Positions 1 through 64,000 of a stretch of DNA of 64,000 nucleotides are shown here, piece after piece. Under the pieces are notes generated by a model that saw nothing but the letters and a program-made list of their open reading frames with translations, was not told where the DNA came from and searched no databases. Positions within the stretch are counted from its first letter, which is position 1; every line of letters starts with the position of its first letter. Position numbers and translations under genes: made by a program. Source of the stretch: a virus (Duplodnaviria > Caudoviricetes); the IMG/VR virus record IMGVR_UViG_3300031949_000028, positions 1,009-65,008 of that record; one strand, written 5' to 3'.

Positions 1-24
1 TGGTTCGGCGCTCTGTGGGCCTTC

Positions 25-303
25 GTGGCTGTGATGCATGCAAGGCACATCATGACGCGCGCAGAACTGTCGAAGTTCTGGAAAGTAAACCTAGCGCCTT
101 TGGCCGTGATCGGACTGTTACTTGACGCGGCATTCAACATCACGTTCGGGACTCTGTTTTTTCGCGAGTTACCGAAGGAGTGGTTATTTTCGAGCAGGGT
201 ACAAAGGCATTGGCGATCCGATAAGAACGATAGGATGGCAGTGTTCTGGGCTGCTCGTCTGAATGAGATCGACGCAGGCCATATTCACGAGCCGCGTGAA
301 TGA
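25..303 (+). CDS. hypothetical membrane protein
   Basis: ORF with hydrophobic stretch LAPLAVIGLLLDAAFNITFGTLFF; overlaps the lysozyme start (ATGA-type overlap). Confidence 0.6.
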   Translation: MAVMHARHIMTRAELSKFWKVNLAPLAVIGLLLDAAFNITFGTLFFRELPKEWLFSSRVQRHWRSDKNDRMAVFWAARLNEIDAGHIHEPRE

Positions 304-755
304 ACCTCGATCACTTGCTCGCTGACCTGAAGTCCGAGGAAGGTTGGCGCGCGTCGGTGTACGACGACTCGAACGGGCAACCGATCACGAAAGGAACGCT
401 GGTCAAAGGCTACCCCACGGTAGGCTATGGCTTCTGCGTCGATGCTTTCAAAGGCGCGCCGTTACCGCAGGAAGTGGCCGACTTCTGGCTACAGCACCTT
501 GTTGAGAAAGTCACAGCCGAGATCGAGTCTAGTTGGCAGCCCTACGTGACGCAGCACGAGGACGTACAGCGGGCGCTCGTGCAGATGGCGTACCAGCTTG
601 GGGTGAGCGGCCTGCTCGGCTTCAAGCTGATGCTGGCGGCCCTGGAGCGAGGGGACCGCGAGACGGCCGCTGAAAACGCTTTGGATTCCACTTGGCACAC
701 CCAGACCCCGGCCAGGGCCGAAAGGGTCGCGGCTTTGATTCGAGGAGAAACATAG
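300..755 (+). CDS. endolysin, T4-type lysozyme (GH24-like)
   Basis: LKSEEGWRASVYDDSNG...GYPTVGYG catalytic E/D/T pattern; LVQMAYQLGVSGLLGFKLMLAAL and AAENALDSTW..QTPARA typical of this family. Confidence 0.92.
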   Translation: MNLDHLLADLKSEEGWRASVYDDSNGQPITKGTLVKGYPTVGYGFCVDAFKGAPLPQEVADFWLQHLVEKVTAEIESSWQPYVTQHEDVQRALVQMAYQLGVSGLLGFKLMLAALERGDRETAAENALDSTWHTQTPARAERVAALIRGET

Positions 756-959
756 ATGGCCGACGAACCTAAAGTCATTCAGCGCTCATCCTGGCAGCGC
801 AAGAAGTACCAACTGACGCTGCTCGTGTTTGCGATGGGCGTATTCATCGCATACCGAACCAACTCGGACCTTGGGGCGTGGACGCTGTTTGGCACGTTCA
901 TTCTTGGAACGTTTGCGGCGGCGGACGTGGCGGACAAGCGGCTGAACGGGGCGGCGTAG
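756..959 (+). CDS. putative holin (two TM helices)
   Basis: 67 aa, two hydrophobic segments, directly after the endolysin. Confidence 0.6.
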   Translation: MADEPKVIQRSSWQRKKYQLTLLVFAMGVFIAYRTNSDLGAWTLFGTFILGTFAAADVADKRLNGAA

Positions 960-1390
960 TGGGGATCAAGTCGTTCGCGATGAAGCACCTTCTCGGTATC
1001 GACGCGGAGAAGGCCGGAGCGCTCGCCGGTAAGGCTGCCGACATCATCGGCCGATACGCACCTGGGATCACCGGCAAGGATGAGATGGTCAAGGAGCTGA
1101 TCGAGCTCCAAGGGTCTGGGCAAGACTCAGCGCGCGCTCACGATCAGCCGATGGCGTCCGGCGTTCCGATCATGGACGCGCTCATCAACGGCATCAACCG
1201 GTTGATTCGTCCGTTCGTCGCTGTGGGATTGATCGGCGGATACATGGGCTGGTGGATGGTTCCGGCGCCCGGCACGGTAGATCCTGAGTTGTACTCCATG
1301 CTCAAGATCGTGCTGCTGTTCTACTTCGGCGGTCGTACGGTGTTCAAAGACTTGCCGCAGGCGATTCAGTACATGAAGGGATTGAGGTGA
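959..1390 (+). CDS. holin-like membrane protein (3TM-holin-like)
   Basis: GTG at 959 (alternative ATG at 980); INRLIRPFVAVGLIGG and LKIVLLFYFGGRTVFK resemble the 3TM holin family motifs. Confidence 0.6.
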   Translation: MGIKSFAMKHLLGIDAEKAGALAGKAADIIGRYAPGITGKDEMVKELIELQGSGQDSARAHDQPMASGVPIMDALINGINRLIRPFVAVGLIGGYMGWWMVPAPGTVDPELYSMLKIVLLFYFGGRTVFKDLPQAIQYMKGLR

Positions 1391-1391
1391 A

Positions 1392-1652
1392 GTGGCCGAC
1401 CCGCCCAACGGCAAAGTCCGCATTGCCCTAGACGCCGCGATCATCCTTTTCGTGATCGGACTGTCGTTCTATTCAGGCATTTTGACGCAGAAAGTGAACG
1501 ACCTTCGGGATGCGATCAACACGCGCGGTCGGGTGCAGATCAGCATCGAGGCTAGCAATCGCATCACTGCTTTGGAGTCCCACGACATGAGGCAGGACAT
1601 GCGGCTGCTAGAGCTCGAAAAGCAGCTCAGGGACTGGATCAATGGACGCTAG
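1392..1652 (+). CDS. single-pass membrane protein with coiled coil
   Basis: TM IALDAAIILFVIGLSFYSGIL followed by heptad-like helix. Confidence 0.6.
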   Translation: MADPPNGKVRIALDAAIILFVIGLSFYSGILTQKVNDLRDAINTRGRVQISIEASNRITALESHDMRQDMRLLELEKQLRDWINGR

Positions 1653-1780
1653 CCGAAATAGGTTAGCTATGCTAAAAAGGACGGCGGGCGCCGGGCTTTC
1701 GCCTGACACCCGCCGAGACAATCGACCCCACGACTTTGAGAGGCTATGGGGCCAATGCCTGTCGCGAAGCGTAGCACCGA

Positions 1781-2065
1781 GTGACGCCTACTGAGCGTCA
1801 ACCAGACGACACAGACGACAGCGAGTTGTCGCCTCGGCAGGTTGTTCACAATCACTACAGCCAGCACAAGAACGGCAACGGGGCGAATCGAATCGTCTGG
1901 GCCGTCTGCGGGACTCTCGTCGTCGTCAACGTAGGCGGGCTTATAGGAGCTTTGGCGTGGTTCAACATGCGGGTTCTGGAACTGTCGAGCCAGGTGGCGG
2001 GATTGTCGGCGGCGTTCGCGGCGATGCAGGCGACTCTGGCGGCTCTCATTCAGCGTCTACCATGA
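1781..2065 (+). CDS. single-pass membrane protein with coiled coil
   Basis: TM IVWAVCGTLVVVNVGGLIGALAWF followed by amphipathic helix. Confidence 0.6.
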   Translation: MTPTERQPDDTDDSELSPRQVVHNHYSQHKNGNGANRIVWAVCGTLVVVNVGGLIGALAWFNMRVLELSSQVAGLSAAFAAMQATLAALIQRLP

Positions 2066-2322
2066 AGCAGGACTCGCCGGATCAGTCGATACACGCGACC
2101 TCTGCCCCTGGTAGCTTTATCCACCTCACAATCGACAAGGCAATCGGGAAGCAGTTTCTCATCATCATTTGGCTCAGCGCGTTTGTCGCATCCTTGGCAG
2201 TATTGGTGATGCTGGTTTTGTGGGATGCTCACCGCATTACCAGGCAGCATGTCAAAATACTTGAGTACGATCTTATGGACCTTCGGTCAAAGACCGGCAA
2301 CTCACACGAAAACACGGAGTAG
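2062..2322 (+). CDS. single-pass membrane protein
   Basis: ATG at 2062 overlapping previous TGA; TM FLIIIWLSAFVASLAVLVMLVLW. Confidence 0.6.
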   Translation: MKQDSPDQSIHATSAPGSFIHLTIDKAIGKQFLIIIWLSAFVASLAVLVMLVLWDAHRITRQHVKILEYDLMDLRSKTGNSHENTE

Positions 2323-2325
2323 AAT

Positions 2326-2589
2326 ATGGCACATGCATGGTGGCATTTTTGCCTAACTGTTGGCGATGAGACTGGCGAAAAGATTCCGCTAAAGCTCAAA
2401 GAGGGGAAGCGCGGCAATGCGTGCGGACTTTTCCGATTGCCTCACGATTGGACCGATGAGCAGCAGAAGGAAGCTATCGCTCGTGCTGACGCGCTCGCGA
2501 TGGATCTCGTAGCGATCTTTCGCAAGCCGCAAGAGTCGATCGTGTTCAATCCGATGCAGGGCACGCCTACCGTGCTGCCTGATCCGTGA
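2326..2589 (+). CDS. hypothetical protein
   Basis: ORF with upstream GGAG, coupled to the next gene. Confidence 0.5.
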   Translation: MAHAWWHFCLTVGDETGEKIPLKLKEGKRGNACGLFRLPHDWTDEQQKEAIARADALAMDLVAIFRKPQESIVFNPMQGTPTVLPDP

Positions 2590-2891
2590 TCCTCGATCCC
2601 GTCGCTATCGCCAAGGCTCTGGGAGCCCCTGTAGGGGCCGCTGCGGTGCCCTTGGTGATGATGTATACGCTCTTTACCCCACAAGCTCAGTACGCCCGTC
2701 ACGTCGCCGAGGAACGTACAACGACGGTTCAGAACCTCATTCGCGACCTACAGTCCGAACCTTCCGGGGCGTACCACGATACCCTTTGCCGAACGCTCGA
2801 ACAGACTCTAGCGGCGATCTGTCTCGACTCTCGCGAGCATCCCTTTTGCGTTGATCGTGGCGAGCTTATGGCTAAGGCTAGGTGTCGGTAG
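2586..2891 (+). CDS. membrane-anchored protein with Cys pairs
   Basis: N-terminal hydrophobic segment; four C-terminal Cys. Confidence 0.5.
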   Translation: MILDPVAIAKALGAPVGAAAVPLVMMYTLFTPQAQYARHVAEERTTTVQNLIRDLQSEPSGAYHDTLCRTLEQTLAAICLDSREHPFCVDRGELMAKARCR

Positions 2892-3024
2892 CTTCTGCCG
2901 TCGTTCGACTAAATTTAGTGCAGCCGATTAACGAGGTTGGCTGCTATCTCGGGACCTGTTTTGGCCTGCGCTCGGGTAGGTGCCTCACACCCTGACTCGT
3001 TTCAATCCTCTGCTTCGTTCGCGA

Positions 3025-3135
3025 CTAAATCAGCCAGCGGATAAGTTCTGGCAGGGCGGCGCCGAATAGCACGCACGCGACCATCATCCACCAGCCAAGC
3101 GCCGATCCGCGATCCTTACCGCCAAACTCAATCAT
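3025..3135 (-). CDS. 36-aa membrane peptide (below ORF-track cutoff)
   Basis: MIEFGGKDRGSALGWWMMVACVLFGAALPELIRWLI; GAGGG Shine-Dalgarno upstream. Confidence 0.55.
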   Translation of the reverse strand: MIEFGGKDRGSALGWWMMVACVLFGAALPELIRWLI

Positions 3136-3155
3136 ACTTTCCCTCGTTCGTACCC

Positions 3156-3164
3156 TGCTACAAT
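3156..3164 (+). promoter_or_regulatory. extended -10 promoter element TGcTACAAT
   Basis: TG-N-TACAAT directly upstream of a non-coding structured tract. Confidence 0.45.
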
Positions 3165-3170
3165 TCAGCC

Positions 3171-3310
3171 GCGAGGTCGGTGCTGGGCCGGGGATGAGCT
3201 CCCGGTTGCACTCTGCCCCGAAAGGGTAATGCAGGAAGGAACCACCGTTCGGGCGCTACGCTCACGCTACTCGCCTTTTAGAGAGGGGCGGTCGTCCCGC
3301 CCCACCCCTG
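3171..3310 (+). ncRNA. candidate structured ncRNA
   Basis: three-way junction (CGGTG 3178-82 with CACCG 3243-47; hairpins 3188-3205 and 3207-3233, the latter with a GAAA tetraloop) plus terminal hairpin 3285-3303; no ORF. Confidence 0.35.
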
Positions 3311-3481
3311 CTAGTACAGCCCCGACTCCTTGAGCCTCTTTCTGACCTTGGCCGAACGCTTCCGATCGGCGCCCCTCTCGAGCTGACGAGACCTCCAGTC
3401 GGCGTTGAGCATCCCGCTTATCTCCTTACCTAGCTTGTCGAGATCTTTACGCAGCTTCGGGCTTGTGCAATCCTGACTCAT
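3311..3481 (-). CDS. small basic hypothetical protein
   Basis: ATG at 3481 with upstream GGAG; MSQDCTSPKLRKDL... Confidence 0.5.
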   Translation of the reverse strand: MSQDCTSPKLRKDLDKLGKEISGMLNADWRSRQLERGADRKRSAKVRKRLKESGLY

Positions 3482-3664
3482 GTTGCTTCTCCGTTGATGA
3501 GCCCCGGCGCCAACCGGGGCAGCCGATCTACTTGATCGGCTAAGCACATTATATCAAACGCTTGTTTCTGCTCATTTTTTGAGCAATCAGACGCCGCAAG
3601 TGTTTGATCGTTCGTTGCCTCGACCTTCGCAAGCTCTTGATCGCGCAATGAACGCGAGTCTCAC

Positions 3665-4504
3665 TCACACCAAGTTCATTTGACGCTGCCGAGCTGCGCA
3701 CGCTGGGTTGAGGTATAGCACCTCGCGCCGCGGCGTTGCACCATCCGCCATCGCGTCCGTTTCGACGCGCTCCCACCCAGCATAGAGCCGATCGTATAGC
3801 TCGCTGTCGTAGCTGCTCAGCACCACCATCCCGGCGCAGGACTGCAGCGCGCCGGCAAGCTGCTCGTGGTCGGCCGTCTCCATCTCATAAGCATAGTTCT
3901 TGTTGCGACCGCGGAACGTCCGTGTTTCGACCGGGTAGGGTGGATCCGCATAGATCAGCGTATCGGGTCCGTCGTGCTGCTCAATGACCTGTAGCGCCGG
4001 CCGGTTCTCGATGACGACTCCTGTCAGCCTCTCCACGAACGCCGCGATGTGGGCAGGGTAGTTGACCCAATCGTGCGCCGGCGTGGTGTTGGAGCGGTTC
4101 GAGTTTGCCCGGAAGCCGGTCGCGTACTCGCTGTTGATCGACGCAGAGCCGAAGCCGGCATAGCTGCGCAGGATCGTGTAGCGGGCGCGCTCGATGGCGC
4201 CGGCGCCGTCATCTGGCGGCTCGGCTTCGTACTCGTCCCGAGCGAACGGCGTGAGTCGCAACTGCCGCTCGAGCTCGCAGGCCTGCTCCTGGTCGCGTAG
4301 CACGCGGAACACGTTCACCACACCGCCCCACAGGTCGTTGTAGATCTCCGCGAACGACCGCTGCTTGCGCATCAGGACGCTGCCGGCGCCGCCGTAGGGC
4401 TCGACGTAGACCCGGTGCGGCGGGAACTGCGAGAGGATCCACGGAGCGAGCTTCCACTTGCCGCCGTGATACCGCAGGACCGGACGGGCGAGGTTAGCCG
4501 CCAT
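3665..4504 (-). CDS. DNA adenine methyltransferase (Dam/D12 class)
   Basis: LRYHGGKWKLAPWI, YVEPYGGAGSV (motif I), YADPPY (motif IV). Confidence 0.95.
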   Translation of the reverse strand: MAANLARPVLRYHGGKWKLAPWILSQFPPHRVYVEPYGGAGSVLMRKQRSFAEIYNDLWGGVVNVFRVLRDQEQACELERQLRLTPFARDEYEAEPPDDGAGAIERARYTILRSYAGFGSASINSEYATGFRANSNRSNTTPAHDWVNYPAHIAAFVERLTGVVIENRPALQVIEQHDGPDTLIYADPPYPVETRTFRGRNKNYAYEMETADHEQLAGALQSCAGMVVLSSYDSELYDRLYAGWERVETDAMADGATPRREVLYLNPACAARQRQMNLV

Positions 4505-5015
4505 CTGATTTGAGCGCGTGTGTCTCTACTCCACCGGCAAGTATCCGACGAATCGCCGCGAGCGGGTTGTTGTGGGGATCGGCGAGCGCGGCTGATATTG
4601 AATCTAATCTGAGCAGAGCAGAGTCGCGCTCATTCTTTATGTGTCGCGACGTGGGAGATGGCGTGGCAAGGTCGGAGATTTGCTTGATCATTACCCCATC
4701 CTCGTCCAGATCGCATAACTCAGAGATTTTGGATAATCTGCTCTCGGCCCTTGAAGCCCGCTCTCCGAGCTCGTGCAGCAGATCCTCGCAGTGCGAGTGG
4801 TCCTCGGAGAGTTGGTGTAGTCTGCATCCTTGCTCTTTCAGCTTATGCTCTAGGCGTTCGCGCGCCCGCACGGATGCGTCGAGCTGCTTCTGATGCGTAT
4901 CTGCCAGCCGTTCGCAGCTTTGCTCGAGATCGTGTAGTCGGGTGTTTTTCTCTTCGGCCTGGCTGAGCAGATGGCCGAGGTGCCCGCATTTTTCCTGCCA
5001 ATAAGTGATGCTCAT
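4494..5015 (-). CDS. coiled-coil hypothetical protein
   Basis: heptad-rich ORF in the coupled leftward operon. Confidence 0.6.
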   Translation of the reverse strand: MSITYWQEKCGHLGHLLSQAEEKNTRLHDLEQSCERLADTHQKQLDASVRARERLEHKLKEQGCRLHQLSEDHSHCEDLLHELGERASRAESRLSKISELCDLDEDGVMIKQISDLATPSPTSRHIKNERDSALLRLDSISAALADPHNNPLAAIRRILAGGVETHALKSDGG

Positions 5016-5335
5016 GTCGGCGGCTCCTCGATGGCGTGCGTGAGGTCGCGGAATGCTTCAGCCTCAGTCTTGACCAGCGAGACACGGTATTTACGCAGCG
5101 CGTAATGAATCGCCTCAAGCCACTTAACGTTGCGCTGGTGAACAGCGACTAGCGTCTCCAGGTTGTCGTAGCCGAGATCGGTCACGCGCTTTTGGAAAGG
5201 TTCTTCTAGTCGGGACCGTTGCTCTTTGATGATCGCGGCGGCGCGCCGGCACACCCCGACAGACGCGATCTCGTTTCGGCCTATCGATTCAAGCCATTCA
5301 ACTATCAAATCGTCTCGCTCGGGCAACTCGTTCAC
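5012..5335 (-). CDS. hypothetical protein
   Basis: ORF with SD; ATGA overlap. Confidence 0.6.
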   Translation of the reverse strand: MNELPERDDLIVEWLESIGRNEIASVGVCRRAAAIIKEQRSRLEEPFQKRVTDLGYDNLETLVAVHQRNVKWLEAIHYALRKYRVSLVKTEAEAFRDLTHAIEEPPT

Positions 5336-5537
5336 TTCCTTCTCCTAGATGCCCTGCGAGCGGCTCTTGGGGCCGGGCCAGCCCATCACGAGAGATACGC
5401 AGTTCGTGGCTAGTAGCGAGGCCCGTGCACGCCTTATGCACGCTGAGCGGCTGGCAAGCCTCTGTCCCACGCTCCGTACCTCTTGGCCTTCAATCCGCGT
5501 TGTCATGCGCGTCATTCGCTTGCTCGCTGAACGGTGT

Positions 5538-5837
5538 TCATTTCGGCGCTCCCACGACGCCTACAGTGATCTCTACCGGCTCTTGCCGTCCGTCGTCGTG
5601 AACCATCGTCGCTTGGATCGGCTTCATTGGAAGCCCATCAACGATGTTGAGCACGTTCTGCGCCGTTACCCTAATCTCCCACGAGACCTCGCGAGCGGTG
5701 AGCGCGGTGCAGAACTTACGTATATGGTCTAGCTTGAGCAGAATGGCTTTGATTTCGCGAGGATCGGCCATGATCTCGACATCGTTGCCTTCATCGATCG
5801 CGGCATCGCACAGATCCATCAACGGTACTTTGCTCAT
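5538..5837 (-). CDS. hypothetical protein
   Basis: ORF in the coupled leftward operon. Confidence 0.55.
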   Translation of the reverse strand: MSKVPLMDLCDAAIDEGNDVEIMADPREIKAILLKLDHIRKFCTALTAREVSWEIRVTAQNVLNIVDGLPMKPIQATMVHDDGRQEPVEITVGVVGAPK

Positions 5838-6392
5838 TCACTGCCTCCAGTAGACCCGCGCGGCATCCCGTCGAGCCGTCGAAATTGCCTAGTAAAGCGC
5901 ACGATCGTGCGATCGTCGCTGGTCTCCGTGCTCGACTCTATCGGCCCGAACTCAAGTAGAGGTCGGTCGTCGAACCATAGAGTCGTCCACGGGCTGCCGG
6001 CGACACTCACGAGCCGGGAGGGGGCGCATCGAGCAGTTGTCAAAGACGCAGCCGTGCTCCGTGAACTCGTGAAGCGGCCAGGAGCACCAATCGCATCTGG
6101 CGAGCCATGTCTTATTGCGCTCGCGGATATTGTTGACTAGATTCATCAGCAAATTCATAGCTCGTTCCTCCGAGACCCTTTCCGGTCTCGCACGCAATCG
6201 CTACAGTAGTGTTTGCTCTTGATAGTGCGCCACCCGTCCGCGCGCATGTCCTCGAACAAACGCGACTTCGCACCGCTCGCGGAAGAGAAACCGCGCACTT
6301 CAAGGCCAGCCGCTTCGCCGTTTACGCATCCTGGCGTGTCGCAGAAGGCGAAGCACTCGAAAACAATACTCACTGGCCCTCCGAACACAAAC

Positions 6393-7358
6393 TCATAAAG
6401 CCAACGCGCGCTGAGAGAGCCGCTGCGCCTGTAGGGGCATGTAGTCGGCGTTGACTTCGCAACCGATCCACTGCCGGCCGAGAGCTTCCGCAACCTGTGC
6501 GGTAGTGCCGCTGCCCATGAATGGATCCAGTACGACATCGCCAGTTCGCGAACCTGCAAGGATGCAAGGCTCTATCAATTCGGCGGGGAAGGTCGCGAAA
6601 TGAGCACCGGGATACGGAGTCGTTGAAACCGTCCACACGGAGCGTTTGTTTCGTCCTTCGTAGGTCGGGGTGAATCCGCGGCCGTCACACTCGTTCCATT
6701 CGTTGCCGTCGTTTCTTGGCGATGCCTCTGCCTTGGCTGCTCGCCGTGTGAATCTTTGCCCATAAGGCGATTTAATCGACTGCGGCGAGTTCGGTGTCCG
6801 ATACTCTGCTGGCTCCCTGATAGCCGCCATGTCGCAGTAGTAGCTCTCAGATTTTGAGAGCAGGAACAGATACTCGTGGGCCTTTGTTGGCCGATCGGTG
6901 ACACTCTCCGGCATCGGGTTGGGCTTGTGCCAGATAATGTCGGAGCGCAGATACCAACCAGCCTCCTGGAGCGCGAAGGCGACGCGCCACGGAATGCCGA
7001 TCAAGTCTTTCGCCTTGAGTCCGGCCGGCAGTTCCTTTGCACGATTCGCCTGGCCGTATTGGTGCGTGCGGTGTTTCGTCTGTGACACCTGAACGCCACG
7101 TAAGCCCGCGTAGCTGTCACCGAGGTTCAGCCACAGCGTGCCGTCGTCGGCGAGCAGGTTACGCACCTCAGCGAGCACGGCGACTATCTCAGTAACGTAT
7201 GCCGCAGGCGTCGCCTCGAGCCCGATCTGCTCAGCGTGCCCGTAGTCGCGCAGGCCGAAGTAGGGAGGCGACGTGACACACGTCTGCACGCGCACGCCAG
7301 CCGCCGCCATCTGTGGCAGCAGCTCGCGGCAATCGCCGACGTGGCACTGGTTCAACAT
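6393..7358 (-). CDS. DNA methyltransferase (N4-C/N6-A, beta class)
   Basis: VTSPPYFGLRDY (motif IV) precedes VLDPFMGSGTT (motif I); HFATFPAELIEPCILAGS. Confidence 0.95.
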   Translation of the reverse strand: MLNQCHVGDCRELLPQMAAAGVRVQTCVTSPPYFGLRDYGHAEQIGLEATPAAYVTEIVAVLAEVRNLLADDGTLWLNLGDSYAGLRGVQVSQTKHRTHQYGQANRAKELPAGLKAKDLIGIPWRVAFALQEAGWYLRSDIIWHKPNPMPESVTDRPTKAHEYLFLLSKSESYYCDMAAIREPAEYRTPNSPQSIKSPYGQRFTRRAAKAEASPRNDGNEWNECDGRGFTPTYEGRNKRSVWTVSTTPYPGAHFATFPAELIEPCILAGSRTGDVVLDPFMGSGTTAQVAEALGRQWIGCEVNADYMPLQAQRLSQRALAL

Positions 7359-7701
7359 TTAGCCGTTGTGCTCCTGCGATCGTTGCCAGTCGCGATAGCG
7401 GGCTTCGCTTTCGCGCTGTCGCTCGCGCTCTTCTTTCTCGCGAGATCGCTCCTGCTCACGCTCATCGAACTCTCGCTGATACTGGTAAAAGTCTCTGCTT
7501 CCATTCATATTTTGTCCTCCCACGGCGCTGGCGTGTTGTGGCGACTCAACGGCCACCCGCATCTGCAAATCTCCTTGCGCCGCTCATGTTCGCTGTCAGC
7601 CTGGCTGAACTCGTTGCACGGCTCCTCGCTCACGCCTTTCGGCGTCGGCCACGGTGGGGTGCCATCCGTGAGATAGGCGAAGCGCGGATCTGCTGGCGGT
7701 A

Positions 7702-8022
7702 TCAGCGCCATATCTCCCCCTGTAGATGCTCAGGGAACATTCCCGGCTGGTGAATGACCTTACGCAGCTCGGCACGATGCTCGTCGCACAGGTCAGCACA
7801 CTCGTCCTCACCGCGCATGTAGGTGAATCCCACGCGAACGATCCAGCGCGACTGAACTTGCCTGCCAAGGTTCGAGCACGCGCCGCACTGCGACGTCGTG
7901 TTCTCCGGTCGCGGTTTCTCGTCAACGATCTTGGCGCGGAACTTAGCCACCTGTGCCCTCCGAATACACGGGCTTCTTTCCGAGGCACTTGATGCCGATA
8001 GTGAACTTGCCCACGCCGTCAC
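7702..8022 (-). CDS. hypothetical protein with Cys motifs
   Basis: CGAC...CADLC. Confidence 0.4.
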   Translation of the reverse strand: MTAWASSLSASSASERSPCIRRAQVAKFRAKIVDEKPRPENTTSQCGACSNLGRQVQSRWIVRVGFTYMRGEDECADLCDEHRAELRKVIHQPGMFPEHLQGEIWR

Positions 8023-9055
8023 CGGGCCACTCGATCACCTGGATACCGCCGATCACGACGAGTGAACCATTCCGGTTCTTTACGTAGGCTGCGACGGCCT
8101 TGTAGAGCCGGTCCGTGTAGCGGTCGATACCCTTCGCGGGTCGGCGCTGCCCTTTCTTTTTCATCGCGTTGTATACCTTCCACCCTTGAGCAGTTCGTTG
8201 ACGATGCGGTCCTGCTCGCGCCAGCCAGCAGCATTGGCGGCCTCGTCGGCTGCGCAGTTTTCGCAATCTTCGTCTAGGCTGACGTTGTGCTGGCACGTGT
8301 CGGGCTCTGGATCGTCGTTGTAGTCAAATTCTCTGTGCATCTGCCTTTACCTCTACAAAAAAGATCGGGGAAGTAAGAACCTCCCCGCCACCCACATGGC
8401 CCCGGTAGCGACTCCCGTCCTGCAGGAACGTGCCACGGTGGGAACTCTGTTCATTGGTTTGTTTTACCTCCACTCACTCTTTGAACGAGAGCTTGATGTC
8501 TGCGGTGCGGACCGTGAGCTTGTCGTACACGGCTACTTTGCCGCCGTGGCCGGCCGCCTCGACGGCAGCCTCCATGTCCTCGAAAATTGCAAGGTACGGC
8601 TCACCGTTGCCCGGCTGCTCTCTGACAACGAAAATCTTCTTCGGAAACAGAACTGCTTTCGTCATTTGATTACTCCCGGCAGTGTTCGGCGCAGTCGTCA
8701 CGCCCGCATTCGAGCGGCGAGAACGGGTCGGCGCTGATTTGCTGCATCGTCTCTAGGTCGAATCGCCGCTCGCAGTACACGCATGGATAGGTGCCGGCCG
8801 CATCGACAAGCCCTACTTGGCGATCGATGCTCGCCTCCATCAGCTCAACAGGATCTGGTATGTGCATTTGCTTCTCCGCGTTGCGCTAAACTCGCTCGAA
8901 ACGGACGCGAAACGCTTCGCAGTCCCATAGGGTTGTTCAGCCAGCACGATTGGCCGCCGAGCTCGAAGTTCAGCCACTCAAGCACCTCCGGGTCGTCTGC
9001 CGCAGTTGGCAGTTCCAGCTCGAAGGTCACGCGAATCTTTGTGCCTTTCTCCATG

Positions 9056-9667
9056 TCAGGCAGAAACCCTTTGTTGCAGCACGGCGCGCTCGACCTCTGT
9101 CAGATCCCACACGGCGAGCACGGCATACAGGTCGCCGCCGATGTGCTTGAGCAAAGCCGGGTCGCGCGGAGCAACGAATGACCACTCGGCCTCGAACAAG
9201 ATGTGATAGTTCGCGAGTGACGACGCGGGCCGATACCGTGGCGGCACGTTCGGCACCATCGCGCGGAAGCGGCCCCAGTTACCCTCGCGCGCCGGAATCG
9301 TGCCGATTGGGAATTTGCGGACGCTATGACGAGCCAGCGTGCTCGGGCTCTCGACCTCGGAGAACATCAGAGCGCCGTCGCTTTGTAGTTCGCACCAGCA
9401 TTCCTTTGACGATGCGCGTACCACGGCGATCCGCGGCAACTGAGCCGTCTTGCGAACGTTGTTCCACGTCTTAAACGTGTGTTCGACCGTCCCGCCGGCT
9501 TTCACCGCCTCGGACAGCTTGATGAGCTGCAACCCCTTCGAGAGCGCCTTGTACCCCTGCATGATCGCCGCGTCCTCGTCGCTGTGGCGGGTGCGTACGG
9601 CGTTGCGGTACTCGATGAAGGCACGCTTCGCTTCCTTCACGTCCATTACGATCGGGTCAAGATTCAT
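9056..9667 (-). CDS. conserved phage hypothetical protein
   Basis: 203-aa ORF with SD; C-terminal APRDPALLKHIGGDLYAVLAVWDLTEVERAVL. Confidence 0.7.
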   Translation of the reverse strand: MNLDPIVMDVKEAKRAFIEYRNAVRTRHSDEDAAIMQGYKALSKGLQLIKLSEAVKAGGTVEHTFKTWNNVRKTAQLPRIAVVRASSKECWCELQSDGALMFSEVESPSTLARHSVRKFPIGTIPAREGNWGRFRAMVPNVPPRYRPASSLANYHILFEAEWSFVAPRDPALLKHIGGDLYAVLAVWDLTEVERAVLQQRVSA

Positions 9668-10076
9668 TGTGTTCTCCTATCCGGCTAGGTTTGTTCGCCA
9701 TCGCCGGTCTCCATGTGAATCGGTCGTGGTGCTCCGGTGATTACGTCCCGCTTGGGCGCGTATTCGTGGTCGTATGGAGCGGTGCCAGGTTCGGCTCCGT
9801 AGAGCGGACCATGCACCGCCATGTGCGGCCCGTGCCCGCATTGCTTGCACTTCGGGATGCATTGGCACGTGCCGCCGACCGTGCGAATCGGACAAGCATG
9901 AATATCGATTGCGCCCACCATATTTCCTGTCTCAATTCGTAAGGCCCGCGAAGGCCCAGATTGCTTACGTTTCAGTACGTTACACGGAGTGCGAGTAACG
10001 GTATGACAAGTGCCTTGGCCTCAAACCCGCGCGCTGCTTACAAAGTTCAACAGCCATGCGGGCGTCGGACACGGCT

Positions 10077-11054
10077 CTAGTTGACCGCTCGCAGTACAGT
10101 CGTCTCCTTCCTTTCAACGATCAGCTCGGCAAATCCGAGCAGCCGATGAAGCGAGGGCGTCGCGTAGTGCTGCGCGAGGTTCGTGTTAGCATGTCCGAGC
10201 AGCGCGTTCCGATCTTCTTCCGGAACTCCAGCCGATCGCAGACGATGCGCGAACGTGTGGCGACAGTTGTGAATCCCCTTCTTCACAAGCGGGCCGGACG
10301 GCAATCCGGCCTTTCGCCACGCGTCTCCCCAGATCTTCCCTGTCGCAACACAACGACCGCCGACATTGCCGGCCGCTCGTGAGGGAAACACGTACACACT
10401 TTGCCCATGCTTCAACTGCCACTTGCGCTGCATCTCCACCGCACGTCGAGCGATTGAGTTGCAAATCACCGCTCTCGTGTGCCCGTTCTTCGTGTCCGAA
10501 AGGACGAACACGAAGATGTCAGGCCCGAGCTCGGGGACTCGCCGCAGGTCCGTCCACTTCAAGCCGAACAGTTCTTCTCGGCGAACCCCAGTGTTCACAG
10601 CGAACACCGCGGCGCCTACGTCCCATCCGGTCGGAAGGCACCGGAATAGACTGTCCTGCTCTGCCCAACTAAACGGATACGCTTGCCGAACCGCACCCCT
10701 CAAGTGCTCGATCTTCGGCGCCATCGGAATCCAGCGCCAAACCTTCGCAGCCTTGTTGAGCACGGTCACGACTTGCGTCAGCTCCTTGTTGATCGTCCCG
10801 ACCATCGCCGGCCTACTGAACGGCGAGCGGCCGAGACGGCGATCCTCCTTGAACGCCTGCATCGCCTCATCGTCTACGTCGATCACACGGAGGTGCCCTA
10901 TGTACGGGATCGTGGACTCGAGGGCCGCAGCGACACGACGTTTTTCTTTTCCTTGGAACTCGGTGAGGTACCGAGCGGCGGCCTCCCCAAAGCGCTTGTC
11001 AGCAAAGCGCTCAAACCTGTCGAAGATTGATCTAGACTCTCTGATTCTTGGCAT
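10077..11054 (-). CDS. int: tyrosine recombinase / integrase
   Basis: catalytic R (TGVRREEL), K, HxxR (HNCRHTF), H/Y (LLGHANTNLAQHY); ATG at 11054, ORF open to 11108. Confidence 0.92.
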   Translation of the reverse strand: MPRIRESRSIFDRFERFADKRFGEAAARYLTEFQGKEKRRVAAALESTIPYIGHLRVIDVDDEAMQAFKEDRRLGRSPFSRPAMVGTINKELTQVVTVLNKAAKVWRWIPMAPKIEHLRGAVRQAYPFSWAEQDSLFRCLPTGWDVGAAVFAVNTGVRREELFGLKWTDLRRVPELGPDIFVFVLSDTKNGHTRAVICNSIARRAVEMQRKWQLKHGQSVYVFPSRAAGNVGGRCVATGKIWGDAWRKAGLPSGPLVKKGIHNCRHTFAHRLRSAGVPEEDRNALLGHANTNLAQHYATPSLHRLLGFAELIVERKETTVLRAVN

Positions 11055-11254
11055 TCTTCGTTCTCCTGAGAGCCTTCGCGGGCTCTCATAGTGTCGCCGT
11101 CCTTCCAATCTGTCTCAAGCGTCACGGCCGACCGCAGCAGTCTCTTTGCCGCTACCCGATACAGGGCCGAGTTCGTAGCCTGTGGGAACAGCCCCTCGAC
11201 TACGGTGAGTAACTTGTTGGCGTCTCGTAGAATGCTCATGGGTCGTCTTGGAAC

Positions 11255-11479
11255 TCAGGTGAAAGCGGCCCAGCCATCGTCCGGGCTATACCCGCGATCG
11301 CCACGGCCTTCTTGAAACCACCCAAGCTCACGCATGCGCTCCACGTCCTCTGGCTTCATCGGATGGTCGGTCATGTAGAGATAGAAAATATCGTGCTCGG
11401 CGCCGATGTGGTGCCCGTCCGGTTTGTCGTAGTACGACCGCGCGATTGAGATTCCAGCGATGAAGTTTTGTAGGTTCAT
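11255..11479 (-). CDS. hypothetical protein
   Basis: compact ORF with SD (HIGAEHDIFY...LGWF...GWAAFT). Confidence 0.6.
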   Translation of the reverse strand: MNLQNFIAGISIARSYYDKPDGHHIGAEHDIFYLYMTDHPMKPEDVERMRELGWFQEGRGDRGYSPDDGWAAFT

Positions 11480-11497
11480 GATTTCGTCCTGCGGAAG

Positions 11498-11695
11498 CTA
11501 AATGTGCTTCCAGAATTCCTTGGCGACGGCGTACTTAACACCCCGATAGATCCCGTATATGAGCACCCCAACGAATGCGTACTCGACCAAGAATTTCATG
11601 TACTCCAAGATCACAAGCGCCCACAGTAGCGACACGGCATCGCCACTAGCGCCTCCTAGGATCTCGACAAGCTGTCGAAGCGTTTCAGGTTCCAT
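11498..11695 (-). CDS. small membrane protein
   Basis: hydrophobic helices; GAGG SD. Confidence 0.55.
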   Translation of the reverse strand: MEPETLRQLVEILGGASGDAVSLLWALVILEYMKFLVEYAFVGVLIYGIYRGVKYAVAKEFWKHI

Positions 11696-13336
11696 ATATT
11701 TCCTCGTGTATTAGCAAGACTCAGGTGCGGTCCAAGATGTCTTTGATCTTTGCAGCGGTCAGGTCGTAGCCGCTGGCGCCTTCGTGCCCCCACAGCGCAA
11801 GCCCGATCCCGTACACCATGTCCTTGACGATGGTCACGTCCTGGTAGTCCTCGTAGCCGCTCTGCTCGTTGTATTCGGACGTGTAGTACGCCAGGTGCGC
11901 GATGGCCTTGCGGACGTGCTCACGGCGTTTCTTGGTTTCTCTCGCGTTCATGCCAGTGCCCTCAACAGACCAACTCAATCTCGAACGTCTCGACGCCGAT
12001 CCCATGCCACATCTCGGCGGCTTCCTTGGACTCGAACACGATCAGCACGCCTAGCGTTCCTTGGGCCTTGTCCACCAATCTCAGCGGACCCATCGATGTG
12101 GCAGCCTCCTTCACGAGTCGCTTCGTAACAAACATCGTGGTCGGCTTCTTTGTTGCGATCGTCGGCATGGTCTAAACAGCCTTAGTGCGAAATTCCTCGG
12201 CAGCCAGACACATCAGCACGCCGAGCGTTGTCCAAAAACCCGCGCTGAACGTCAGAATGACGGCTCCGATCAATATGCAGACCCGGTACGCTCTTTCGTA
12301 ATCGGTTTTCGTAATAGCCTCCATCAGGCAGACTCAGAACCGCGCCCATCGACCGTAGCCAACTTTCGACCACCAGAAATAGAGATCGTCTTCGGGGTCG
12401 TACCAGGCTTGCCAGCTCCAGCGATAGACGTAGTGCTTCTTTCCGTTTTTGTTGATACGCATAACTGCCCTCAATATACAAAAGGCTTGAGTGGATGGCT
12501 TACCTGTCGGTGCGTAATGCGCTGGACTTCGCGCCCACGGTTAACCGCGCTATTGGCTGCCATGTGCCTCACTGGTAGGCCATCCCTAAAACCTTCTGCT
12601 CTAACTGAACTCTTAACAACGTTTCGCGCTATTCAGACTTAGCGGCAAAGATTAAACAGCACTCTGCCGGTATTCGTAAAGCGTGTGCGCCATGCCGATC
12701 TCTGGAACGGTGCAATGAACCGCGCGACGCCTGACGTAGCTAAGCCACGTCCACTGGCCGCCGATCTTCACCGGATGCCACGCGAACCATCGGCACCAAT
12801 CTCCCTCGCTAACGAACATCGTTCCCATCATCCACGCGCACTTTGGCGCGCCTCGTAGTAGCCGTTGATAGCCTTGCAAATTTCGCGCACTCGTTCAGCG
12901 CTGATTCCCTGGTTACGAATGTCAGCGGCAGCAAGCTCTACGATGACGTAGCCGAACAATTCTTCCTTGTCCTTGGCTCTCGCGTAGAGGTCGGCAATGC
13001 TTCTAATCTTTGCCACCAGGGTCCTACCTAGTATCCGTACCGTTTGCGGTTTCGCTTACTCGTCGGGACAAGTTCGACGCGAACCATGCGAGCGTCATCG
13101 CTTGGCTTGGCGTCAATCTCATCGAGCAGGACGGACTTGAACGGAGCCGCCCAGTTGCAAAGCACCCAAGGACCGCCGTGTTCCGGTTGAAACTCCCAGG
13201 TCCACCCAAAGCCGCGCTGATTGACCTTTAGTGTGCTCACCACTACCTCCAGTCACCGAACTTGATGTGCTCGGATACCTTGAACACGGCAAGCACGGCA
13301 CAGATTGCAACTAACCAATAGAGCAGGTGAACGATT

Positions 13337-13594
13337 TCAGAATGGGATATCGTCATTTGGGTCTGGCTCGTTCGGTTCCGACTTCGGTTTCTGCGTCTGC
13401 CCTTGATCCTCTTTCGGCTTCACTGAAAGGCTCATGTACTTGTCGCCTTTCTTGCTCGTCTTGAGCCAAGCGTTGAGCCAAAACTCCTCCCCGCCGACGT
13501 TGATCGAGCCGCGGTAGTCTGGCCAGTTCGCGTTGCCTTTCTTGTCGTTCTTGAACAGGGCGCCCGTGTTCGTGTTGTCGTATTCCTGGCTCAC
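13337..13594 (-). CDS. SSB-like small protein
   Basis: GTG at 13594 overlapping the ERF stop; GALFKN...WPDYRGSINVGG..W..AW; acidic C-terminal DDIPF tail; adjacent to ERF. Confidence 0.7.
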   Translation of the reverse strand: MSQEYDNTNTGALFKNDKKGNANWPDYRGSINVGGEEFWLNAWLKTSKKGDKYMSLSVKPKEDQGQTQKPKSEPNEPDPNDDIPF

Positions 13595-14580
13595 GCTTTC
13601 AACTCCTTCTTGCGATCCTGGTACAGAGTGTTCACGTCGAGCGGAACCTCGTTCACGCCGTTCTCTGCATAGGCGTTCTGGATCGAGTCCCACGCCGCCT
13701 TTAACGCCTTGCCGTCCTTGCAGCTCGCGAGCACCTGACTCGCCCAACCGATCAGGTTCACGCCGCAGTCAGCGGCCTGTGCTTCGGCAAGCAGCTTCTT
13801 GATGCTCGATCGTTCCCAGGACCGTAACTCCCGCCACACAACCTCGCGCTCGTCGTTCTCGAGCTCGTTGACGATCTGTAGCAAACCTGGGCCGTCGTTG
13901 TTCTTGGTGGTCTCCAAGAGACCGTCCACGATCTGCCGCATTCGCTTTGGTCCGATCTTTGGCAGCGGCTCGTCCGGTTCCTTCGGAGTTGCGGCGTTGC
14001 CGTCATCATCCTCGTCGGTCATCGTGGCGTTGAAGATCATCAGCGTCAGATACCGGCGACCGTAGGAAAGGGCTGAGCCAGATCCGTGAGCGCGAGTCAT
14101 CATCGTCGTGCCCTTGATGCCGGTCAGCGTGAGCGGCGATGGGTATTCGTAGTCGCGTTTGTGTCCGCCAATGTGCGAGACGCGGCACGTCACGAGCACC
14201 GTGTCGGGCACATCGGTCTTGCCAGTACCGAACGAGAGCGCGAACCCATGGCGCGTGTAGATCGGGATCAGCGCGGCATTCACGGTCGGCAGCGTCGCGT
14301 ACATCGAGCTCGTCTGTGTGTTCTCTTCGTCGCGCTTGATGCGCGGCATTTCCTTTTGAACCTCCATGAGCGCAGTATTGAACTCGCGTTCGGCCCTGGC
14401 TTCCTCGCGCTCGTTGTACAGCTTCATCAGCCGTTCGAGCTTGTCGATGTCTACGGCCGGATCGGTCGCCGCACGGGTGATGACCGCGAGCACTTGGGCG
14501 CTATCGCTAATCATCACTGGCGGCTCACTCGGGGCGTCGATCATCGCTACGGCCGGAAGTAGTTCGGCTGTCTCAGTCAT
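13591..14580 (-). CDS. erf: ERF-family single-strand annealing recombinase
   Basis: YATLPTVNAALIPIYTRHGFALSF...GSALSYGRRYL..IFN....EDDDGNAA ERF signature. Confidence 0.9.
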   Translation of the reverse strand: MTETAELLPAVAMIDAPSEPPVMISDSAQVLAVITRAATDPAVDIDKLERLMKLYNEREEARAEREFNTALMEVQKEMPRIKRDEENTQTSSMYATLPTVNAALIPIYTRHGFALSFGTGKTDVPDTVLVTCRVSHIGGHKRDYEYPSPLTLTGIKGTTMMTRAHGSGSALSYGRRYLTLMIFNATMTDEDDDGNAATPKEPDEPLPKIGPKRMRQIVDGLLETTKNNDGPGLLQIVNELENDEREVVWRELRSWERSSIKKLLAEAQAADCGVNLIGWASQVLASCKDGKALKAAWDSIQNAYAENGVNEVPLDVNTLYQDRKKELKA

Positions 14581-14980
14581 GGTTGTCGTCCTCTAGGTCG
14601 TCCACATCGGGCATCGGCTCCCGCACTTCGCACGGCGGCTCGTTGGGCGGCGAAACATTGCGGTAGCGGACCGCTCGCTCCGAGGGGAGCCCGTACCCCG
14701 TCGTGAGCAGCGTCACGATTGCACGCGCCTCAGAAGGGCTCAGAATCACTTCGTCCTTGAACTTGTCGGCTTGCGCTGCTCGCAGGTTCAAGTCCGCCAC
14801 CCACTCCGCAGGGGTAAGGTCGTCGGGAGCGGGGCCAGCGGGTACGCCGTCCCAATCGTGGGCGTCGGAGTCCACGTCCCACGCCGCAGGGTCGAGCTTC
14901 TGTACCTTCACGTCGATTTGCTTCAACTCTGGAATGTCGGTTTTGTCGGTGCTCATTGCTGGCTCCATCATTGCATCCAT
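14573..14980 (-). CDS. hypothetical protein
   Basis: ORF MDAMMEP... upstream of erf. Confidence 0.5.
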   Translation of the reverse strand: MDAMMEPAMSTDKTDIPELKQIDVKVQKLDPAAWDVDSDAHDWDGVPAGPAPDDLTPAEWVADLNLRAAQADKFKDEVILSPSEARAIVTLLTTGYGLPSERAVRYRNVSPPNEPPCEVREPMPDVDDLEDDNHD

Positions 14981-15471
14981 TTTTCGTCGCTCTGTCTTGG
15001 TCTCTCTGGGTAGCGTTTGCGTCTCGGCACAGTCAGCGCGCGTTCGTCTGACCATCCGGCGCGAAGACGCTGATGCAGGACATGCGTCGGGAAGGTGAGC
15101 ATTTCTGCCCAGACCATGAGCGAACGAGTCACGCCATTTAGCGTGAGGTATCTCGTCGTGCTTCTGTTCAGATGCTGCTCACTCGGAGGTGCCCAGCGAC
15201 AGTTGCTAGGCTTGTAATTGTCATCGACGTTGATTCGCTCAATCGTCAACTCTTTTCGGTAGCCTGTCGCAATCGCCCAGGCGCGGAATACTGCGTAATC
15301 GCTCCACTCGTCGCAAATCGTGATTCCACGTCCGCCATATCTGTGATACCTGGTCTGGCTAGGTGAGAAGCACCGAGCGCGCATACCTGTCCAAATCGCA
15401 TAGAGCCTAACCGGTCGACCGTCGATAACACGACCGAAGGAACTCTTGTGCGACCAGCGTTTACGCCCCAT
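14968..15471 (-). CDS. HNH-type homing-endonuclease-like protein 1
   Basis: RLYAIW.GMR.RC...RYGGRGITICDEW...LTIERINVDDNYKPSNCRWA...NR. Confidence 0.8.
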   Translation of the reverse strand: MGRKRWSHKSSFGRVIDGRPVRLYAIWTGMRARCFSPSQTRYHRYGGRGITICDEWSDYAVFRAWAIATGYRKELTIERINVDDNYKPSNCRWAPPSEQHLNRSTTRYLTLNGVTRSLMVWAEMLTFPTHVLHQRLRAGWSDERALTVPRRKRYPERPRQSDEKWMQ

Positions 15472-15897
15472 GTTCGTTACTCGCTGGTATAGGTGCCGGT
15501 CGCGGAGGTGGATGCACAGCGATTCCCCGCGTCGATTGCTCGACAGACAACCTCACCCGAGGTCATCAACGTTTCATCGCCTGACTGATCTCCCACCGGC
15601 TGACGGGGTTTACTTGTGAAAGCCCCGAAGGGCAGCGGTCCGCCTACTGCGCACTCACCGTCTAATCGCGAGCGGCCGCCAGTAATTGAATAACTGTGCG
15701 CGTTCATGTTCGTTACTCGGGACTGTCCGGCGAAATGTGATCGCAGACTCGCTTGAGCCTCCGGCAATTTTCGAGCAGCCGTTGCTCGGCGGCATTTTCG
15801 GAGCCCGCATTGCCCAGGGCTTCGATAGAAGCAATCACCGCACAGGCCGCCGGCCAAAGTTGGTCCCACTTCTGTTCGAGGGTGAGGGGCTTGTCGG

Positions 15898-16446
15898 TCA
15901 CTTTGGATCTCCGCTCGGCTGGAACGATTTCGGTTTGCGGCCACGCGGTTTAGGCACATACCCAATTCGGGCGGCACCTGGCGGTGTCGTCAGGATTTGC
16001 TCATCGGTCCATCCGTTGGAGCGCCGCGTGCGGAGCGCTTCTTTCGTGAATCCGAGCGCGCGTGCCCACTCAGGGAGCGAGCGCGTAACGCTGTTGAGCG
16101 TGAGCATGATCGTGCGGCCGGTATTGGTCTGCTGCTCCTGGCGCGTGGCCCAACGGCAATTCCCTGGCTCGTAGTCGCCGTCGCTGCGCTCACGATCAAG
16201 CGTCAGATCCTTTCGATAGCCCTTGGCGATCGCCCACGCTCGGAACACGGCGTAGTCGTCCCACTCCGCGCAGACACGCACGCCCTTAGCGCCGTACCAC
16301 GGATAGTTGACCGACTTCGGATTGTTGCAACGGACGCGCATGTCCGACCAGATTATGTAGAGGCGGCACTTGATCGCGCGCTTCGCAACCGGGTAGGCCG
16401 TGCGGACCCAACTGCGTTCGTTGCCAGTGGACAGATTCGTATTCAT
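15898..16446 (-). CDS. HNH-type homing-endonuclease-like protein 2
   Basis: paralogue of 14968-15471 (YAVFRAWAIA.GYRK.LT...NCRWA...LTLN.VTRSL..WA). Confidence 0.8.
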   Translation of the reverse strand: MNTNLSTGNERSWVRTAYPVAKRAIKCRLYIIWSDMRVRCNNPKSVNYPWYGAKGVRVCAEWDDYAVFRAWAIAKGYRKDLTLDRERSDGDYEPGNCRWATRQEQQTNTGRTIMLTLNSVTRSLPEWARALGFTKEALRTRRSNGWTDEQILTTPPGAARIGYVPKPRGRKPKSFQPSGDPK

Positions 16447-16449
16447 TCG

Positions 16450-19055
16450 CTACTTGCCACCCTCGGCAGAGGACTGACGCGCATTGCGTGCGGCGCGCAG
16501 TTCGTTTTGCAGCTCAGAGCAGATTCGCGAGAGCGTTTCGCGCTGCCGAACCAGTTGGTTGATGGTGTTACGGTCGCGCTTCATGCGCCGCACCGCGCGG
16601 TCGCGCTGCTCATGCGTTGGTCGGTCGCCTTGCTCGGCCAGTTCGTCAAGAATGTTCACGCTTTCTCTCCCGTGTTGGACGCAGCCTCTTTTGCGCAGAT
16701 GTTAGAGGCGAGCCGCAGCGCGCTTGCTCCGTCAAAATTCGGCCATCTGTCGGCAGCGCGAGCGAACAGTCGCGACGCAATGTCGTACTTACCCGCGCGC
16801 TCTGCGCGGCGAGCTCGTGTCAACAGCGCGTGAGGTAGTGACAGGATTCTTGGTCGATTTGCGCGACAGCCTGCGTTCATGCTTTCTCTCCTGTGCCGGA
16901 CGAGGACTCGGTCGGAATGTCGTCCGGATCTTCCTCGTCGTTACCGAGCATCCGGTCTATGGCCGCGTCGCCGCTTCCTGACTCCTTGATCTCGGCGCTC
17001 ATCCATTCCGTGACGACGGGCGGCGGGTAGCCGTCGAGGTTGTAGCGCCGCTCAATTCTCAGGCAGGTCTGCCAGCCGTCGGGCTGGGCCATCGCCTTGC
17101 AGTACTCTTCCAGGTCGTGCTGAACGCTCACGAGCGGTCCTCGAATACGATCGCTTGGCGTTCAGCCGCTGCAACGATTGCCTTGCGCGCATCGGCGCCC
17201 GCCGCGATCGCAGAGTCGAACGGACCATGCCCATCGCCTATGCACTCGTCGTGCTCATCGGTCTCGTCCCAAAACCAGCCTGTACCTTGAATGCTGGCAT
17301 CGACCCAGAAAACTTTCGCGTTCACTTGTTTGCTCCTGCATCGGTGGAGGACTCGTAAGGCAATTCGTGTTGCGCGACCGCGCGGTGCGCTCGCGCGAGC
17401 ACGACACCAACCGGCCACGCCTTATCTTCTGGTGGCCGTACCTTCTCGACGCGTCGCGCCTCTGTCTCGGTGAACTGGTGGGCGTCGTCGATGTTCGTGG
17501 TGTATCCGCAGCGGCCTGTGCGCCACCACAAGGCGTCGTTGCCGGACCAGCCGCATTGCATGAAGTACATCGCACTCACGGTTCCGCTCCCGCGTCGGTT
17601 GAGGGTTCGACGCTAAATGGATCTTTCGGCATGTTCGCGATGTGCGACGGCCCTAGTTCCATGTGCGGGCCGCCGATCAGCCTGAACCTATGACCGGGAC
17701 CGTTTCCGTGATCGCCTTGGTCGAGTGCGTCGTAGAAGCCCACCCTGATGCGTGGCGCGCTCCACTTCGCGTTGAAGCCGAAGCAGTAGTAGCCAGGCAC
17801 GTCGGCCTTGCTCGCAGTTTTGGCGTCGAACCACGGCCCGATGGGGAAGGCTTTCTTTGTCACTGGGCCTATCTCGTGTAGTAGAAGTTGAACGTTTCCG
17901 GGTTCGTCATCTGCTCGACGACGATCGGCAATCCGCGAACGAGCGTCAGGCGATTGCAGTCGGCGATGTGGCGAATCTCGCGCTGCTGATCGTCCGAGAA
18001 CGTCACGCCGTACTCGGGCGCGAAAACTTGGATGCAGCCGTCGTCTAACTTGCGAACGCGCGCCTTGATGCCAGCGGCCTTGATGCGACGGCGAATATGG
18101 GCCGTCATCTCGACGAGATTTAGGCGTGCGTCTGCGCTGCTCGCCGCTCGCTTCTCGGCCGACAATTCCAAACACACCGAGCGAATCTCGGCGTCGGTTG
18201 CGATGTTCGTGCTCACTTGGTTTCTCCGGACGAGCACAAAGTCCGGTAAGCGATGCCGTGCGTACCGACGATCCACGTCCCGGTCCACACCGACTCGAAC
18301 ACGAAGTAGCGCTCGCCGTTTTTCGTGAAGGTCATGACTTCGCCTCGGCGGAGGATGAGAACGGTTGCGGATTCTCGGCATTCAGCCGCGCGACGTGAGA
18401 TCGGTTGCGCTCGTAGAAATCCGGGTGCCGCTTGCACTCAGGCAGCGTGACGCCGGTATTGCGCCAGTACGCGACGAGGCGCTCGACCATAGCGGGGCCG
18501 ATCACGGACGCGCGCCGGCCTCTGCCGCTCTTGATCGTCTCAACGCGCGTGCAGTCGCAGGCCCATACGAACCGCACGCGCGAGCCGCCGAGATAGACGG
18601 CGGTGCCGCGGTTCAATGCGTTGCGCTTCACCTTCACGATTTACCGCCCGTGTCGGACGAGGACAAAACGCCATAGCAGTCCGGGTTAATGCGCCCCTCA
18701 CGCTGCAATTGTCGGTAGCGCTTTTTAGCCACCTGTACTTCACGGCCGTCGTCGCGGCGCAAGTTGATTTTCATGAAGCCATCCAAGTCGAGACCGCGCC
18801 CGATGTATGCGTATTTGTGAATTGCGCGCGTGCTTGCGCTGCAACCAGGCGAATTACTCACGGCCTCTCTCCCTTCGTCGGCCAGTCGTGCAGAGCGTTC
18901 AATCCGTCGTGGAAGCGCCAGATGAACGAGTCGCGATCGGTCCAGCACAAATTGCCATCGACGCTTGTGACGTTGCCGAGAGAACGGCCGCGATAGGTCA
19001 CCGGATCACCCTTGCGCGGCTTGAGCGAAGCTGCTTTGTTCTGCGTGGTGCCCAT
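16450..19055 (-). other. array of about 11 translationally coupled small early genes
   Basis: ORFs 16450-16659, 16656-16880, 16877-17131, 17128-17325, 17322-17579, 17576-17863, 17869-18216, 18213-18335, 18332-18637, 18634-18948, 18858-19055, mostly with 4-nt ATGA/GTGA overlaps. Confidence 0.7.
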
Positions 19056-19197
19056 GACTTAAACCTCGTTCGTTAGCGGATGCACAGAAGGCAGGGCGGT
19101 GATAGGCTCGGGGGCCCGACAACCCCACGAAGAGGGCGGACCCATGCCACCGTCTGGATAGCTGCTGAATTTCCCGTTGCCTTGCTCATGGGAACGG

Positions 19198-19226
19198 AGA
19201 GTAATCCCTAAAAAGGGAAGTGTCAA
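19198..19226 (-). promoter_or_regulatory. leftward early promoter (PL-like)
   Basis: minus strand TTGACA (19226-19221), 17 bp, TACTCT (19203-19198). Confidence 0.8.
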
Positions 19227-19239
19227 CCCTAAAAAGGGA
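19205..19239. promoter_or_regulatory. left operators (2 x CCCTAAAAAGGG)
   Basis: TCCCTAAAAAGGGA at 19205-19218 and ACCCTAAAAAGGGA at 19226-19239, both overlapping or abutting the PL promoter. Confidence 0.85.
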
Positions 19240-19279
19240 CGTGCCGCACAGCGGCGGCGACGGGCGGGCCGGTCGAAGT

Positions 19280-19609
19280 CTAGAGCTGGGTTTTGCGGCG
19301 CTTGGTCGTGATGGGGGTCACGGCATCGCCACGAGCGAAGTAGGGGGTAACAAGCTCTTGCGGTCTAACGCCGAGGGCGGCGGCGAGCCATTCGATGTAG
19401 TCGATGCTCGTACCCTGGCTCTTGTCCAGGATGCGGTAGACTTGATTGATGCTGACGCCTGAGTCTGCGGCGAGCTGCCTGTTCTTGGCCGCGACAGACT
19501 TGAACTTGTCGGCCGGGTATTTCCGGTCCCGCAGCGTAGCGATGTTATCGGCTACGTAGTTCCGAACCAACGTCGGCGGTCGCTCTGATTTCGATCGTCG
19601 TTTCCCCAC
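19280..19609 (-). CDS. CI-like XRE HTH repressor (no S24 peptidase domain)
   Basis: GTG at 19609; NRQLAADSGVSINQVYRIL...SIDYIEWLAAALGV HTH; divergent from a cro-like gene. Confidence 0.8.
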   Translation of the reverse strand: MGKRRSKSERPPTLVRNYVADNIATLRDRKYPADKFKSVAAKNRQLAADSGVSINQVYRILDKSQGTSIDYIEWLAAALGVRPQELVTPYFARGDAVTPITTKRRKTQL

Positions 19610-19635
19610 GCTCAGATAGCCTACCTGCCCCGACT

Positions 19636-19677
19636 TCCCTAAATCGGGTTGCAGCGTCCCTAAAAAGGGATTAGCAT
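19636..19677 (+). promoter_or_regulatory. right operators and PR-like promoter
   Basis: TCCCTAAATCGGGT 19636-49 and TCCCTAAAAAGGGA 19657-70; TTGCAG (19649-54), 17 bp, TAGCAT (19672-77). Confidence 0.8.
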
Positions 19678-19685
19678 CCTGGGTC

Positions 19686-19898
19686 ATGGCTGAATCTATG
19701 CATGAGTTCGTTGTTCGTCGGCTTCTGGAATACCGGCCTATCGAGTGGCAGGAGATTGCCGAGAAAAGCGGCATTCCACTTCGCACGATCGAGAAGGTGG
19801 CCCGCCGCGTGTACCGATCGCACCGCATGGTGACGATTGAGCCGCTAGCTGAGCACTTGGGGTATTTCCGGCAGTTCCAGCGTCGTCGCGTTAGTTAG
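19686..19898 (+). CDS. Cro-like HTH protein
   Basis: WQEIAEKSGIPLRTIEKVA HTH; position opposite the repressor. Confidence 0.8.
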   Translation: MAESMHEFVVRRLLEYRPIEWQEIAEKSGIPLRTIEKVARRVYRSHRMVTIEPLAEHLGYFRQFQRRRVS

Positions 19899-19954
19899 TT
19901 GTTCTTGGAAGCCAGCCTAACCCGCTGGCTTTTCTTTCGCCCGATTCAGGACTT

Positions 19955-20386
19955 ATGGAAAGCCAAACGCACGATTCCGTAAAAAACCAGCCGGTTATGT
20001 CCGTTGGGAGCGGGTTCCCAAAGTTGTGCGGCTCATGCGGCAGGAGTACCGGCGACCGGAACCGACGAACGCGATTCTGTCGTCCGTGCAGACAAGAGCG
20101 CGAACGGGCGTACTCACGCGAGTACCGGCGTCGTTGTCCGATTGCTGTCAAAGCTCACTACGCGGTGCAGCTTGAAATTCAGCGCGGCAATTTGCCAAAG
20201 GCCGACGAGCTGAAATGCACTGACTGTGATCGTAACGCGAACTGTTACGACCACCGCGACTATACCAAGCCTCTCGAAGTCGATCCGGTTTGCGGCGGCT
20301 GCAACAAGCGTCGCGGGCCAGCTCATCCCTACATCAACGCCAACCTTCGTCTGTCCATCGGTATCGAGCCGGAGTGGAAGCCATGA
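19955..20386 (+). CDS. Zn-finger/HNH-like protein
   Basis: CxxC pairs and CYDHRDYTKPLEVDPVCGGCNKRRG. Confidence 0.55.
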   Translation: MESQTHDSVKNQPVMSVGSGFPKLCGSCGRSTGDRNRRTRFCRPCRQERERAYSREYRRRCPIAVKAHYAVQLEIQRGNLPKADELKCTDCDRNANCYDHRDYTKPLEVDPVCGGCNKRRGPAHPYINANLRLSIGIEPEWKP

Positions 20387-22316
20387 GTGAGCCTCTTGTT
20401 CGAGCGCCGTGGCGTATCGCCTTCCGATCAGAGGGCGAGTACGTGAACTGCTACTTCGCCGACGAGCACACGATGGAGGGCGCCATTCTGCTCAGCTCTC
20501 TCAAGCGCAGTATCGCCGAACTCGGAATGTTCGACGCTTGGCGCGAGTTCATGCAGGACGCAATGCGCGCTGTCACAAAGGACACGCTCGGCGTTGCCTG
20601 CGAGTACCCCGAGGAACCGCAACCAGCGCCCGAGCACGAACGTGCGGGCCGAGGATAGATCCATGCAAACAATCCAGATGCCAGACGGTCGCCTACTCCG
20701 CGAGCTGTTCAGCGAGGAAGAAGTGCGCCAAGGCAAGCACACGCGGCGCCGTCAAGAGCTTGAAAAGCTCGGTGGCAAGTTCAAGCGCTTCGAGTGGGTA
20801 AGCACGAGCAAGTACGAGCCACACCAAGGCGAGCGTGAGTGTGCTCGTCGTCGCCGACAGATGGAGCGAGCGACGGCATGAACTCTGTCGGTATCGAGCC
20901 GGGGGAGCTGCGGTGAAGCGAGAATACCTCGACGCGCTGATCGAATCGTACTGGGATCACCTACCGAAGCTAGGGAAGTCCACGGCAGACGACGACGCGC
21001 ACCTGGCTATCAAAATCGAAATCAGTCGGCTCTGCGGCGTACAGCGCGGGCTCGGACTCAAGTCGTATCTCGAACGACTGGCAGTGGCCCCATGAAGCTC
21101 GCGGCCCGAATCCGTACCGCCAACGAGTCTGCTCAGCCGTTCGTCTACCGCGTTCAGGACCGATCTGGTCGTGGGCCGTTTCGTCCTGGCTTTTCGCGTC
21201 GCTGGTGTGACGACAATTTTACGCACGGCATGTTGGCGTTGCCTACGTGGCTTGAAGAGTTCGGCGCCGACCTGATCGAAAAGCAACGAAAGCCGGAAGA
21301 GTTTTACGGAACTGCCGTTCGTGATCCTGGCGCACTTGGCAAGTGGTTTTCGCCGACCGAGCAAGCGCGGCTGGTCCGGCTGCACTTTCACGTGGTCTCG
21401 ATGCGTCCAACTCGCATTTTAGCAGAAAGCGAGAACCAGCTCGTATTTGCTCGCTTGCTCCCGCTATCGATGGGAGTCGTGTCGTTGCCGTGGCGCTCTA
21501 TTGCGGAGGCCGCATGAGCGACGCACTCAAAGCTGCCGAGCAGCACCTAGCCGAGTTAGTCGCCAACGGAGTTGCCGCGCGCGACAAGCCGAGTGCGCTC
21601 CACTTCGGGCTCATCACGACGCTCGCGGCCGAGCTGAAACAGTGCCGCACCAAGCTCGACAAGGTGATGGCGCATCCGAGCGTATCGCTATCGACCTACG
21701 AGGCCGTAGAGCGCGAGCGGGATGCCGCGCTGGCCCGTGTCTCACGTCTCAGAGACATCGACCCGCTTGCGTCCGACATGCTCGACGCAATGGATCGGCT
21801 GGCGAAGCAGCGCGACGAAGCCCATGAGGAACTCGCTGTCACCCAGATACAGCTAGATAACGCCGCGCACGAAGCCAAGGAATTTCGTCTAGCTCATAAC
21901 CGCCTCATGGAACTGTACAAGAAAACCAAGATGGATCACGGACTTTGCGAGCCAGTTGAACGGAAGGCTTGCACGAATTGCGCGGCGCGACGAGAGCTTG
22001 ATCGGCTGTTGTCAGAATGGAAGGGGCCGCGAGTGGTGCTCGCATGACCCTCTCTCACCGCCTCCGCCGCACCATCCGCCGCCTCTCGCTGTTCGAGATC
22101 GTCAAGCCGATCAAGCGTCCCAAGTTCCCAGTGAACCACGAACTCGTTCGTAGTCGTCACCAAGCCTACGACGATCTACGTGCTCGTGATCTTTCAATCG
22201 AAGGCGGGGAGCGCTCCAACCTAAAGCGCTTCATCGCTCGAACCCAGCGTTTGCAGCTCATCGAGCAGCGCAAGCCGAAAGCATCCATTTTGAAGTTAGT
22301 GAGGTCGCGAGGATGA
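20383..22316 (+). other. coupled small rightward early genes
   Basis: ORFs 20383-20658, 20663-20881, 20913-21095, 21092-21517, 21514-22047 (coiled coil), 22044-22316. Confidence 0.6.
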
Positions 22317-22427
22317 CGCGAATGGAAGCCTATCGCGCTGCGCTCAGTGCTGCTGTTCGTGACGGCAAATCTGAGCTTGTTCGGCTGCTCACTCGCGAGT
22401 GCCTAGTACTAATCCAAGGAACCAACG

Positions 22428-23303
22428 ATGAACCAACTCGCTCGGCGCTCGACGACGGACATCAGTGTATTCGATCCGGCCGAAGCGAGAACGGCTGAGG
22501 CGAAGCTAACTGCGATCATCGAATACGCGAAGAGCGTGAAGGACTGGCCGCTACTGGAGCAGGCGGTCGAGCAGATAGTCGAGAAGCAGATCGAGCTTGT
22601 CGGCTGGTGGGACGCTAAGGTACGCCCACCTGGGCAGAGTAATAACGCCGATCTGGGTTATTTGTTTGTCGAAGAGCTGGAGAAGCTAACCCATTTCACC
22701 CAACAACAGATTTCCAAGCTCCGCAAAAAGCTCAAGGACGTTCCAGCATACCGAGCGCGGCTCTTCGGAAAAACATGGGCCGAAGCCTTCGGCGCCGCTA
22801 ACCCGCACGTTGCGAACAACAGCGGCGAAAACGAGTGGTACACGCCGGCGGATTTGATTGCCGCGGCTCGTGCAGTGCTTGGAGGTATCGATCTCGACCC
22901 AGCGAGTTGCGCGCTGGCAAACGAAACCGTTCAAGCCACTAACTACTTCGACGCTAAGCAAAACGGGCTCGTCCAGAAGTGGAGCGGGCGAGTCTGGCTC
23001 AACCCGCCGTACGCGCAACCTCTGATCTCTCAATTTTCGGCCGCAGTCGTTAGCAAGCGCGCCGAGTACGACGCAGCGTGCGTGCTCGTGAACAACGCTA
23101 CCGATACGGATTGGCTACAGAACATGCTCGACGCTTGCGACGCAGCGTGCTTCCTACGCGGCCGAGTGAGATTCATTGACAAGGAAGGTGATCCGTCCGG
23201 AGCTCCGTTGCAGGGTCAGGTAGTGCTCTACCTCGGCCCACGCACGAACTCCTTCGGAGAAGTGTTTGCCGCGCTCGGTTGGGTCTGCCGCAAGCATGGC
23301 TGA
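22428..23303 (+). CDS. phage N6-adenine DNA methyltransferase with N-terminal extension
   Basis: NEWYTP...GGIDLDPAS...VWLNPPY...CFLRGRVRF. Confidence 0.88.
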   Translation: MNQLARRSTTDISVFDPAEARTAEAKLTAIIEYAKSVKDWPLLEQAVEQIVEKQIELVGWWDAKVRPPGQSNNADLGYLFVEELEKLTHFTQQQISKLRKKLKDVPAYRARLFGKTWAEAFGAANPHVANNSGENEWYTPADLIAAARAVLGGIDLDPASCALANETVQATNYFDAKQNGLVQKWSGRVWLNPPYAQPLISQFSAAVVSKRAEYDAACVLVNNATDTDWLQNMLDACDAACFLRGRVRFIDKEGDPSGAPLQGQVVLYLGPRTNSFGEVFAALGWVCRKHG

Positions 23304-23772
23304 CATTCGAGACTGGGGTCGATTTCTTCGCGGCCGATGGGATTGGTCGAAGTTTGGATATGAACGCGGATTTCCGCGCGGCTGTCAGTTCACAGACATA
23401 GACGCGACCGTGGAATTTGACGGCAAGCGTCTGGTGCTCGAACCCAAGCACTACGACGGTGAAGGTGAGCTTTCGCTGCCGCCAACTGGGCAGCTCCGAT
23501 TTCTACAAGACGAAGCGCGGAGCGGAAAGACGGTGCTCGTGCTCTACGGCTGCGGGGTCTGCAACGACCCGTACGCGATTTACGACGTGGGGCGAAACGA
23601 ATGGTTTAAGTGGCGCGATCAAGGTGGCGCTTGGCTTAGCAGAAGCGACAGGCGACTGCGGCTCAAGAACCACATTGACCGCGCTATGGGCTTGGAGTGC
23701 GGCAAGGCTACCAACTCGGCCGCGCTCGTCAGCGCTAGAGGCAATGGGGATCTTAGCACAGCGCAACGGTAG
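23296..23772 (+). CDS. hypothetical protein
   Basis: ATG at 23296; DIDATVEFDGKRLVLEPKH may be a PD-(D/E)xK-like motif. Confidence 0.6.
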   Translation: MADIRDWGRFLRGRWDWSKFGYERGFPRGCQFTDIDATVEFDGKRLVLEPKHYDGEGELSLPPTGQLRFLQDEARSGKTVLVLYGCGVCNDPYAIYDVGRNEWFKWRDQGGAWLSRSDRRLRLKNHIDRAMGLECGKATNSAALVSARGNGDLSTAQR

Positions 23773-23942
23773 GCGACGGGAAGCCGTAGGACTAAGCGGC
23801 TAGCGGGGCGTTGCTCGGCTAGTTGTAAGTGGCCCGTCACGCACGCTCGGCTCACGCGTGGCTAGAGCGTTCCGGCCTAAACCCTCTTTACGGAGGGATT
23901 AGCTCGGCACGCCCGCTGACTACGCTGGCTAAGGGGAAAGAG

Positions 23943-24485
23943 ATGAACGAGGACTTGATGGTAAGCGCTTACGTTGGGTACTGCGAAAACCTTCTGGCTC
24001 TACGAAAGAGCGGTGATTGGAAAGCATGGCACGAGACGTGGGACGAGTACGTCCGAGTGCGATTGGGTTTATCGAAGTCGCGCGCGAAGCTCGTCTGCGA
24101 CTTTGCCAAGTTCCGCGCCATGCTCGACTCCGAGCTGTTCGCGACGCGGCCGGAGACGCCGGAGCAGGTGAAGGGGATTCTGGCGCTGCCGCAGAAGCAG
24201 TGGATAGACACGTGGGAGTTGGTGCTGAACGTGTGCAAGCCGCCGGTGACGGCGCAAAACGTCGAGTCGGCGATGGTGCATTTTCACATTTACGCGCACA
24301 AGTCGCTGTCACCGGAGGCGTTGAAGGCCATTCGTGTGCGGCGAGCCGCTAAGACGATGGCCGAAATGAAAGACGGTACGGAGCTCGTCGGCGAAATCGG
24401 CGGCAGGGCGCTGGGCAAGAACTGGAACAAAGCTGTGGAGGTTGTCATTGACGCAGACCAAGCACGACTCAACGAACAGCGATGA
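23943..24485 (+). CDS. hypothetical protein, possible HTH
   Basis: ATG at 23943 with GGGGAAAGAG SD; TWDEYVRVRLGLSKSRAK. Confidence 0.65.
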   Translation: MNEDLMVSAYVGYCENLLALRKSGDWKAWHETWDEYVRVRLGLSKSRAKLVCDFAKFRAMLDSELFATRPETPEQVKGILALPQKQWIDTWELVLNVCKPPVTAQNVESAMVHFHIYAHKSLSPEALKAIRVRRAAKTMAEMKDGTELVGEIGGRALGKNWNKAVEVVIDADQARLNEQR

Positions 24486-24885
24486 CGTTCCACGTGGCAC
24501 CAAACCCGATACCTGCGATCACTGCGGACTCCCCGGCAAGCTCGGGCCGGAGCTTCGAGCCTATTCAGTCGCTGACAGAAAAGGAAGAAGCGTCGTCCGA
24601 ATACTTCACGCGCAAGACATTGGAAGAGAGCGAAATTGCGTCGCCGAGTGGTTCGCCAAATATCGAGCGTGGCAAGCGTCGGTCGGCATGGGAAGCGGGG
24701 ATAAAGGAAGGGCACAGCCGCGTGATGCAGAGCCCGATACTCGAGAGTTTGTGCGCCGAGCTGAGTCTCTTGAGGAAGTTGGTGAACGCGATGACGGTAG
24801 CGGCGCAGGAGCAGGACAAGGTGATCTCCTGGTATCGGCGCAAGTTGCGGGAAGCGTATCACCACATTCTGACGAGGCGTGATCC

Positions 24886-25173
24886 GTGAACCTACGCGAA
24901 CACGCCCGCGGCCAGTTCTGTGCGGTGCGATTGCCGGGTATCTGCAATGGCAACGCTGAGACGACTGTGCTCGCGCACGTACGGCTTTCAGGTATCAGCG
25001 GCATGGGATTGAAGTCTCCTGACTTGCTCGGCGCGTGGGCGTGCTCGTCGTGCCACGACGAAATTGATAGACGGACGCGCGAGCTAGAGGCGGACTTTGT
25101 GAAGCTCGCGTTCTACGAGGGCATTTTGAGAACGCAAGCTGCGCTCATCGAGTCGGAGGTTGTGACGTGGTAG
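24886..25173 (+). CDS. DUF1364-family protein
   Basis: ARGQFCAVRLPGICNGNAETTVLAH...GMGLK..DLLGAWACSSCHDEID. Confidence 0.88.
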   Translation: MNLREHARGQFCAVRLPGICNGNAETTVLAHVRLSGISGMGLKSPDLLGAWACSSCHDEIDRRTRELEADFVKLAFYEGILRTQAALIESEVVTW

Positions 25174-25481
25174 CGAAGTACCGTAACAAGATCAGTCTGG
25201 ATGCAGACGGAGTGCCGTTCGCGAGCAAGCGTGAGCTAACGCGCTGGCGCGAGCTCGTGCTGCTCCAGACTGCCGGACTCATTTCCGAGCTACGCCGACA
25301 GGTGCGATTGCCGCTCGGTGTGAAGTACGACAGCGGGCGGGAAGCGGCACTCGTGGTGGACTTCATGTACGTCGAGAAGGGCGAGCAGAAATACGCCGAC
25401 GCGAAGGGTTTCGAGACGGACGCGAGCAAGCTCAAGCGCGCAATTCTGCGCAGCCGTGGAATTGAGATAGTGCTCGTATGA
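25167..25481 (+). CDS. DUF1064-family nuclease-like protein
   Basis: KYRNK...DGVPFASKRE...VVDFMY...DAKGFET. Confidence 0.8.
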   Translation: MVAKYRNKISLDADGVPFASKRELTRWRELVLLQTAGLISELRRQVRLPLGVKYDSGREAALVVDFMYVEKGEQKYADAKGFETDASKLKRAILRSRGIEIVLV

Positions 25482-25918
25482 GTGCTGATTTCGTCATGAA
25501 CGACGAGAACAAGGACCGCGTATTGGCGCGGCTCGTCGGATTCTTGCACAACTGGCCGAAGGACAAGCCGTGCCTGATTCACTGCGAGCTGTTCAAGATC
25601 GGGCGTTCTAGCAAGCAGAACCGGGCGCTATTCGGGCTCGCGTACAAGATCCTGCGCGACGAGACGGGGCACAGCGTGGATGAGCTGCATGATTTCTTCT
25701 GCAAGCGCTTCTTCGGCACCGTCGAGTACGACTTCTTCGGCGAGACGCGTACACGTCCCATGCGCACGACGACGACGGATGAGGACGGGAAGCGTGACGT
25801 GTTGCCGTGGGATCGGTTCAGCGATTTCTTCGAGTCAGTTCGTACCTTTGCGGCGAGCGAGCTCATGGTGAACATTCCGGACCCCGATCCGGATTACGAA
25901 CAGAAGCGTGCTGCATGA
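25478..25918 (+). CDS. NinB-like recombination protein
   Basis: RSSKQNRALFG...LHDFFCKRF...MRTT...FSDFFESVRTFAA. Confidence 0.7.
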   Translation: MSADFVMNDENKDRVLARLVGFLHNWPKDKPCLIHCELFKIGRSSKQNRALFGLAYKILRDETGHSVDELHDFFCKRFFGTVEYDFFGETRTRPMRTTTTDEDGKRDVLPWDRFSDFFESVRTFAASELMVNIPDPDPDYEQKRAA

Positions 25919-26021
25919 TTTTCGCCCGGCACCAGACGCCACAACCCCGATGGTGGCCGATTTGCAACCACAAAAGCGTCGCATGGTTTGGCCGCTGGTG
26001 TCCGGGCGATTCTAGGGAGGG

Positions 26022-26411
26022 ATGATGGCTGCAATCGCAAGTGAAGTAGCTCCGAGCCAGTGGCGCTGCCTCGAGCCCGAGGGGCGGGGCCACGAGCTGC
26101 TGATTACCTGGGGCATTCATAGGCGTGGAGGGGAGCGTACGCACTCTCCGATCTCGGCCCAGAAGTACGATCCACCTATGGACCCAGTGCATGACGATGA
26201 GCCGTATTCTGTGGTGCTGGTCGATGATGTGCTGCGTACGCTGGTGAGGACCGGACATGAGCATACGGTCGAGATTGCCAAGCGATTCTATCTTGAGCAT
26301 CCGAAGTACGATTTTTTTGAGGTAGCCGGCAGGGTCAGTCGAACCGAGGGATTCGTGCGGCTCACGCTTCGTGGTGTTTGCGAGCTTGTAGAAAATCGCG
26401 TACCGGAATAG
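26022..26411 (+). CDS. putative Q-like late antiterminator
   Basis: last early gene; the late promoter overlaps its 3' end and a terminator follows (lambda Q/PR'/tR' layout); positional call only. Confidence 0.45.
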   Translation: MMAAIASEVAPSQWRCLEPEGRGHELLITWGIHRRGGERTHSPISAQKYDPPMDPVHDDEPYSVVLVDDVLRTLVRTGHEHTVEIAKRFYLEHPKYDFFEVAGRVSRTEGFVRLTLRGVCELVENRVPE

Positions 26412-26414
26412 TAT
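26386..26414 (+). promoter_or_regulatory. late promoter (PR'-like)
   Basis: TTGTAG (26386-91), 17 bp, TAGTAT (26409-14). Confidence 0.65.
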
Positions 26415-26475
26415 TCAGGAACCTACGTGGCGCTCTACTGCGCCCGGAACAAACGCATCCCGTTTGATATTTGAC

Positions 26476-26497
26476 GCTCGCCACGCGCGGGCTTTTT
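26476..26497 (+). terminator. intrinsic terminator (tR'-like)
   Basis: GCTCGC-cacgc-GCGGGC followed by TTTTT. Confidence 0.7.
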
Positions 26498-26516
26498 CAT
26501 TTGGAGAACCGAACCC

Positions 26517-28979
26517 GTGCGAAGCCTCAAATGGCTCGTCGTCGCATTCGTATGTGCTGTACTTGCGCCGCCGTGGCTGACGTATGCGCAGTGGGTCCGT
26601 GGGACGGTCAATGGTGTTGAGACGTGTGTTGACGTAGCGGCTGGCGTTTCTATTCCTGCGGTCTACCCCAGGAGCAAGCCTGACACGACGAAGGCGTGCA
26701 AGGGGGCGAGCGCGCTGCTCGCGTGGCTCAAGTCGGCGAACGGTGCTGCCTATGCTGCCGGGCTATCGGCGGTATTCCCAGGCGCTCTGCCGGATGACAT
26801 ACCCAATACCGCGCCACCGGCTTCTGGTCCATCGCTGCACGCTCCGTGGTCGCAGTCCGACATCGGCTCCCCGTCGATCGCCGGGGATGCGTCCGACACA
26901 GCGAACGTGCTCACGACCTCGGGGCAGGGAAACTTCGCCAGCACGACGGTCCAGGGCCATAGCGTCCACCAAGAACTGACCGGGGACTATGAGGCGATCT
27001 GGTGCCCGGACTCGATCACGTCGGATTTGGTCTGGGCGCGGACGCTGATTCGCATCGCGGATTCTCTCGACGCCAACTCCGCGTTCATCTCCGCATCGCT
27101 CGACAACAACCCGAGCGCGACCGATGGCGCACAGATGGACGCTCGACTAACAACGGGTGCCGCGTCCATCTACGCGACCAATGCGTCGAATCAGAATCCG
27201 GGCGACACATGCCTGAAGGTGTCGCGCCTCGGTACAGCGGTCGCCGTGTACAGCAGCCCGGTCGCGCAGCCGTATGTCTGGACGCTGATCAACAACGGCT
27301 CGCAGACCATTACGTTTACTGGGTCTATCTGGATCGATGTCCTGACGCATAGCGGCGCCGCTGGCACGCTTGCGATCGCTATCGGCACCCTGCCAACGGT
27401 GAGCGCGATTGCGGGCGCGGCTGGGACTGTGGAGTTCACCGCGCCCACGATCTCGCAGGCCGAGAACGTCACCCCGCTCGTGATCTCGGTCTCGCGCAGC
27501 GGTGGATGTTCTGGTGCTGCGAGCGTGGCTGTGTCGAAGTCCGGTGGCACGGCAGCCGCCGGTACGGACTACACCGATCCGCCGTTTCCGGTCATGCTTA
27601 ATTGGAGCGACGGAAGCTGCACGACGCAGACGCAGAACGTGACGCTGATCGACCGCTCCGGCGTGCAGGCGAGCCGCACGCTCAACCTCGCGCTCGGCAG
27701 TTACTCGACGGTCGCGGCCGGTAGCCAAGTCACTCAAGCCGTCACAATCACCGACAACGACGGCGTTGACCGAGATTTGCACTTTGGTCACGGCGTTGCG
27801 GTTCGAGGTCTCTCGTACTCCGTTTGCACCGGCAACGAGTGCAATTCTGCGCCGACGCTTCAGACGATCACGGACGCCCAGAACCGGCGATTTGCGGTCT
27901 ACGACACCTCCGCGATCGCGAACAACGCGAACATCAAGACTATCCTGATTCAGATCCCGTGGAGCGTGTTCGAGTACGGCGGTCAGGGAGTGTACACACC
28001 GGCGTTCGACATGTTGCAAGCCGAGGTGACGAAGCTGCAATCACTCGCGCAACCCAAGTCGCTGATTCTGAGCATCATCGAGGTCCGTTACAACGATCCG
28101 ATCAACGCGATCTTTCCACCCTACATCAAACAAATGGGCGTGGCCTGGACCTCGGGGTCTGTTCCGCCGTCGGGCTCGACGTGCATGTACGGTCCGACCG
28201 AAGCGCCGTGGCTCGTAGAGGTCAAGTGGTGGAACACCGCGTGCATGAACCCGTACACCGCCCTCGTGGAGGCGCTCGGTGCGGAGTTCGACGACGTAGT
28301 AGGGTTCGAGGGCCTCTCGTTCATGAACGAGACGGCGTACACCTACGGCAGCAACGCGGCTACTGAGGGATTCAGTGCCGCGAATTTCAACACGAACCTG
28401 CGGGCGATGGTCACGGCGGGTGCCGCGGCGTGGCCGCACTCCCTCGCGATTATCCCCGTCACCTACACGTTCAACGGCAGTCAGTCCAACCTCATCTCGT
28501 TGGTGTCGCTCGCGGCGTCGCTCGGCGTTGGAATCGGCGCAGGCGATACCTGCCTGCCGTGGCGCCCGTCAGACGGAGTGACGAGCGGCGAGTGCAACTG
28601 GGACGGCGTACGGATCTGGCGCGGCGACATCGGCGGCCACGACTACCGCGGCACTGGCAGTGCTGCGAACGAAATCATCTACATGAGCCGCATCGAGGCG
28701 AGCGAGCTCGGGCTCAACTCGGTGGGCGCCTCGGGCGGCTACACCCCGACGCAGCTCATGGACTTCGCGGCCGGTGTACTGACAACCGGAGGGAACTTCA
28801 ACTTGCGCGCTAACTATATGATCTGGGACTACCAGAACTATGCGTCGGACGGCGCGCCGTGCTCCGGCACCGTCTGTCAGTTCAATACCGCGACGACGGG
28901 CGAGAATGCGATCATCAACACACGGACGTTTCCGGCCGGCAACTTGGCCTGTCCGACGAACTTGTCTGAAACGTGTTAG
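26517..28979 (+). CDS. secreted multidomain protein: ConA/DUF1349-like, Calx-beta-like and clan-A-like glycoside hydrolase barrel
   Basis: signal peptide MRSLKWLVVAFVCAVLAPPWLTYA; WSQSDIG..ELTGD..WAR; VEFTAPTISQAEN..VSRSGG..GTAAAGTDY; IPWSVFE..FD..KWWN..MNET; many paired Cys. Confidence 0.65.
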   Translation: MRSLKWLVVAFVCAVLAPPWLTYAQWVRGTVNGVETCVDVAAGVSIPAVYPRSKPDTTKACKGASALLAWLKSANGAAYAAGLSAVFPGALPDDIPNTAPPASGPSLHAPWSQSDIGSPSIAGDASDTANVLTTSGQGNFASTTVQGHSVHQELTGDYEAIWCPDSITSDLVWARTLIRIADSLDANSAFISASLDNNPSATDGAQMDARLTTGAASIYATNASNQNPGDTCLKVSRLGTAVAVYSSPVAQPYVWTLINNGSQTITFTGSIWIDVLTHSGAAGTLAIAIGTLPTVSAIAGAAGTVEFTAPTISQAENVTPLVISVSRSGGCSGAASVAVSKSGGTAAAGTDYTDPPFPVMLNWSDGSCTTQTQNVTLIDRSGVQASRTLNLALGSYSTVAAGSQVTQAVTITDNDGVDRDLHFGHGVAVRGLSYSVCTGNECNSAPTLQTITDAQNRRFAVYDTSAIANNANIKTILIQIPWSVFEYGGQGVYTPAFDMLQAEVTKLQSLAQPKSLILSIIEVRYNDPINAIFPPYIKQMGVAWTSGSVPPSGSTCMYGPTEAPWLVEVKWWNTACMNPYTALVEALGAEFDDVVGFEGLSFMNETAYTYGSNAATEGFSAANFNTNLRAMVTAGAAAWPHSLAIIPVTYTFNGSQSNLISLVSLAASLGVGIGAGDTCLPWRPSDGVTSGECNWDGVRIWRGDIGGHDYRGTGSAANEIIYMSRIEASELGLNSVGASGGYTPTQLMDFAAGVLTTGGNFNLRANYMIWDYQNYASDGAPCSGTVCQFNTATTGENAIINTRTFPAGNLACPTNLSETC

Positions 28980-29101
28980 TGCGGTACCCAGAAGTTCGGG
29001 GCTTTCACTGCGAGTCGGATCGCGAGCACGATCGACACGAGGACGATCACGACCACGAACGACTTGAAGAGTGGGCCGGCTTGGCCGTGGCTCTTACTCA
29101 T
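28976..29101 (-). CDS. 41-aa antisense membrane peptide
   Basis: MSKSHGQAGPLFKSFVVVIVLVSIVLAIRLAVKAPNFWVPH. Confidence 0.5.
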   Translation of the reverse strand: MSKSHGQAGPLFKSFVVVIVLVSIVLAIRLAVKAPNFWVPH

Positions 29102-29237
29102 GGCGTTCGATAATCCCGTTCCCACTGTTCGCACTGACGTTGGTTGTACCCGTCGCACGCGGGGGCAAAGCGTGAGCCTGCTGCGTAAAGCGTCCAGCCA
29201 GCGATGGCTACCAGGGACAGGGCCGCGACGATTTGCA

Positions 29238-30014
29238 TTGCTTTTCTCATGGGCCAGATCCTCCGTTGGGAAGGTAATAGTACCCGGAATCGTCGGGTTG
29301 TTCTGTGCGTTATGTCTTGCCCATGCCCAAGCGGCTGCTCCGACGTTTGATGAGGCGCCTGCCGGTACTGGGACGGTGGTCGGCGATCCGGCGTTATTTA
29401 CCTCCTATGCCTCGGCTGTTGCTGGGGCGACGCTTGAGATTGCCATCCGTGTCAACGGCACGGGAGACAATGTAGTCGGTTGCAGCGACTCGACCAACGG
29501 CGCGTGGACGGAAGTTGCCCAGGCCGACAATGGCGCTGCTAATTTCCAGGTGTGGAGATTTTATAACTCCGCATCAGGTGCCATTGCCGGAGTGCAGTGC
29601 GACCTCACTAGTTCGCTCACGTACCGAGGGGTATCAACTGCCTACACCGGGGCAGAGACAGCTAGCGCCATTGAGGCGATCACCACTGGCACGTTCGCCT
29701 CGACGACCTCGGTCACGACCTCGAACATCGTCACGACGTATACCGACGAGCTGACGCTATGCCACATCGCGCTAGACGGCAACTCTACGATCGACCCGGA
29801 GAGCTCGGAGAACGAGCGAACCGAGACGAGCACCAGAGTTCAAGAGCAGGACAAGGACGCCACGGCTGCCGGGACGTTTACACATTCTTGGACACTCGGT
29901 ACCGCTGCGGCTGGGTCTTATATTTGTTTCGGACTGAAGTCTACGACCTCGGTACTTTCTGGTGGTTTCAACCCAATTCTCGGCCCGACCTCGTTACCTG
30001 GGAGCGTTCAATGA
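29238..30014 (+). CDS. secreted beta-sandwich protein (module A1)
   Basis: start uncertain (TTG 29238; frame open from 28980); signal IVGLFCALCLAHAQA; Thr/Ala-rich; ends GGFNP. Confidence 0.6.
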   Translation: MLFSWARSSVGKVIVPGIVGLFCALCLAHAQAAAPTFDEAPAGTGTVVGDPALFTSYASAVAGATLEIAIRVNGTGDNVVGCSDSTNGAWTEVAQADNGAANFQVWRFYNSASGAIAGVQCDLTSSLTYRGVSTAYTGAETASAIEAITTGTFASTTSVTTSNIVTTYTDELTLCHIALDGNSTIDPESSENERTETSTRVQEQDKDATAAGTFTHSWTLGTAAAGSYICFGLKSTTSVLSGGFNPILGPTSLPGSVQ

Positions 30015-31096
30015 AGCGGCTCGTACTAGTCGCGCTTGCGTGTATCGCAATGCTGCCTGTACTTGCCGACACCTACAAAGGTGACTTCTTACTCGGCGAC
30101 ACGGTGCGCAAGGTTTACAGCCTTTCGACCACGGCCGGTGCGGACGTAGAGCGAACCGTTGCCGGAACAGCCTCATGCGTCGAGGACGGAGGAACGACTG
30201 AGATAACGGCTGGAGTTACAGACACCGGCACGACTGAGTTCGATGGCGTCGTCGGTAAAAACTTGCTAACGATCGTAGCTACAGCTGCGAATGGATTCGA
30301 GGCCAGCAAGGATTACGACTGTGGCGTACGGGCTTCTACGTTGAATGGCGTCACTGCGTCGTACGAAGTCGTCTCGTTCTCAATCGAGAACCGTTCTGAT
30401 AGCAGGGGCCGAATTCTCGCGCGCGACACTGCGAACACTGGCAGCACAGTGAGCGTCGTGAACGTCGATACCGCCGGCACGATCACGAGCACGAACCAGT
30501 ACATCGTGAACCGTCTGTGGAACGCGACGGCAGGATGGGACCGCGCTATCACCGCGACCACAACCGGCTCGCCCGACACGATCACGATCTATCCAGACTC
30601 GCCGAGCGCAACCGCCGACAATGACGTGCTGTACATCACGCGCGACATCATCTATCCGATCTCGCTAGACGGCACGGATGTTAACGTCACTAGCTTTGGT
30701 CCGACTCCGGTCACAGTCACTCAGCAGATGGCAGCGAACATTGTTACGCATTACGACAACAATAATACTGCGATCAGTTCAGCGACTGATTTATTGGGGG
30801 TTATCGGGACAAACGTCGCTGCGGCAGCTAACGGTGTGGTGAATGGAGGGGAAAACCTCACGGCATTGTTGCTAGATAACCAAATAGTCGAAGATGCCGG
30901 ATCGACGGACATCACTGCTCGTGGTGCGTTGTCTTTGTTGTTGTCGGAACGACTGGGCGCTTGCGACTTCACGGCTGGATCTCCGGATACCTGGGTCTGC
31001 GAAGACCCAAGCGGAACTGTGACGCGATTCACCATGACGTATGGAACCGATAACGGTGATCGGAGCGTTCCAACACTCGTTCCAGATGCACCTTAA
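30011..31096 (+). CDS. secreted Thr-rich protein (module B1)
   Basis: ATGA overlap; signal MKRLVLVALACIAMLPVLA; YKGDF..GDTV domain. Confidence 0.7.
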   Translation: MKRLVLVALACIAMLPVLADTYKGDFLLGDTVRKVYSLSTTAGADVERTVAGTASCVEDGGTTEITAGVTDTGTTEFDGVVGKNLLTIVATAANGFEASKDYDCGVRASTLNGVTASYEVVSFSIENRSDSRGRILARDTANTGSTVSVVNVDTAGTITSTNQYIVNRLWNATAGWDRAITATTTGSPDTITIYPDSPSATADNDVLYITRDIIYPISLDGTDVNVTSFGPTPVTVTQQMAANIVTHYDNNNTAISSATDLLGVIGTNVAAAANGVVNGGENLTALLLDNQIVEDAGSTDITARGALSLLLSERLGACDFTAGSPDTWVCEDPSGTVTRFTMTYGTDNGDRSVPTLVPDAP

Positions 31097-31267
31097 ATGC
31101 CCAATCGGCAGGAACCAGGAAAGCAGCAGCCTGATAAGCAAGAGCCTGGCAAACAAAGTCCTGGCTCTGAAACTCAAGCGCAGAATTTTGGGCCGGATGG
31201 TCCGTTTCTAGACTTACTGAGTCCCATACACAGCACGTTGGGGATATTTGTTTCTCTTGGCGAATAA
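31097..31267 (+). CDS. 56-aa peptide with QEPGK repeats
   Basis: TAAATG coupling; MPNRQEPGKQQPDKQEPGKQSPG... Confidence 0.4.
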   Translation: MPNRQEPGKQQPDKQEPGKQSPGSETQAQNFGPDGPFLDLLSPIHSTLGIFVSLGE

Positions 31268-31300
31268 TCTGTCTGCCGTACGAGGCACATAGGGAACATC

Positions 31301-31669
31301 ATGCGAAAGGTTATCTCAATCATTGCGCTGCTCGGATTCTCGTTCGCAGCTCAAGCTGCCTTCGACATCACCGCGACGATGCCGAGCACTCTAGGTGCAA
31401 CGAGCTGCCAGCTATACCTGGATGGTGTTGTGGCTGGGGCTACGAAGCCATGCGATTCGGCGAATCAGTATCCGGCGCTGATCGCTAATCCAGGGTCTTA
31501 CGTGTTCACGTACAAAGCGGTGAACGCAACGGGTGAGAGTGCGTTCTCGCCTGCAACCACGGTCAACATTCAGGTCATACCGCCGCCTGGTGATCCGCTA
31601 TCGGCACCTTCAGTCACGGTCACTTGCAATCCAGCGCCATGCAATGTCGTCGTCACGGTCATGCCCTAG
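31301..31669 (+). CDS. secreted Fn3-like protein
   Basis: signal MRKVISIIALLGFSFAAQA; YVFTYKAVNATGESAFS Fn3 strand; two Cys pairs. Confidence 0.75.
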   Translation: MRKVISIIALLGFSFAAQAAFDITATMPSTLGATSCQLYLDGVVAGATKPCDSANQYPALIANPGSYVFTYKAVNATGESAFSPATTVNIQVIPPPGDPLSAPSVTVTCNPAPCNVVVTVMP

Positions 31670-31982
31670 CTTTCGTGTGCTCGTTGATGCGTACGCGGCG
31701 GAGCTGATTCGTGCAGCTCTTATTGAGCATGGCTCGGTGGCGAAGGCAGCTAAAGCGTTGGGCTTGTGCCGCACTTACTGCTACAAACTTTTGCATCGGT
31801 ACGGCATTCGCTGGTCAAGCGATGCTGAGTTGGACGCCGCCGACGCAGAACACGGACGGAAGCGCGCTCACCGATCTAACGAGCTATCGGGCGTACTGGA
31901 ATTGTGGAAGCGGGACGGGCTATCCGTTCAGCGAGACGTTCGCAGCTCCAGCAACGACTCGCACGATTACCGGGCTACCTGA
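31644..31982 (+). CDS. Fis-type HTH ORF overlapping the next gene
   Basis: ELIRAALIEHGSVAKAAKALGLCRTYCYKLLHRYGI matches the Fis/HTH_8 consensus. Confidence 0.45.
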   Translation: MSSSRSCPSFRVLVDAYAAELIRAALIEHGSVAKAAKALGLCRTYCYKLLHRYGIRWSSDAELDAADAEHGRKRAHRSNELSGVLELWKRDGLSVQRDVRSSSNDSHDYRAT

Positions 31983-32859
31983 TGATGGCGGTACGTGTTA
32001 CTTCGCTCTGTCAGCGATCAACAGTGGCGGAGTTGAGAGTGCTGTTTCAAACGAGGCGAGCAAGCTACTGCCGGTCGTTGCGGTCGGAGACCCGACAGTC
32101 GGTCCGACGATCACGTGGACCGAGAGACTAGCGATGGCTGAGCCGACCTTCGTCGAGTATGACGAGTCAACTTATAGCGACATTGGCCCTACTGACGAAC
32201 TCGCCTCTGCTTCTACGTGGCAGACCGGCGACATTGTTTTAGTTTTTGGTGGTCACAGTACCAACGACGCTGCGAATCAGCTCGGGACTCCGACAGTTAC
32301 GAGCGGAAGTGGGACCGGACTTACGTTCTCCCTGTTGGCAAGCGTCAATAATGCGGCAGGCAGCAATGACACCCAAGTATTTCTCTGGACAGCGACCGCG
32401 GCTGGCAATGGGTCTGGAGCAATTCAATCCGTTACGTCGGCTACAGCTAATGGCCTGCGGTCGGGTATTTCAGTACTCATTTATCGAGGATCTGACGGTT
32501 TAGGGACGCCGGTCACGCTGGACGGCTCGACGGCCAAGACGATATCGGTCACGCGCGCTCAAGCAAATTCGCACGTAGCGCTGATGCTGGCGGATTGGGC
32601 TCAGGTCGGCGATGTCACGGTTACTGCAACTCCGAGCGGAACAGTTAGGCACGCCTCCGCTGAAGCGGGCCAAGCCGATTTCTTTGTCGTTACTTTTGGA
32701 GATCAAGGAGCGACCGGAACCACTTCCTACGGCATCACGGATCACACCGGCACGGTCGATATGTCGGGCATCGCCGTTGAGATCAAGGGCACGGCTGGCG
32801 GCAGTGCGTTTAATCCGGCTCCTGTCGTCAATTACCAGGCCATGATGCGGGCTAACTGA
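31729..32859 (+). CDS. secreted Fn3 plus beta-sandwich protein (module A2)
   Basis: signal MARWRRQLKRWACAALTATNFCIGTAFA; LSWTPPTQNTDGSALTDLTSY Fn3; ends SAFNPA; possible internal start at MAEPTF. Confidence 0.75.
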   Translation: MARWRRQLKRWACAALTATNFCIGTAFAGQAMLSWTPPTQNTDGSALTDLTSYRAYWNCGSGTGYPFSETFAAPATTRTITGLPDDGGTCYFALSAINSGGVESAVSNEASKLLPVVAVGDPTVGPTITWTERLAMAEPTFVEYDESTYSDIGPTDELASASTWQTGDIVLVFGGHSTNDAANQLGTPTVTSGSGTGLTFSLLASVNNAAGSNDTQVFLWTATAAGNGSGAIQSVTSATANGLRSGISVLIYRGSDGLGTPVTLDGSTAKTISVTRAQANSHVALMLADWAQVGDVTVTATPSGTVRHASAEAGQADFFVVTFGDQGATGTTSYGITDHTGTVDMSGIAVEIKGTAGGSAFNPAPVVNYQAMMRAN

Positions 32860-34772
32860 TGTCTAGGACGGTAGCCCAAAACAGTTCGGCCAATGTCGTT
32901 ATAGGCCCGTTGGTAAATGTGTCAGGAGATTTCCTGGCAGGGCTTACGATTGCCAATACTGCAATCGTGCTGGTGAAGGAATCCAGCGTTTCGGCTGCAC
33001 GTGCGGCGACGACTTCGGCGCTTTCGGTGGGACCTGGACTCTACCGTATTGTGCTCGCTACGGCTGATACCGATACGCTTGGTGAGCTCACCGTGTTTGT
33101 CTCAGGTTCGGGGGCCTTGTCATATGCTCGTAACCTCGAGATATGGCAGAGCACGACGTGGAACCTCTATTTCGGTTCTGCCGAGCAAATTCTCACGAGT
33201 GCTGCGGCGAGCGTGTTGGTTTCGGTTCGAGTCAATGTGGCGCTTGGCAATTACGACGTTCCAACATCCGCCGATATCTCGGCCATCGTGGTGGGGGTGC
33301 TCACCAATTACGACGTACCGACTAGCGCTGACATTTCTGTCCTAGTGAGCGTGGGTGTTAACACTGCTCTAGTTAACAGACAGGTTCCGAGCTCTGCTGC
33401 GGTCTCTGCTATTGTTATCCAGGCTCTGACCGATCGCGATGTTCTGACTTCGGCGGCAGCGAGCGTCATGGTGAGCGTTCTGACGAACACGGCGCTGGTG
33501 AACTATGACGTTGCGACGAGTGCGGATGTTTCCGCGATCCTTGCCAATATTGGTGGGGTGAGCTCGGCTGCAGTGTCCGCTATCGTTGCAGGGGCTTTAA
33601 CCAACTACGACGTTGCGACCTCGGCGGATGTGTCGGTGATCGTAGCAAATCTCGGCGGTCTCACCTCCGCTGCGGTTTCTGGCATCGTCGCAGGCGCATT
33701 GACCAATTACGATGTTGCAACCAGTGCTGATGTTTCGGTCATTCTGGCGGCTACTGGCGCGGTGAGCTCGGCTGCGATCTCTGGCATCGTTGCTGGAGCG
33801 TTGACTAACTACGATGTAGCCACTTCTGCCGATGTATCGGTCATCATCGCCGCAGTGGGTGGACCAAGCTCTGCGGCTATTTCCGGAATCGTAGCCGGCG
33901 CCTTGGCGAACTATGACGTACCGACCAGTGCGGGCATATCGGCCATCGGCGTTTTGGTGTTGACCAACTACGACGTTCCAACCAGTGCCGATATCTCTGT
34001 TCTGGTGAGCGTTGTAGTTAACGCCGCGCTCACGAATTTTGGAGTACCTACCTCTGCCGCGATGAGTGCAGCCATGAGCGCGGTCGGAGCGTTGGTACTC
34101 GCAAACTACGATGCTCCGACCTCAGCGGATGTGAGCGCCATCGTTATCGGGGCGTTGACAGGGTATGACGTGCCGACGAGTGCCGATGTTTCGGTGTTGG
34201 TCAGTGTGGGGGTCAATGCTGCTCTAACTAACTTCGGGGTTCCTACTTCTGCCGCGATGTCAGCGGCCATGAGTGCCGTGGGGGCAGGAGTTCTCACTAA
34301 CTATGGGGTTCCGACTAGCGCTGGTGTTTCGGTCCTAATAAGTGTCGGTGTCAACGCTGCGTTGACTAATTACGGGGTGCCGACCTCTGCGGCTATGAGT
34401 GCTGCGGTGAGTGCGGTTATGGTCGGGGTGTTGACCAATTATGACGTGCCTACGTCTGCGGATATTTCTGCGATAGTATCGGCGGTCATGAGTGGGGTGC
34501 TCGCTTCCTACGATGTTGCGACCAGTGCGGATGTCAGCGCGATTGTTGGGCCGGCGGTTTGGAGGGTGGCGGGGACCGAGCCTTCGAGCGCTCCGGAATG
34601 GACTAGCGTGAATCGCGGACAGCTTCAAGACTGGATGGGAGCCCGCAGTTTCAATCGCCACGCGCAAACTGGGTCCGAGATCGAGATATTCAGCTCCGCG
34701 GGGGCGGTGATTGCTTCGGCCTCGATTTCCAACAACTCCGCTTCTGCAGTAAGGGATCAGTTCGTTGGCTAG
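32859..34772 (+). CDS. repeat-rich fibre-like protein (module B2)
   Basis: N-terminal IGPLVN..GLTIANT..GLY..L.TADTDTLGEL domain, then 18 NYDV(P/A)TSA repeats. Confidence 0.8.
   Translation: MSRTVAQNSSANVVIGPLVNVSGDFLAGLTIANTAIVLVKESSVSAARAATTSALSVGPGLYRIVLATADTDTLGELTVFVSGSGALSYARNLEIWQSTTWNLYFGSAEQILTSAAASVLVSVRVNVALGNYDVPTSADISAIVVGVLTNYDVPTSADISVLVSVGVNTALVNRQVPSSAAVSAIVIQALTDRDVLTSAAASVMVSVLTNTALVNYDVATSADVSAILANIGGVSSAAVSAIVAGALTNYDVATSADVSVIVANLGGLTSAAVSGIVAGALTNYDVATSADVSVILAATGAVSSAAISGIVAGALTNYDVATSADVSVIIAAVGGPSSAAISGIVAGALANYDVPTSAGISAIGVLVLTNYDVPTSADISVLVSVVVNAALTNFGVPTSAAMSAAMSAVGALVLANYDAPTSADVSAIVIGALTGYDVPTSADVSVLVSVGVNAALTNFGVPTSAAMSAAMSAVGAGVLTNYGVPTSAGVSVLISVGVNAALTNYGVPTSAAMSAAVSAVMVGVLTNYDVPTSADISAIVSAVMSGVLASYDVATSADVSAIVGPAVWRVAGTEPSSAPEWTSVNRGQLQDWMGARSFNRHAQTGSEIEIFSSAGAVIASASISNNSASAVRDQFVG
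33245..34550 (+). repeat. intragenic tandem repeat, 18 units of 19/23/34 aa
   Basis: core L(T/A)NYDV(P/A)TSA(D/A)(I/V)S; synonymous codons have diverged; boundaries approximate. Confidence 0.85.
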
Positions 34773-35010
34773 TCTACAAGTCCTACTAGGATTCGGATTC
34801 GAGCATCAGGAGCTTGTATTCGGATTCGGGCAGACGGCCGAGGAGCAGTTATGGAACCGCATGGGGCTAATCGGAGGATTGCCTGTAACTGAGGACCCGG
34901 TGGATTTCGATTTCGGCCGGCCGTTTTTGAGTCGATCGGCTCGCACAGCCACTGAAATCGAGCAGCCGAGTCTCATGGCCTCCAGGGTTATATCGAGATC
35001 CACGCTGTGA
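34765..35010 (+). CDS. hypothetical protein
   Basis: coupled ORF. Confidence 0.5.
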   Translation: MASLQVLLGFGFEHQELVFGFGQTAEEQLWNRMGLIGGLPVTEDPVDFDFGRPFLSRSARTATEIEQPSLMASRVISRSTL

Positions 35011-35339
35011 GCAATCCGCGCAAAGGGTCCTACGGATACACCATTCGTATCCTGACCGGGATCGACATGAACGACTTTGAGAATATCGCTCTCAGAGCCT
35101 CGGCTTCGAGCAACGGGGGGTTTAATCTCTATCGCTCGGCCTCTACACTCTTTGTCGGCAACTCGACGGTGTATTCGAGCACCGAGGGGCTTACGTTCCC
35201 GAGTGCTCGATGGGTGTACGGGCAGAACCTCACGGCGAATGCTTTCAACACTGCGGATGATTATTCGATGTGGATCGTAGCGGACTCGACCGGGGAGCAT
35301 TTCATCAGCCCCGTGGTGGTCATTACAGTGGACCCATGA
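35007..35339 (+). CDS. small beta-rich structural-type protein
   Basis: coupled ORF, beta-strand pattern. Confidence 0.55.
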   Translation: MSNPRKGSYGYTIRILTGIDMNDFENIALRASASSNGGFNLYRSASTLFVGNSTVYSSTEGLTFPSARWVYGQNLTANAFNTADDYSMWIVADSTGEHFISPVVVITVDP

Positions 35340-35887
35340 GCTATCCCGTCAGGTTCGATTGGCCGGCGATTAGGGCTTTGTACGAAGCCGGGGAGAGTCC
35401 GGCGCACATCGAGCAGCGGCCCGGTATGCCGACACGACAGGCCATACACGGGCGGATTAAGAAAGAGGGTTGGATCGTCATCGGCAAGCCTGACGAGTCA
35501 ATGAAGCTCATTGATTTCGAGGGGCTATCCGTTGAGCAGCAGCTAGTGATCCAGGAAGTGAGCCAAGGGGCTACTCAGAGACAGGCTGCAGCGATTGCCG
35601 GGGTGCATGAGTCTACGGTCTCAGATTGGAAGGCCGAGAACCCACGATTCGCCAAGGCGATGGCGGCGGGTAAGGCCGTGAAGGTTCGGCGACGAATCGG
35701 TAAGATCGAGGAATCAACGGACTGGCACTCGCAGGCTTGGCTGACAGAACGCGATCAGGACTCTAGAGCCGAATATGCTCCTCCGGCTTCCTCGCGCGGG
35801 ACGTTCACCGGGAACACTTTCAACGTGTTGGGACATGTGAGTCTCGGGATCGAGCGCGACGAGATCCCTGCGTTACCGGCCGAGTAG
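35336..35887 (+). CDS. putative terminase small subunit (HTH)
   Basis: ATG at 35336; DWPAIRALYEAG, TQRQAAAIAGVHESTVSDWK, DWHSQAWLTER. Confidence 0.6.
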   Translation: MSYPVRFDWPAIRALYEAGESPAHIEQRPGMPTRQAIHGRIKKEGWIVIGKPDESMKLIDFEGLSVEQQLVIQEVSQGATQRQAAAIAGVHESTVSDWKAENPRFAKAMAAGKAVKVRRRIGKIEESTDWHSQAWLTERDQDSRAEYAPPASSRGTFTGNTFNVLGHVSLGIERDEIPALPAE

Positions 35888-35894
35888 GTAGATC

Positions 35895-36170
35895 ATGAGC
35901 GACCTCGAACGCTTAGCGTCTAAGCGCCTGGACAAGACTCCGAGCAACCTCAAGGTCAAGCCCGTAGACCTGTTACGCGCTGCAGCTCACGACATCGAGG
36001 CAGGAACGATCAAGTGTGACGCCGTACTCGTTCTATTCGCCCACTGCCCAGAAGCAGCCGAGGAACCGTGGATCTTCGATACCTATAGAGCAGGTATGGC
36101 AAGGGATCGTGAGGTCGTGCTCCTTACCCTGGCCCTAGAACGTACTGTGCGCCAATGGCGCGAGGGATAG
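35895..36170 (+). CDS. hypothetical protein
   Basis: ORF with SD. Confidence 0.55.
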   Translation: MSDLERLASKRLDKTPSNLKVKPVDLLRAAAHDIEAGTIKCDAVLVLFAHCPEAAEEPWIFDTYRAGMARDREVVLLTLALERTVRQWREG

Positions 36171-36349
36171 ACTCTCGCAAGCTAATCACGGTCATGATCC
36201 TTGCGGTCGTAGGCTCATTGTTCCTGCCGAGGCCAGGAGGCTGGCTCTGGGGGCTCTGGGTCGCAGACATGAGCATATTCACGGTGCTCGTGCTCTGGAT
36301 CATGCTTAGGAAGGCGATCAAGTACTTGCCTGTCAGGCGCAATGAGTGA
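36155..36349 (+). CDS. two-TM membrane protein
   Basis: two hydrophobic helices. Confidence 0.5.
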   Translation: MARGIDSRKLITVMILAVVGSLFLPRPGGWLWGLWVADMSIFTVLVLWIMLRKAIKYLPVRRNE

Positions 36350-36703
36350 AAGAGCGTGTCGCAAGGGCTGTAGCATGCGATCTCTTACCGCTCAGCCACT
36401 GTGCTCCACGCTGTGAACGGTCAAGGGATTAGCCGTATTGAGGCTAATTCAGGTGCCTACACGAGCTCGAGCTGCCAAGCGCTTGAAGCCTTGAGCACTA
36501 GCAATGGCGCGGTCTGTAGGGTATGTGTAGTGCTCTATGGTAGCGGTCTATGACAGAGCCGAGCGGCTGGGTAGGCATTGGATAGCGATTCGGGGCCGGT
36601 TTGATTCCAATCCGATCCGCAGGGGCCCAACCTAGCGGTGGAACAAGTACCTGCATGCTCTTGCCCTCGCGTTCGCACCAAAAAAAGTAAAAAGCTGGTT
36701 GTC

Positions 36704-36752
36704 TTGTAACCGTTCACGTTGTAACCGGTAACGCACCGTGTTACCGTTCACG
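36704..36752. repeat. three 15-bp direct repeats with an embedded inverted repeat
   Basis: TTGTAACCGTTCACG (36704), TTGTAACCGGTAACG (36719), GTGTTACCGTTCACG (36738); CGGTAAC-7-GTTACCG. Confidence 0.7.
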
Positions 36753-36754
36753 CT

Positions 36755-36997
36755 ATGGGTGAGGTGTATTGCAGCCGTTGCAGGAAGCTGGGGCACTTAG
36801 CGGCGAAGTGTCCTGGAGCGGCGCCGAAGCCCAAGGTCTTGAGGCAACCGCTGCTGAAGCAGTCCGTGACTCCGAAGCGTCCGAAGGTATCGGATGACAA
36901 TGAAGCCTGTCCGACGTGTGGCGCGAATTTAGCTGCGAGGCGTCGAGAGAGGGAGCGGCGGCGGGAGTACATGAAGAAGCGGAGGGCCGCGAAGTGA
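36755..36997 (+). CDS. CCHC zinc-knuckle protein
   Basis: CSRCRKLGHLAAKC = CX2CX4HX4C; CPTC; Arg-rich tail. Confidence 0.6.
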   Translation: MGEVYCSRCRKLGHLAAKCPGAAPKPKVLRQPLLKQSVTPKRPKVSDDNEACPTCGANLAARRRERERRREYMKKRRAAK

Positions 36998-37656
36998 GCG
37001 CCAAGTACGTCGCCTACTACCGTGTTTCGACGCAGAGGCAGGGTGTGAGTGGGTTGGGGTTAGAGGCTCAGCGTGCGGCGGTAGGGGCGTACACCGGCTC
37101 GGTATTGGGTGAGTATGTGGAGGTCGAGTCTGGGAGGCGGCACGACAACCGGCCGGAGCTCGACAGGGCTTTAGCGCATTGTAGAAGTGCGCAGGCGGTG
37201 TTGTTGATCGCGAAGTTGGACAGGTTGTCGAGGAACGTCGCTTTCTTGGCTTCTCTGATGGAGTCTGGGGTTGAGATCATGGCCTGTGACATGCCCCAAG
37301 CGAACCGGTTCACGTTACACGTTTTAGCCGCGGTGGCGGAGCAGGAGTCAAGAATGATCTCCGATCGGACTCGTGCGGCGATCAAGGCGCGCTTGGCGAG
37401 AGGAAAGCCGTGGGATCACGTCGTGCCTCCGCGTGGGACGCCCGAGAGGGCTCTGAAAGCGAGGGCAGCGAGGGCAAGACAGTTAGAGGCGCGGAAGGCT
37501 GATTTCGCTCCGGTGGTCAGTGGAATCAAGGAGCGTGGTGTTCGGTCGATGCGCGGGATTGCCGAGGAGCTGAACCGGATGGGGTATGTGGGGTTGCAGG
37601 GGGGCAAGTTTCATGCCTCTTCGGTGCGGGGGTTACTTTTGGACGGAAATTCTTGA
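36994..37656 (+). CDS. small serine recombinase (resolvase/invertase family)
   Basis: GTG at 36994; YVAYYRVSTQRQ, VEVESG, RPELDRAL, IAKLDRLSRN. Confidence 0.92.
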   Translation: MSAKYVAYYRVSTQRQGVSGLGLEAQRAAVGAYTGSVLGEYVEVESGRRHDNRPELDRALAHCRSAQAVLLIAKLDRLSRNVAFLASLMESGVEIMACDMPQANRFTLHVLAAVAEQESRMISDRTRAAIKARLARGKPWDHVVPPRGTPERALKARAARARQLEARKADFAPVVSGIKERGVRSMRGIAEELNRMGYVGLQGGKFHASSVRGLLLDGNS

Positions 37657-37684
37657 TTTGAGTTTTTGAACATTGGAGGAGCCA

Positions 37685-38089
37685 ATGAACATTAAGAGAT
37701 TCTTTCAAAGAACGATTGAGCCAAAGCACGTCATTCGTCAGGGCGATGTGTTGCTGGTCGAAGTGACGGATGACAGCGAGCGAAGCGTAGCCAATGCCAA
37801 AGGCCGCACTATCGACGGACTAGTACTCGCTTACGGCGAAGTGACTGGGCACGCGCACCGACTGAGCGCTCCCGTCGAGTTGCTCACCGCTCATGACGAC
37901 GCGGAGCTCAAGGACTTCGCGAACCGCGGCGGGGCGTCGCTACGCATCGTCTCGCGCAACGACGACGTGATCCTACGCCACGAGGAACACGCGCCATTGA
38001 TCTTGAAGAAAGGCAAGGTCTATGAGATTCGCCGACAGCGCGAGTACGACGCGACGACCGAGGCGAAAGAACGGCCGGTGTTCGACTGA
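37685..38089 (+). CDS. RQGDV-motif protein (partner of the DUF6745-like gene)
   Basis: IRQGDVLL..LAYGEVTGHAH..RHEEHAPL.L..G.VYEIRRQREY. Confidence 0.75.
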   Translation: MNIKRFFQRTIEPKHVIRQGDVLLVEVTDDSERSVANAKGRTIDGLVLAYGEVTGHAHRLSAPVELLTAHDDAELKDFANRGGASLRIVSRNDDVILRHEEHAPLILKKGKVYEIRRQREYDATTEAKERPVFD

Positions 38090-39039
38090 TGACAACCGAA
38101 CTCAATCCACTCGGCAGCCTTTTGGGGGCTGGCGTGAAGAACATTCGCAGACCGATACCGGACGTGCCGATCGAGTCGTCGTGGCAGTCGCAGTTAGCGG
38201 CGCGGCAGAATCAGTTGGGCATGTCGCTACAGCAGGCGCTCCAAAATCAACAGTGGCAGACCGTGGCGACTGCCTCGCCAGCATTGAATCGTGACTGGTT
38301 CAATTTGCGGCGTTTCACTCCTGGCTCGGGGTCTCCTGAGTTCAGCGGGCACGGCCACTATACGGACGAGAATCGCAGGTTGATCGAGCGCTCCGTGAGC
38401 CGTTGGTACGTCGAGCAGTACGGATTCAAGCATCCACCGATTCATTGGAGGTTGTCGGGAACGCCGGAAATGTTTCGTTGGTTGGCGAAGTGCGAATGGA
38501 AGCATGACGACGTAAGGGCGTTTCTCTATCGGCACCGAGTCATCGTGCTCGTCGCGCGCCCGCAGATGATGAAGTTCGATGACGATCGCGGGCGGCTGCA
38601 CTGTGCTGACGGTCCAGCGCTTCGTTGGCCGTCAGGACGCGAGGAATTCTACATTCACGGCGCTCATGTGCCGCGCTGGATCGTTGAGCATCCAGAATGG
38701 ACGCCCATCAAGCGGATCAAGGACGAGCGCAACGCAGAGGTTCGGCGGATGTTGATCGACGGCTATATTCGTTGTCACGGTCATGGGAAATTCATCGAGA
38801 AAGTCGGTGCCGTTCTCCTCAACGAGGATTCGGTCGGTAAGCTGTGGGGCGTGAAGGGTATGTTCTGGAGCGACTACCAGCACACAATCGCCGAAGTCCT
38901 GAACAAAACACCTGAGCCGGACGGTTCGTTCAAGACGTATCACATCATCTGCCCGCCCGGCATGAGCCGATGCAAAGAGGCGATTGCCTGGACGTTCAAC
39001 ATGAGCGAGAACGAGTACGAATTAGCAGCGGAAAGCTAA
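38089..39039 (+). CDS. DUF6745-like protein
   Basis: GRLHCADGPALRWPSG..FYIHG..VP..I..ERNAEVRR; EVLNKTPEPDGSFKTY..CPP..CKEAIAWTF. Confidence 0.7.
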   Translation: MTTELNPLGSLLGAGVKNIRRPIPDVPIESSWQSQLAARQNQLGMSLQQALQNQQWQTVATASPALNRDWFNLRRFTPGSGSPEFSGHGHYTDENRRLIERSVSRWYVEQYGFKHPPIHWRLSGTPEMFRWLAKCEWKHDDVRAFLYRHRVIVLVARPQMMKFDDDRGRLHCADGPALRWPSGREEFYIHGAHVPRWIVEHPEWTPIKRIKDERNAEVRRMLIDGYIRCHGHGKFIEKVGAVLLNEDSVGKLWGVKGMFWSDYQHTIAEVLNKTPEPDGSFKTYHIICPPGMSRCKEAIAWTFNMSENEYELAAES

Positions 39040-39914
39040 TGAGCGTCGCCAAGCGGGTTCCTTTAGCGGTCTATCAGCCGATCTGGGTCAAGGGTGAGGT
39101 TTACGATCACGCTTTCCAGAGACCTTCGGCGGAGCGCTACGAGCCGATTCGGGCATTGTGTGCGAAGTTCGAGCGGCCGTTCTCGGTGTTGGACATCGGA
39201 AGCAATTACGGGTACTTCGATGTTCGGCTGATGAACGACTTTCCCGAGTGCGTGTGCGTGCTCGTGGACGACAAGACGGTCGGGCCGGTGCTCCAGGCCA
39301 ACAACGTCATGGACCGTTCCGTGGTGCTCTCTAGGAAGGTCAGTGCCGAGGTTTTGGAGTCATTGTCCCGTAGTGAGCACTTCGATGTGGTGGTGGCTTT
39401 TTCGGTGCTGCATCACTTCGATGATCCCGCGCGGGCCTTCAACGCTCTTTTGAAGTTAGGCTCCTGGGCGCTCTTTGAGATTCCTGGGGAGGATGATGTC
39501 GGGGCGGCGAATCCTGAGCTTCATGCTGGGATTCGGAAACTCTTTGAGCGCTACCTGGAAGCGGGGTATTTCCCGAGCCATGTGTCGGAGTGCCGAAGGC
39601 CCTACTACGTGATCGAGAACGCTCCGTACTTGGTCGAGCAGTCGATCGATTGTGCGGACCGAGATGCACCGGCTTATCAGAGATACCGGATCGAGACTGA
39701 CTTTAAGCGCTGCGAGTTCGTGAAGGCCGATGGCGAGAGGCGTCCCTTCGTTCCGGGGATGAACCTGCACAACTTCCGAAGGTTAGGTGGAGGTTGGCCG
39801 ACCGAGGACTTGATCCAAAAGAGCCTGGAGGAGTTTCGCGGGCATCCGGACTTCAACCCGTGGAATTTCATCGTAGGCCGCGGTCTGACGCCGATCGATG
39901 CAGGAGCCAAGTAA
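39039..39914 (+). CDS. class I SAM-dependent methyltransferase-like protein
   Basis: VLDIGSNYGYF motif I; FDVVVAFSVLHHF. Confidence 0.75.
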   Translation: MSVAKRVPLAVYQPIWVKGEVYDHAFQRPSAERYEPIRALCAKFERPFSVLDIGSNYGYFDVRLMNDFPECVCVLVDDKTVGPVLQANNVMDRSVVLSRKVSAEVLESLSRSEHFDVVVAFSVLHHFDDPARAFNALLKLGSWALFEIPGEDDVGAANPELHAGIRKLFERYLEAGYFPSHVSECRRPYYVIENAPYLVEQSIDCADRDAPAYQRYRIETDFKRCEFVKADGERRPFVPGMNLHNFRRLGGGWPTEDLIQKSLEEFRGHPDFNPWNFIVGRGLTPIDAGAK

Positions 39915-39915
39915 C

Positions 39916-40032
39916 GTGCGCAAATGGTTGGAATGGTGGCCTCTCTTGGTGTTTGGCGTGTTCTTGATCGTAATGATCTCATTGGTTGTTAGTTTTGGAG
40001 TTTTGATTTGGCGAGTTCCGCTACCGACATGA
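39916..40032 (+). CDS. 38-aa membrane peptide
   Basis: MRKWLEWWPLLVFGVFLIVMISLVVSFGVLIWRVPLPT; ATGA-coupled to the next ORF. Confidence 0.5.
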   Translation: MRKWLEWWPLLVFGVFLIVMISLVVSFGVLIWRVPLPT

Positions 40033-40300
40033 ACCGTCGCGACGTATTCAAAGCTCTATTCGGCACGGCCGTTGCTGTTGCAGTCGGTCCTGCGTTCGTT
40101 TGGCGCGAATGGACGCTCTCCGAGATCATCGCTGAGACGTTGCGCAAGAACCAACAGCACTTGTTGCGAATATGACGGCGAACAATGCGGTTCTACGCAA
40201 GCTCATGGAACGCTATCCATACGTCGAGCGCAGCGTGACGATGGTAGCAACACCGCAGAACGCGCCGTATCTGTTCGGCCCGAACCCGCCAACGATCTAG
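40029..40300 (+). pseudogene. Tat-signal peptide fused to a capsid-N-terminus-like segment, broken by a -1 frameshift near 40160
   Basis: MNRRDVFKALFGTAVAVAVGPA then LSEIIAETLRKNQQH/LVANMTANNAVLRKLMER; frame 1 stops at 40175, the -1 frame at 40300. Confidence 0.55.
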
Positions 40301-40302
40301 CC

Positions 40303-40367
40303 ATGCCCCTATACGATTCACGTGCCACAAGTGTGGCGCGACGGGCGAGTACGTTTTGAAAGTATGA
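40303..40367 (+). pseudogene. FmdB-like zinc-ribbon minigene with a 1-nt deletion
   Basis: adding one T at about 40318 gives MPLYDFTCHKCGATGEYVLKV, ending in an ATGA overlap with gmd. Confidence 0.5.
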
Positions 40368-41302
40368 GAGCGCTAATCACGGGCATTGGAGGCCAGGACG
40401 GACACTACCTCTCTAAGCATTTATTGGGTTTGGGCTATCAGGTGTTTGGCGGTTCTCGCCGCTCTAGCCATGGTGTGTTGCCTGCCGGTGTGGAGGCGGT
40501 ATCCATGGAACTCCTCGAGTACGAGTCGATCCGCAGAGCGATCGGAAAAATAGCGCCGGATGAAATCTACAACCTGGGGGCTCAGAGCCATGTGGGGGAG
40601 AGTTTCGAGAGCCCGGTTTATACGGCAGATGTTAATCACCTGGGCGTCGCCAGGCTGCTGGAGTCGATCCGAGGCACGCGAATACGCCTCTATCAAGCGT
40701 CGACCTCTGAAATGTTCGGCGGCGGAACGGGACTTACTGAGACGAGTCCTTTTGCGCCACGAAGTCCGTATGCCGTGGCAAAGCTGGCTGCGCACAGCCT
40801 TTGCGGCGTTTACCGAAAAGCTCACGGGGTCAGAGTTTCCTGCGGAATCCTTTTCAATCACGAAAGCCCGTTGAGAAGCAAGGATTTCGTCACGAGGAAG
40901 ATTTGCTACCACGTCGCTCGTGGACTGCCATTCACTCTTGGGAACATCCAAGCGCGTAGGGATTGGGGCCACGCGGCGGACTACGTGAAGGCCATGCACC
41001 TAATGTTGCAACACGAGCCGGATGATTTCGTAATCGCGACGGGGGAGAGTCATTCGGTCGCTGAATTCTTAAGCGCGGCTTCGGAGTTCACCGAGAACCT
41101 CCCCATCCCTCGATATAGCGTCGCGTCCGACATGCGTCCCTGGGACGTGGACGAGCTTTCTGGTGATGCGTCAAAGGCTCGTGAGCGATTGGGTTGGGTT
41201 CCGGAGTACGACTTCGCCGCACTCGTTAAAGAAATGATGGCCTCTGATCTCAGGGCGGCCGGATGGGCTGAGAGTGTTGAATTGGCAAGACACGTAGCGT
41301 GA
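40364..41302 (+). CDS. gmd: GDP-mannose 4,6-dehydratase
   Basis: ALITGIGGQDGHYL, PDEIYNLGAQSHVGESF, LYQASTSEMFG, PRSPYAVAKL, GILFNHESPLR..FVTRKI. Confidence 0.95.
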   Translation: MRALITGIGGQDGHYLSKHLLGLGYQVFGGSRRSSHGVLPAGVEAVSMELLEYESIRRAIGKIAPDEIYNLGAQSHVGESFESPVYTADVNHLGVARLLESIRGTRIRLYQASTSEMFGGGTGLTETSPFAPRSPYAVAKLAAHSLCGVYRKAHGVRVSCGILFNHESPLRSKDFVTRKICYHVARGLPFTLGNIQARRDWGHAADYVKAMHLMLQHEPDDFVIATGESHSVAEFLSAASEFTENLPIPRYSVASDMRPWDVDELSGDASKARERLGWVPEYDFAALVKEMMASDLRAAGWAESVELARHVA

Positions 41303-41898
41303 AACAAGTCAACGGCGACTGGTGGCCTAGTCGCGACGAGACGTGTCATCGAGTTGCGTACGAGTTTTCGGGTTGTGATCTCGCCGTCAGGAAGTGCAGC
41401 AAGCGTGATCTAGTAATTCAGGCCGGCGGATGTGTCGGTGTCTGGCCGCGGTATTTGAAAACGATCTTCTCCCGCGTGCTCACCTTCGAGCCGTCAGAGG
41501 AGAACTTCGCTCTGATGACGCGCAATTTGTCTGGACTCCAGATCGAACAGACTTTAGGCGCATTGGGCGCTAAGCATGGACTATGCGCGATCAAAACGAA
41601 CAAAAGGAACTGCGGAGACGATCAGACTCGTCCTGGGGATGATGTTCGGGTGATCGCGATCGATGAGCTTCGGGTTGATCCCGATTTGATCTATCTCGAC
41701 ATCCAAGGGGATGAGTATCCGGCACTTCTCGGGGCCAGAGAAACTCTTGCGCGTTGTTCCCCGGTGGTCGGGATCGAGTTCGATCCGAAGTGCGCTCGTC
41801 GTCACGATGTGGACGCACGCGAGTGGTTGAAGGGTGAGGGTTATAGGGAAGTGGGTCAATACAAGCAGGACTGGATTTTCGCAAAGGTGAAACCATGA
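41299..41898 (+). CDS. FkbM-family methyltransferase
   Basis: VIQAGGCVGVWP, VLTFEPSEENF, LIYLDIQGDEYPALLGARETL..CSPVVGIE. Confidence 0.85.
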   Translation: MKQVNGDWWPSRDETCHRVAYEFSGCDLAVRKCSKRDLVIQAGGCVGVWPRYLKTIFSRVLTFEPSEENFALMTRNLSGLQIEQTLGALGAKHGLCAIKTNKRNCGDDQTRPGDDVRVIAIDELRVDPDLIYLDIQGDEYPALLGARETLARCSPVVGIEFDPKCARRHDVDAREWLKGEGYREVGQYKQDWIFAKVKP

Positions 41899-42266
41899 CG
41901 ATCAGAGTGATGACTGCCGGTTCTGTGAGCGCGAACTATCACGTTCACGTTCGCCGCAGCGATACCCCTGGTAACACGTCGGTGTCGGCTGGTTACGCCA
42001 ACGAGCGCACACTGTGTATTCCGGTGATGGTTCAAGATACCCGTATCACGGTGCTTGGCACGTTCGGATCAGGTTCAGCCTCCACCGTAGTAGCTCTAGA
42101 CATCGGTCCCAACGGCTCGGCGTACATCAACCTGTTCAGTATCTCAGCTCCGTTCACGACGACGATCCCGGTGCAAGTGGATCACGTCCTGAGGTTTAGA
42201 CATTCCTACACCTCCGCGGCAGTAGCAGGAGCGTTAGGCGCATCGGTCGATGCCTGGGTCGGCTAG
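41895..42266 (+). CDS. small beta-rich hypothetical protein
   Basis: coupled ORF before terL. Confidence 0.6.
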   Translation: MTIRVMTAGSVSANYHVHVRRSDTPGNTSVSAGYANERTLCIPVMVQDTRITVLGTFGSGSASTVVALDIGPNGSAYINLFSISAPFTTTIPVQVDHVLRFRHSYTSAAVAGALGASVDAWVG

Positions 42267-44967
42267 CGCGATCAGGCTGCCCTACGTCCCGCAGCCGCGC
42301 CAAAAGGTACTACACCAGGCTGTCGCTCGAGAGATTCTTTACGGCGGACAAGCCGGAGGCGGTAAGCTAGGAGTAAGCTACTGTTTTGATTGGATTTTTC
42401 AGAAGTATCCAAACATTCAACCGCTGGAAGCTCTTGCTAAGCTGTCTGAGGTTCCAGAAGAGATCAGGGCTAAAGATTCTAAAGTTCTAGGATGGGACGG
42501 TCGCTGGCTCAGTATCTCCGAAGTCACTCCCGGAACTCGGATCATGAATCCGGACGGGCAATTTCAAGAGGTCTTGCAGGTTCATTACAACGGCACCTTA
42601 CCGTGCTCTCGGATGCATTTTGAGGACGGTTCCTCAGTCGAATGTGGAAACGAGCATCTTTGGGCCTTCTGGGAGGCGCGGTGCAATTCGCGAAAAAAGT
42701 CCAGCAATGGTGAGAACCCGGTCCATCCTGGATTAGACCCGCGAACTTGGAATCAAAATTACATCACGAGAGCCAGAGTTAGGCCGACATCCTGGCTCGC
42801 TAGCGCCCTGTCGAAGAATCGAAGATTTCTTATCCCTATCGGCAACCGGCTTCAATTTACGGGGTTGACTCGTAGCAAGCCAGATCGTGCATACCTTTAT
42901 GGACTACTGATTGGCGATGGTTGTATCGCTACTCCAGGTACACATGGAGATATTTTTCTGGGTACAGCAGACCCAGAAATCCGAGACTATGCTTTGGGTC
43001 TTTCAGAACTTAAGCCGGTTTGCTCGGTTAGGCCCAAAGACGGATTCAATAGCATCAAGTTTAGTGACAAACGATCGTGGCTGTATGGATGGGCGGCTAA
43101 TTCTGGGCTACTAGGTAAATACTCATGGGAGAAGTCTTTCCCGCTGGGCTATCTAGCGGCCAGCGTTGAATTTCGCATTGCTCTCGCCCAAGGATTGTTC
43201 GACTCTGACGGAACGGCCGGAGACGAGAAGCGCGAGGTCTCGTATACCTCTACGAGCGAAACGTTAGCCAGGCAAGTTGCTGATCTTGTCCGCACACTCG
43301 GCTATATGGCGAAGGTTAGCTCCAGGAAGCCCCTATGCACAAATTCTCCTGGTGGACCGAAACGATGTCGTGAGGCATGGACTGTATTTGTACAAGGAAA
43401 TCATCTAGAGGATTTGTTCAGGCTCGAGCGCAAGCGAGAACGTGCCGTTGTCCTTGGAGAGTTCAACGGTGGAGTTTCGTGGCCTGGAAAACGTATTGAT
43501 CGTATTGAACCAATCGGAGACCACTACGGGATTTGCATAACTGTTAGCAACCCGAATGGGCTGTACGTTACGGATGGCTACAACACCACGCACAACAGTT
43601 TTGGGTTGCGATGGGACGCAATCGACTTCTGTTTGCATCTTCCGGGGTTCTTTGCAGGCATTTTTCGCAGAACTAACCCGGAGCTCGAAGAGAATCACAT
43701 CAGCTTTATTCGAGAAGAGTTAGCGGCTCTGTCTCAGGCGTTCAAGACGCACATCGGTAAGTACAACGAGACTCGCAAGCGCGTCGAGTTCGTGAACGGG
43801 TCGCACATTCGTTTCAAGCATTTGGAGCTTGAGAAAGACGCGCACGACATTCAGGGCTGGGAGCTGCATGGGGCCTACCCCGATGAAGCGGCTCTTATGG
43901 AGCCGGGGCTGCTCGCGTATATCCGTTCGCGCATTCGCTTGGGCAGGATGCGCAATTTGTGGGAGTCGATGGCACTACAAGACCCGGCGATGCTTCCCTA
44001 CATTGCGAGAGTTCCGAGATTCGTGTTGGGCAGTAACCCTGGAGGCCCGTCGCATCACTGGCTGAAAGAGAACTTCATCGATCCAGCGCCTCCGGAGACG
44101 ATGTTCGAGATCACCACTGGAAGTGGTCGCAAGCGCACGCGGATCTTCATCCCGGCGTCGATGCGGGATAACCAATACCTCGATGAGAGTTACGAGGATC
44201 AGTTTGACGATCTCCCGGAGTGGCAGAGAAAGCAGCTCAGGGACGGGGATTGGAACACGGTTCCCGGAGCATTCTTCGATTGTTGGTCGCCGCAAAACGT
44301 CATTCGTCCGTTCGCGGTGCCGGACTACTGGACTCGCATGTGGTCCTGCGACTGGGGCTTTAGACAGCCGTTTTGGATCGGAGAATGGGTTGTCTCTGAC
44401 GGCAACCCCGTCAAGAACATGGCTGGTGAGTGGGTCACGTTTCCAGAGGAATGCATGATCCTCGTTCGCGAATGGTACGGACGGGAGAAGGGCAACAAAG
44501 GGATTCGGATGCCGGCGTACGAAGTAGGTCGTGCGCTTCGCGATTGGGCGAAGGCAGATATCAAAGTCGCAGACCCTTCGATGTGGCGATCAGACTCAGG
44601 GCCCTCTCCTGCAGAACGCATGGCACAAGCCGGTATCTATTGGACGCAGGCCGATAACGAGCGTGTTCCTGGCTGGCAGGAAATGTACGCACGCATCAAG
44701 GACGGAATGTTGTTGTCGTTCGATACCTGCAGTCACTTTTTGAGGATCATCCCGACGTTGACGCACGATGAGAAGAATCCCGAGGACGTGCTCAAGAAAG
44801 GCGAGGATCATCCGGGCGATGGCACACGCTACGCCTGCATGGGCCGTCCGTACAAAAAAGATCGTCCGAAAAAGAAGCGTTCATGGCAAGAGGAAGCGGT
44901 GAGAGTTCCGACGTTCAACGAGATCATGAATAGACGAACGCCCGCTCGTGGGCCGGAAATTATTTAG
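42250..44967 (+). CDS. terL: terminase large subunit containing an intein
   Basis: ILYGGQAGGGK/S Walker A, YPDEAA Walker B, GSNPGG motif, DWG RNase-H domain, EDHPGDGTRY. Confidence 0.95.
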   Translation: MPGSASAIRLPYVPQPRQKVLHQAVAREILYGGQAGGGKLGVSYCFDWIFQKYPNIQPLEALAKLSEVPEEIRAKDSKVLGWDGRWLSISEVTPGTRIMNPDGQFQEVLQVHYNGTLPCSRMHFEDGSSVECGNEHLWAFWEARCNSRKKSSNGENPVHPGLDPRTWNQNYITRARVRPTSWLASALSKNRRFLIPIGNRLQFTGLTRSKPDRAYLYGLLIGDGCIATPGTHGDIFLGTADPEIRDYALGLSELKPVCSVRPKDGFNSIKFSDKRSWLYGWAANSGLLGKYSWEKSFPLGYLAASVEFRIALAQGLFDSDGTAGDEKREVSYTSTSETLARQVADLVRTLGYMAKVSSRKPLCTNSPGGPKRCREAWTVFVQGNHLEDLFRLERKRERAVVLGEFNGGVSWPGKRIDRIEPIGDHYGICITVSNPNGLYVTDGYNTTHNSFGLRWDAIDFCLHLPGFFAGIFRRTNPELEENHISFIREELAALSQAFKTHIGKYNETRKRVEFVNGSHIRFKHLELEKDAHDIQGWELHGAYPDEAALMEPGLLAYIRSRIRLGRMRNLWESMALQDPAMLPYIARVPRFVLGSNPGGPSHHWLKENFIDPAPPETMFEITTGSGRKRTRIFIPASMRDNQYLDESYEDQFDDLPEWQRKQLRDGDWNTVPGAFFDCWSPQNVIRPFAVPDYWTRMWSCDWGFRQPFWIGEWVVSDGNPVKNMAGEWVTFPEECMILVREWYGREKGNKGIRMPAYEVGRALRDWAKADIKVADPSMWRSDSGPSPAERMAQAGIYWTQADNERVPGWQEMYARIKDGMLLSFDTCSHFLRIIPTLTHDEKNPEDVLKKGEDHPGDGTRYACMGRPYKKDRPKKKRSWQEEAVRVPTFNEIMNRRTPARGPEII
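42367..43596 (+). mobile_element. intein with LAGLIDADG homing endonuclease (410 aa, class-3-like)
   Basis: lies between Walker A Lys and Ser; ends TTHN/S; LAGLIDADG motifs YLYGLLIGDGC and QGLFDSDG; block B HLW, block F CITV. Confidence 0.9.
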
Positions 44968-44977
44968 GGTTCATGTT

Positions 44978-45208
44978 ATGGATCACAAAATGATGGGCGA
45001 GATTCTCCGAAGAAAGCCTCACATGGAGAACGAAGAATTAAGAGTCGGAGATAGGGTATCGGTTAAGGAAGGATCGGATCATGACTCGATGACTAAAGGG
45101 AAAAGCGGAGTTATTGAGATTGTCAGTACTAACGCATTGGGGATTAAATTCGATGGAATGAAAGAAGTTCACAAGTGGTATGTGGCCGATGAGCTGACTA
45201 AAAAATAA
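44978..45208 (+). CDS. small SH3/KOW-like protein
   Basis: LRVGDRVSVK..GKSGVIEIV..LGIKFDG. Confidence 0.55.
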   Translation: MDHKMMGEILRRKPHMENEELRVGDRVSVKEGSDHDSMTKGKSGVIEIVSTNALGIKFDGMKEVHKWYVADELTKK

Positions 45209-47289
45209 TGGAAGTTAAAGAGTTCTGGCGTCAATACGAAGTTGCCGACAAAGAGCACAAGCGATGGGAGAAGCGTGCCGACAAGGTTCTGCAGCGCTAT
45301 CGGCTTGAGACCGAGGCAGGAGATCCCACGACTGAGCCCGCGTTCAACATTCTCTGGGCGAATACGGCGGTGTTGTTGCCGAGCTATTTCTCCCAGGTTC
45401 CGACTCCCGACATCACACGGCGCTACAAAGACGACGATCCGATCGGAGCGCAGGGCTCCAAGGTCATCGAGCGCTCTCTTGAGTTCGTGTTGGACGACGG
45501 GGATTTCTACGAGTTCGGCGAAGCGTCCGTTTTGGATTACCTGCTCCCCGGACGAACGGTATGCAAGGTCCGATACGTTCCGACCTACGCACGGGTTAGA
45601 CAAGCCGTTCCCGTGGAGGCTCGCGAGCAGTTGGGGCCGGATGGCGTACCTGTTGGGTTTCAATACTTCCACGACGACGAGGAGCTTGACCCCGCGGAGG
45701 TCAAGTTCAATGAAGGCGTTGCGTTCATCGAGGTCGAGGTCGAAGAGGTCGTCGATGAGCATGTCGATATCGATCGGTGGCCGTGGAAGAACTTTCGCCA
45801 CCAGAAAGTCAAGCGGTGGAAGGATTGCGGTTGGGTCGATTACATCTCGTATCTAGATAGCGATCAGCTCAAGCGCCTATTAGGTCGCAAGGCCAAGGGT
45901 GTTGAACTCACTGTAGACGGCACCGGGAACGAGGATGGCAAGGACGACGGATTCCAGGCAACTCATGCCGAGGTTCACGAGGTTTGGTTCGCGCGCGATC
46001 GCAAGGTCCGTGTCGCGGTCAAGGGGAATCTGAAGAACTGGCTCAAGGAGATCGCCGATCCTCTGAGGCTCGATAAGTTCTATCCGACGCCGCCTCCGTT
46101 GCTCGCGATCGACACGAACGATTCGTTGCAGCCTATTCCGCTCTTTACGTTCTACCAGCATCAGGCGAACGAGCTTGATCTGATTACCAAGCGGATCGCG
46201 AAGCTCATGCGGGCTTTGAAGCTCGCGGGTCTCTACGCTGGGTCTGAAAAGGACACGCTCAAGAAGCTGTTCGAGTCCGACGAAAACGAGATGATCGCGG
46301 TCGAGGACTGGAACGCGATCAAGTCTGCTGGTGGTATCAATGGCCTCGTAGACTGGTTGCCGATCGAGCAAGTCGGCAAGGTCCTCACGGCTCTGTTCCG
46401 AGAGCGTGAGCAGATCATCTCGCAAATCTTCGAGCTCACGGGCATCGCAGATATCGAACGCGGTTCGACCGATCCCAGGGAGACGAAGGGCTCACAGGTC
46501 ATCAAGGCGCAGTTCTCCAGCCGCCGCCAGCAGAATCCGAAGCAAGAAGTGGAGCGGTATTTCCGCGACGTGCTCAGGATTGCCGCGGAGGTCATGGCCG
46601 AGCACTTCTCGACCGACACGTTGCAGAGAATGACCGGGCTTCAAATTCCTCCGGAAGTCCGGCAGCTCTTGCAAGACGAGCTGCAGCGCCAGTACCGGAT
46701 CGACATCGAGACCGATTCGACGGTGGCTCCCGATCAAGAACGTGAGCAGGCGAATATGGCGAAGGCGCTGGAAGCCGTCACGAACTATGTAGCGACCCTA
46801 GCTCCGATGGTGCAGCAGGGCACGCTCGATCAGCGTGCGGCTATTCAGTTGCTCAAGGTGTACCTGCGCAAGTTCAAGTGGGGTCGTGAGATGGAAGAGA
46901 TGCTCGAGCAGATCGAGCGCGCCCCGCCCGAGGAAAGGCCCGACCCCGAAAAGCAGAGGATGGAATTCGAGGCGAAGCTCGAGCAGCAGAAGGTTCAATC
47001 TCAGCTACAGATTGAAGCTCAGAAAGCGCAGATGGATCTGCAAAAGCAGCAGTCCGAGATGCAGCTTCGGATGCAGGAGATGCAAGCGAACCTCAGAGAA
47101 ATCCAGATGCGCATGGAGCTCGATGCTCGCAAGTCGCAACAAGAAATGTCACAGGACGCGCAGCGCCATTCGCAGGAAATGATCCAGGACCAACAGGTCC
47201 ACGAACAAGAGCTGATTCAAGCGAGGCAGTTAGCCGATGCGAAAGCGTTACAGGTACGACGCGGAAACGAAAACCGTCCTTCCACTTGA
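45208..47289 (+). CDS. portal protein (P22-like, with C-terminal Gln-rich barrel)
   Basis: position after terL; FNILWANT..P; YRIDIETDST; long C-terminal coiled coil. Confidence 0.88.
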   Translation: MEVKEFWRQYEVADKEHKRWEKRADKVLQRYRLETEAGDPTTEPAFNILWANTAVLLPSYFSQVPTPDITRRYKDDDPIGAQGSKVIERSLEFVLDDGDFYEFGEASVLDYLLPGRTVCKVRYVPTYARVRQAVPVEAREQLGPDGVPVGFQYFHDDEELDPAEVKFNEGVAFIEVEVEEVVDEHVDIDRWPWKNFRHQKVKRWKDCGWVDYISYLDSDQLKRLLGRKAKGVELTVDGTGNEDGKDDGFQATHAEVHEVWFARDRKVRVAVKGNLKNWLKEIADPLRLDKFYPTPPPLLAIDTNDSLQPIPLFTFYQHQANELDLITKRIAKLMRALKLAGLYAGSEKDTLKKLFESDENEMIAVEDWNAIKSAGGINGLVDWLPIEQVGKVLTALFREREQIISQIFELTGIADIERGSTDPRETKGSQVIKAQFSSRRQQNPKQEVERYFRDVLRIAAEVMAEHFSTDTLQRMTGLQIPPEVRQLLQDELQRQYRIDIETDSTVAPDQEREQANMAKALEAVTNYVATLAPMVQQGTLDQRAAIQLLKVYLRKFKWGREMEEMLEQIERAPPEERPDPEKQRMEFEAKLEQQKVQSQLQIEAQKAQMDLQKQQSEMQLRMQEMQANLREIQMRMELDARKSQQEMSQDAQRHSQEMIQDQQVHEQELIQARQLADAKALQVRRGNENRPST

Positions 47290-47587
47290 GCGATGGCTCG
47301 CTAAGAACGGAGATCCATCGCGCGCCAAGCATCACGTCATCGGCGATATCGATCCCTACATGCCGGTGACGGGAGACATGCAGGGCAAGTGGATCACGTC
47401 GCGCAAACAGCATCGCGAGTTCTTGAAGCGTAACAATTTAGTCGAGGTCGGAAACGAGAAGGCGTACATGACCCGCCACGGCGGCATGTCGCCTGACAAT
47501 CCGAACCTCATCAGTGACGAGAAGCACGAGGAGCAGATATGCAGGAACCTGATGGAGAGCTTGGAGCAGTTGAAGAGTCGTCGGTAG
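47237..47587 (+). CDS. conserved phage protein between portal and scaffold
   Basis: DIDPY..V..G.WITSRKQHREFLKRNNLVEVGNE. Confidence 0.7.
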   Translation: MRKRYRYDAETKTVLPLERWLAKNGDPSRAKHHVIGDIDPYMPVTGDMQGKWITSRKQHREFLKRNNLVEVGNEKAYMTRHGGMSPDNPNLISDEKHEEQICRNLMESLEQLKSRR

Positions 47588-48627
47588 ATATCGACTGGCA
47601 GAAAGCTCTCCAAGAAAGTTTAGACGGCGACGGCGCCGCGAAGAAGGACGAGACTGCAGAGGTCAAAGCCGACGACGCAACCGAAGCCAAGAAAGAGACC
47701 CAACAGGGTCACGAGACCCCCATCGAGACCAAGGTCGAGGCCAAGGTCGAAACGGGGAACAAGTCGGGTGAAGAGTCCGCTAAGGATGCCCTACAGCCGC
47801 TTGCCAGTTGGTCGGAAGAGGTCAAGACGTATTTCCTCTCGCTGGATAAAACGGGCCAGCAGTTCCTTTTGGACAGGCACAAAGAGTTCGAGGGTGACTA
47901 CACGAAGAAAACCCAAGAAGTCGCGGATGTCCGAAAGCGATACGAACGGCTCGATGATGTGCTCAAGCCCTACGATGAAATCGCTCGCCGAACGGGTACT
48001 GATCTTGCACCGGCTGTAGCAACGGCGTTGCAGTATTACGTCGCCTTTCAGCGCGATCCCTTGTCGCTAATCAAGACACTCATCCAAGCGAACAAGCTCA
48101 CAGCCGAACAGCTAGGACTTGTGGAGGACACGACCGATCCGGCCCAAAGGGCGCTCACGGACCGTTTGGCTAACACCGAACGAACTCTCGCGAGCATGCA
48201 GCAGGGTGCATCCCAAGCCAATGTGACTCAGCTCGTCACTCGCGTGACCGAGTTCAAAGACGCGAAAGACGAGAAAGGCAATCCCAAGTACCCGTATTTC
48301 GATCGTGTACGAACGCTGATGGCTCCGATCGTCGATGCCGGCAAATCGCTAGAGGACTCCTACAAAGAGGCCGTCTGGGCGGTACCGGAATATCGACAGG
48401 AGATGGAGAAGTCGGCGCAAGTCGCTCGCGAAACCGCACACGCTGCGGCCGAGAAAGAACGAGAGAAGGAACGGTTAGCCAAAGCGGAAAAGGAACGACT
48501 CGAGAAATTGAAGAGTGCCAAAGCCGCCGAAACTCTACCGTCATCCGATACGGACAAAGGAAAGCAGAAAACCGAGTTCAAAGGATGGGCCAGCGCTTTG
48601 CAGGAAGAACTTTCATCAATGCAATAG
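47539..48627 (+). CDS. capsid scaffolding protein
   Basis: acidic, helical, directly upstream of the capsid gene. Confidence 0.75.
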   Translation: MQEPDGELGAVEESSVDIDWQKALQESLDGDGAAKKDETAEVKADDATEAKKETQQGHETPIETKVEAKVETGNKSGEESAKDALQPLASWSEEVKTYFLSLDKTGQQFLLDRHKEFEGDYTKKTQEVADVRKRYERLDDVLKPYDEIARRTGTDLAPAVATALQYYVAFQRDPLSLIKTLIQANKLTAEQLGLVEDTTDPAQRALTDRLANTERTLASMQQGASQANVTQLVTRVTEFKDAKDEKGNPKYPYFDRVRTLMAPIVDAGKSLEDSYKEAVWAVPEYRQEMEKSAQVARETAHAAAEKEREKERLAKAEKERLEKLKSAKAAETLPSSDTDKGKQKTEFKGWASALQEELSSMQ

Positions 48628-48638
48628 GAGCAAAGTAA

Positions 48639-50461
48639 ATGGCAAGTCCGAATCTTTCGGAGCTTGTTACAACGACTCTTCGCAAGCGTCAAGGGCAGTT
48701 GTCCGACAACGTTTCCAAGTCGAACGCATTGCTTTCGCGGGTCATGGCCCGCGGCAATCTCGATACGGTGACGGGTGGGCGGACGATAGTACGTGAACTC
48801 GAATACGCTGTGTGATTTCGGCCTCTAGCGGCGCGATCTGCTAGAGAATCAGCATAATTTGCTGGAAACCCCTTAGAGCTTCCAAGACCAAAGGGTGAAA
48901 CTGTGGAAGATTGGGCAATCAGCAGCCAAAGACATGTGTTTGACAGGTTAGCTTATACCATTGGTTTTTTTCTGGGTGATGGCTGTCTAACTTCATATCC
49001 GTTCAAGTCGTCGAGCAACGGAAGAACGTACTACAAGAACGATGTGGTATTTGTTTCTTCTGACTTGGAGTCTCTTGAAAAGGCTCATGAACAGATAGCA
49101 GACGTGTTCGGCAAGAGTTACGCGTTCGTAAGGCGCACTCTCAAATCCGGAACGCCGCACTGGAACTTCTGCGCTCACCGTAGGGACATCTTCGACTTCT
49201 TCGCAGTTAATACTGCGATGAGGAAGGAAATCCCTAAGTACTATTTTTCAGCAGAGGCTTCGGTACAGAAAGAGTTGATAGCGGGTCTGATGGACACGGA
49301 CGGGCATTGCACCAGAACAACGGGTGGCAGTGGACTTCCGCGTTGGCAGATCGGTTTTAGCAATGGCAATCTTGGTCTTGTGCAAGACGTGGCCTCCATT
49401 CTGCAGAAGCACAATGTTTCTGTTGGAGCGATCACCGAAGGCAGAAAGGCCGGGTATAAGTCAATGTGGATCATTCATCCAAATATCCGTCAGTACATCG
49501 ACAGAGGGTTTGGGTTTAGCGTACTGCGTAAGCAGCAACGCTTGAATGATTACGTCAGTCACGTGTCTGGCTCAGAGACTACAATGGCTGCACCCTTGAC
49601 ATAGGGTGAAGGTATAGTCCTCCCGTATCTGAAAATATACGGATTCAGGAAAATTCGACGTTTATGTACTATTCGGGCTATGAGAGCCTGAATATTTCGC
49701 CCTCAGACGTTTTTTCTGCCGCAGAGTACGATTGGAAGCAAGCAGCAGTTAACGTTTCGTGGTCTGGTCTCGAAGCTCGAATTCAAAACAGCGGTGACGC
49801 GGCGAGCATCAAGCTCGTTGCAGGCCGGATTAAGAATGCCGAGCGGACGATGCGCAACCAGATATCGATCGGCATCTACTCGGACGGGTCGGGAAGCGGC
49901 GGCAAGCAGATCACTGGGTTGCAGTCCCAGGTTGCTGATGCGCCCTCGACCGGAACTGTGGGCGGGATCAACCGTGCGAACTTCGCGTTCTTCCAGAATC
50001 AAACGGTCACGATCACGTCCACGGATAACACGTCCGAGCTCGCGGCGGACATGCGGACTCTCTGGTCTGCGTGCTCACGCGGGGTGGATAAGCCGGACCT
50101 TATCGTGGCGGGCGCTACTCTGTATGACCTCTTTTGGTCGGACATGCAGAGCATCCAACGGGTGACGCAAGCGGGCAGCGGGAGCAAGGGTTTTTCAGAA
50201 CTCGACTTTCGCGGCGTGCCGGTCGTGCTCGATGGAGGTCAGGCGACGGGATCGGCGATCGATTGGGGCGGCGGCATCTCGGCAACAAGACTTTATATGC
50301 TTAATACCGAATATATTTATTGGTCGGTACACAGCAAGACCAACATGGTCCCGGCTGAGGAGCGTATGTCTTTGAACCAAGACGCTACCGTAGTTCCGCT
50401 TCTGTGGGCAGGCAATCTCACGATGAGTAACGCCGGCCTTCAGGGCGTCATCCACACTTAA
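48639..50461 (+). CDS. major capsid protein, spliced (exons 48639-48809 and 49649-50461; 327 aa)
   Basis: joining gives MASPNLSELVTTTLRKR...GGRTIVRELEYA/ENSTFMYYSGYESLNISPSDVFSAAEYDWKQ, in frame. Confidence 0.88.
48810..49648 (+). mobile_element. group I self-splicing intron (839 nt)
   Basis: 5' exon ends in U; terminal omega-G; P (AATTTGCTGGAAA), Q (AATCAGCAG), R (TCAGAGACTACA), S (AAGGTATAGTCC); candidate IGS TTTCGGC at 48816-22. Confidence 0.9.
48903..49604 (+). CDS. intron-encoded LAGLIDADG homing endonuclease
   Basis: AYTIGFFLGDGC and LIAGLMDTDG motifs. Confidence 0.88.
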   Translation: MEDWAISSQRHVFDRLAYTIGFFLGDGCLTSYPFKSSSNGRTYYKNDVVFVSSDLESLEKAHEQIADVFGKSYAFVRRTLKSGTPHWNFCAHRRDIFDFFAVNTAMRKEIPKYYFSAEASVQKELIAGLMDTDGHCTRTTGGSGLPRWQIGFSNGNLGLVQDVASILQKHNVSVGAITEGRKAGYKSMWIIHPNIRQYIDRGFGFSVLRKQQRLNDYVSHVSGSETTMAAPLT

Positions 50462-50471
50462 GGAGACGACA

Positions 50472-50975
50472 ATGACTGACTCAGCATTGGGGCTCTTGGG
50501 GGTGGACTTGGACAACGTGTACACGTCCGCGGGGGAATTGCCGCATCAGCAGGGCGCTCCGGTTCGCACCAAGAATGGTGTGGCCGTGCTCGTCAAGGCT
50601 GGTTCGGCGATTCCGCAATACTCGTTGGTGGTCTATTCGCCTTCGAGTGCCGCGGCATCGGCGTCCGTGGTTGCCTTCCCGGCTTCTTTGACCAATGTGT
50701 CAACGCGACTCTTCGCGGTGGCGCAAACGTCGATCGCCAAAGACAGCTACGGATGGGTGCATACGGAGTGCGAGAAGGAGGGCCGGATTCTCTGCAACAC
50801 GGCAGAGACTGGAGTACCTCTGTATCTCTTGGGTAGCGGCGGACAAGTTGACGATGCGGTGACTTCGGGGAAGGCTCTACAAAATCTCTGGATTCTCGCA
50901 TCCGTCGCGGCGTCGCTCTCAGCGCCTCCGGCGATTTGGCGCAACATCGCGCTCGATCGCAATCAGTTGGCCTAG
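50472..50975 (+). CDS. putative capsid decoration protein
   Basis: immediately after the capsid gene, before a terminator; AQTSIAKDSYGWV. Confidence 0.55.
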   Translation: MTDSALGLLGVDLDNVYTSAGELPHQQGAPVRTKNGVAVLVKAGSAIPQYSLVVYSPSSAAASASVVAFPASLTNVSTRLFAVAQTSIAKDSYGWVHTECEKEGRILCNTAETGVPLYLLGSGGQVDDAVTSGKALQNLWILASVAASLSAPPAIWRNIALDRNQLA

Positions 50976-51000
50976 TTCGCGTTTCAGTAGTCTCGGTTTT

Positions 51001-51029
51001 GGGGGCCAGAAATGGCCCCCTTTCTTTTT
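51001..51029 (+). terminator. intrinsic terminator
   Basis: GGGGGCCA-gaaa-TGGCCCCC followed by TTTCTTTTT. Confidence 0.85.
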
Positions 51030-51921
51030 GGAGGAGGAGCCTCTTTTGATTCCACAGAATCTTGCGCCATTGGTCGTGCTCGCTCGTTGCGTAGCAGACT
51101 TCCCGACGATTCGGGAGCATGTGAAGTACTGCTCTGGGCTTGGGTTGAAGTTCTTCACTCCGACGCCTACTCGTCACAACTTGGAAGCCGTATTGGTAGG
51201 GTCTGGTCCGTCCGTCAAAGACGAGATCAAGAACCTTGCCAAGAAGCGCCGTGATCCGAAGTTCATGTTCTTCGGCATCAAGGGCGGACATGATTTTTTG
51301 GTTAAGAACGACATTCGGCCGCACTTCGGAGTGGCGGTTGATCCGTTGGAGAGAATCCACCGCGAGAACTTCTTGGAGAAAGCGGCGGAGTGTAAATACT
51401 TTATCGCGTCACAGTGCCATCCGACGCTATTCGACATGCTGATCGCTCGGGGCGAGCAGGTCATCATCTGGCACTTGCTGACCGATAACTTGATGAAGTG
51501 GGCGCAGGAAGAAGGATCGCCCGTCTTTCGCCACTACATGATTCCCGGCGGCTCGACGTCGGGGCTTCGGACGATCGTTCTGGCTTACGCGATGGGCTTT
51601 CGCAAGTTCCATCTGTACGGCTACGACTCGTGTTTGTCAGCGACAGATCCGAAGAAGCCGCCGAACTTGAGAAAGATCAACGGTGAGCTTTGCGACGGTA
51701 AGGATGAAAAGGGCCGAGATAAGGCGATTAGCGTCTACGTCGCCGGTAAAGAGTTCAGAGCGGATCGTGCCATGGCTGCTCAAGCCACGGAGTTCCAAAC
51801 GCTCCTAAAGAGCATGTGGAAGAACGACGATCCGTTTCAGGTCAGGGGATACGGCAAGGGGATGATTCAGACGATCGTCCGGGAGCGCTACAAAGAGGGG
51901 GCTCCTGAGTGCTCGCTATAA
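51028..51921 (+). CDS. DUF115/MptE-like (Maf-type) sugar-transferase-like protein
   Basis: AVLVGSGPSV, RPHFGVAVDP, IPGGSTSGLRTIVLAYAMGFRKFHLYGYDS. Confidence 0.75.
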   Translation: MEEEPLLIPQNLAPLVVLARCVADFPTIREHVKYCSGLGLKFFTPTPTRHNLEAVLVGSGPSVKDEIKNLAKKRRDPKFMFFGIKGGHDFLVKNDIRPHFGVAVDPLERIHRENFLEKAAECKYFIASQCHPTLFDMLIARGEQVIIWHLLTDNLMKWAQEEGSPVFRHYMIPGGSTSGLRTIVLAYAMGFRKFHLYGYDSCLSATDPKKPPNLRKINGELCDGKDEKGRDKAISVYVAGKEFRADRAMAAQATEFQTLLKSMWKNDDPFQVRGYGKGMIQTIVRERYKEGAPECSL

Positions 51922-52583
51922 CAACGTTTCACCCCGACACGTTCAAGGCGTTCGCCCGAGATTGCGTTTTGCGCATGAGTCAACTATGGCCGGGCCCGAT
52001 CCGAGTTTACTTCGAGAGCTCGGCTCCTCCGGCGCTCGATGGGACGGGGGTCGAGTGCCGGCCTCTCAATTCTCCGGAACGCTCCGCGTTCTTGGCGCGA
52101 GAGATTCCAGATCGTAGGGGGTTCTTGTGGGACGCGAAGCGGTTTTGCCACAAGGTTTTCGCGCAGCTCGACGCGGCGGCAGAGGGTGAGCCGTTCTGGT
52201 GGATCGATGCCGATGTCGCGATCTTCCGCCGAGTTCCTGAGGAGCTCTTGGAGCAACATGAGCTCGTGACGTTCTTGGGGCGTGACACGTACACCGAAAC
52301 CGGATTGGTTGGCTTCAACCCGAAGCACCCCGAGTTCGCGGAGTTCATCTCGCGCTATCGCTCGATGTACACGGACGGAAAGATCCTTGATTTGCCAGGA
52401 TGGACCGATTGCCATGCGTTCGACGCGGCGCGTCAAGGCATGGGTCGAGACCTAACTCCGGATGGGAAGGGGTTTGACAATGTGATGGTGGAGTCTCCCT
52501 TTGGGCCGTACATGGCTCACTACAAAGGGCCGCTCAAGTTGGAGCTGTATCGACTAGGAGGAGCGAATGCAGTTAACGGTTAG
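51909..52583 (+). CDS. putative nucleotide-diphospho-sugar transferase
   Basis: KRFCHKVFAQ, WWIDADV (DxD), GWTDCHAFD. Confidence 0.7.
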   Translation: MLAITTFHPDTFKAFARDCVLRMSQLWPGPIRVYFESSAPPALDGTGVECRPLNSPERSAFLAREIPDRRGFLWDAKRFCHKVFAQLDAAAEGEPFWWIDADVAIFRRVPEELLEQHELVTFLGRDTYTETGLVGFNPKHPEFAEFISRYRSMYTDGKILDLPGWTDCHAFDAARQGMGRDLTPDGKGFDNVMVESPFGPYMAHYKGPLKLELYRLGGANAVNG

Positions 52584-52741
52584 CGAGATGTCAATCAGAC
52601 TGTGCCCTGATTGCTTCGCCGCATTTAGAAGTTGCGATAAATGCGCTATGTGCGGATCGGAGAGAGGGGCTGTTTGTTTTTGGATAGACGAATCGACTGA
52701 CCGTTTGTTTCAGTTGGTTAGCGACAAATCTGGAGGAGCCA

Positions 52742-53359
52742 GTGAGATTTCAGCAAATTCATGATTGGATCGAGACGCACAAACCGGAAACGATTCTGGA
52801 GACCGGGACTTGGAATGCGCAAAACGCAGTGCGGATGTTGAAGCAGGGGGCCAAGAGCTACATCGGGTTTGATCTGTGGGAGGACGGAGACGAAGTTCTC
52901 GATGAATGCGAGAACAACGTCAAGAAACGGGTCACGTTCCTGGAAGCCCAGACCGTGCTTCGGGATTTCACTGCGGAGCTCATCAAGGGCAATACCCGAG
53001 AGACGTTGCCGTACTACGTCACGGGGAAGAAACCGTTCGTGGACATGGCGCTCATCGACGGTGGGCATTCCAAGGGAACGATCAAGAACGATCTTCTGAA
53101 AATCCTCGAGATCATGAAGCCATCGGGCGTCATTTTCATCGACGACTACTACTTCGGCTGTACAGACGCGGGTATCGGCGCTCAGAGTCTCATGGGAGAG
53201 ATTCAGCTTCCGTACACCGTCCTACCGAAAGCGGATAAGACCAAGGGCGGGTATCTCGTGAAGCTCGTTCAGATCAACATGAACGAAGTTCCGAGACCGA
53301 ACGCTTGGGAAGTCCCTGAGGCTCAGGCGTGGAAGTTCGCGCCTGGTGAAGCTGCGTGA
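52742..53359 (+). CDS. class I SAM methyltransferase (Methyltransf_24-like)
   Basis: ILETGTWNA, ALIDGGHS, VIFIDDY. Confidence 0.8.
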   Translation: MRFQQIHDWIETHKPETILETGTWNAQNAVRMLKQGAKSYIGFDLWEDGDEVLDECENNVKKRVTFLEAQTVLRDFTAELIKGNTRETLPYYVTGKKPFVDMALIDGGHSKGTIKNDLLKILEIMKPSGVIFIDDYYFGCTDAGIGAQSLMGEIQLPYTVLPKADKTKGGYLVKLVQINMNEVPRPNAWEVPEAQAWKFAPGEAA

Positions 53360-54072
53360 ACATGCTAGTCGTGGCTATTGGTTACGACGTTAGGGAGTCG
53401 ATAACATTTCACGTTCTTGAGCAGTCGATCATCAATCGGACGAGCGTTCCAGTCGCGATCATCCCATTGGCTTCGCAGATGCTCAGAGACTTCGACGGGC
53501 AGAGAGACGGAACCAATAGCTTCATCTACTCGCGGTTCTTGGTGCCAGAGCTGATGGACTACCAGGGATGGGCTCTCTATATGGATTCCGACATGCTTCT
53601 TAGAGACGATCTCGCGAAGCTGTGGAATCTTCGTGACGACTCCAAGGCGGTGATGGTGGTCGAGCATGATTACCACACGAAGTACCGCCGGAAGCTGATC
53701 GGGACTCCGATGGAGTGCGATAACGCTGACTATCCGAAGAAGAATCACAGCAGCCTGATTCTTTGGAACTGCGGTCATCCAAGTAACAGGATCGTAAATC
53801 GGGAGTTTGCCCAGGAGTCTCCTGGGAGCGTCTTGCACCGGTTTCAATGGCTCAGGGACGAAGAGATTGGCTCGTTGTCGCTGGAGTGGAATTGGCTCTG
53901 TGGGGAATACCAGTTCAACGCAGAAGCCAAGAATGTTCACTTCACGATTGGCGCTCCGTGTTTTAGTCATTACGCGAAGTGTGACTACGCCGGCGAGTGG
54001 CACGCTATGAGTGACGAAGTTAACGACAGACTTGATATGAGAGAACTGTTATCAGATAGGAGGACAGCATGA
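53356..54072 (+). CDS. glycosyltransferase (GT-A fold, GT8-like)
   Basis: IGYDVRE, FIYSRFLVP, ALYMDSDML, KNHSSLILWNC, WNWL, VHFTIGAP. Confidence 0.85.
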   Translation: MNMLVVAIGYDVRESITFHVLEQSIINRTSVPVAIIPLASQMLRDFDGQRDGTNSFIYSRFLVPELMDYQGWALYMDSDMLLRDDLAKLWNLRDDSKAVMVVEHDYHTKYRRKLIGTPMECDNADYPKKNHSSLILWNCGHPSNRIVNREFAQESPGSVLHRFQWLRDEEIGSLSLEWNWLCGEYQFNAEAKNVHFTIGAPCFSHYAKCDYAGEWHAMSDEVNDRLDMRELLSDRRTA

Positions 54073-54644
54073 GCGAAGGTTTTGACTACGAAGCGCACCG
54101 CGCTATGAGTCAGGGCAATCCTGACAAGGCGCTGCTCGTTACATTCGAGTGGGCGTCAGAGAAGCAGAAAGACGGGACTTTCAAGAACGTCGAGATGATC
54201 CGGATTTGGATGGGCAAGAATTCCGAGGTCGTCCGGAAGGTCATTCCGGAAGATATCGTTCGTTTCGCGCCTCGGTACGAGGCTTTCAAGAAGGGCGAGG
54301 AAATGCCGTTGGACGGCACTCCTATTGCGCTGTGTGCCTTCGCGACTCCGGCTGATGTTTCTGCCTGTAAGGCAGAGCGGATCTTCACGCTGGAACAGTT
54401 GGTGGAGACCGCTGATGAGCGGCTACAAAAGTCGAAGCTCATCAATCTGAAGTACAAGGCGCGCGACTTTATAGAGGCACGAGCTAGAACTGGGTTTGTC
54501 GGTGAGTTGCGAGATCAGATCAATTCATTGAAGGCACAGGTCGATGTGCTCAAGGAGAAGGACGGGTTGATCTCAGAGCTTCGGTCTGAAATCGAATCGC
54601 TGAGAAAGCAGGTCGATAAACCCGCTCGGAGACAGACCGCGTAA
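54069..54644 (+). CDS. conserved phage protein with coiled coil
   Basis: FAPRYEAFKKG...PLDGTP...IFTLEQL. Confidence 0.7.
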   Translation: MSEGFDYEAHRAMSQGNPDKALLVTFEWASEKQKDGTFKNVEMIRIWMGKNSEVVRKVIPEDIVRFAPRYEAFKKGEEMPLDGTPIALCAFATPADVSACKAERIFTLEQLVETADERLQKSKLINLKYKARDFIEARARTGFVGELRDQINSLKAQVDVLKEKDGLISELRSEIESLRKQVDKPARRQTA

Positions 54645-55352
54645 ATGGCAACGCTCAAGGATATCGTCAACAACGTTCTGACCGAGAGCGGTTATCAGGA
54701 ACTCGATACCGTTGTCGGTAATGGCTCAAACACCGCTCGACGGATCTTGGGGCTAGGGCAGCGTGAAGGTCGCACGCTCGCCAAGAAGAACTGGACGATT
54801 CTGCTCAAGAGAAACGTGCTAAGCACGGCGTCGTCAGCAGAGAGCTACGCTTTGCCAACCGATTTCGATCGGTTCATCGACAATACTCACTGGAACGTCA
54901 GCCAGCAACGCAGGATGGCTGGGCCTATCTCCGTTCAGCACTGGCAGGCCAACAAGTCGGGAGTGGGTACGCTCACAGTCAACGATCGGTTTCAGATCCG
55001 TGCCGATGGCAATCAGAACCGATATTTCATCGATCCTATTCCGACTTCGGCTGAAAGCGTTTCGTTCTTCTACATCTCGAAAGCCTGGTGTCGAGCGAAC
55101 GGTGGAGAGCGGCAGGTGAAGTGGTTGGCTGACAACGACGTGTTGCTGCTAGATGACTTTGTTTACGAGCTCGGCCTGAAATGGCGTTGGCTGCATTCGC
55201 AGCGCAGGCCCTACCAGGAGGAGTATGGCGAGTACGTCGTTGAGCGCGACAAGGCCATTGCCAGAGACGGCGATCTCGCCACGCTGAGCATCCTGGGGCC
55301 GTCAGAGGATATCAGGCCGTTCGCCAATATCCCCGAGACTGGATTCGGCTGA
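54645..55352 (+). CDS. head-tail adaptor / tail tubular protein A-like
   Basis: position; YALPTDFDRF; LGLKWRW. Confidence 0.7.
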   Translation: MATLKDIVNNVLTESGYQELDTVVGNGSNTARRILGLGQREGRTLAKKNWTILLKRNVLSTASSAESYALPTDFDRFIDNTHWNVSQQRRMAGPISVQHWQANKSGVGTLTVNDRFQIRADGNQNRYFIDPIPTSAESVSFFYISKAWCRANGGERQVKWLADNDVLLLDDFVYELGLKWRWLHSQRRPYQEEYGEYVVERDKAIARDGDLATLSILGPSEDIRPFANIPETGFG

Positions 55353-56842
55353 TGGCAGTCGATAGGAATGGGAGCGCGGAGCTTAAGTCATCTCCGGCGC
55401 CTACGGGCGGGTGGAATACTCTCGACCCGCTAGCCGAGATGCCCAAGGGCGATGCTGCGCTTCTAACGAACCTCATTCCCGATACCAACGGCGTGCGGTT
55501 ACGAGACGGGTATTCGCAATTCTGTGAGACGGGAAGCGCTCATGTCGATTTCCTGAAAACGTTCGATACGCCGTTTGGACCGCGATTCATCGCCGCGTCA
55601 AGTAAGGCTCTGTACGACATCACGACCGGAACTGCGTCGAGTATCAAAACGGGGTTCTTTCGCGACGACTGGAACTCAGCAGTCATGAACGGCCGCATGG
55701 GACTCGTCAACGGGGGTGATGATCCGGTGCAACTGAGCTTTGCTCCGGGCGGCATAGAGATTTCTAACCTGACGTTGCAGGGGACTCCATCGCCCGAAAA
55801 GTTCAAGGTCATTCACGTCTACAAATCACGATCCTATTTCGCGACCGGTACTGAGCCTGAGTTCTGGTACTCGGCGGTCAATGCATTGGGCGGAACAGTA
55901 ACGCGGTTCCCGATCGATCGGGTTTCTGGAACCGGCGGAAACGTCATCGACATCAAGTCCTGGACGATCGATGGCGGTAGCGGACCGGATGACTTCTTTG
56001 TGCTCTTTCTCGATTCCGGAGAAGTGATTGTTTACCAGGGGGATGATCCGGGCGGCGGATTAACCACTTGGGCACTGGTCGGTCGTTATTCGGTAGGGAA
56101 GATCATTACCTCCGTGCAGTTCGCAGGCCAGATTCATGCGGTGACGGATTTCGACTACAACGTGTTCCCGCGTGACTTCGAGAATCAGGGACTGACGCCT
56201 CCTACAAAACTATCCGGAGCCGCGAAACAGTCGGTGAAGCAGAAGGGCGGATTGCCTCGCTGGCAAGTGCTGTTCGTTCCTAATCGGGGATTGAAGATCA
56301 TCAACGTTCCGCAAAGCGAGTCAGCGATGTATCAGCACGTCACGAACTTGAGCAGCGGCGGGCACTGTCTGTTCAAGGATCTGAACGCTACGCGATGGGA
56401 GCTGTTCAAGGGCGAACTGTACTTCGGCGACATTTCGGGGAATGTGAACAGGTACGGTGGAACGAGTGACAACGGTACTGCGATCTCCTGGGAGATGGCG
56501 ACCGCTCCAGACCGATTGGGATCGCATCACGAAAAGAACATCTTGGAATACCGATCCGTCATCAGCGGGGAAGGGGCTCTCACCGAGTCCACCGGGATCG
56601 GCTACGACTACCAAGGGCCTGAGTTCATGCAGAGCATGACGACGCAGGCGCTAGGAACGCCTTGGAATACCTCTCCGTGGGATACGTCTGAGTGGTCGCA
56701 AGCCCCGCAGACAAAGGACGAATGGTTCACCGGCACTGGATCGGGGCAGGCCGTGCAGTATTTTTCCAGGGGCAGCGTCAAGGGCTTCACTCCGGTGTGG
56801 CACAGCATCGACTACCTGTACGAAATGAGTGACGTGCATTGA
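55352..56842 (+). CDS. tail nozzle / P22 gp10-like DNA stabilisation protein
   Basis: APTGGWN; beta-propeller-like pattern; position. Confidence 0.7.
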   Translation: MAVDRNGSAELKSSPAPTGGWNTLDPLAEMPKGDAALLTNLIPDTNGVRLRDGYSQFCETGSAHVDFLKTFDTPFGPRFIAASSKALYDITTGTASSIKTGFFRDDWNSAVMNGRMGLVNGGDDPVQLSFAPGGIEISNLTLQGTPSPEKFKVIHVYKSRSYFATGTEPEFWYSAVNALGGTVTRFPIDRVSGTGGNVIDIKSWTIDGGSGPDDFFVLFLDSGEVIVYQGDDPGGGLTTWALVGRYSVGKIITSVQFAGQIHAVTDFDYNVFPRDFENQGLTPPTKLSGAAKQSVKQKGGLPRWQVLFVPNRGLKIINVPQSESAMYQHVTNLSSGGHCLFKDLNATRWELFKGELYFGDISGNVNRYGGTSDNGTAISWEMATAPDRLGSHHEKNILEYRSVISGEGALTESTGIGYDYQGPEFMQSMTTQALGTPWNTSPWDTSEWSQAPQTKDEWFTGTGSGQAVQYFSRGSVKGFTPVWHSIDYLYEMSDVH

Positions 56843-57318
56843 TTGTTTTTCCGACTCCCGAACAAAACCTGTTTTTGAAAGCCTGGGTTGAGCAAAGGCT
56901 CAATGCTGCTTTGGGCGATTGTCGTTGCCTTGGCGTGATGCGAGATAACCGTCTAGTCGCAGTTGCAGCGTTCAATAACTACAAAGAATTTCCAGTAGGG
57001 TCGAAGCGAATTCCGTGCGACATCGAACTATCGTTTGCCTCTGATAATCCCAGATGGGCTACTCGGCAAGTAGTCACTTGGATTCTGAGTTACCCATTCG
57101 TGCAGCTAAAAACGCAACGAGTGACGCTGCTAGTCAAGAAATCGAATCGTATTGCAAGAAAACTTGCTATTGGGTTGGGGTTTCAGCACGAAGGCACACA
57201 CGCGCATGCGGCTAATAATTTAGAGGCCGTCATGAGCTATGGATTGACTCGCGTAGATTTTATGGAGAGATACCTAAGTGGGCTCAAAACGTCAACCGAC
57301 ACCGCCGCCAGCGCCTAA
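56839..57318 (+). CDS. GNAT-like acetyltransferase
   Basis: ILSYPFVQLKTQRVT..V..SN....KL..GLGFQHEG. Confidence 0.75.
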   Translation: MIVFPTPEQNLFLKAWVEQRLNAALGDCRCLGVMRDNRLVAVAAFNNYKEFPVGSKRIPCDIELSFASDNPRWATRQVVTWILSYPFVQLKTQRVTLLVKKSNRIARKLAIGLGFQHEGTHAHAANNLEAVMSYGLTRVDFMERYLSGLKTSTDTAASA

Positions 57319-59380
57319 TCCGTACGACATCATTAGTGCGGAGGCTCAGGCCAACCGGATCAATCAAAACACTCCGTACGGCTCGCTGCAGTTTTCAGGC
57401 CCTAACAACAACACCGCGACGCTTTCTCTCGACCCGCGAATTCAGCAGCTTCTAGATTCTCAAATCTCGTCCGATCAAAGCACGCTGAATCAGGCTCTAC
57501 AACGACAGGGACAGTTACCGCAGGGCGATCCGTTCGCCGGCTTTGGCATTCCAGGATCGACCGGGGTCTCGCAACAGATTCCTGGCCTGGCGTTGCTCGG
57601 AAATTCTCGGCTCCCAACACCCCCGACTCTACAGGCCCCGAACGCTTCGGCGCTGCAGGCTCCTGGGCTTATAGAATCTGCGCCGTTCTTGGGATTGGCT
57701 CGATCTCCGAACCTCACAACTTCGGTTCCTGGCGCCAATCTTCAAACGAGCGTTCAGGGACTCGGTAATCTTCAATCGAACATTCCTGGCGTGAACTTGC
57801 AGAGCGGTGTGAATCTACAGGGCAATGTTGACTTACAGCGCAATATCCCTGGAGTACAGCTTCAGAGACAAATCGATCTAGCTTCGTCGGTGAACCAGCC
57901 GGATATCCAGAAAGCTATATCGGGCCTCGACTTGTCAGGGGTTTCGGCTCTACCGCAGAACGCAGAGATGTTTCGCGGTGATGTATCACGCGCTCTATTC
58001 GATCGTTCGTCTGGATTTCTGAACGAACAGTTCAACAAGGACGAGGATCGTCTACGGCAGACGCTTGCTAACCAGGGATTGCAGTCAGGAGGGCAGGGGT
58101 TTGGGAGCGAGTTCGGGACGTTCAATCAGCGCAAGGGCGAGACGTTCGAGAACCTAGCGCGCGATGCCGTCATTTTCGGAGGTCAGGAAGCCTCGCGGTC
58201 GCTCGCAGATCAACTATCGTTGCGAGGCCAGGGGGTCAATGAAGCGCTGTCTAGATTCGGTGCAGGACTGACGCAAGGGCAATTTGCCAATCAGGCGTCG
58301 CAGCAGCAGTTCAATAATCAGCTAGCAGGTCTAGATTTTGGCAATCAAGCTCTGTTGCAAGAAGCGGGATTCGGTAACAACGCCGCTCTTAATCAGTTTG
58401 GGGTAGACCAGCAGCGAGGGCAGTTCTCAAACGATGCTGCACTTAACGCCGGCAACTTCGCGAACACCGCAGCGCTGAATGCCGGCAACTTCGCGAACAA
58501 TGCGGCTCTTAGCCAATTCGGGATCAATCAGGCGCAAGCAGGGTTTGCGAATCAAGCAGCGATGGACCGGTTCAATGCGGAACTTTCGCGAGCGGGGTTT
58601 GGAAATCAGTCTCAACTGCAGCAGTTAGGAGCGAACCTGCAAGGAGCAGAGTTCGGTAACAACGCAGCACTGGCCGGAGCCAACTTCAATCAGAACGCCG
58701 CACTTTCAGAGCTCGATGCCAACTTGCAGAGTTCTCAGTTTGCCAACCAGGCGAGACAGCAGGGCTTCGCCAACCAGCAGTCTATCCGTGATTCGCAGAT
58801 CCAAAACGCATTGCTGCAACAGAACACGCAATCCCAGAACTTCGGGCTGCAGCAGCAGGCGCTACAGAATCAGTTGGCTCAGATAGCACAGAACAACGCG
58901 GGGCGGACGCAACTGTTCAACGAGACCGCCGCGTCTAGAGGAACGCAGTTCAACGAGCTTGCCGCTCTACTTGGCCTGCAGCAAGTCTCGCAACCTCAAC
59001 TGCAGAACTTCTTCAACCCAGGACAGATCAACACGACCGATGCGTTCGGGTTACAACAACAGGCGTTGCAGAATGTGTTCAACACACAGTCAGGTAATGC
59101 TGCTTCAAAGAAGGGTGGAACTGCAGACCTTGCTGGCCTTCTAGGTACTGCGGCTATCGGTGCTGCTTCTGCGTCTGACAGACGCTTGAAGGATCAAGTC
59201 GTGAAGGTAGGTAAGTACCGAGACAACAACGTCTATCTCTTCCGCTGGAACAAGAAAGCAAAGCCTCTAGGACTGGAGGGCTATTCGATGGGAGTCATGG
59301 CAGACGAGGTTGATCCCAAATTCGTGACTGTCAGAAATGGGTATCTCGCTGTTGATTATGGAGCGTTGCAATGCCAGTGA
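57278..59380 (+). CDS. internal virion/ejection-type protein with C-terminal S74-like chaperone domain
   Basis: Q/N/G/F-rich repeats; SDRRLKDQV..YLFRW..GVMADEV..GYLAVDYGAL. Confidence 0.75.
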   Translation: MGSKRQPTPPPAPNPYDIISAEAQANRINQNTPYGSLQFSGPNNNTATLSLDPRIQQLLDSQISSDQSTLNQALQRQGQLPQGDPFAGFGIPGSTGVSQQIPGLALLGNSRLPTPPTLQAPNASALQAPGLIESAPFLGLARSPNLTTSVPGANLQTSVQGLGNLQSNIPGVNLQSGVNLQGNVDLQRNIPGVQLQRQIDLASSVNQPDIQKAISGLDLSGVSALPQNAEMFRGDVSRALFDRSSGFLNEQFNKDEDRLRQTLANQGLQSGGQGFGSEFGTFNQRKGETFENLARDAVIFGGQEASRSLADQLSLRGQGVNEALSRFGAGLTQGQFANQASQQQFNNQLAGLDFGNQALLQEAGFGNNAALNQFGVDQQRGQFSNDAALNAGNFANTAALNAGNFANNAALSQFGINQAQAGFANQAAMDRFNAELSRAGFGNQSQLQQLGANLQGAEFGNNAALAGANFNQNAALSELDANLQSSQFANQARQQGFANQQSIRDSQIQNALLQQNTQSQNFGLQQQALQNQLAQIAQNNAGRTQLFNETAASRGTQFNELAALLGLQQVSQPQLQNFFNPGQINTTDAFGLQQQALQNVFNTQSGNAASKKGGTADLAGLLGTAAIGAASASDRRLKDQVVKVGKYRDNNVYLFRWNKKAKPLGLEGYSMGVMADEVDPKFVTVRNGYLAVDYGALQCQ

Positions 59381-60741
59381 ATAATCCTGCCGGTTATGGC
59401 CGACTTGGTGAGATTCTGCGCGGCGGTTCTCTCACTCCGTCGCCGACGCGATCGGCCATCGTTCAACAGCTCATGGCGGGCGTTCAGAGTGGCCGTGGCT
59501 CGAAGTCGGTCGCAGAGTCCCTTGCGATTGCAGCACGTCCTATTCTCGCAGCCCTACTCGCAAAACGAGAAGAGAAGGCGCAGAAAACCGAAACCGACGC
59601 TCAGCGGCAAGCGCTCTCGCAAGCGCTAGGAATTCCGCAGCCAGGACAGATAGGGCTAGCAGATCCAAGAACCGGGAACATCGTGCCCAACGAAGTACCG
59701 CGGCGCATGAGCGACGAGCAGAGCCAGCTCGCGGCCCTACTTCGCGGCGCTCCGCCGGAGACGATCAAGGGCTTGCAGAGTGCGATGATTGCGCAGAAGT
59801 TCACTCCGCCTGAGGAGTTTAGCCTAACCCCTGGTGGCGGTCGTTTTAGGGGCAGCGAGCTGATAGCTAGTATGCCGGCAGAGCCTGATATCGAGCGAGT
59901 CGGTCAGCGGGTCGTCAATGGAAAGGAAATTGAGGTTTTCCGTGACAAGGGTACGAATCAGCTATTCGCACAGGACGCTTTCGGTCGTCGCACGCCGCTC
60001 GCGAGTGGTGATCTTACGACGCCCATTCAGCGCCAAGAAACCGGCGGTCCGGGCGGGTTTGATCCACGCACTCGTTCGCAGCAAGGCGAGGACGTGCAGA
60101 AGTTCCAGGACGCGGTATCCGGCGGAGTATCAGCTATCTCGGCGGCGACTCCGCTTTTGGAGATTGCACGCACCAATCCTGAGGCGCTCGGCGCTCCCGG
60201 CACTATCCTGCGAATAGGGAACGAGTTCATTCGGACCGTAGGATCTCTAGGGCAGATGCTCGGCAAGGATGTCGATGCGGATCGAGACTTGGACCTGTTT
60301 ACCTTTGAAGGCTTTTCCGGCTCGATGCGCAATGCCGCGATCGAGAGCCAGGCGTTTCGGTCCGGCATCTACGGTATTGCTTTTGCTGCGGCCGTAGCCG
60401 ATCAAGGAGCACGCCCGACAGACAAGGATATTCAGGCGTATATCGATCAGATCGCTGGGTCCACGGCAGATCCGCAGGCGTTCGCGAGAACGATTCAGCA
60501 ATTCGTCGGCCGAATCGACAAGAGGCTGCGCAGCACGGCCAGGATCAAGGATATTCCGCAAGACGTTCAGGACAGGGCGTTCGGCGAGCTGGACCAATCG
60601 CTCAGTGGGTTCAATGCATTCTTCAAGGACGGTGGTATCGGAAAGCCTCCAGGCCAGGCCGAAGAACTGGAAGGATTCGATACGTTGACTCCGGCTGAAC
60701 AAGCTGAACTCAAGAGGTTGCTAAATGGCGCGCAACGCTAG
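59371..60741 (+). CDS. internal virion (ejection) protein
   Basis: position, helical composition. Confidence 0.6.
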   Translation: MPVNNPAGYGRLGEILRGGSLTPSPTRSAIVQQLMAGVQSGRGSKSVAESLAIAARPILAALLAKREEKAQKTETDAQRQALSQALGIPQPGQIGLADPRTGNIVPNEVPRRMSDEQSQLAALLRGAPPETIKGLQSAMIAQKFTPPEEFSLTPGGGRFRGSELIASMPAEPDIERVGQRVVNGKEIEVFRDKGTNQLFAQDAFGRRTPLASGDLTTPIQRQETGGPGGFDPRTRSQQGEDVQKFQDAVSGGVSAISAATPLLEIARTNPEALGAPGTILRIGNEFIRTVGSLGQMLGKDVDADRDLDLFTFEGFSGSMRNAAIESQAFRSGIYGIAFAAAVADQGARPTDKDIQAYIDQIAGSTADPQAFARTIQQFVGRIDKRLRSTARIKDIPQDVQDRAFGELDQSLSGFNAFFKDGGIGKPPGQAEELEGFDTLTPAEQAELKRLLNGAQR

Positions 60742-63334
60742 GGAGATGCTCGAGCAGCTTCGCGCGCAACAAACCCCTGCGCGGCAGCGTCTTGAAGCAT
60801 TGCGGGCCGAGGCTGCGGCGGGTGTTGACACCTCACCGTTCACGTTGCCAAAGCAGCATGAGACCAAGCCGTCACGCTATCAGCCCATCATCGCAAAGCC
60901 GCCGATCGTCTCGAAGGAGGACCTGGCTACAGCGGAAACCGGTGTCGATATCTCTACTGGCTCTCCGGTCGGCCGCCTAAAGTCAGGATTCGCTCAGAAC
61001 CAGGCGTTACAGGCCAATGATCTAGAACCACTTCTCACCAAGCACTTCGGCGAACCGGTCAAGGTTCGGGTCGGGCCACAGAGCGGAGAACTCGAGTATC
61101 TCAACCCCAAAACCAAGCGGTTCACTTTGGTGGACGAGGCCCTGTTCTCACCACGAGACTTTGCGGATATGGTCGGCCCGGCTCTAACGGCAGGCGGTGC
61201 CACTGTGGGCGCTCTGGGAGGCCCTGTAGGCGCTGCAGCGGGCGGCGCTGCGGGCGAGGGGCTTAGGCGCGGGATAGGCAATGCGCTTGGCGTACGCGAC
61301 GAGAGCGCGCTTGAAGCGACCCAGGGCGCATTGGGAGCGGGGGCCATTGAGGGGGTTAGCGCGGTGGCAGGCAACGTCCTCGCGCGCGGTGCTCAGGGGG
61401 TCCGTAAGTTCTTTCGCCCCCCACCGCTCACGGGGAGAGAGGCCGAAAGCGTTCTTCTGCGATCCGAAGCCAACCAGGCCGTAGCGGATGAAATATCCAA
61501 GCGGACCGGCCAGAGATTCCAGCCGTTCACCGGCCAAATGTCGGATGACCCTCTCTTGCTCGGCGAGCAGCCTAGGATTCTGGGGAGTCGTGAAACGGGC
61601 GTCGCTGCGCGCTCGCAGTTGCGCCAAAACGAGACGGCGCTAGAGACCTTCTTCTCACAGGTCAACCCGACTGGCGGCGGTCCCAATACGGCAGTCGGAC
61701 GATCGATTCAGCAGGAGGCCAAGGGACAGATTCAGCCTCGCGTCGATGCGCTCGATGCAGGCGTAAAGCAGCAAGTCGTCGAGCTCGAGAAGCTCACCAG
61801 CGCCCTTCCACGCGCTCAATCGCAGCAAGTAGGCAAACAGCTTCGCCAGGTCGCCGAAGAGGCGCGCACGGCCGTCAAGAAGTTCGAGGACTCGGCTTGG
61901 GATGGCGTGCGACGTGGGTACGGGTTTGATCCAGAAACACAGCTTTCTAGCTATAAGGTTCCTGTGTCCGGAGAGCTGCAGACGCAGTTACGCCGATTCC
62001 AGGCAGCAGCTCACGAGGCACTTGACCCGGCGACTGAATCCGGCAAGCGGCAGTTGATTTTCAAGAAGCTGCTACCGGACGCGGGGGCCGAACTGTCGCC
62101 GGATGATCGCGCGTTGCTCCAGGGCTTCGACGTATTGGTCGCCCCGGAGGGGCCGGTACGAGCCGATCTACATCAGGTTCAAGTGCTGCTCAGCAGCCTA
62201 CGAAAGAGGGAGCGGATCGCGCTGCAAGGCAAGGTCGCAACCGATCCGTCCGGTCGTGATATCTCGGTGATGCGCGATGCGCTGGTGACTCAGCGCAACG
62301 ATTACCTGAAAGCCACGGACCCCGAGCTCCTCGCCGAGATCGAAGCAGCCGAGGCCCTGACTGCGACTCGTGCCAATCTCTTCGACAAAGGGCTGGTCGG
62401 TGGATTGCTGCGCAAGTCCGAAGGGCAATACGCAATCACCGATCCGGAGGTCGTAGGTCGCACGATCGGCTCCGGCAACCCGGAAGCGATTAGGCATTTG
62501 GTGAACGTGTTTTCGTCTCATCCGGCAGGGGTTCCTACGTTGCAAGGCGCGATGCTCGCGACGTACCGCAACGAAGTTGTGCGAGACGGTATCCCGCAAG
62601 CCGCGCTACATCGGCGATTCATCGAGCAAAACGGTGACGCGATCGACGCTCTATTTCCGGGAGGCGCCCAGATCCGCCAGCTCGGCGAGTTCGAGAAAGT
62701 CGTTACCAAGAACATTAAGCGCTTCGAGGACTTCGAGGCCAATGTGCAGCAGATTTTCAGAGGACGTATTCAGAACTTGGCGCCGGAGCGCGTCGCCGAG
62801 CAGGCACTATCAAGTGCCTTTTCCGTAAAGGACGTGTCACGCATCGTTTCACTGGCAGGGCAGGCGGGAGTCAAAGAAGAGTATCGGCGGGCCATTGGCG
62901 ATCAGATCCGCCGCAGGTTCATGAGCGAGACGAGCGGGCTGAACTTGAACTCGCTAGACAAATTCGTCAACAAGGAAGCAGAGAAGCTCTCAGCGGTATT
63001 CGGCGAGCAGTATATCCGTGATATGCGGCTCTTGACCAAGGCACTGAAAACCGCTCAAACGGATGCCGGCGGGATTGCAGTCACGCGCAAGCCGACGTTA
63101 ATCGAATCGATCGCACGAAGCACGATCGCGCGCCCGCTGAGCGCCCCAGGTGTTGCCCTGACTCGCGCTCTGAAATTTAGAGCAGTAGCAGGCGAGAGGT
63201 TGCTTGCGAAAGCCATCATGGAGCCAGATGCGCTGCGCCAGATCGTTGCACAGAGCAACTCCGACATCAGGAACAGAAAGGTTGCGACGCTTCTTGCGGT
63301 GCTCGGCGGGTCGTCTCTAGCTATAGAGGATTAG
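60725..63334 (+). CDS. large internal virion (ejection) protein
   Basis: 869 aa, Gly/Ala-rich membrane-like segment then helical domain; position. Confidence 0.65.
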   Translation: MARNAREMLEQLRAQQTPARQRLEALRAEAAAGVDTSPFTLPKQHETKPSRYQPIIAKPPIVSKEDLATAETGVDISTGSPVGRLKSGFAQNQALQANDLEPLLTKHFGEPVKVRVGPQSGELEYLNPKTKRFTLVDEALFSPRDFADMVGPALTAGGATVGALGGPVGAAAGGAAGEGLRRGIGNALGVRDESALEATQGALGAGAIEGVSAVAGNVLARGAQGVRKFFRPPPLTGREAESVLLRSEANQAVADEISKRTGQRFQPFTGQMSDDPLLLGEQPRILGSRETGVAARSQLRQNETALETFFSQVNPTGGGPNTAVGRSIQQEAKGQIQPRVDALDAGVKQQVVELEKLTSALPRAQSQQVGKQLRQVAEEARTAVKKFEDSAWDGVRRGYGFDPETQLSSYKVPVSGELQTQLRRFQAAAHEALDPATESGKRQLIFKKLLPDAGAELSPDDRALLQGFDVLVAPEGPVRADLHQVQVLLSSLRKRERIALQGKVATDPSGRDISVMRDALVTQRNDYLKATDPELLAEIEAAEALTATRANLFDKGLVGGLLRKSEGQYAITDPEVVGRTIGSGNPEAIRHLVNVFSSHPAGVPTLQGAMLATYRNEVVRDGIPQAALHRRFIEQNGDAIDALFPGGAQIRQLGEFEKVVTKNIKRFEDFEANVQQIFRGRIQNLAPERVAEQALSSAFSVKDVSRIVSLAGQAGVKEEYRRAIGDQIRRRFMSETSGLNLNSLDKFVNKEAEKLSAVFGEQYIRDMRLLTKALKTAQTDAGGIAVTRKPTLIESIARSTIARPLSAPGVALTRALKFRAVAGERLLAKAIMEPDALRQIVAQSNSDIRNRKVATLLAVLGGSSLAIED

Positions 63335-63759
63335 TCGGCAGTCCCGAAGAGGACTTCTGCGTAACCGAGCAGCATCGCTAACCCTAGCGCTGTTTTCTTC
63401 GATGTCGCGAGCGCGAACGTATTGCCGCTATCGTCCGTCCAAGCGCGCAGCACGAGCACGACATTACAGCCGCGTTTGGCCGCTACGCGCTGCGCTAGTT
63501 TGAGTGCGGTTCCGCGATTAGTTCGAGTTCCGGATCGCGGCGTGACGATCGTTTCTGCTTTCTCGTTGGCGGCTACGAAATTCTCCGTGTGCTCTGAGAC
63601 GAATACTGCGGCGGAGTCATAGTCATCGGCGAACGATTCGAGATCGAGAACGAGTACATCATCTCGCGAAATCTGCGATCCACAGGACTGAGCTGGTGGC
63701 GCGACGATTTGCGCATTCGACAGGCACGGTATGAGCAGCAGCGTTGTTATTCTTTTCAT
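63331..63759 (-). CDS. antisense moron, secreted protein
   Basis: signal-like MKRITTLLLIPCLSNAQ; opposite to the structural operon. Confidence 0.6.
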   Translation of the reverse strand: MKRITTLLLIPCLSNAQIVAPPAQSCGSQISRDDVLVLDLESFADDYDSAAVFVSEHTENFVAANEKAETIVTPRSGTRTNRGTALKLAQRVAAKRGCNVVLVLRAWTDDSGNTFALATSKKTALGLAMLLGYAEVLFGTAD

Positions 63760-63782
63760 CGATCACTCCATAGGATAAGAAT

Positions 63783-64000
63783 ATGGGTTGGACAGGTACG
63801 GGTTCGTACTCTCGGGTTCATTCGTTCTCTGCTGATAGTAGCGCCTCTATCAAAATCCTTGCCTCGCGCATGGATGCCGAGTTCGATGACTTCGCCTCAG
63901 CGATGACAGTTGCCGTTGCTAAAGACGGCCAGAATACGCCAACTGCAAACCTACCGATGGGTGGGTTTAGACATAACAATGTCGGAGCCGCAGCGAGCGC
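63783..64000 (+). CDS. tail fibre/spike N-terminus (truncated by window edge)
   Basis: MGWTGTGSYSR..RMDAEFDDFA..KDGQNTPTANLPMGGFRH virion-attachment domain. Confidence 0.7.
   Translation, partial: MGWTGTGSYSRVHSFSADSSASIKILASRMDAEFDDFASAMTVAVAKDGQNTPTANLPMGGFRHNNVGAAAS

Follow-up and report, generated by a model that had tools for sequence, protein, structure and literature searches.

A predicted group I intron with a LAGLIDADG endonuclease gene reaching into its core in the major capsid gene of an uncultured phage

The single major capsid gene of an uncultured phage of about 65 kb, recovered from a metagenome, is interrupted by an insert, which raises the question whether the shell protein is made from a truncated ORF or from one gene that is spliced as RNA. 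CheckV rated the IMG/VR record (65,008 bases) as complete, and the viability of the phage was assumed from this completeness. The window, that is the whole stretch of 64,000 nucleotides analyzed here, comprises positions 1009-65008 of the record. The large terminase, the portal, a gene in the scaffold position, the capsid region with its insert and a 167-aa gene follow one another on the plus strand:

42250-44967, plus strand: large terminase
45208-47289, plus strand: portal (PHROG 12082, E 4e-142)
47539-48627, plus strand: scaffold-position gene, 362 aa
48639-48809, plus strand: major capsid protein exon 1, 57 codons, its last base (U 48809) being the 5' splice-site U (PHROG 9953 and collinearity with residues 1-57 of 327-aa homologues)
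48810-49648, plus strand: predicted group I intron, 839 nt, ending in omega-G 49648 (frame restoration, Rfam half-matches, covariation in eight homologous introns)
49649-50461, plus strand: major capsid protein exon 2, 270 codons and stop (PHROG 9953; 81-92% identical to homologues)
3' of the capsid region, plus strand: 167-aa gene

The ORF at 48639-48815 runs, after ELEYA, through one codon into a stop, which bears out the early stop reported in the initial annotation. Its first 57 residues matched positions 4-60 of PHROG 9953 (major head protein, E 2e-14), and the ORF from ATG 49664 to 50461 matched positions 68-326 (E 6e-71). The gap between the two matches is seven positions long and corresponds to the seven residues encoded by 49649-49669. 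The capsid pieces were not recognized in a Pfam search; PHROGs did match them. When the 839 nt from 48810 to 49648 were taken out and 48809 was joined to 49649, a protein of 327 aa was obtained. It aligned gap-free across the junction with 327-aa homologues (56-89% identity), and the junction fell within the invariant motif ELEYA|ENSTF. The proposal that this removal rejoins ELEYA and ENSTF in frame thus agrees with the collinearity to uninterrupted homologues. One relative, L152, encodes a capsid protein of 89% amino acid identity in an uninterrupted gene with the same gene order. From these comparisons we conclude that the true capsid product is a 327-aa protein from one gene, predicted to be spliced. 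The capsid family is SU10-like, and PF17236 was found in some of the homologues.

As judged from sequence, the insert is best explained overall as a group I intron of the self-splicing type with a LAGLIDADG ORF, and we hold this view with high confidence. Its predicted parts are as follows:

48807-10/48819-22, plus strand: P1, in which U 48809 pairs with G 48820 (MFE fold)
48816-48822, plus strand: internal guide sequence (P1 in the MFE fold; layout common to L013, L014 and L016)
48816-19 with 49649-52, plus strand: P10, 4 bp possible with the first 4 nt of exon 2
48823-31/48838-46, plus strand: P2 hairpin, 9 bp with a C-GNRA-U loop (in homologues the stem sequence differs in each, pairing and loop type being kept)
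48850-55/49584-90, plus strand: P3 (four core pairs canonical in 8/8 introns, two of them with compensatory changes)
48860-65/48919-24, plus strand: P4 (Rfam alignment, covariation, KIL1 identity)
48870-72/48913-15, plus strand: P5, adjoining an invariant, receptor-like internal loop
48879-84/48904-09, plus strand: P5a (Rfam alignment, covariation, KIL1 identity)
48891-95, plus strand: Shine-Dalgarno-like AAGGG in the L5 loop
48903 or 48936 to 49604, plus strand: LAGLIDADG homing-endonuclease ORF (Pfam LAGLIDADG_3, homologues, structure model)
48925-27/49569-71 and 48930-38/49560-68, plus strand: P6, 3 bp, a 2-nt bulge and 9 bp (covariation and fold)
49572-49590, plus strand: J6/7, P7 5' strand (R element) and P3 3' strand, all inside the ORF (Rfam alignment, covariation)
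49577-81/49615-19 (S element side), plus strand: P7 (Rfam, covariation, fold)
49591-96/49603-08, plus strand: P8 hairpin, six pairs, four of them with more than one pair type (fold)
49609-49642, plus strand: J8/7, P7 3' strand (S) and P9 hairpin (Rfam, covariation, fold)
49623-28/49637-42, plus strand: P9, with a GAAA loop
49648, plus strand: omega-G

An Rfam search of the whole window gave no match at the gathering thresholds and none at E <= 0.05. When the search was restricted to the region, two sub-threshold matches to RF00028 (gathering score 50) were obtained. The one of 17.0 bits aligned 48860-48949 as P4-P5-P4'-P6 (model positions 60-139), and the one of 14.9 bits covered 49502-49641, its 3' part being R, P3', P8, S and P9. 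The two halves lie in canonical order with the ORF between them, and they probably remain below threshold because the model cannot span the 621-nt ORF loop in P6. The search with group I models that was suggested in the initial annotation therefore returned two ordered half-matches and none reaching the gathering score. The core elements are also in canonical order, with P at 48860-65, Q at 48919-24, R at 49572-83 and S at 49609-20. The P, Q, R and S elements, the U at the 5' splice site and the omega-G named earlier were all found, and the two half-matches to the Rfam model assign P, Q, R and S to the same elements. A G ends the intron, as it does at the frame-restoring junction of 11/11 related introns.

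Covariation was analyzed in an alignment of eight homologous introns from related phage capsid genes (839-878 nt, aligned throughout). In 48 pairs of P2, P3, P4, P5, P5a, P6, P7 and P8, 95.3% of the cells were canonical, and compensatory double changes were present in 26 of the 48. None of 1000 column shuffles reached any of three covariation measures, and pairing fell to 31-42% when the 3' partners were slid by 1-3 columns. The distal part of P6 had at least three pair types in five of its nine pairs. An unconstrained MFE fold of the ORF-deleted intron, in which the P6 loop was replaced by a tetraloop, recovered P1, P2, P5, P5a, P6, P7, P8 and P9 (z = -3.3). It had a local alternative in place of P3 and P4, which is expected because P3 and P7 form a pseudoknot. 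The proposed boundaries and core are thus supported by collinearity, the Rfam half-matches, covariation in eight introns and the ORF-deleted fold. The layout is compact, with GNRA loops on P2 and P9 and without P7.1/P7.2, and is reminiscent of small bacterial introns.

Similarity to deposited phages was detected by blastn only with the KIL phages, over 80 nt. The P4-P5-P5a-P4'-P6 part of the intron was 77.5% identical over this length to a stretch in the portal gene of Pseudomonas phage vB_PsyM_KIL1 (KIL1, NC_030934). The stretch sits in an element of 316 nt that scored 59.9 bits against RF00028, and the portal CDS is annotated as two joined pieces. The two introns have this domain in common, and both interrupt late structural genes. 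However, the KIL1 element is without an ORF, is only about 316 nt long and lies in another host gene, and blastn found no similarity outside P4-P6.

A guide able to form both P1 and P10 had been claimed earlier, and one was located at 48816-22, with P1 and P10 placed as listed above. The P1 of the window copy is short, with three exon pairs and one intron pair compared with 4-6 in relatives. An alternative guide at 48830-33 would give a 4-bp P1 as in the relatives that share the splice site of the window, but it lies in the top of the conserved P2, needs a pseudoknot with P2 and allows a P10 of only 1 bp; we regard it as possible but doubtful. The guide at 48816-22 was preferred because the intron's closest relatives, L013, L014 and L016, share its layout directly 5' of P2 and because the MFE fold yields it.

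The ORF encodes 233 aa from GTG 48903 or 222 aa from GTG 48936, and its stop codon (TAG 49602-04) is located in the P8 loop. It matched Pfam LAGLIDADG_3 (E 2.5e-7). Motif 1 (GDG) and motif 2 (DTDG), with both acidic residues, fell in invariant or nearly invariant columns among 29 homologues. In the AlphaFold model (pLDDT 92.5), two repeats of a helix and four strands were seen, giving the pseudo-dimeric alpha-beta-beta-alpha-beta-beta-alpha fold. The top Foldseek matches were the endonuclease domain of PI-PfuI (TMq 0.71, E 2e-10) and I-DmoI (E 6e-9), and the bI3 LAGLIDADG maturase was also among the structural matches. The product is accordingly predicted to be a monomeric two-motif LAGLIDADG endonuclease. 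A search for a sigma-70-like promoter of the endonuclease found none.

P6 encloses 621 nt that form the body of the ORF, and the P6 3' strand (49560-49571) is itself inside the frame. Codons 209-222, counted from GTG 48936, and the stop occupy 49560-49604. This 45-nt overlap spans P6', J6/7, the P7 5' strand (R), P3', the P8 5' strand and part of L8, and is certain. The initial annotation was thus right that the endonuclease ORF overlaps the catalytic core. It had also placed the start of the ORF before Q and its end after R. The second part stands, the frame running through R to a stop in the P8 loop, whereas the first requires GTG 48903 as the start codon. GTG 48903 lies in the P5a 3' strand, 7 nt past the AAGGG, and is equivalent to an ATG with a strong Shine-Dalgarno site in several homologues (e.g., L016). 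GTG 48936 lies in the P6 5' strand, after Q; the public gene call P0121 (222 aa) begins there, and most homologues have their ATG at the corresponding site, with an in-frame stop upstream in at least one of them (L015). At the P6 site, homologues that start at the upstream ATG carry I, V, L or W, and so does the window; we therefore lean towards GTG 48903 as the somewhat more probable start. Only with this start is there a 5' overlap with P5a/P4'. Of the 218 ribozyme nucleotides, 81 would then also be coding, compared with 48 if translation started at 48936. Either GTG is base-paired in the folded ribozyme, so that translation and folding should compete on one RNA molecule. Such competition is known for I-TevI in the T4 td intron.

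The residues encoded in the 3' overlap had low AlphaFold confidence. The C-terminal tail conserved in the family (G-S-E-T, or G-E-D-I-V in longer versions) corresponds to the R and S elements in translation, and the whole tail is what results from translating R, P3', P8 and S. Some relatives keep the frame open through S and P9 and end it within about 10 nt of the 3' splice site. The tail therefore looks like tolerated read-through of the ribozyme, not like a requirement at the protein level.

Homologues of the endonuclease were found in 28 clusters with 39-61% identity. Contig DNA was available for ten clusters. In eight of these, the gene lay at ELEYAENSTF of a related capsid gene, flanked by a short exon 1 and a truncated exon 2; in L139, it lay at about residue 85 of the capsid gene. 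The recovered locus L145 and L066, a more distant relative, lie in a gene outside this capsid family. Scanning of viral contigs with a generic R...S pattern gave mostly unrelated group I introns. By tblastn, the relatives L057 and L066 and six more distant endonuclease matches were detected among these loci. From metagenome and viral scans with an endonuclease profile, only some eight further usable loci were obtained.

The closest capsid homologues (81-89% identity) are mostly encoded by uninterrupted genes of 327 aa; the element is therefore patchy, as expected of a homing intron. The exon DNA beside the intron was about 75% identical to the intronless relative L152 throughout, no closer than the rest of the gene. 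Accordingly, there is no trace of recent co-conversion from the L152 lineage. The closest interrupted capsid relatives, L001 and L002, contain a different, ORF-less intron located 13 nt downstream (46 bits in Rfam), and in several relatives the capsid gene contains two or three introns. The conserved ELEYAENSTF motif is a hot spot for introns in this capsid family.

The splice sites of the related introns differed. The Ala|Glu boundary used in the window was also found in L015, L137, L138, L140, L143 and L147. In L014 and L016 the splice site falls within the Tyr codon, 5 nt upstream, and in L013 within the Leu codon, 10 nt upstream; L139 splices close to residue 85. The guide of each relative forms a P1 of 4-6 bp with its own exon and, at the shifted sites, a P10 of 4-7 bp; at the shared site it tracks synonymous and Ala-to-Ser changes in the exon. 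The endonuclease and 5' architecture of the window resemble those of the shifted-site group (L013, L014 and L016) despite the Ala|Glu site. One tentative explanation is that a single intron and LAGLIDADG lineage has shifted its splice point in 5-nt steps (-10, -5, 0) within a homing target of about 30 bp. If so, the DNA target would be fixed while the RNA insertion point drifts, with only the guide being retuned and the core and nuclease staying homologous. The window copy, which is clade-A-like in its 5' architecture and nuclease but is at site 0 and has an unusually short P1, would then be a recent product of such a shift. The 5-nt shifts may reflect either sliding of one element or repeated insertion.

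Taken together, these features suggest the following course of events. The whole capsid gene would be transcribed into one pre-mRNA, whose insert would fold as a compact group I ribozyme (P1-P2, P3-P8-P7, P4-P5-P5a-P6 and P9). Two guanosine-dependent transesterifications would then excise the intron and join 48809 to 49649, so that the 327-aa capsid protein could be made. The P6 loop would house the body of the gene for the monomeric two-motif LAGLIDADG endonuclease. This enzyme most likely cuts the intronless ELEYAENSTF-coding DNA of co-infecting relatives, where repair would copy the intron in (homing). The 3' end of the ORF, and probably also its start codon and ribosome-binding site, would lie within paired segments of the ribozyme, and endonuclease translation and ribozyme folding should be mutually exclusive on one RNA molecule. 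Actual splicing, the activity and target of the endonuclease and the interplay between translation and splicing are here deduced from the DNA.

Three other readings of the locus were weighed. An endonuclease gene might simply have split the capsid gene, the shell being built without splicing from the 265-aa product of ATG 49664, with or without a 58-aa N-terminal peptide. The public gene calls list the pieces as separate genes, and an AGGA is present about 13 nt ahead of this ATG. However, the Met at 49664 is not conserved, being Q, K or L in homologues, so the family does not use a truncated capsid protein. Conservation also covers the N-terminal 62 residues throughout the family, and the insert has a covarying group I core with a guide that fits exactly these junctions; we consider this reading highly improbable. 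An intein in the capsid gene was rejected, as exon 1 meets a stop and the endonuclease frame is closed at both ends.

The intron might also be real but splice inefficiently by itself: with a weak P1, it would need either a host chaperone or the LAGLIDADG protein that it encodes, in the role of a maturase. The three exon base pairs of P1 (4-6 in relatives) and the structural match to the bI3 maturase would be in line with this, and maturase-like activity is on record for a bacterial LAGLIDADG protein (PMC3984707). Yet every core helix is intact, as are the GNRA loops that close P2 and P9 and the receptor-like internal loop of P5, and the protein keeps both catalytic acidic residues of the nuclease and bears no maturase-specific mark, so that dependence on a helper seems quite unlikely. 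Alternatively, the intron may splice while the endonuclease it carries is defunct and the element has lost its mobility. The two possible starts are GTG codons, the start and the Shine-Dalgarno-like site are buried in helices, no promoter-like site was found and there is no sign of recent co-conversion in comparison with the intronless relative. Against these points, the ORF is intact over 222-233 codons, both LAGLIDADG motifs are among the residues invariant in the family, the structure model is confident, and the presence of the element among close relatives is patchy, as for an active homing element. Loss of mobility is in our view unlikely, and we retain a spliced intron with a homing endonuclease as the preferred reading.

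The description of capsid-gene introns as uncommon in the initial annotation has to be qualified, as both such introns and the overlap of ORF and core have been published before. In mycobacteriophage LittleE, a capsid-gene group I intron of 819 bp was experimentally shown to splice and contains a bottom-strand LAGLIDADG gene (Pope et al., 2013, PMC3706429); a capsid-gene intron of lactococcal phage Tuc2009 is cited in the same paper. LittleE resembles the present case in the size of the intron (about 0.8 kb), the location in the major capsid gene of a tailed phage, the U and G ends, the LAGLIDADG gene and the absence from close relatives. However, its endonuclease gene is antisense, while the gene described here is sense-oriented and part of it is also ribozyme sequence, and the capsid family and insertion site of LittleE are unrelated to those found here. 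An endonuclease ORF reaching into the intron core is a recognized layout (Hausner, Hafez and Edgell, 2014, PMC3984707, Fig. 2b). In that review, GIY-YIG, HNH, PD-(D/E)xK and EDxHD are given as the enzyme families commonest in phage introns and LAGLIDADG is not listed among them, so that a sense-strand LAGLIDADG gene represents a less usual case. The T4 td intron with I-TevI is similar in that the P6 loop of this phage group I intron houses the ORF and the translation start lies in paired RNA. The difference is that the LAGLIDADG ORF described here reads through P6', J6/7, P7, P3' and half of P8, whereas the ORFs of T4 are for the most part looped out of the core; I-TevI also belongs to the GIY-YIG enzymes.

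The current understanding of group I introns is not changed by these results. In public data, the capsid genes of this and many related phages are wrongly annotated as three pieces, namely a short ORF for the N-terminus, an endonuclease and a truncated capsid ORF. The intron family forms a well-sampled natural series in which one may study the threading of a coding frame through a ribozyme core, the reconciliation of translation with ribozyme folding and the possible shifting of splice sites inside a single homing target.

Making the shell of this phage would depend on RNA splicing. The initial annotation went further and took both packaging and capsid production to be splicing-dependent, which is plausible, with only half of it verified. 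The terminase ORF (905 aa) contains a LAGLIDADG domain at residues 214-360, and terminase similarity begins only at about residue 450. This layout, with the LAGLIDADG domain ahead of the terminase similarity, is compatible with a putative intein.

Homologous introns carrying a homologous LAGLIDADG gene were identified in the capsid genes of three related-phage loci, where their splice sites were shifted relative to that of the window's intron (48810-49648):

L013:2398-3240, site 10 nt upstream of the window's
L014:2395-3243, site 5 nt upstream of the window's
L016:2409-3262, site 5 nt upstream of the window's

These three splice sites and that of the window are all located in one capsid motif, and the guide sequences of the three relatives form strong P1 and P10 pairings, each with its own junction. 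Another relative, in L139, was located close to capsid residue 85. Within the window's intron, a second candidate guide was detected:

window 48830-48833, top of P2, could base-pair with the four 3'-terminal bases of exon 1

This sequence is identical to the guide of those relatives inserted at the same site as the window's intron. Relative to the guide at 48819-22, it may represent a relic or an alternative.

The interrupted capsid genes most similar to the window's (88-92% amino acid identity), those of L001 and L002, contained a different intron:

L002:223-415 and L001:1-87, ORF-less group I intron, distinct from the window's (46 bits, Rfam)

It is inserted 13 nt further downstream than the window's intron, therefore two unrelated introns target the same 10-codon motif. 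Two or three insertions per capsid gene were found in the relatives L014, L015, L137, L138 and L147, including the following regions:

L014:3244-4400, second group I intron (59.4 bits), adjoining an antisense HNH gene
L137:480-1230, GIY-YIG gene, flanked in the capsid alignment by residues 25 and 16
L015:2900-3660, further gap(s) in the capsid alignment
L138:2270-3020, further gap(s) in the capsid alignment
L147:850-1270, further gap(s) in the capsid alignment

The window's intron and endonuclease family was also represented in host genes not belonging to the window's capsid family:

L066, around 5421-6160, minus strand
L145:1300-2159

Both elements shared about 40% protein identity with the window's, and their P2, P4-P6 and R elements were the same.

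Translated in frame, the ribozyme R and S elements encode the C-terminal tail conserved across the endonuclease family (G-S-E-T ... G-E-D-I-V), as read from window 49560-49604 and columns about 240-262 of the endonuclease homologue alignment A3. The position of the endonuclease stop codon along the ribozyme differed among relatives, being located in L8 in the window and, for L013 and L015, at most about 10 nt short of the 3' splice site.

The large-terminase ORF of the window (42250-44967) encodes a 905-aa product. A LAGLIDADG domain occupies residues 214-360 and similarity to terminases begins only at about residue 450, a layout consistent with an intein. Its nuclease showed only remote similarity to the intron's endonuclease (22% identity, E 0.005).

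In the head-gene block of Pseudomonas phage KIL1 (L010; NC_030934, 20431-25510), three Rfam group I matches fell within 3 kb:

match 1, in the joined terminase CDS, truncated where the L010 locus begins
match 2, L010:765-987, directly before an HNH gene
match 3, L010:2446-2761, in the joined portal CDS

Among deposited sequences, the window's P4-P6 domain is most closely related to this portal intron.
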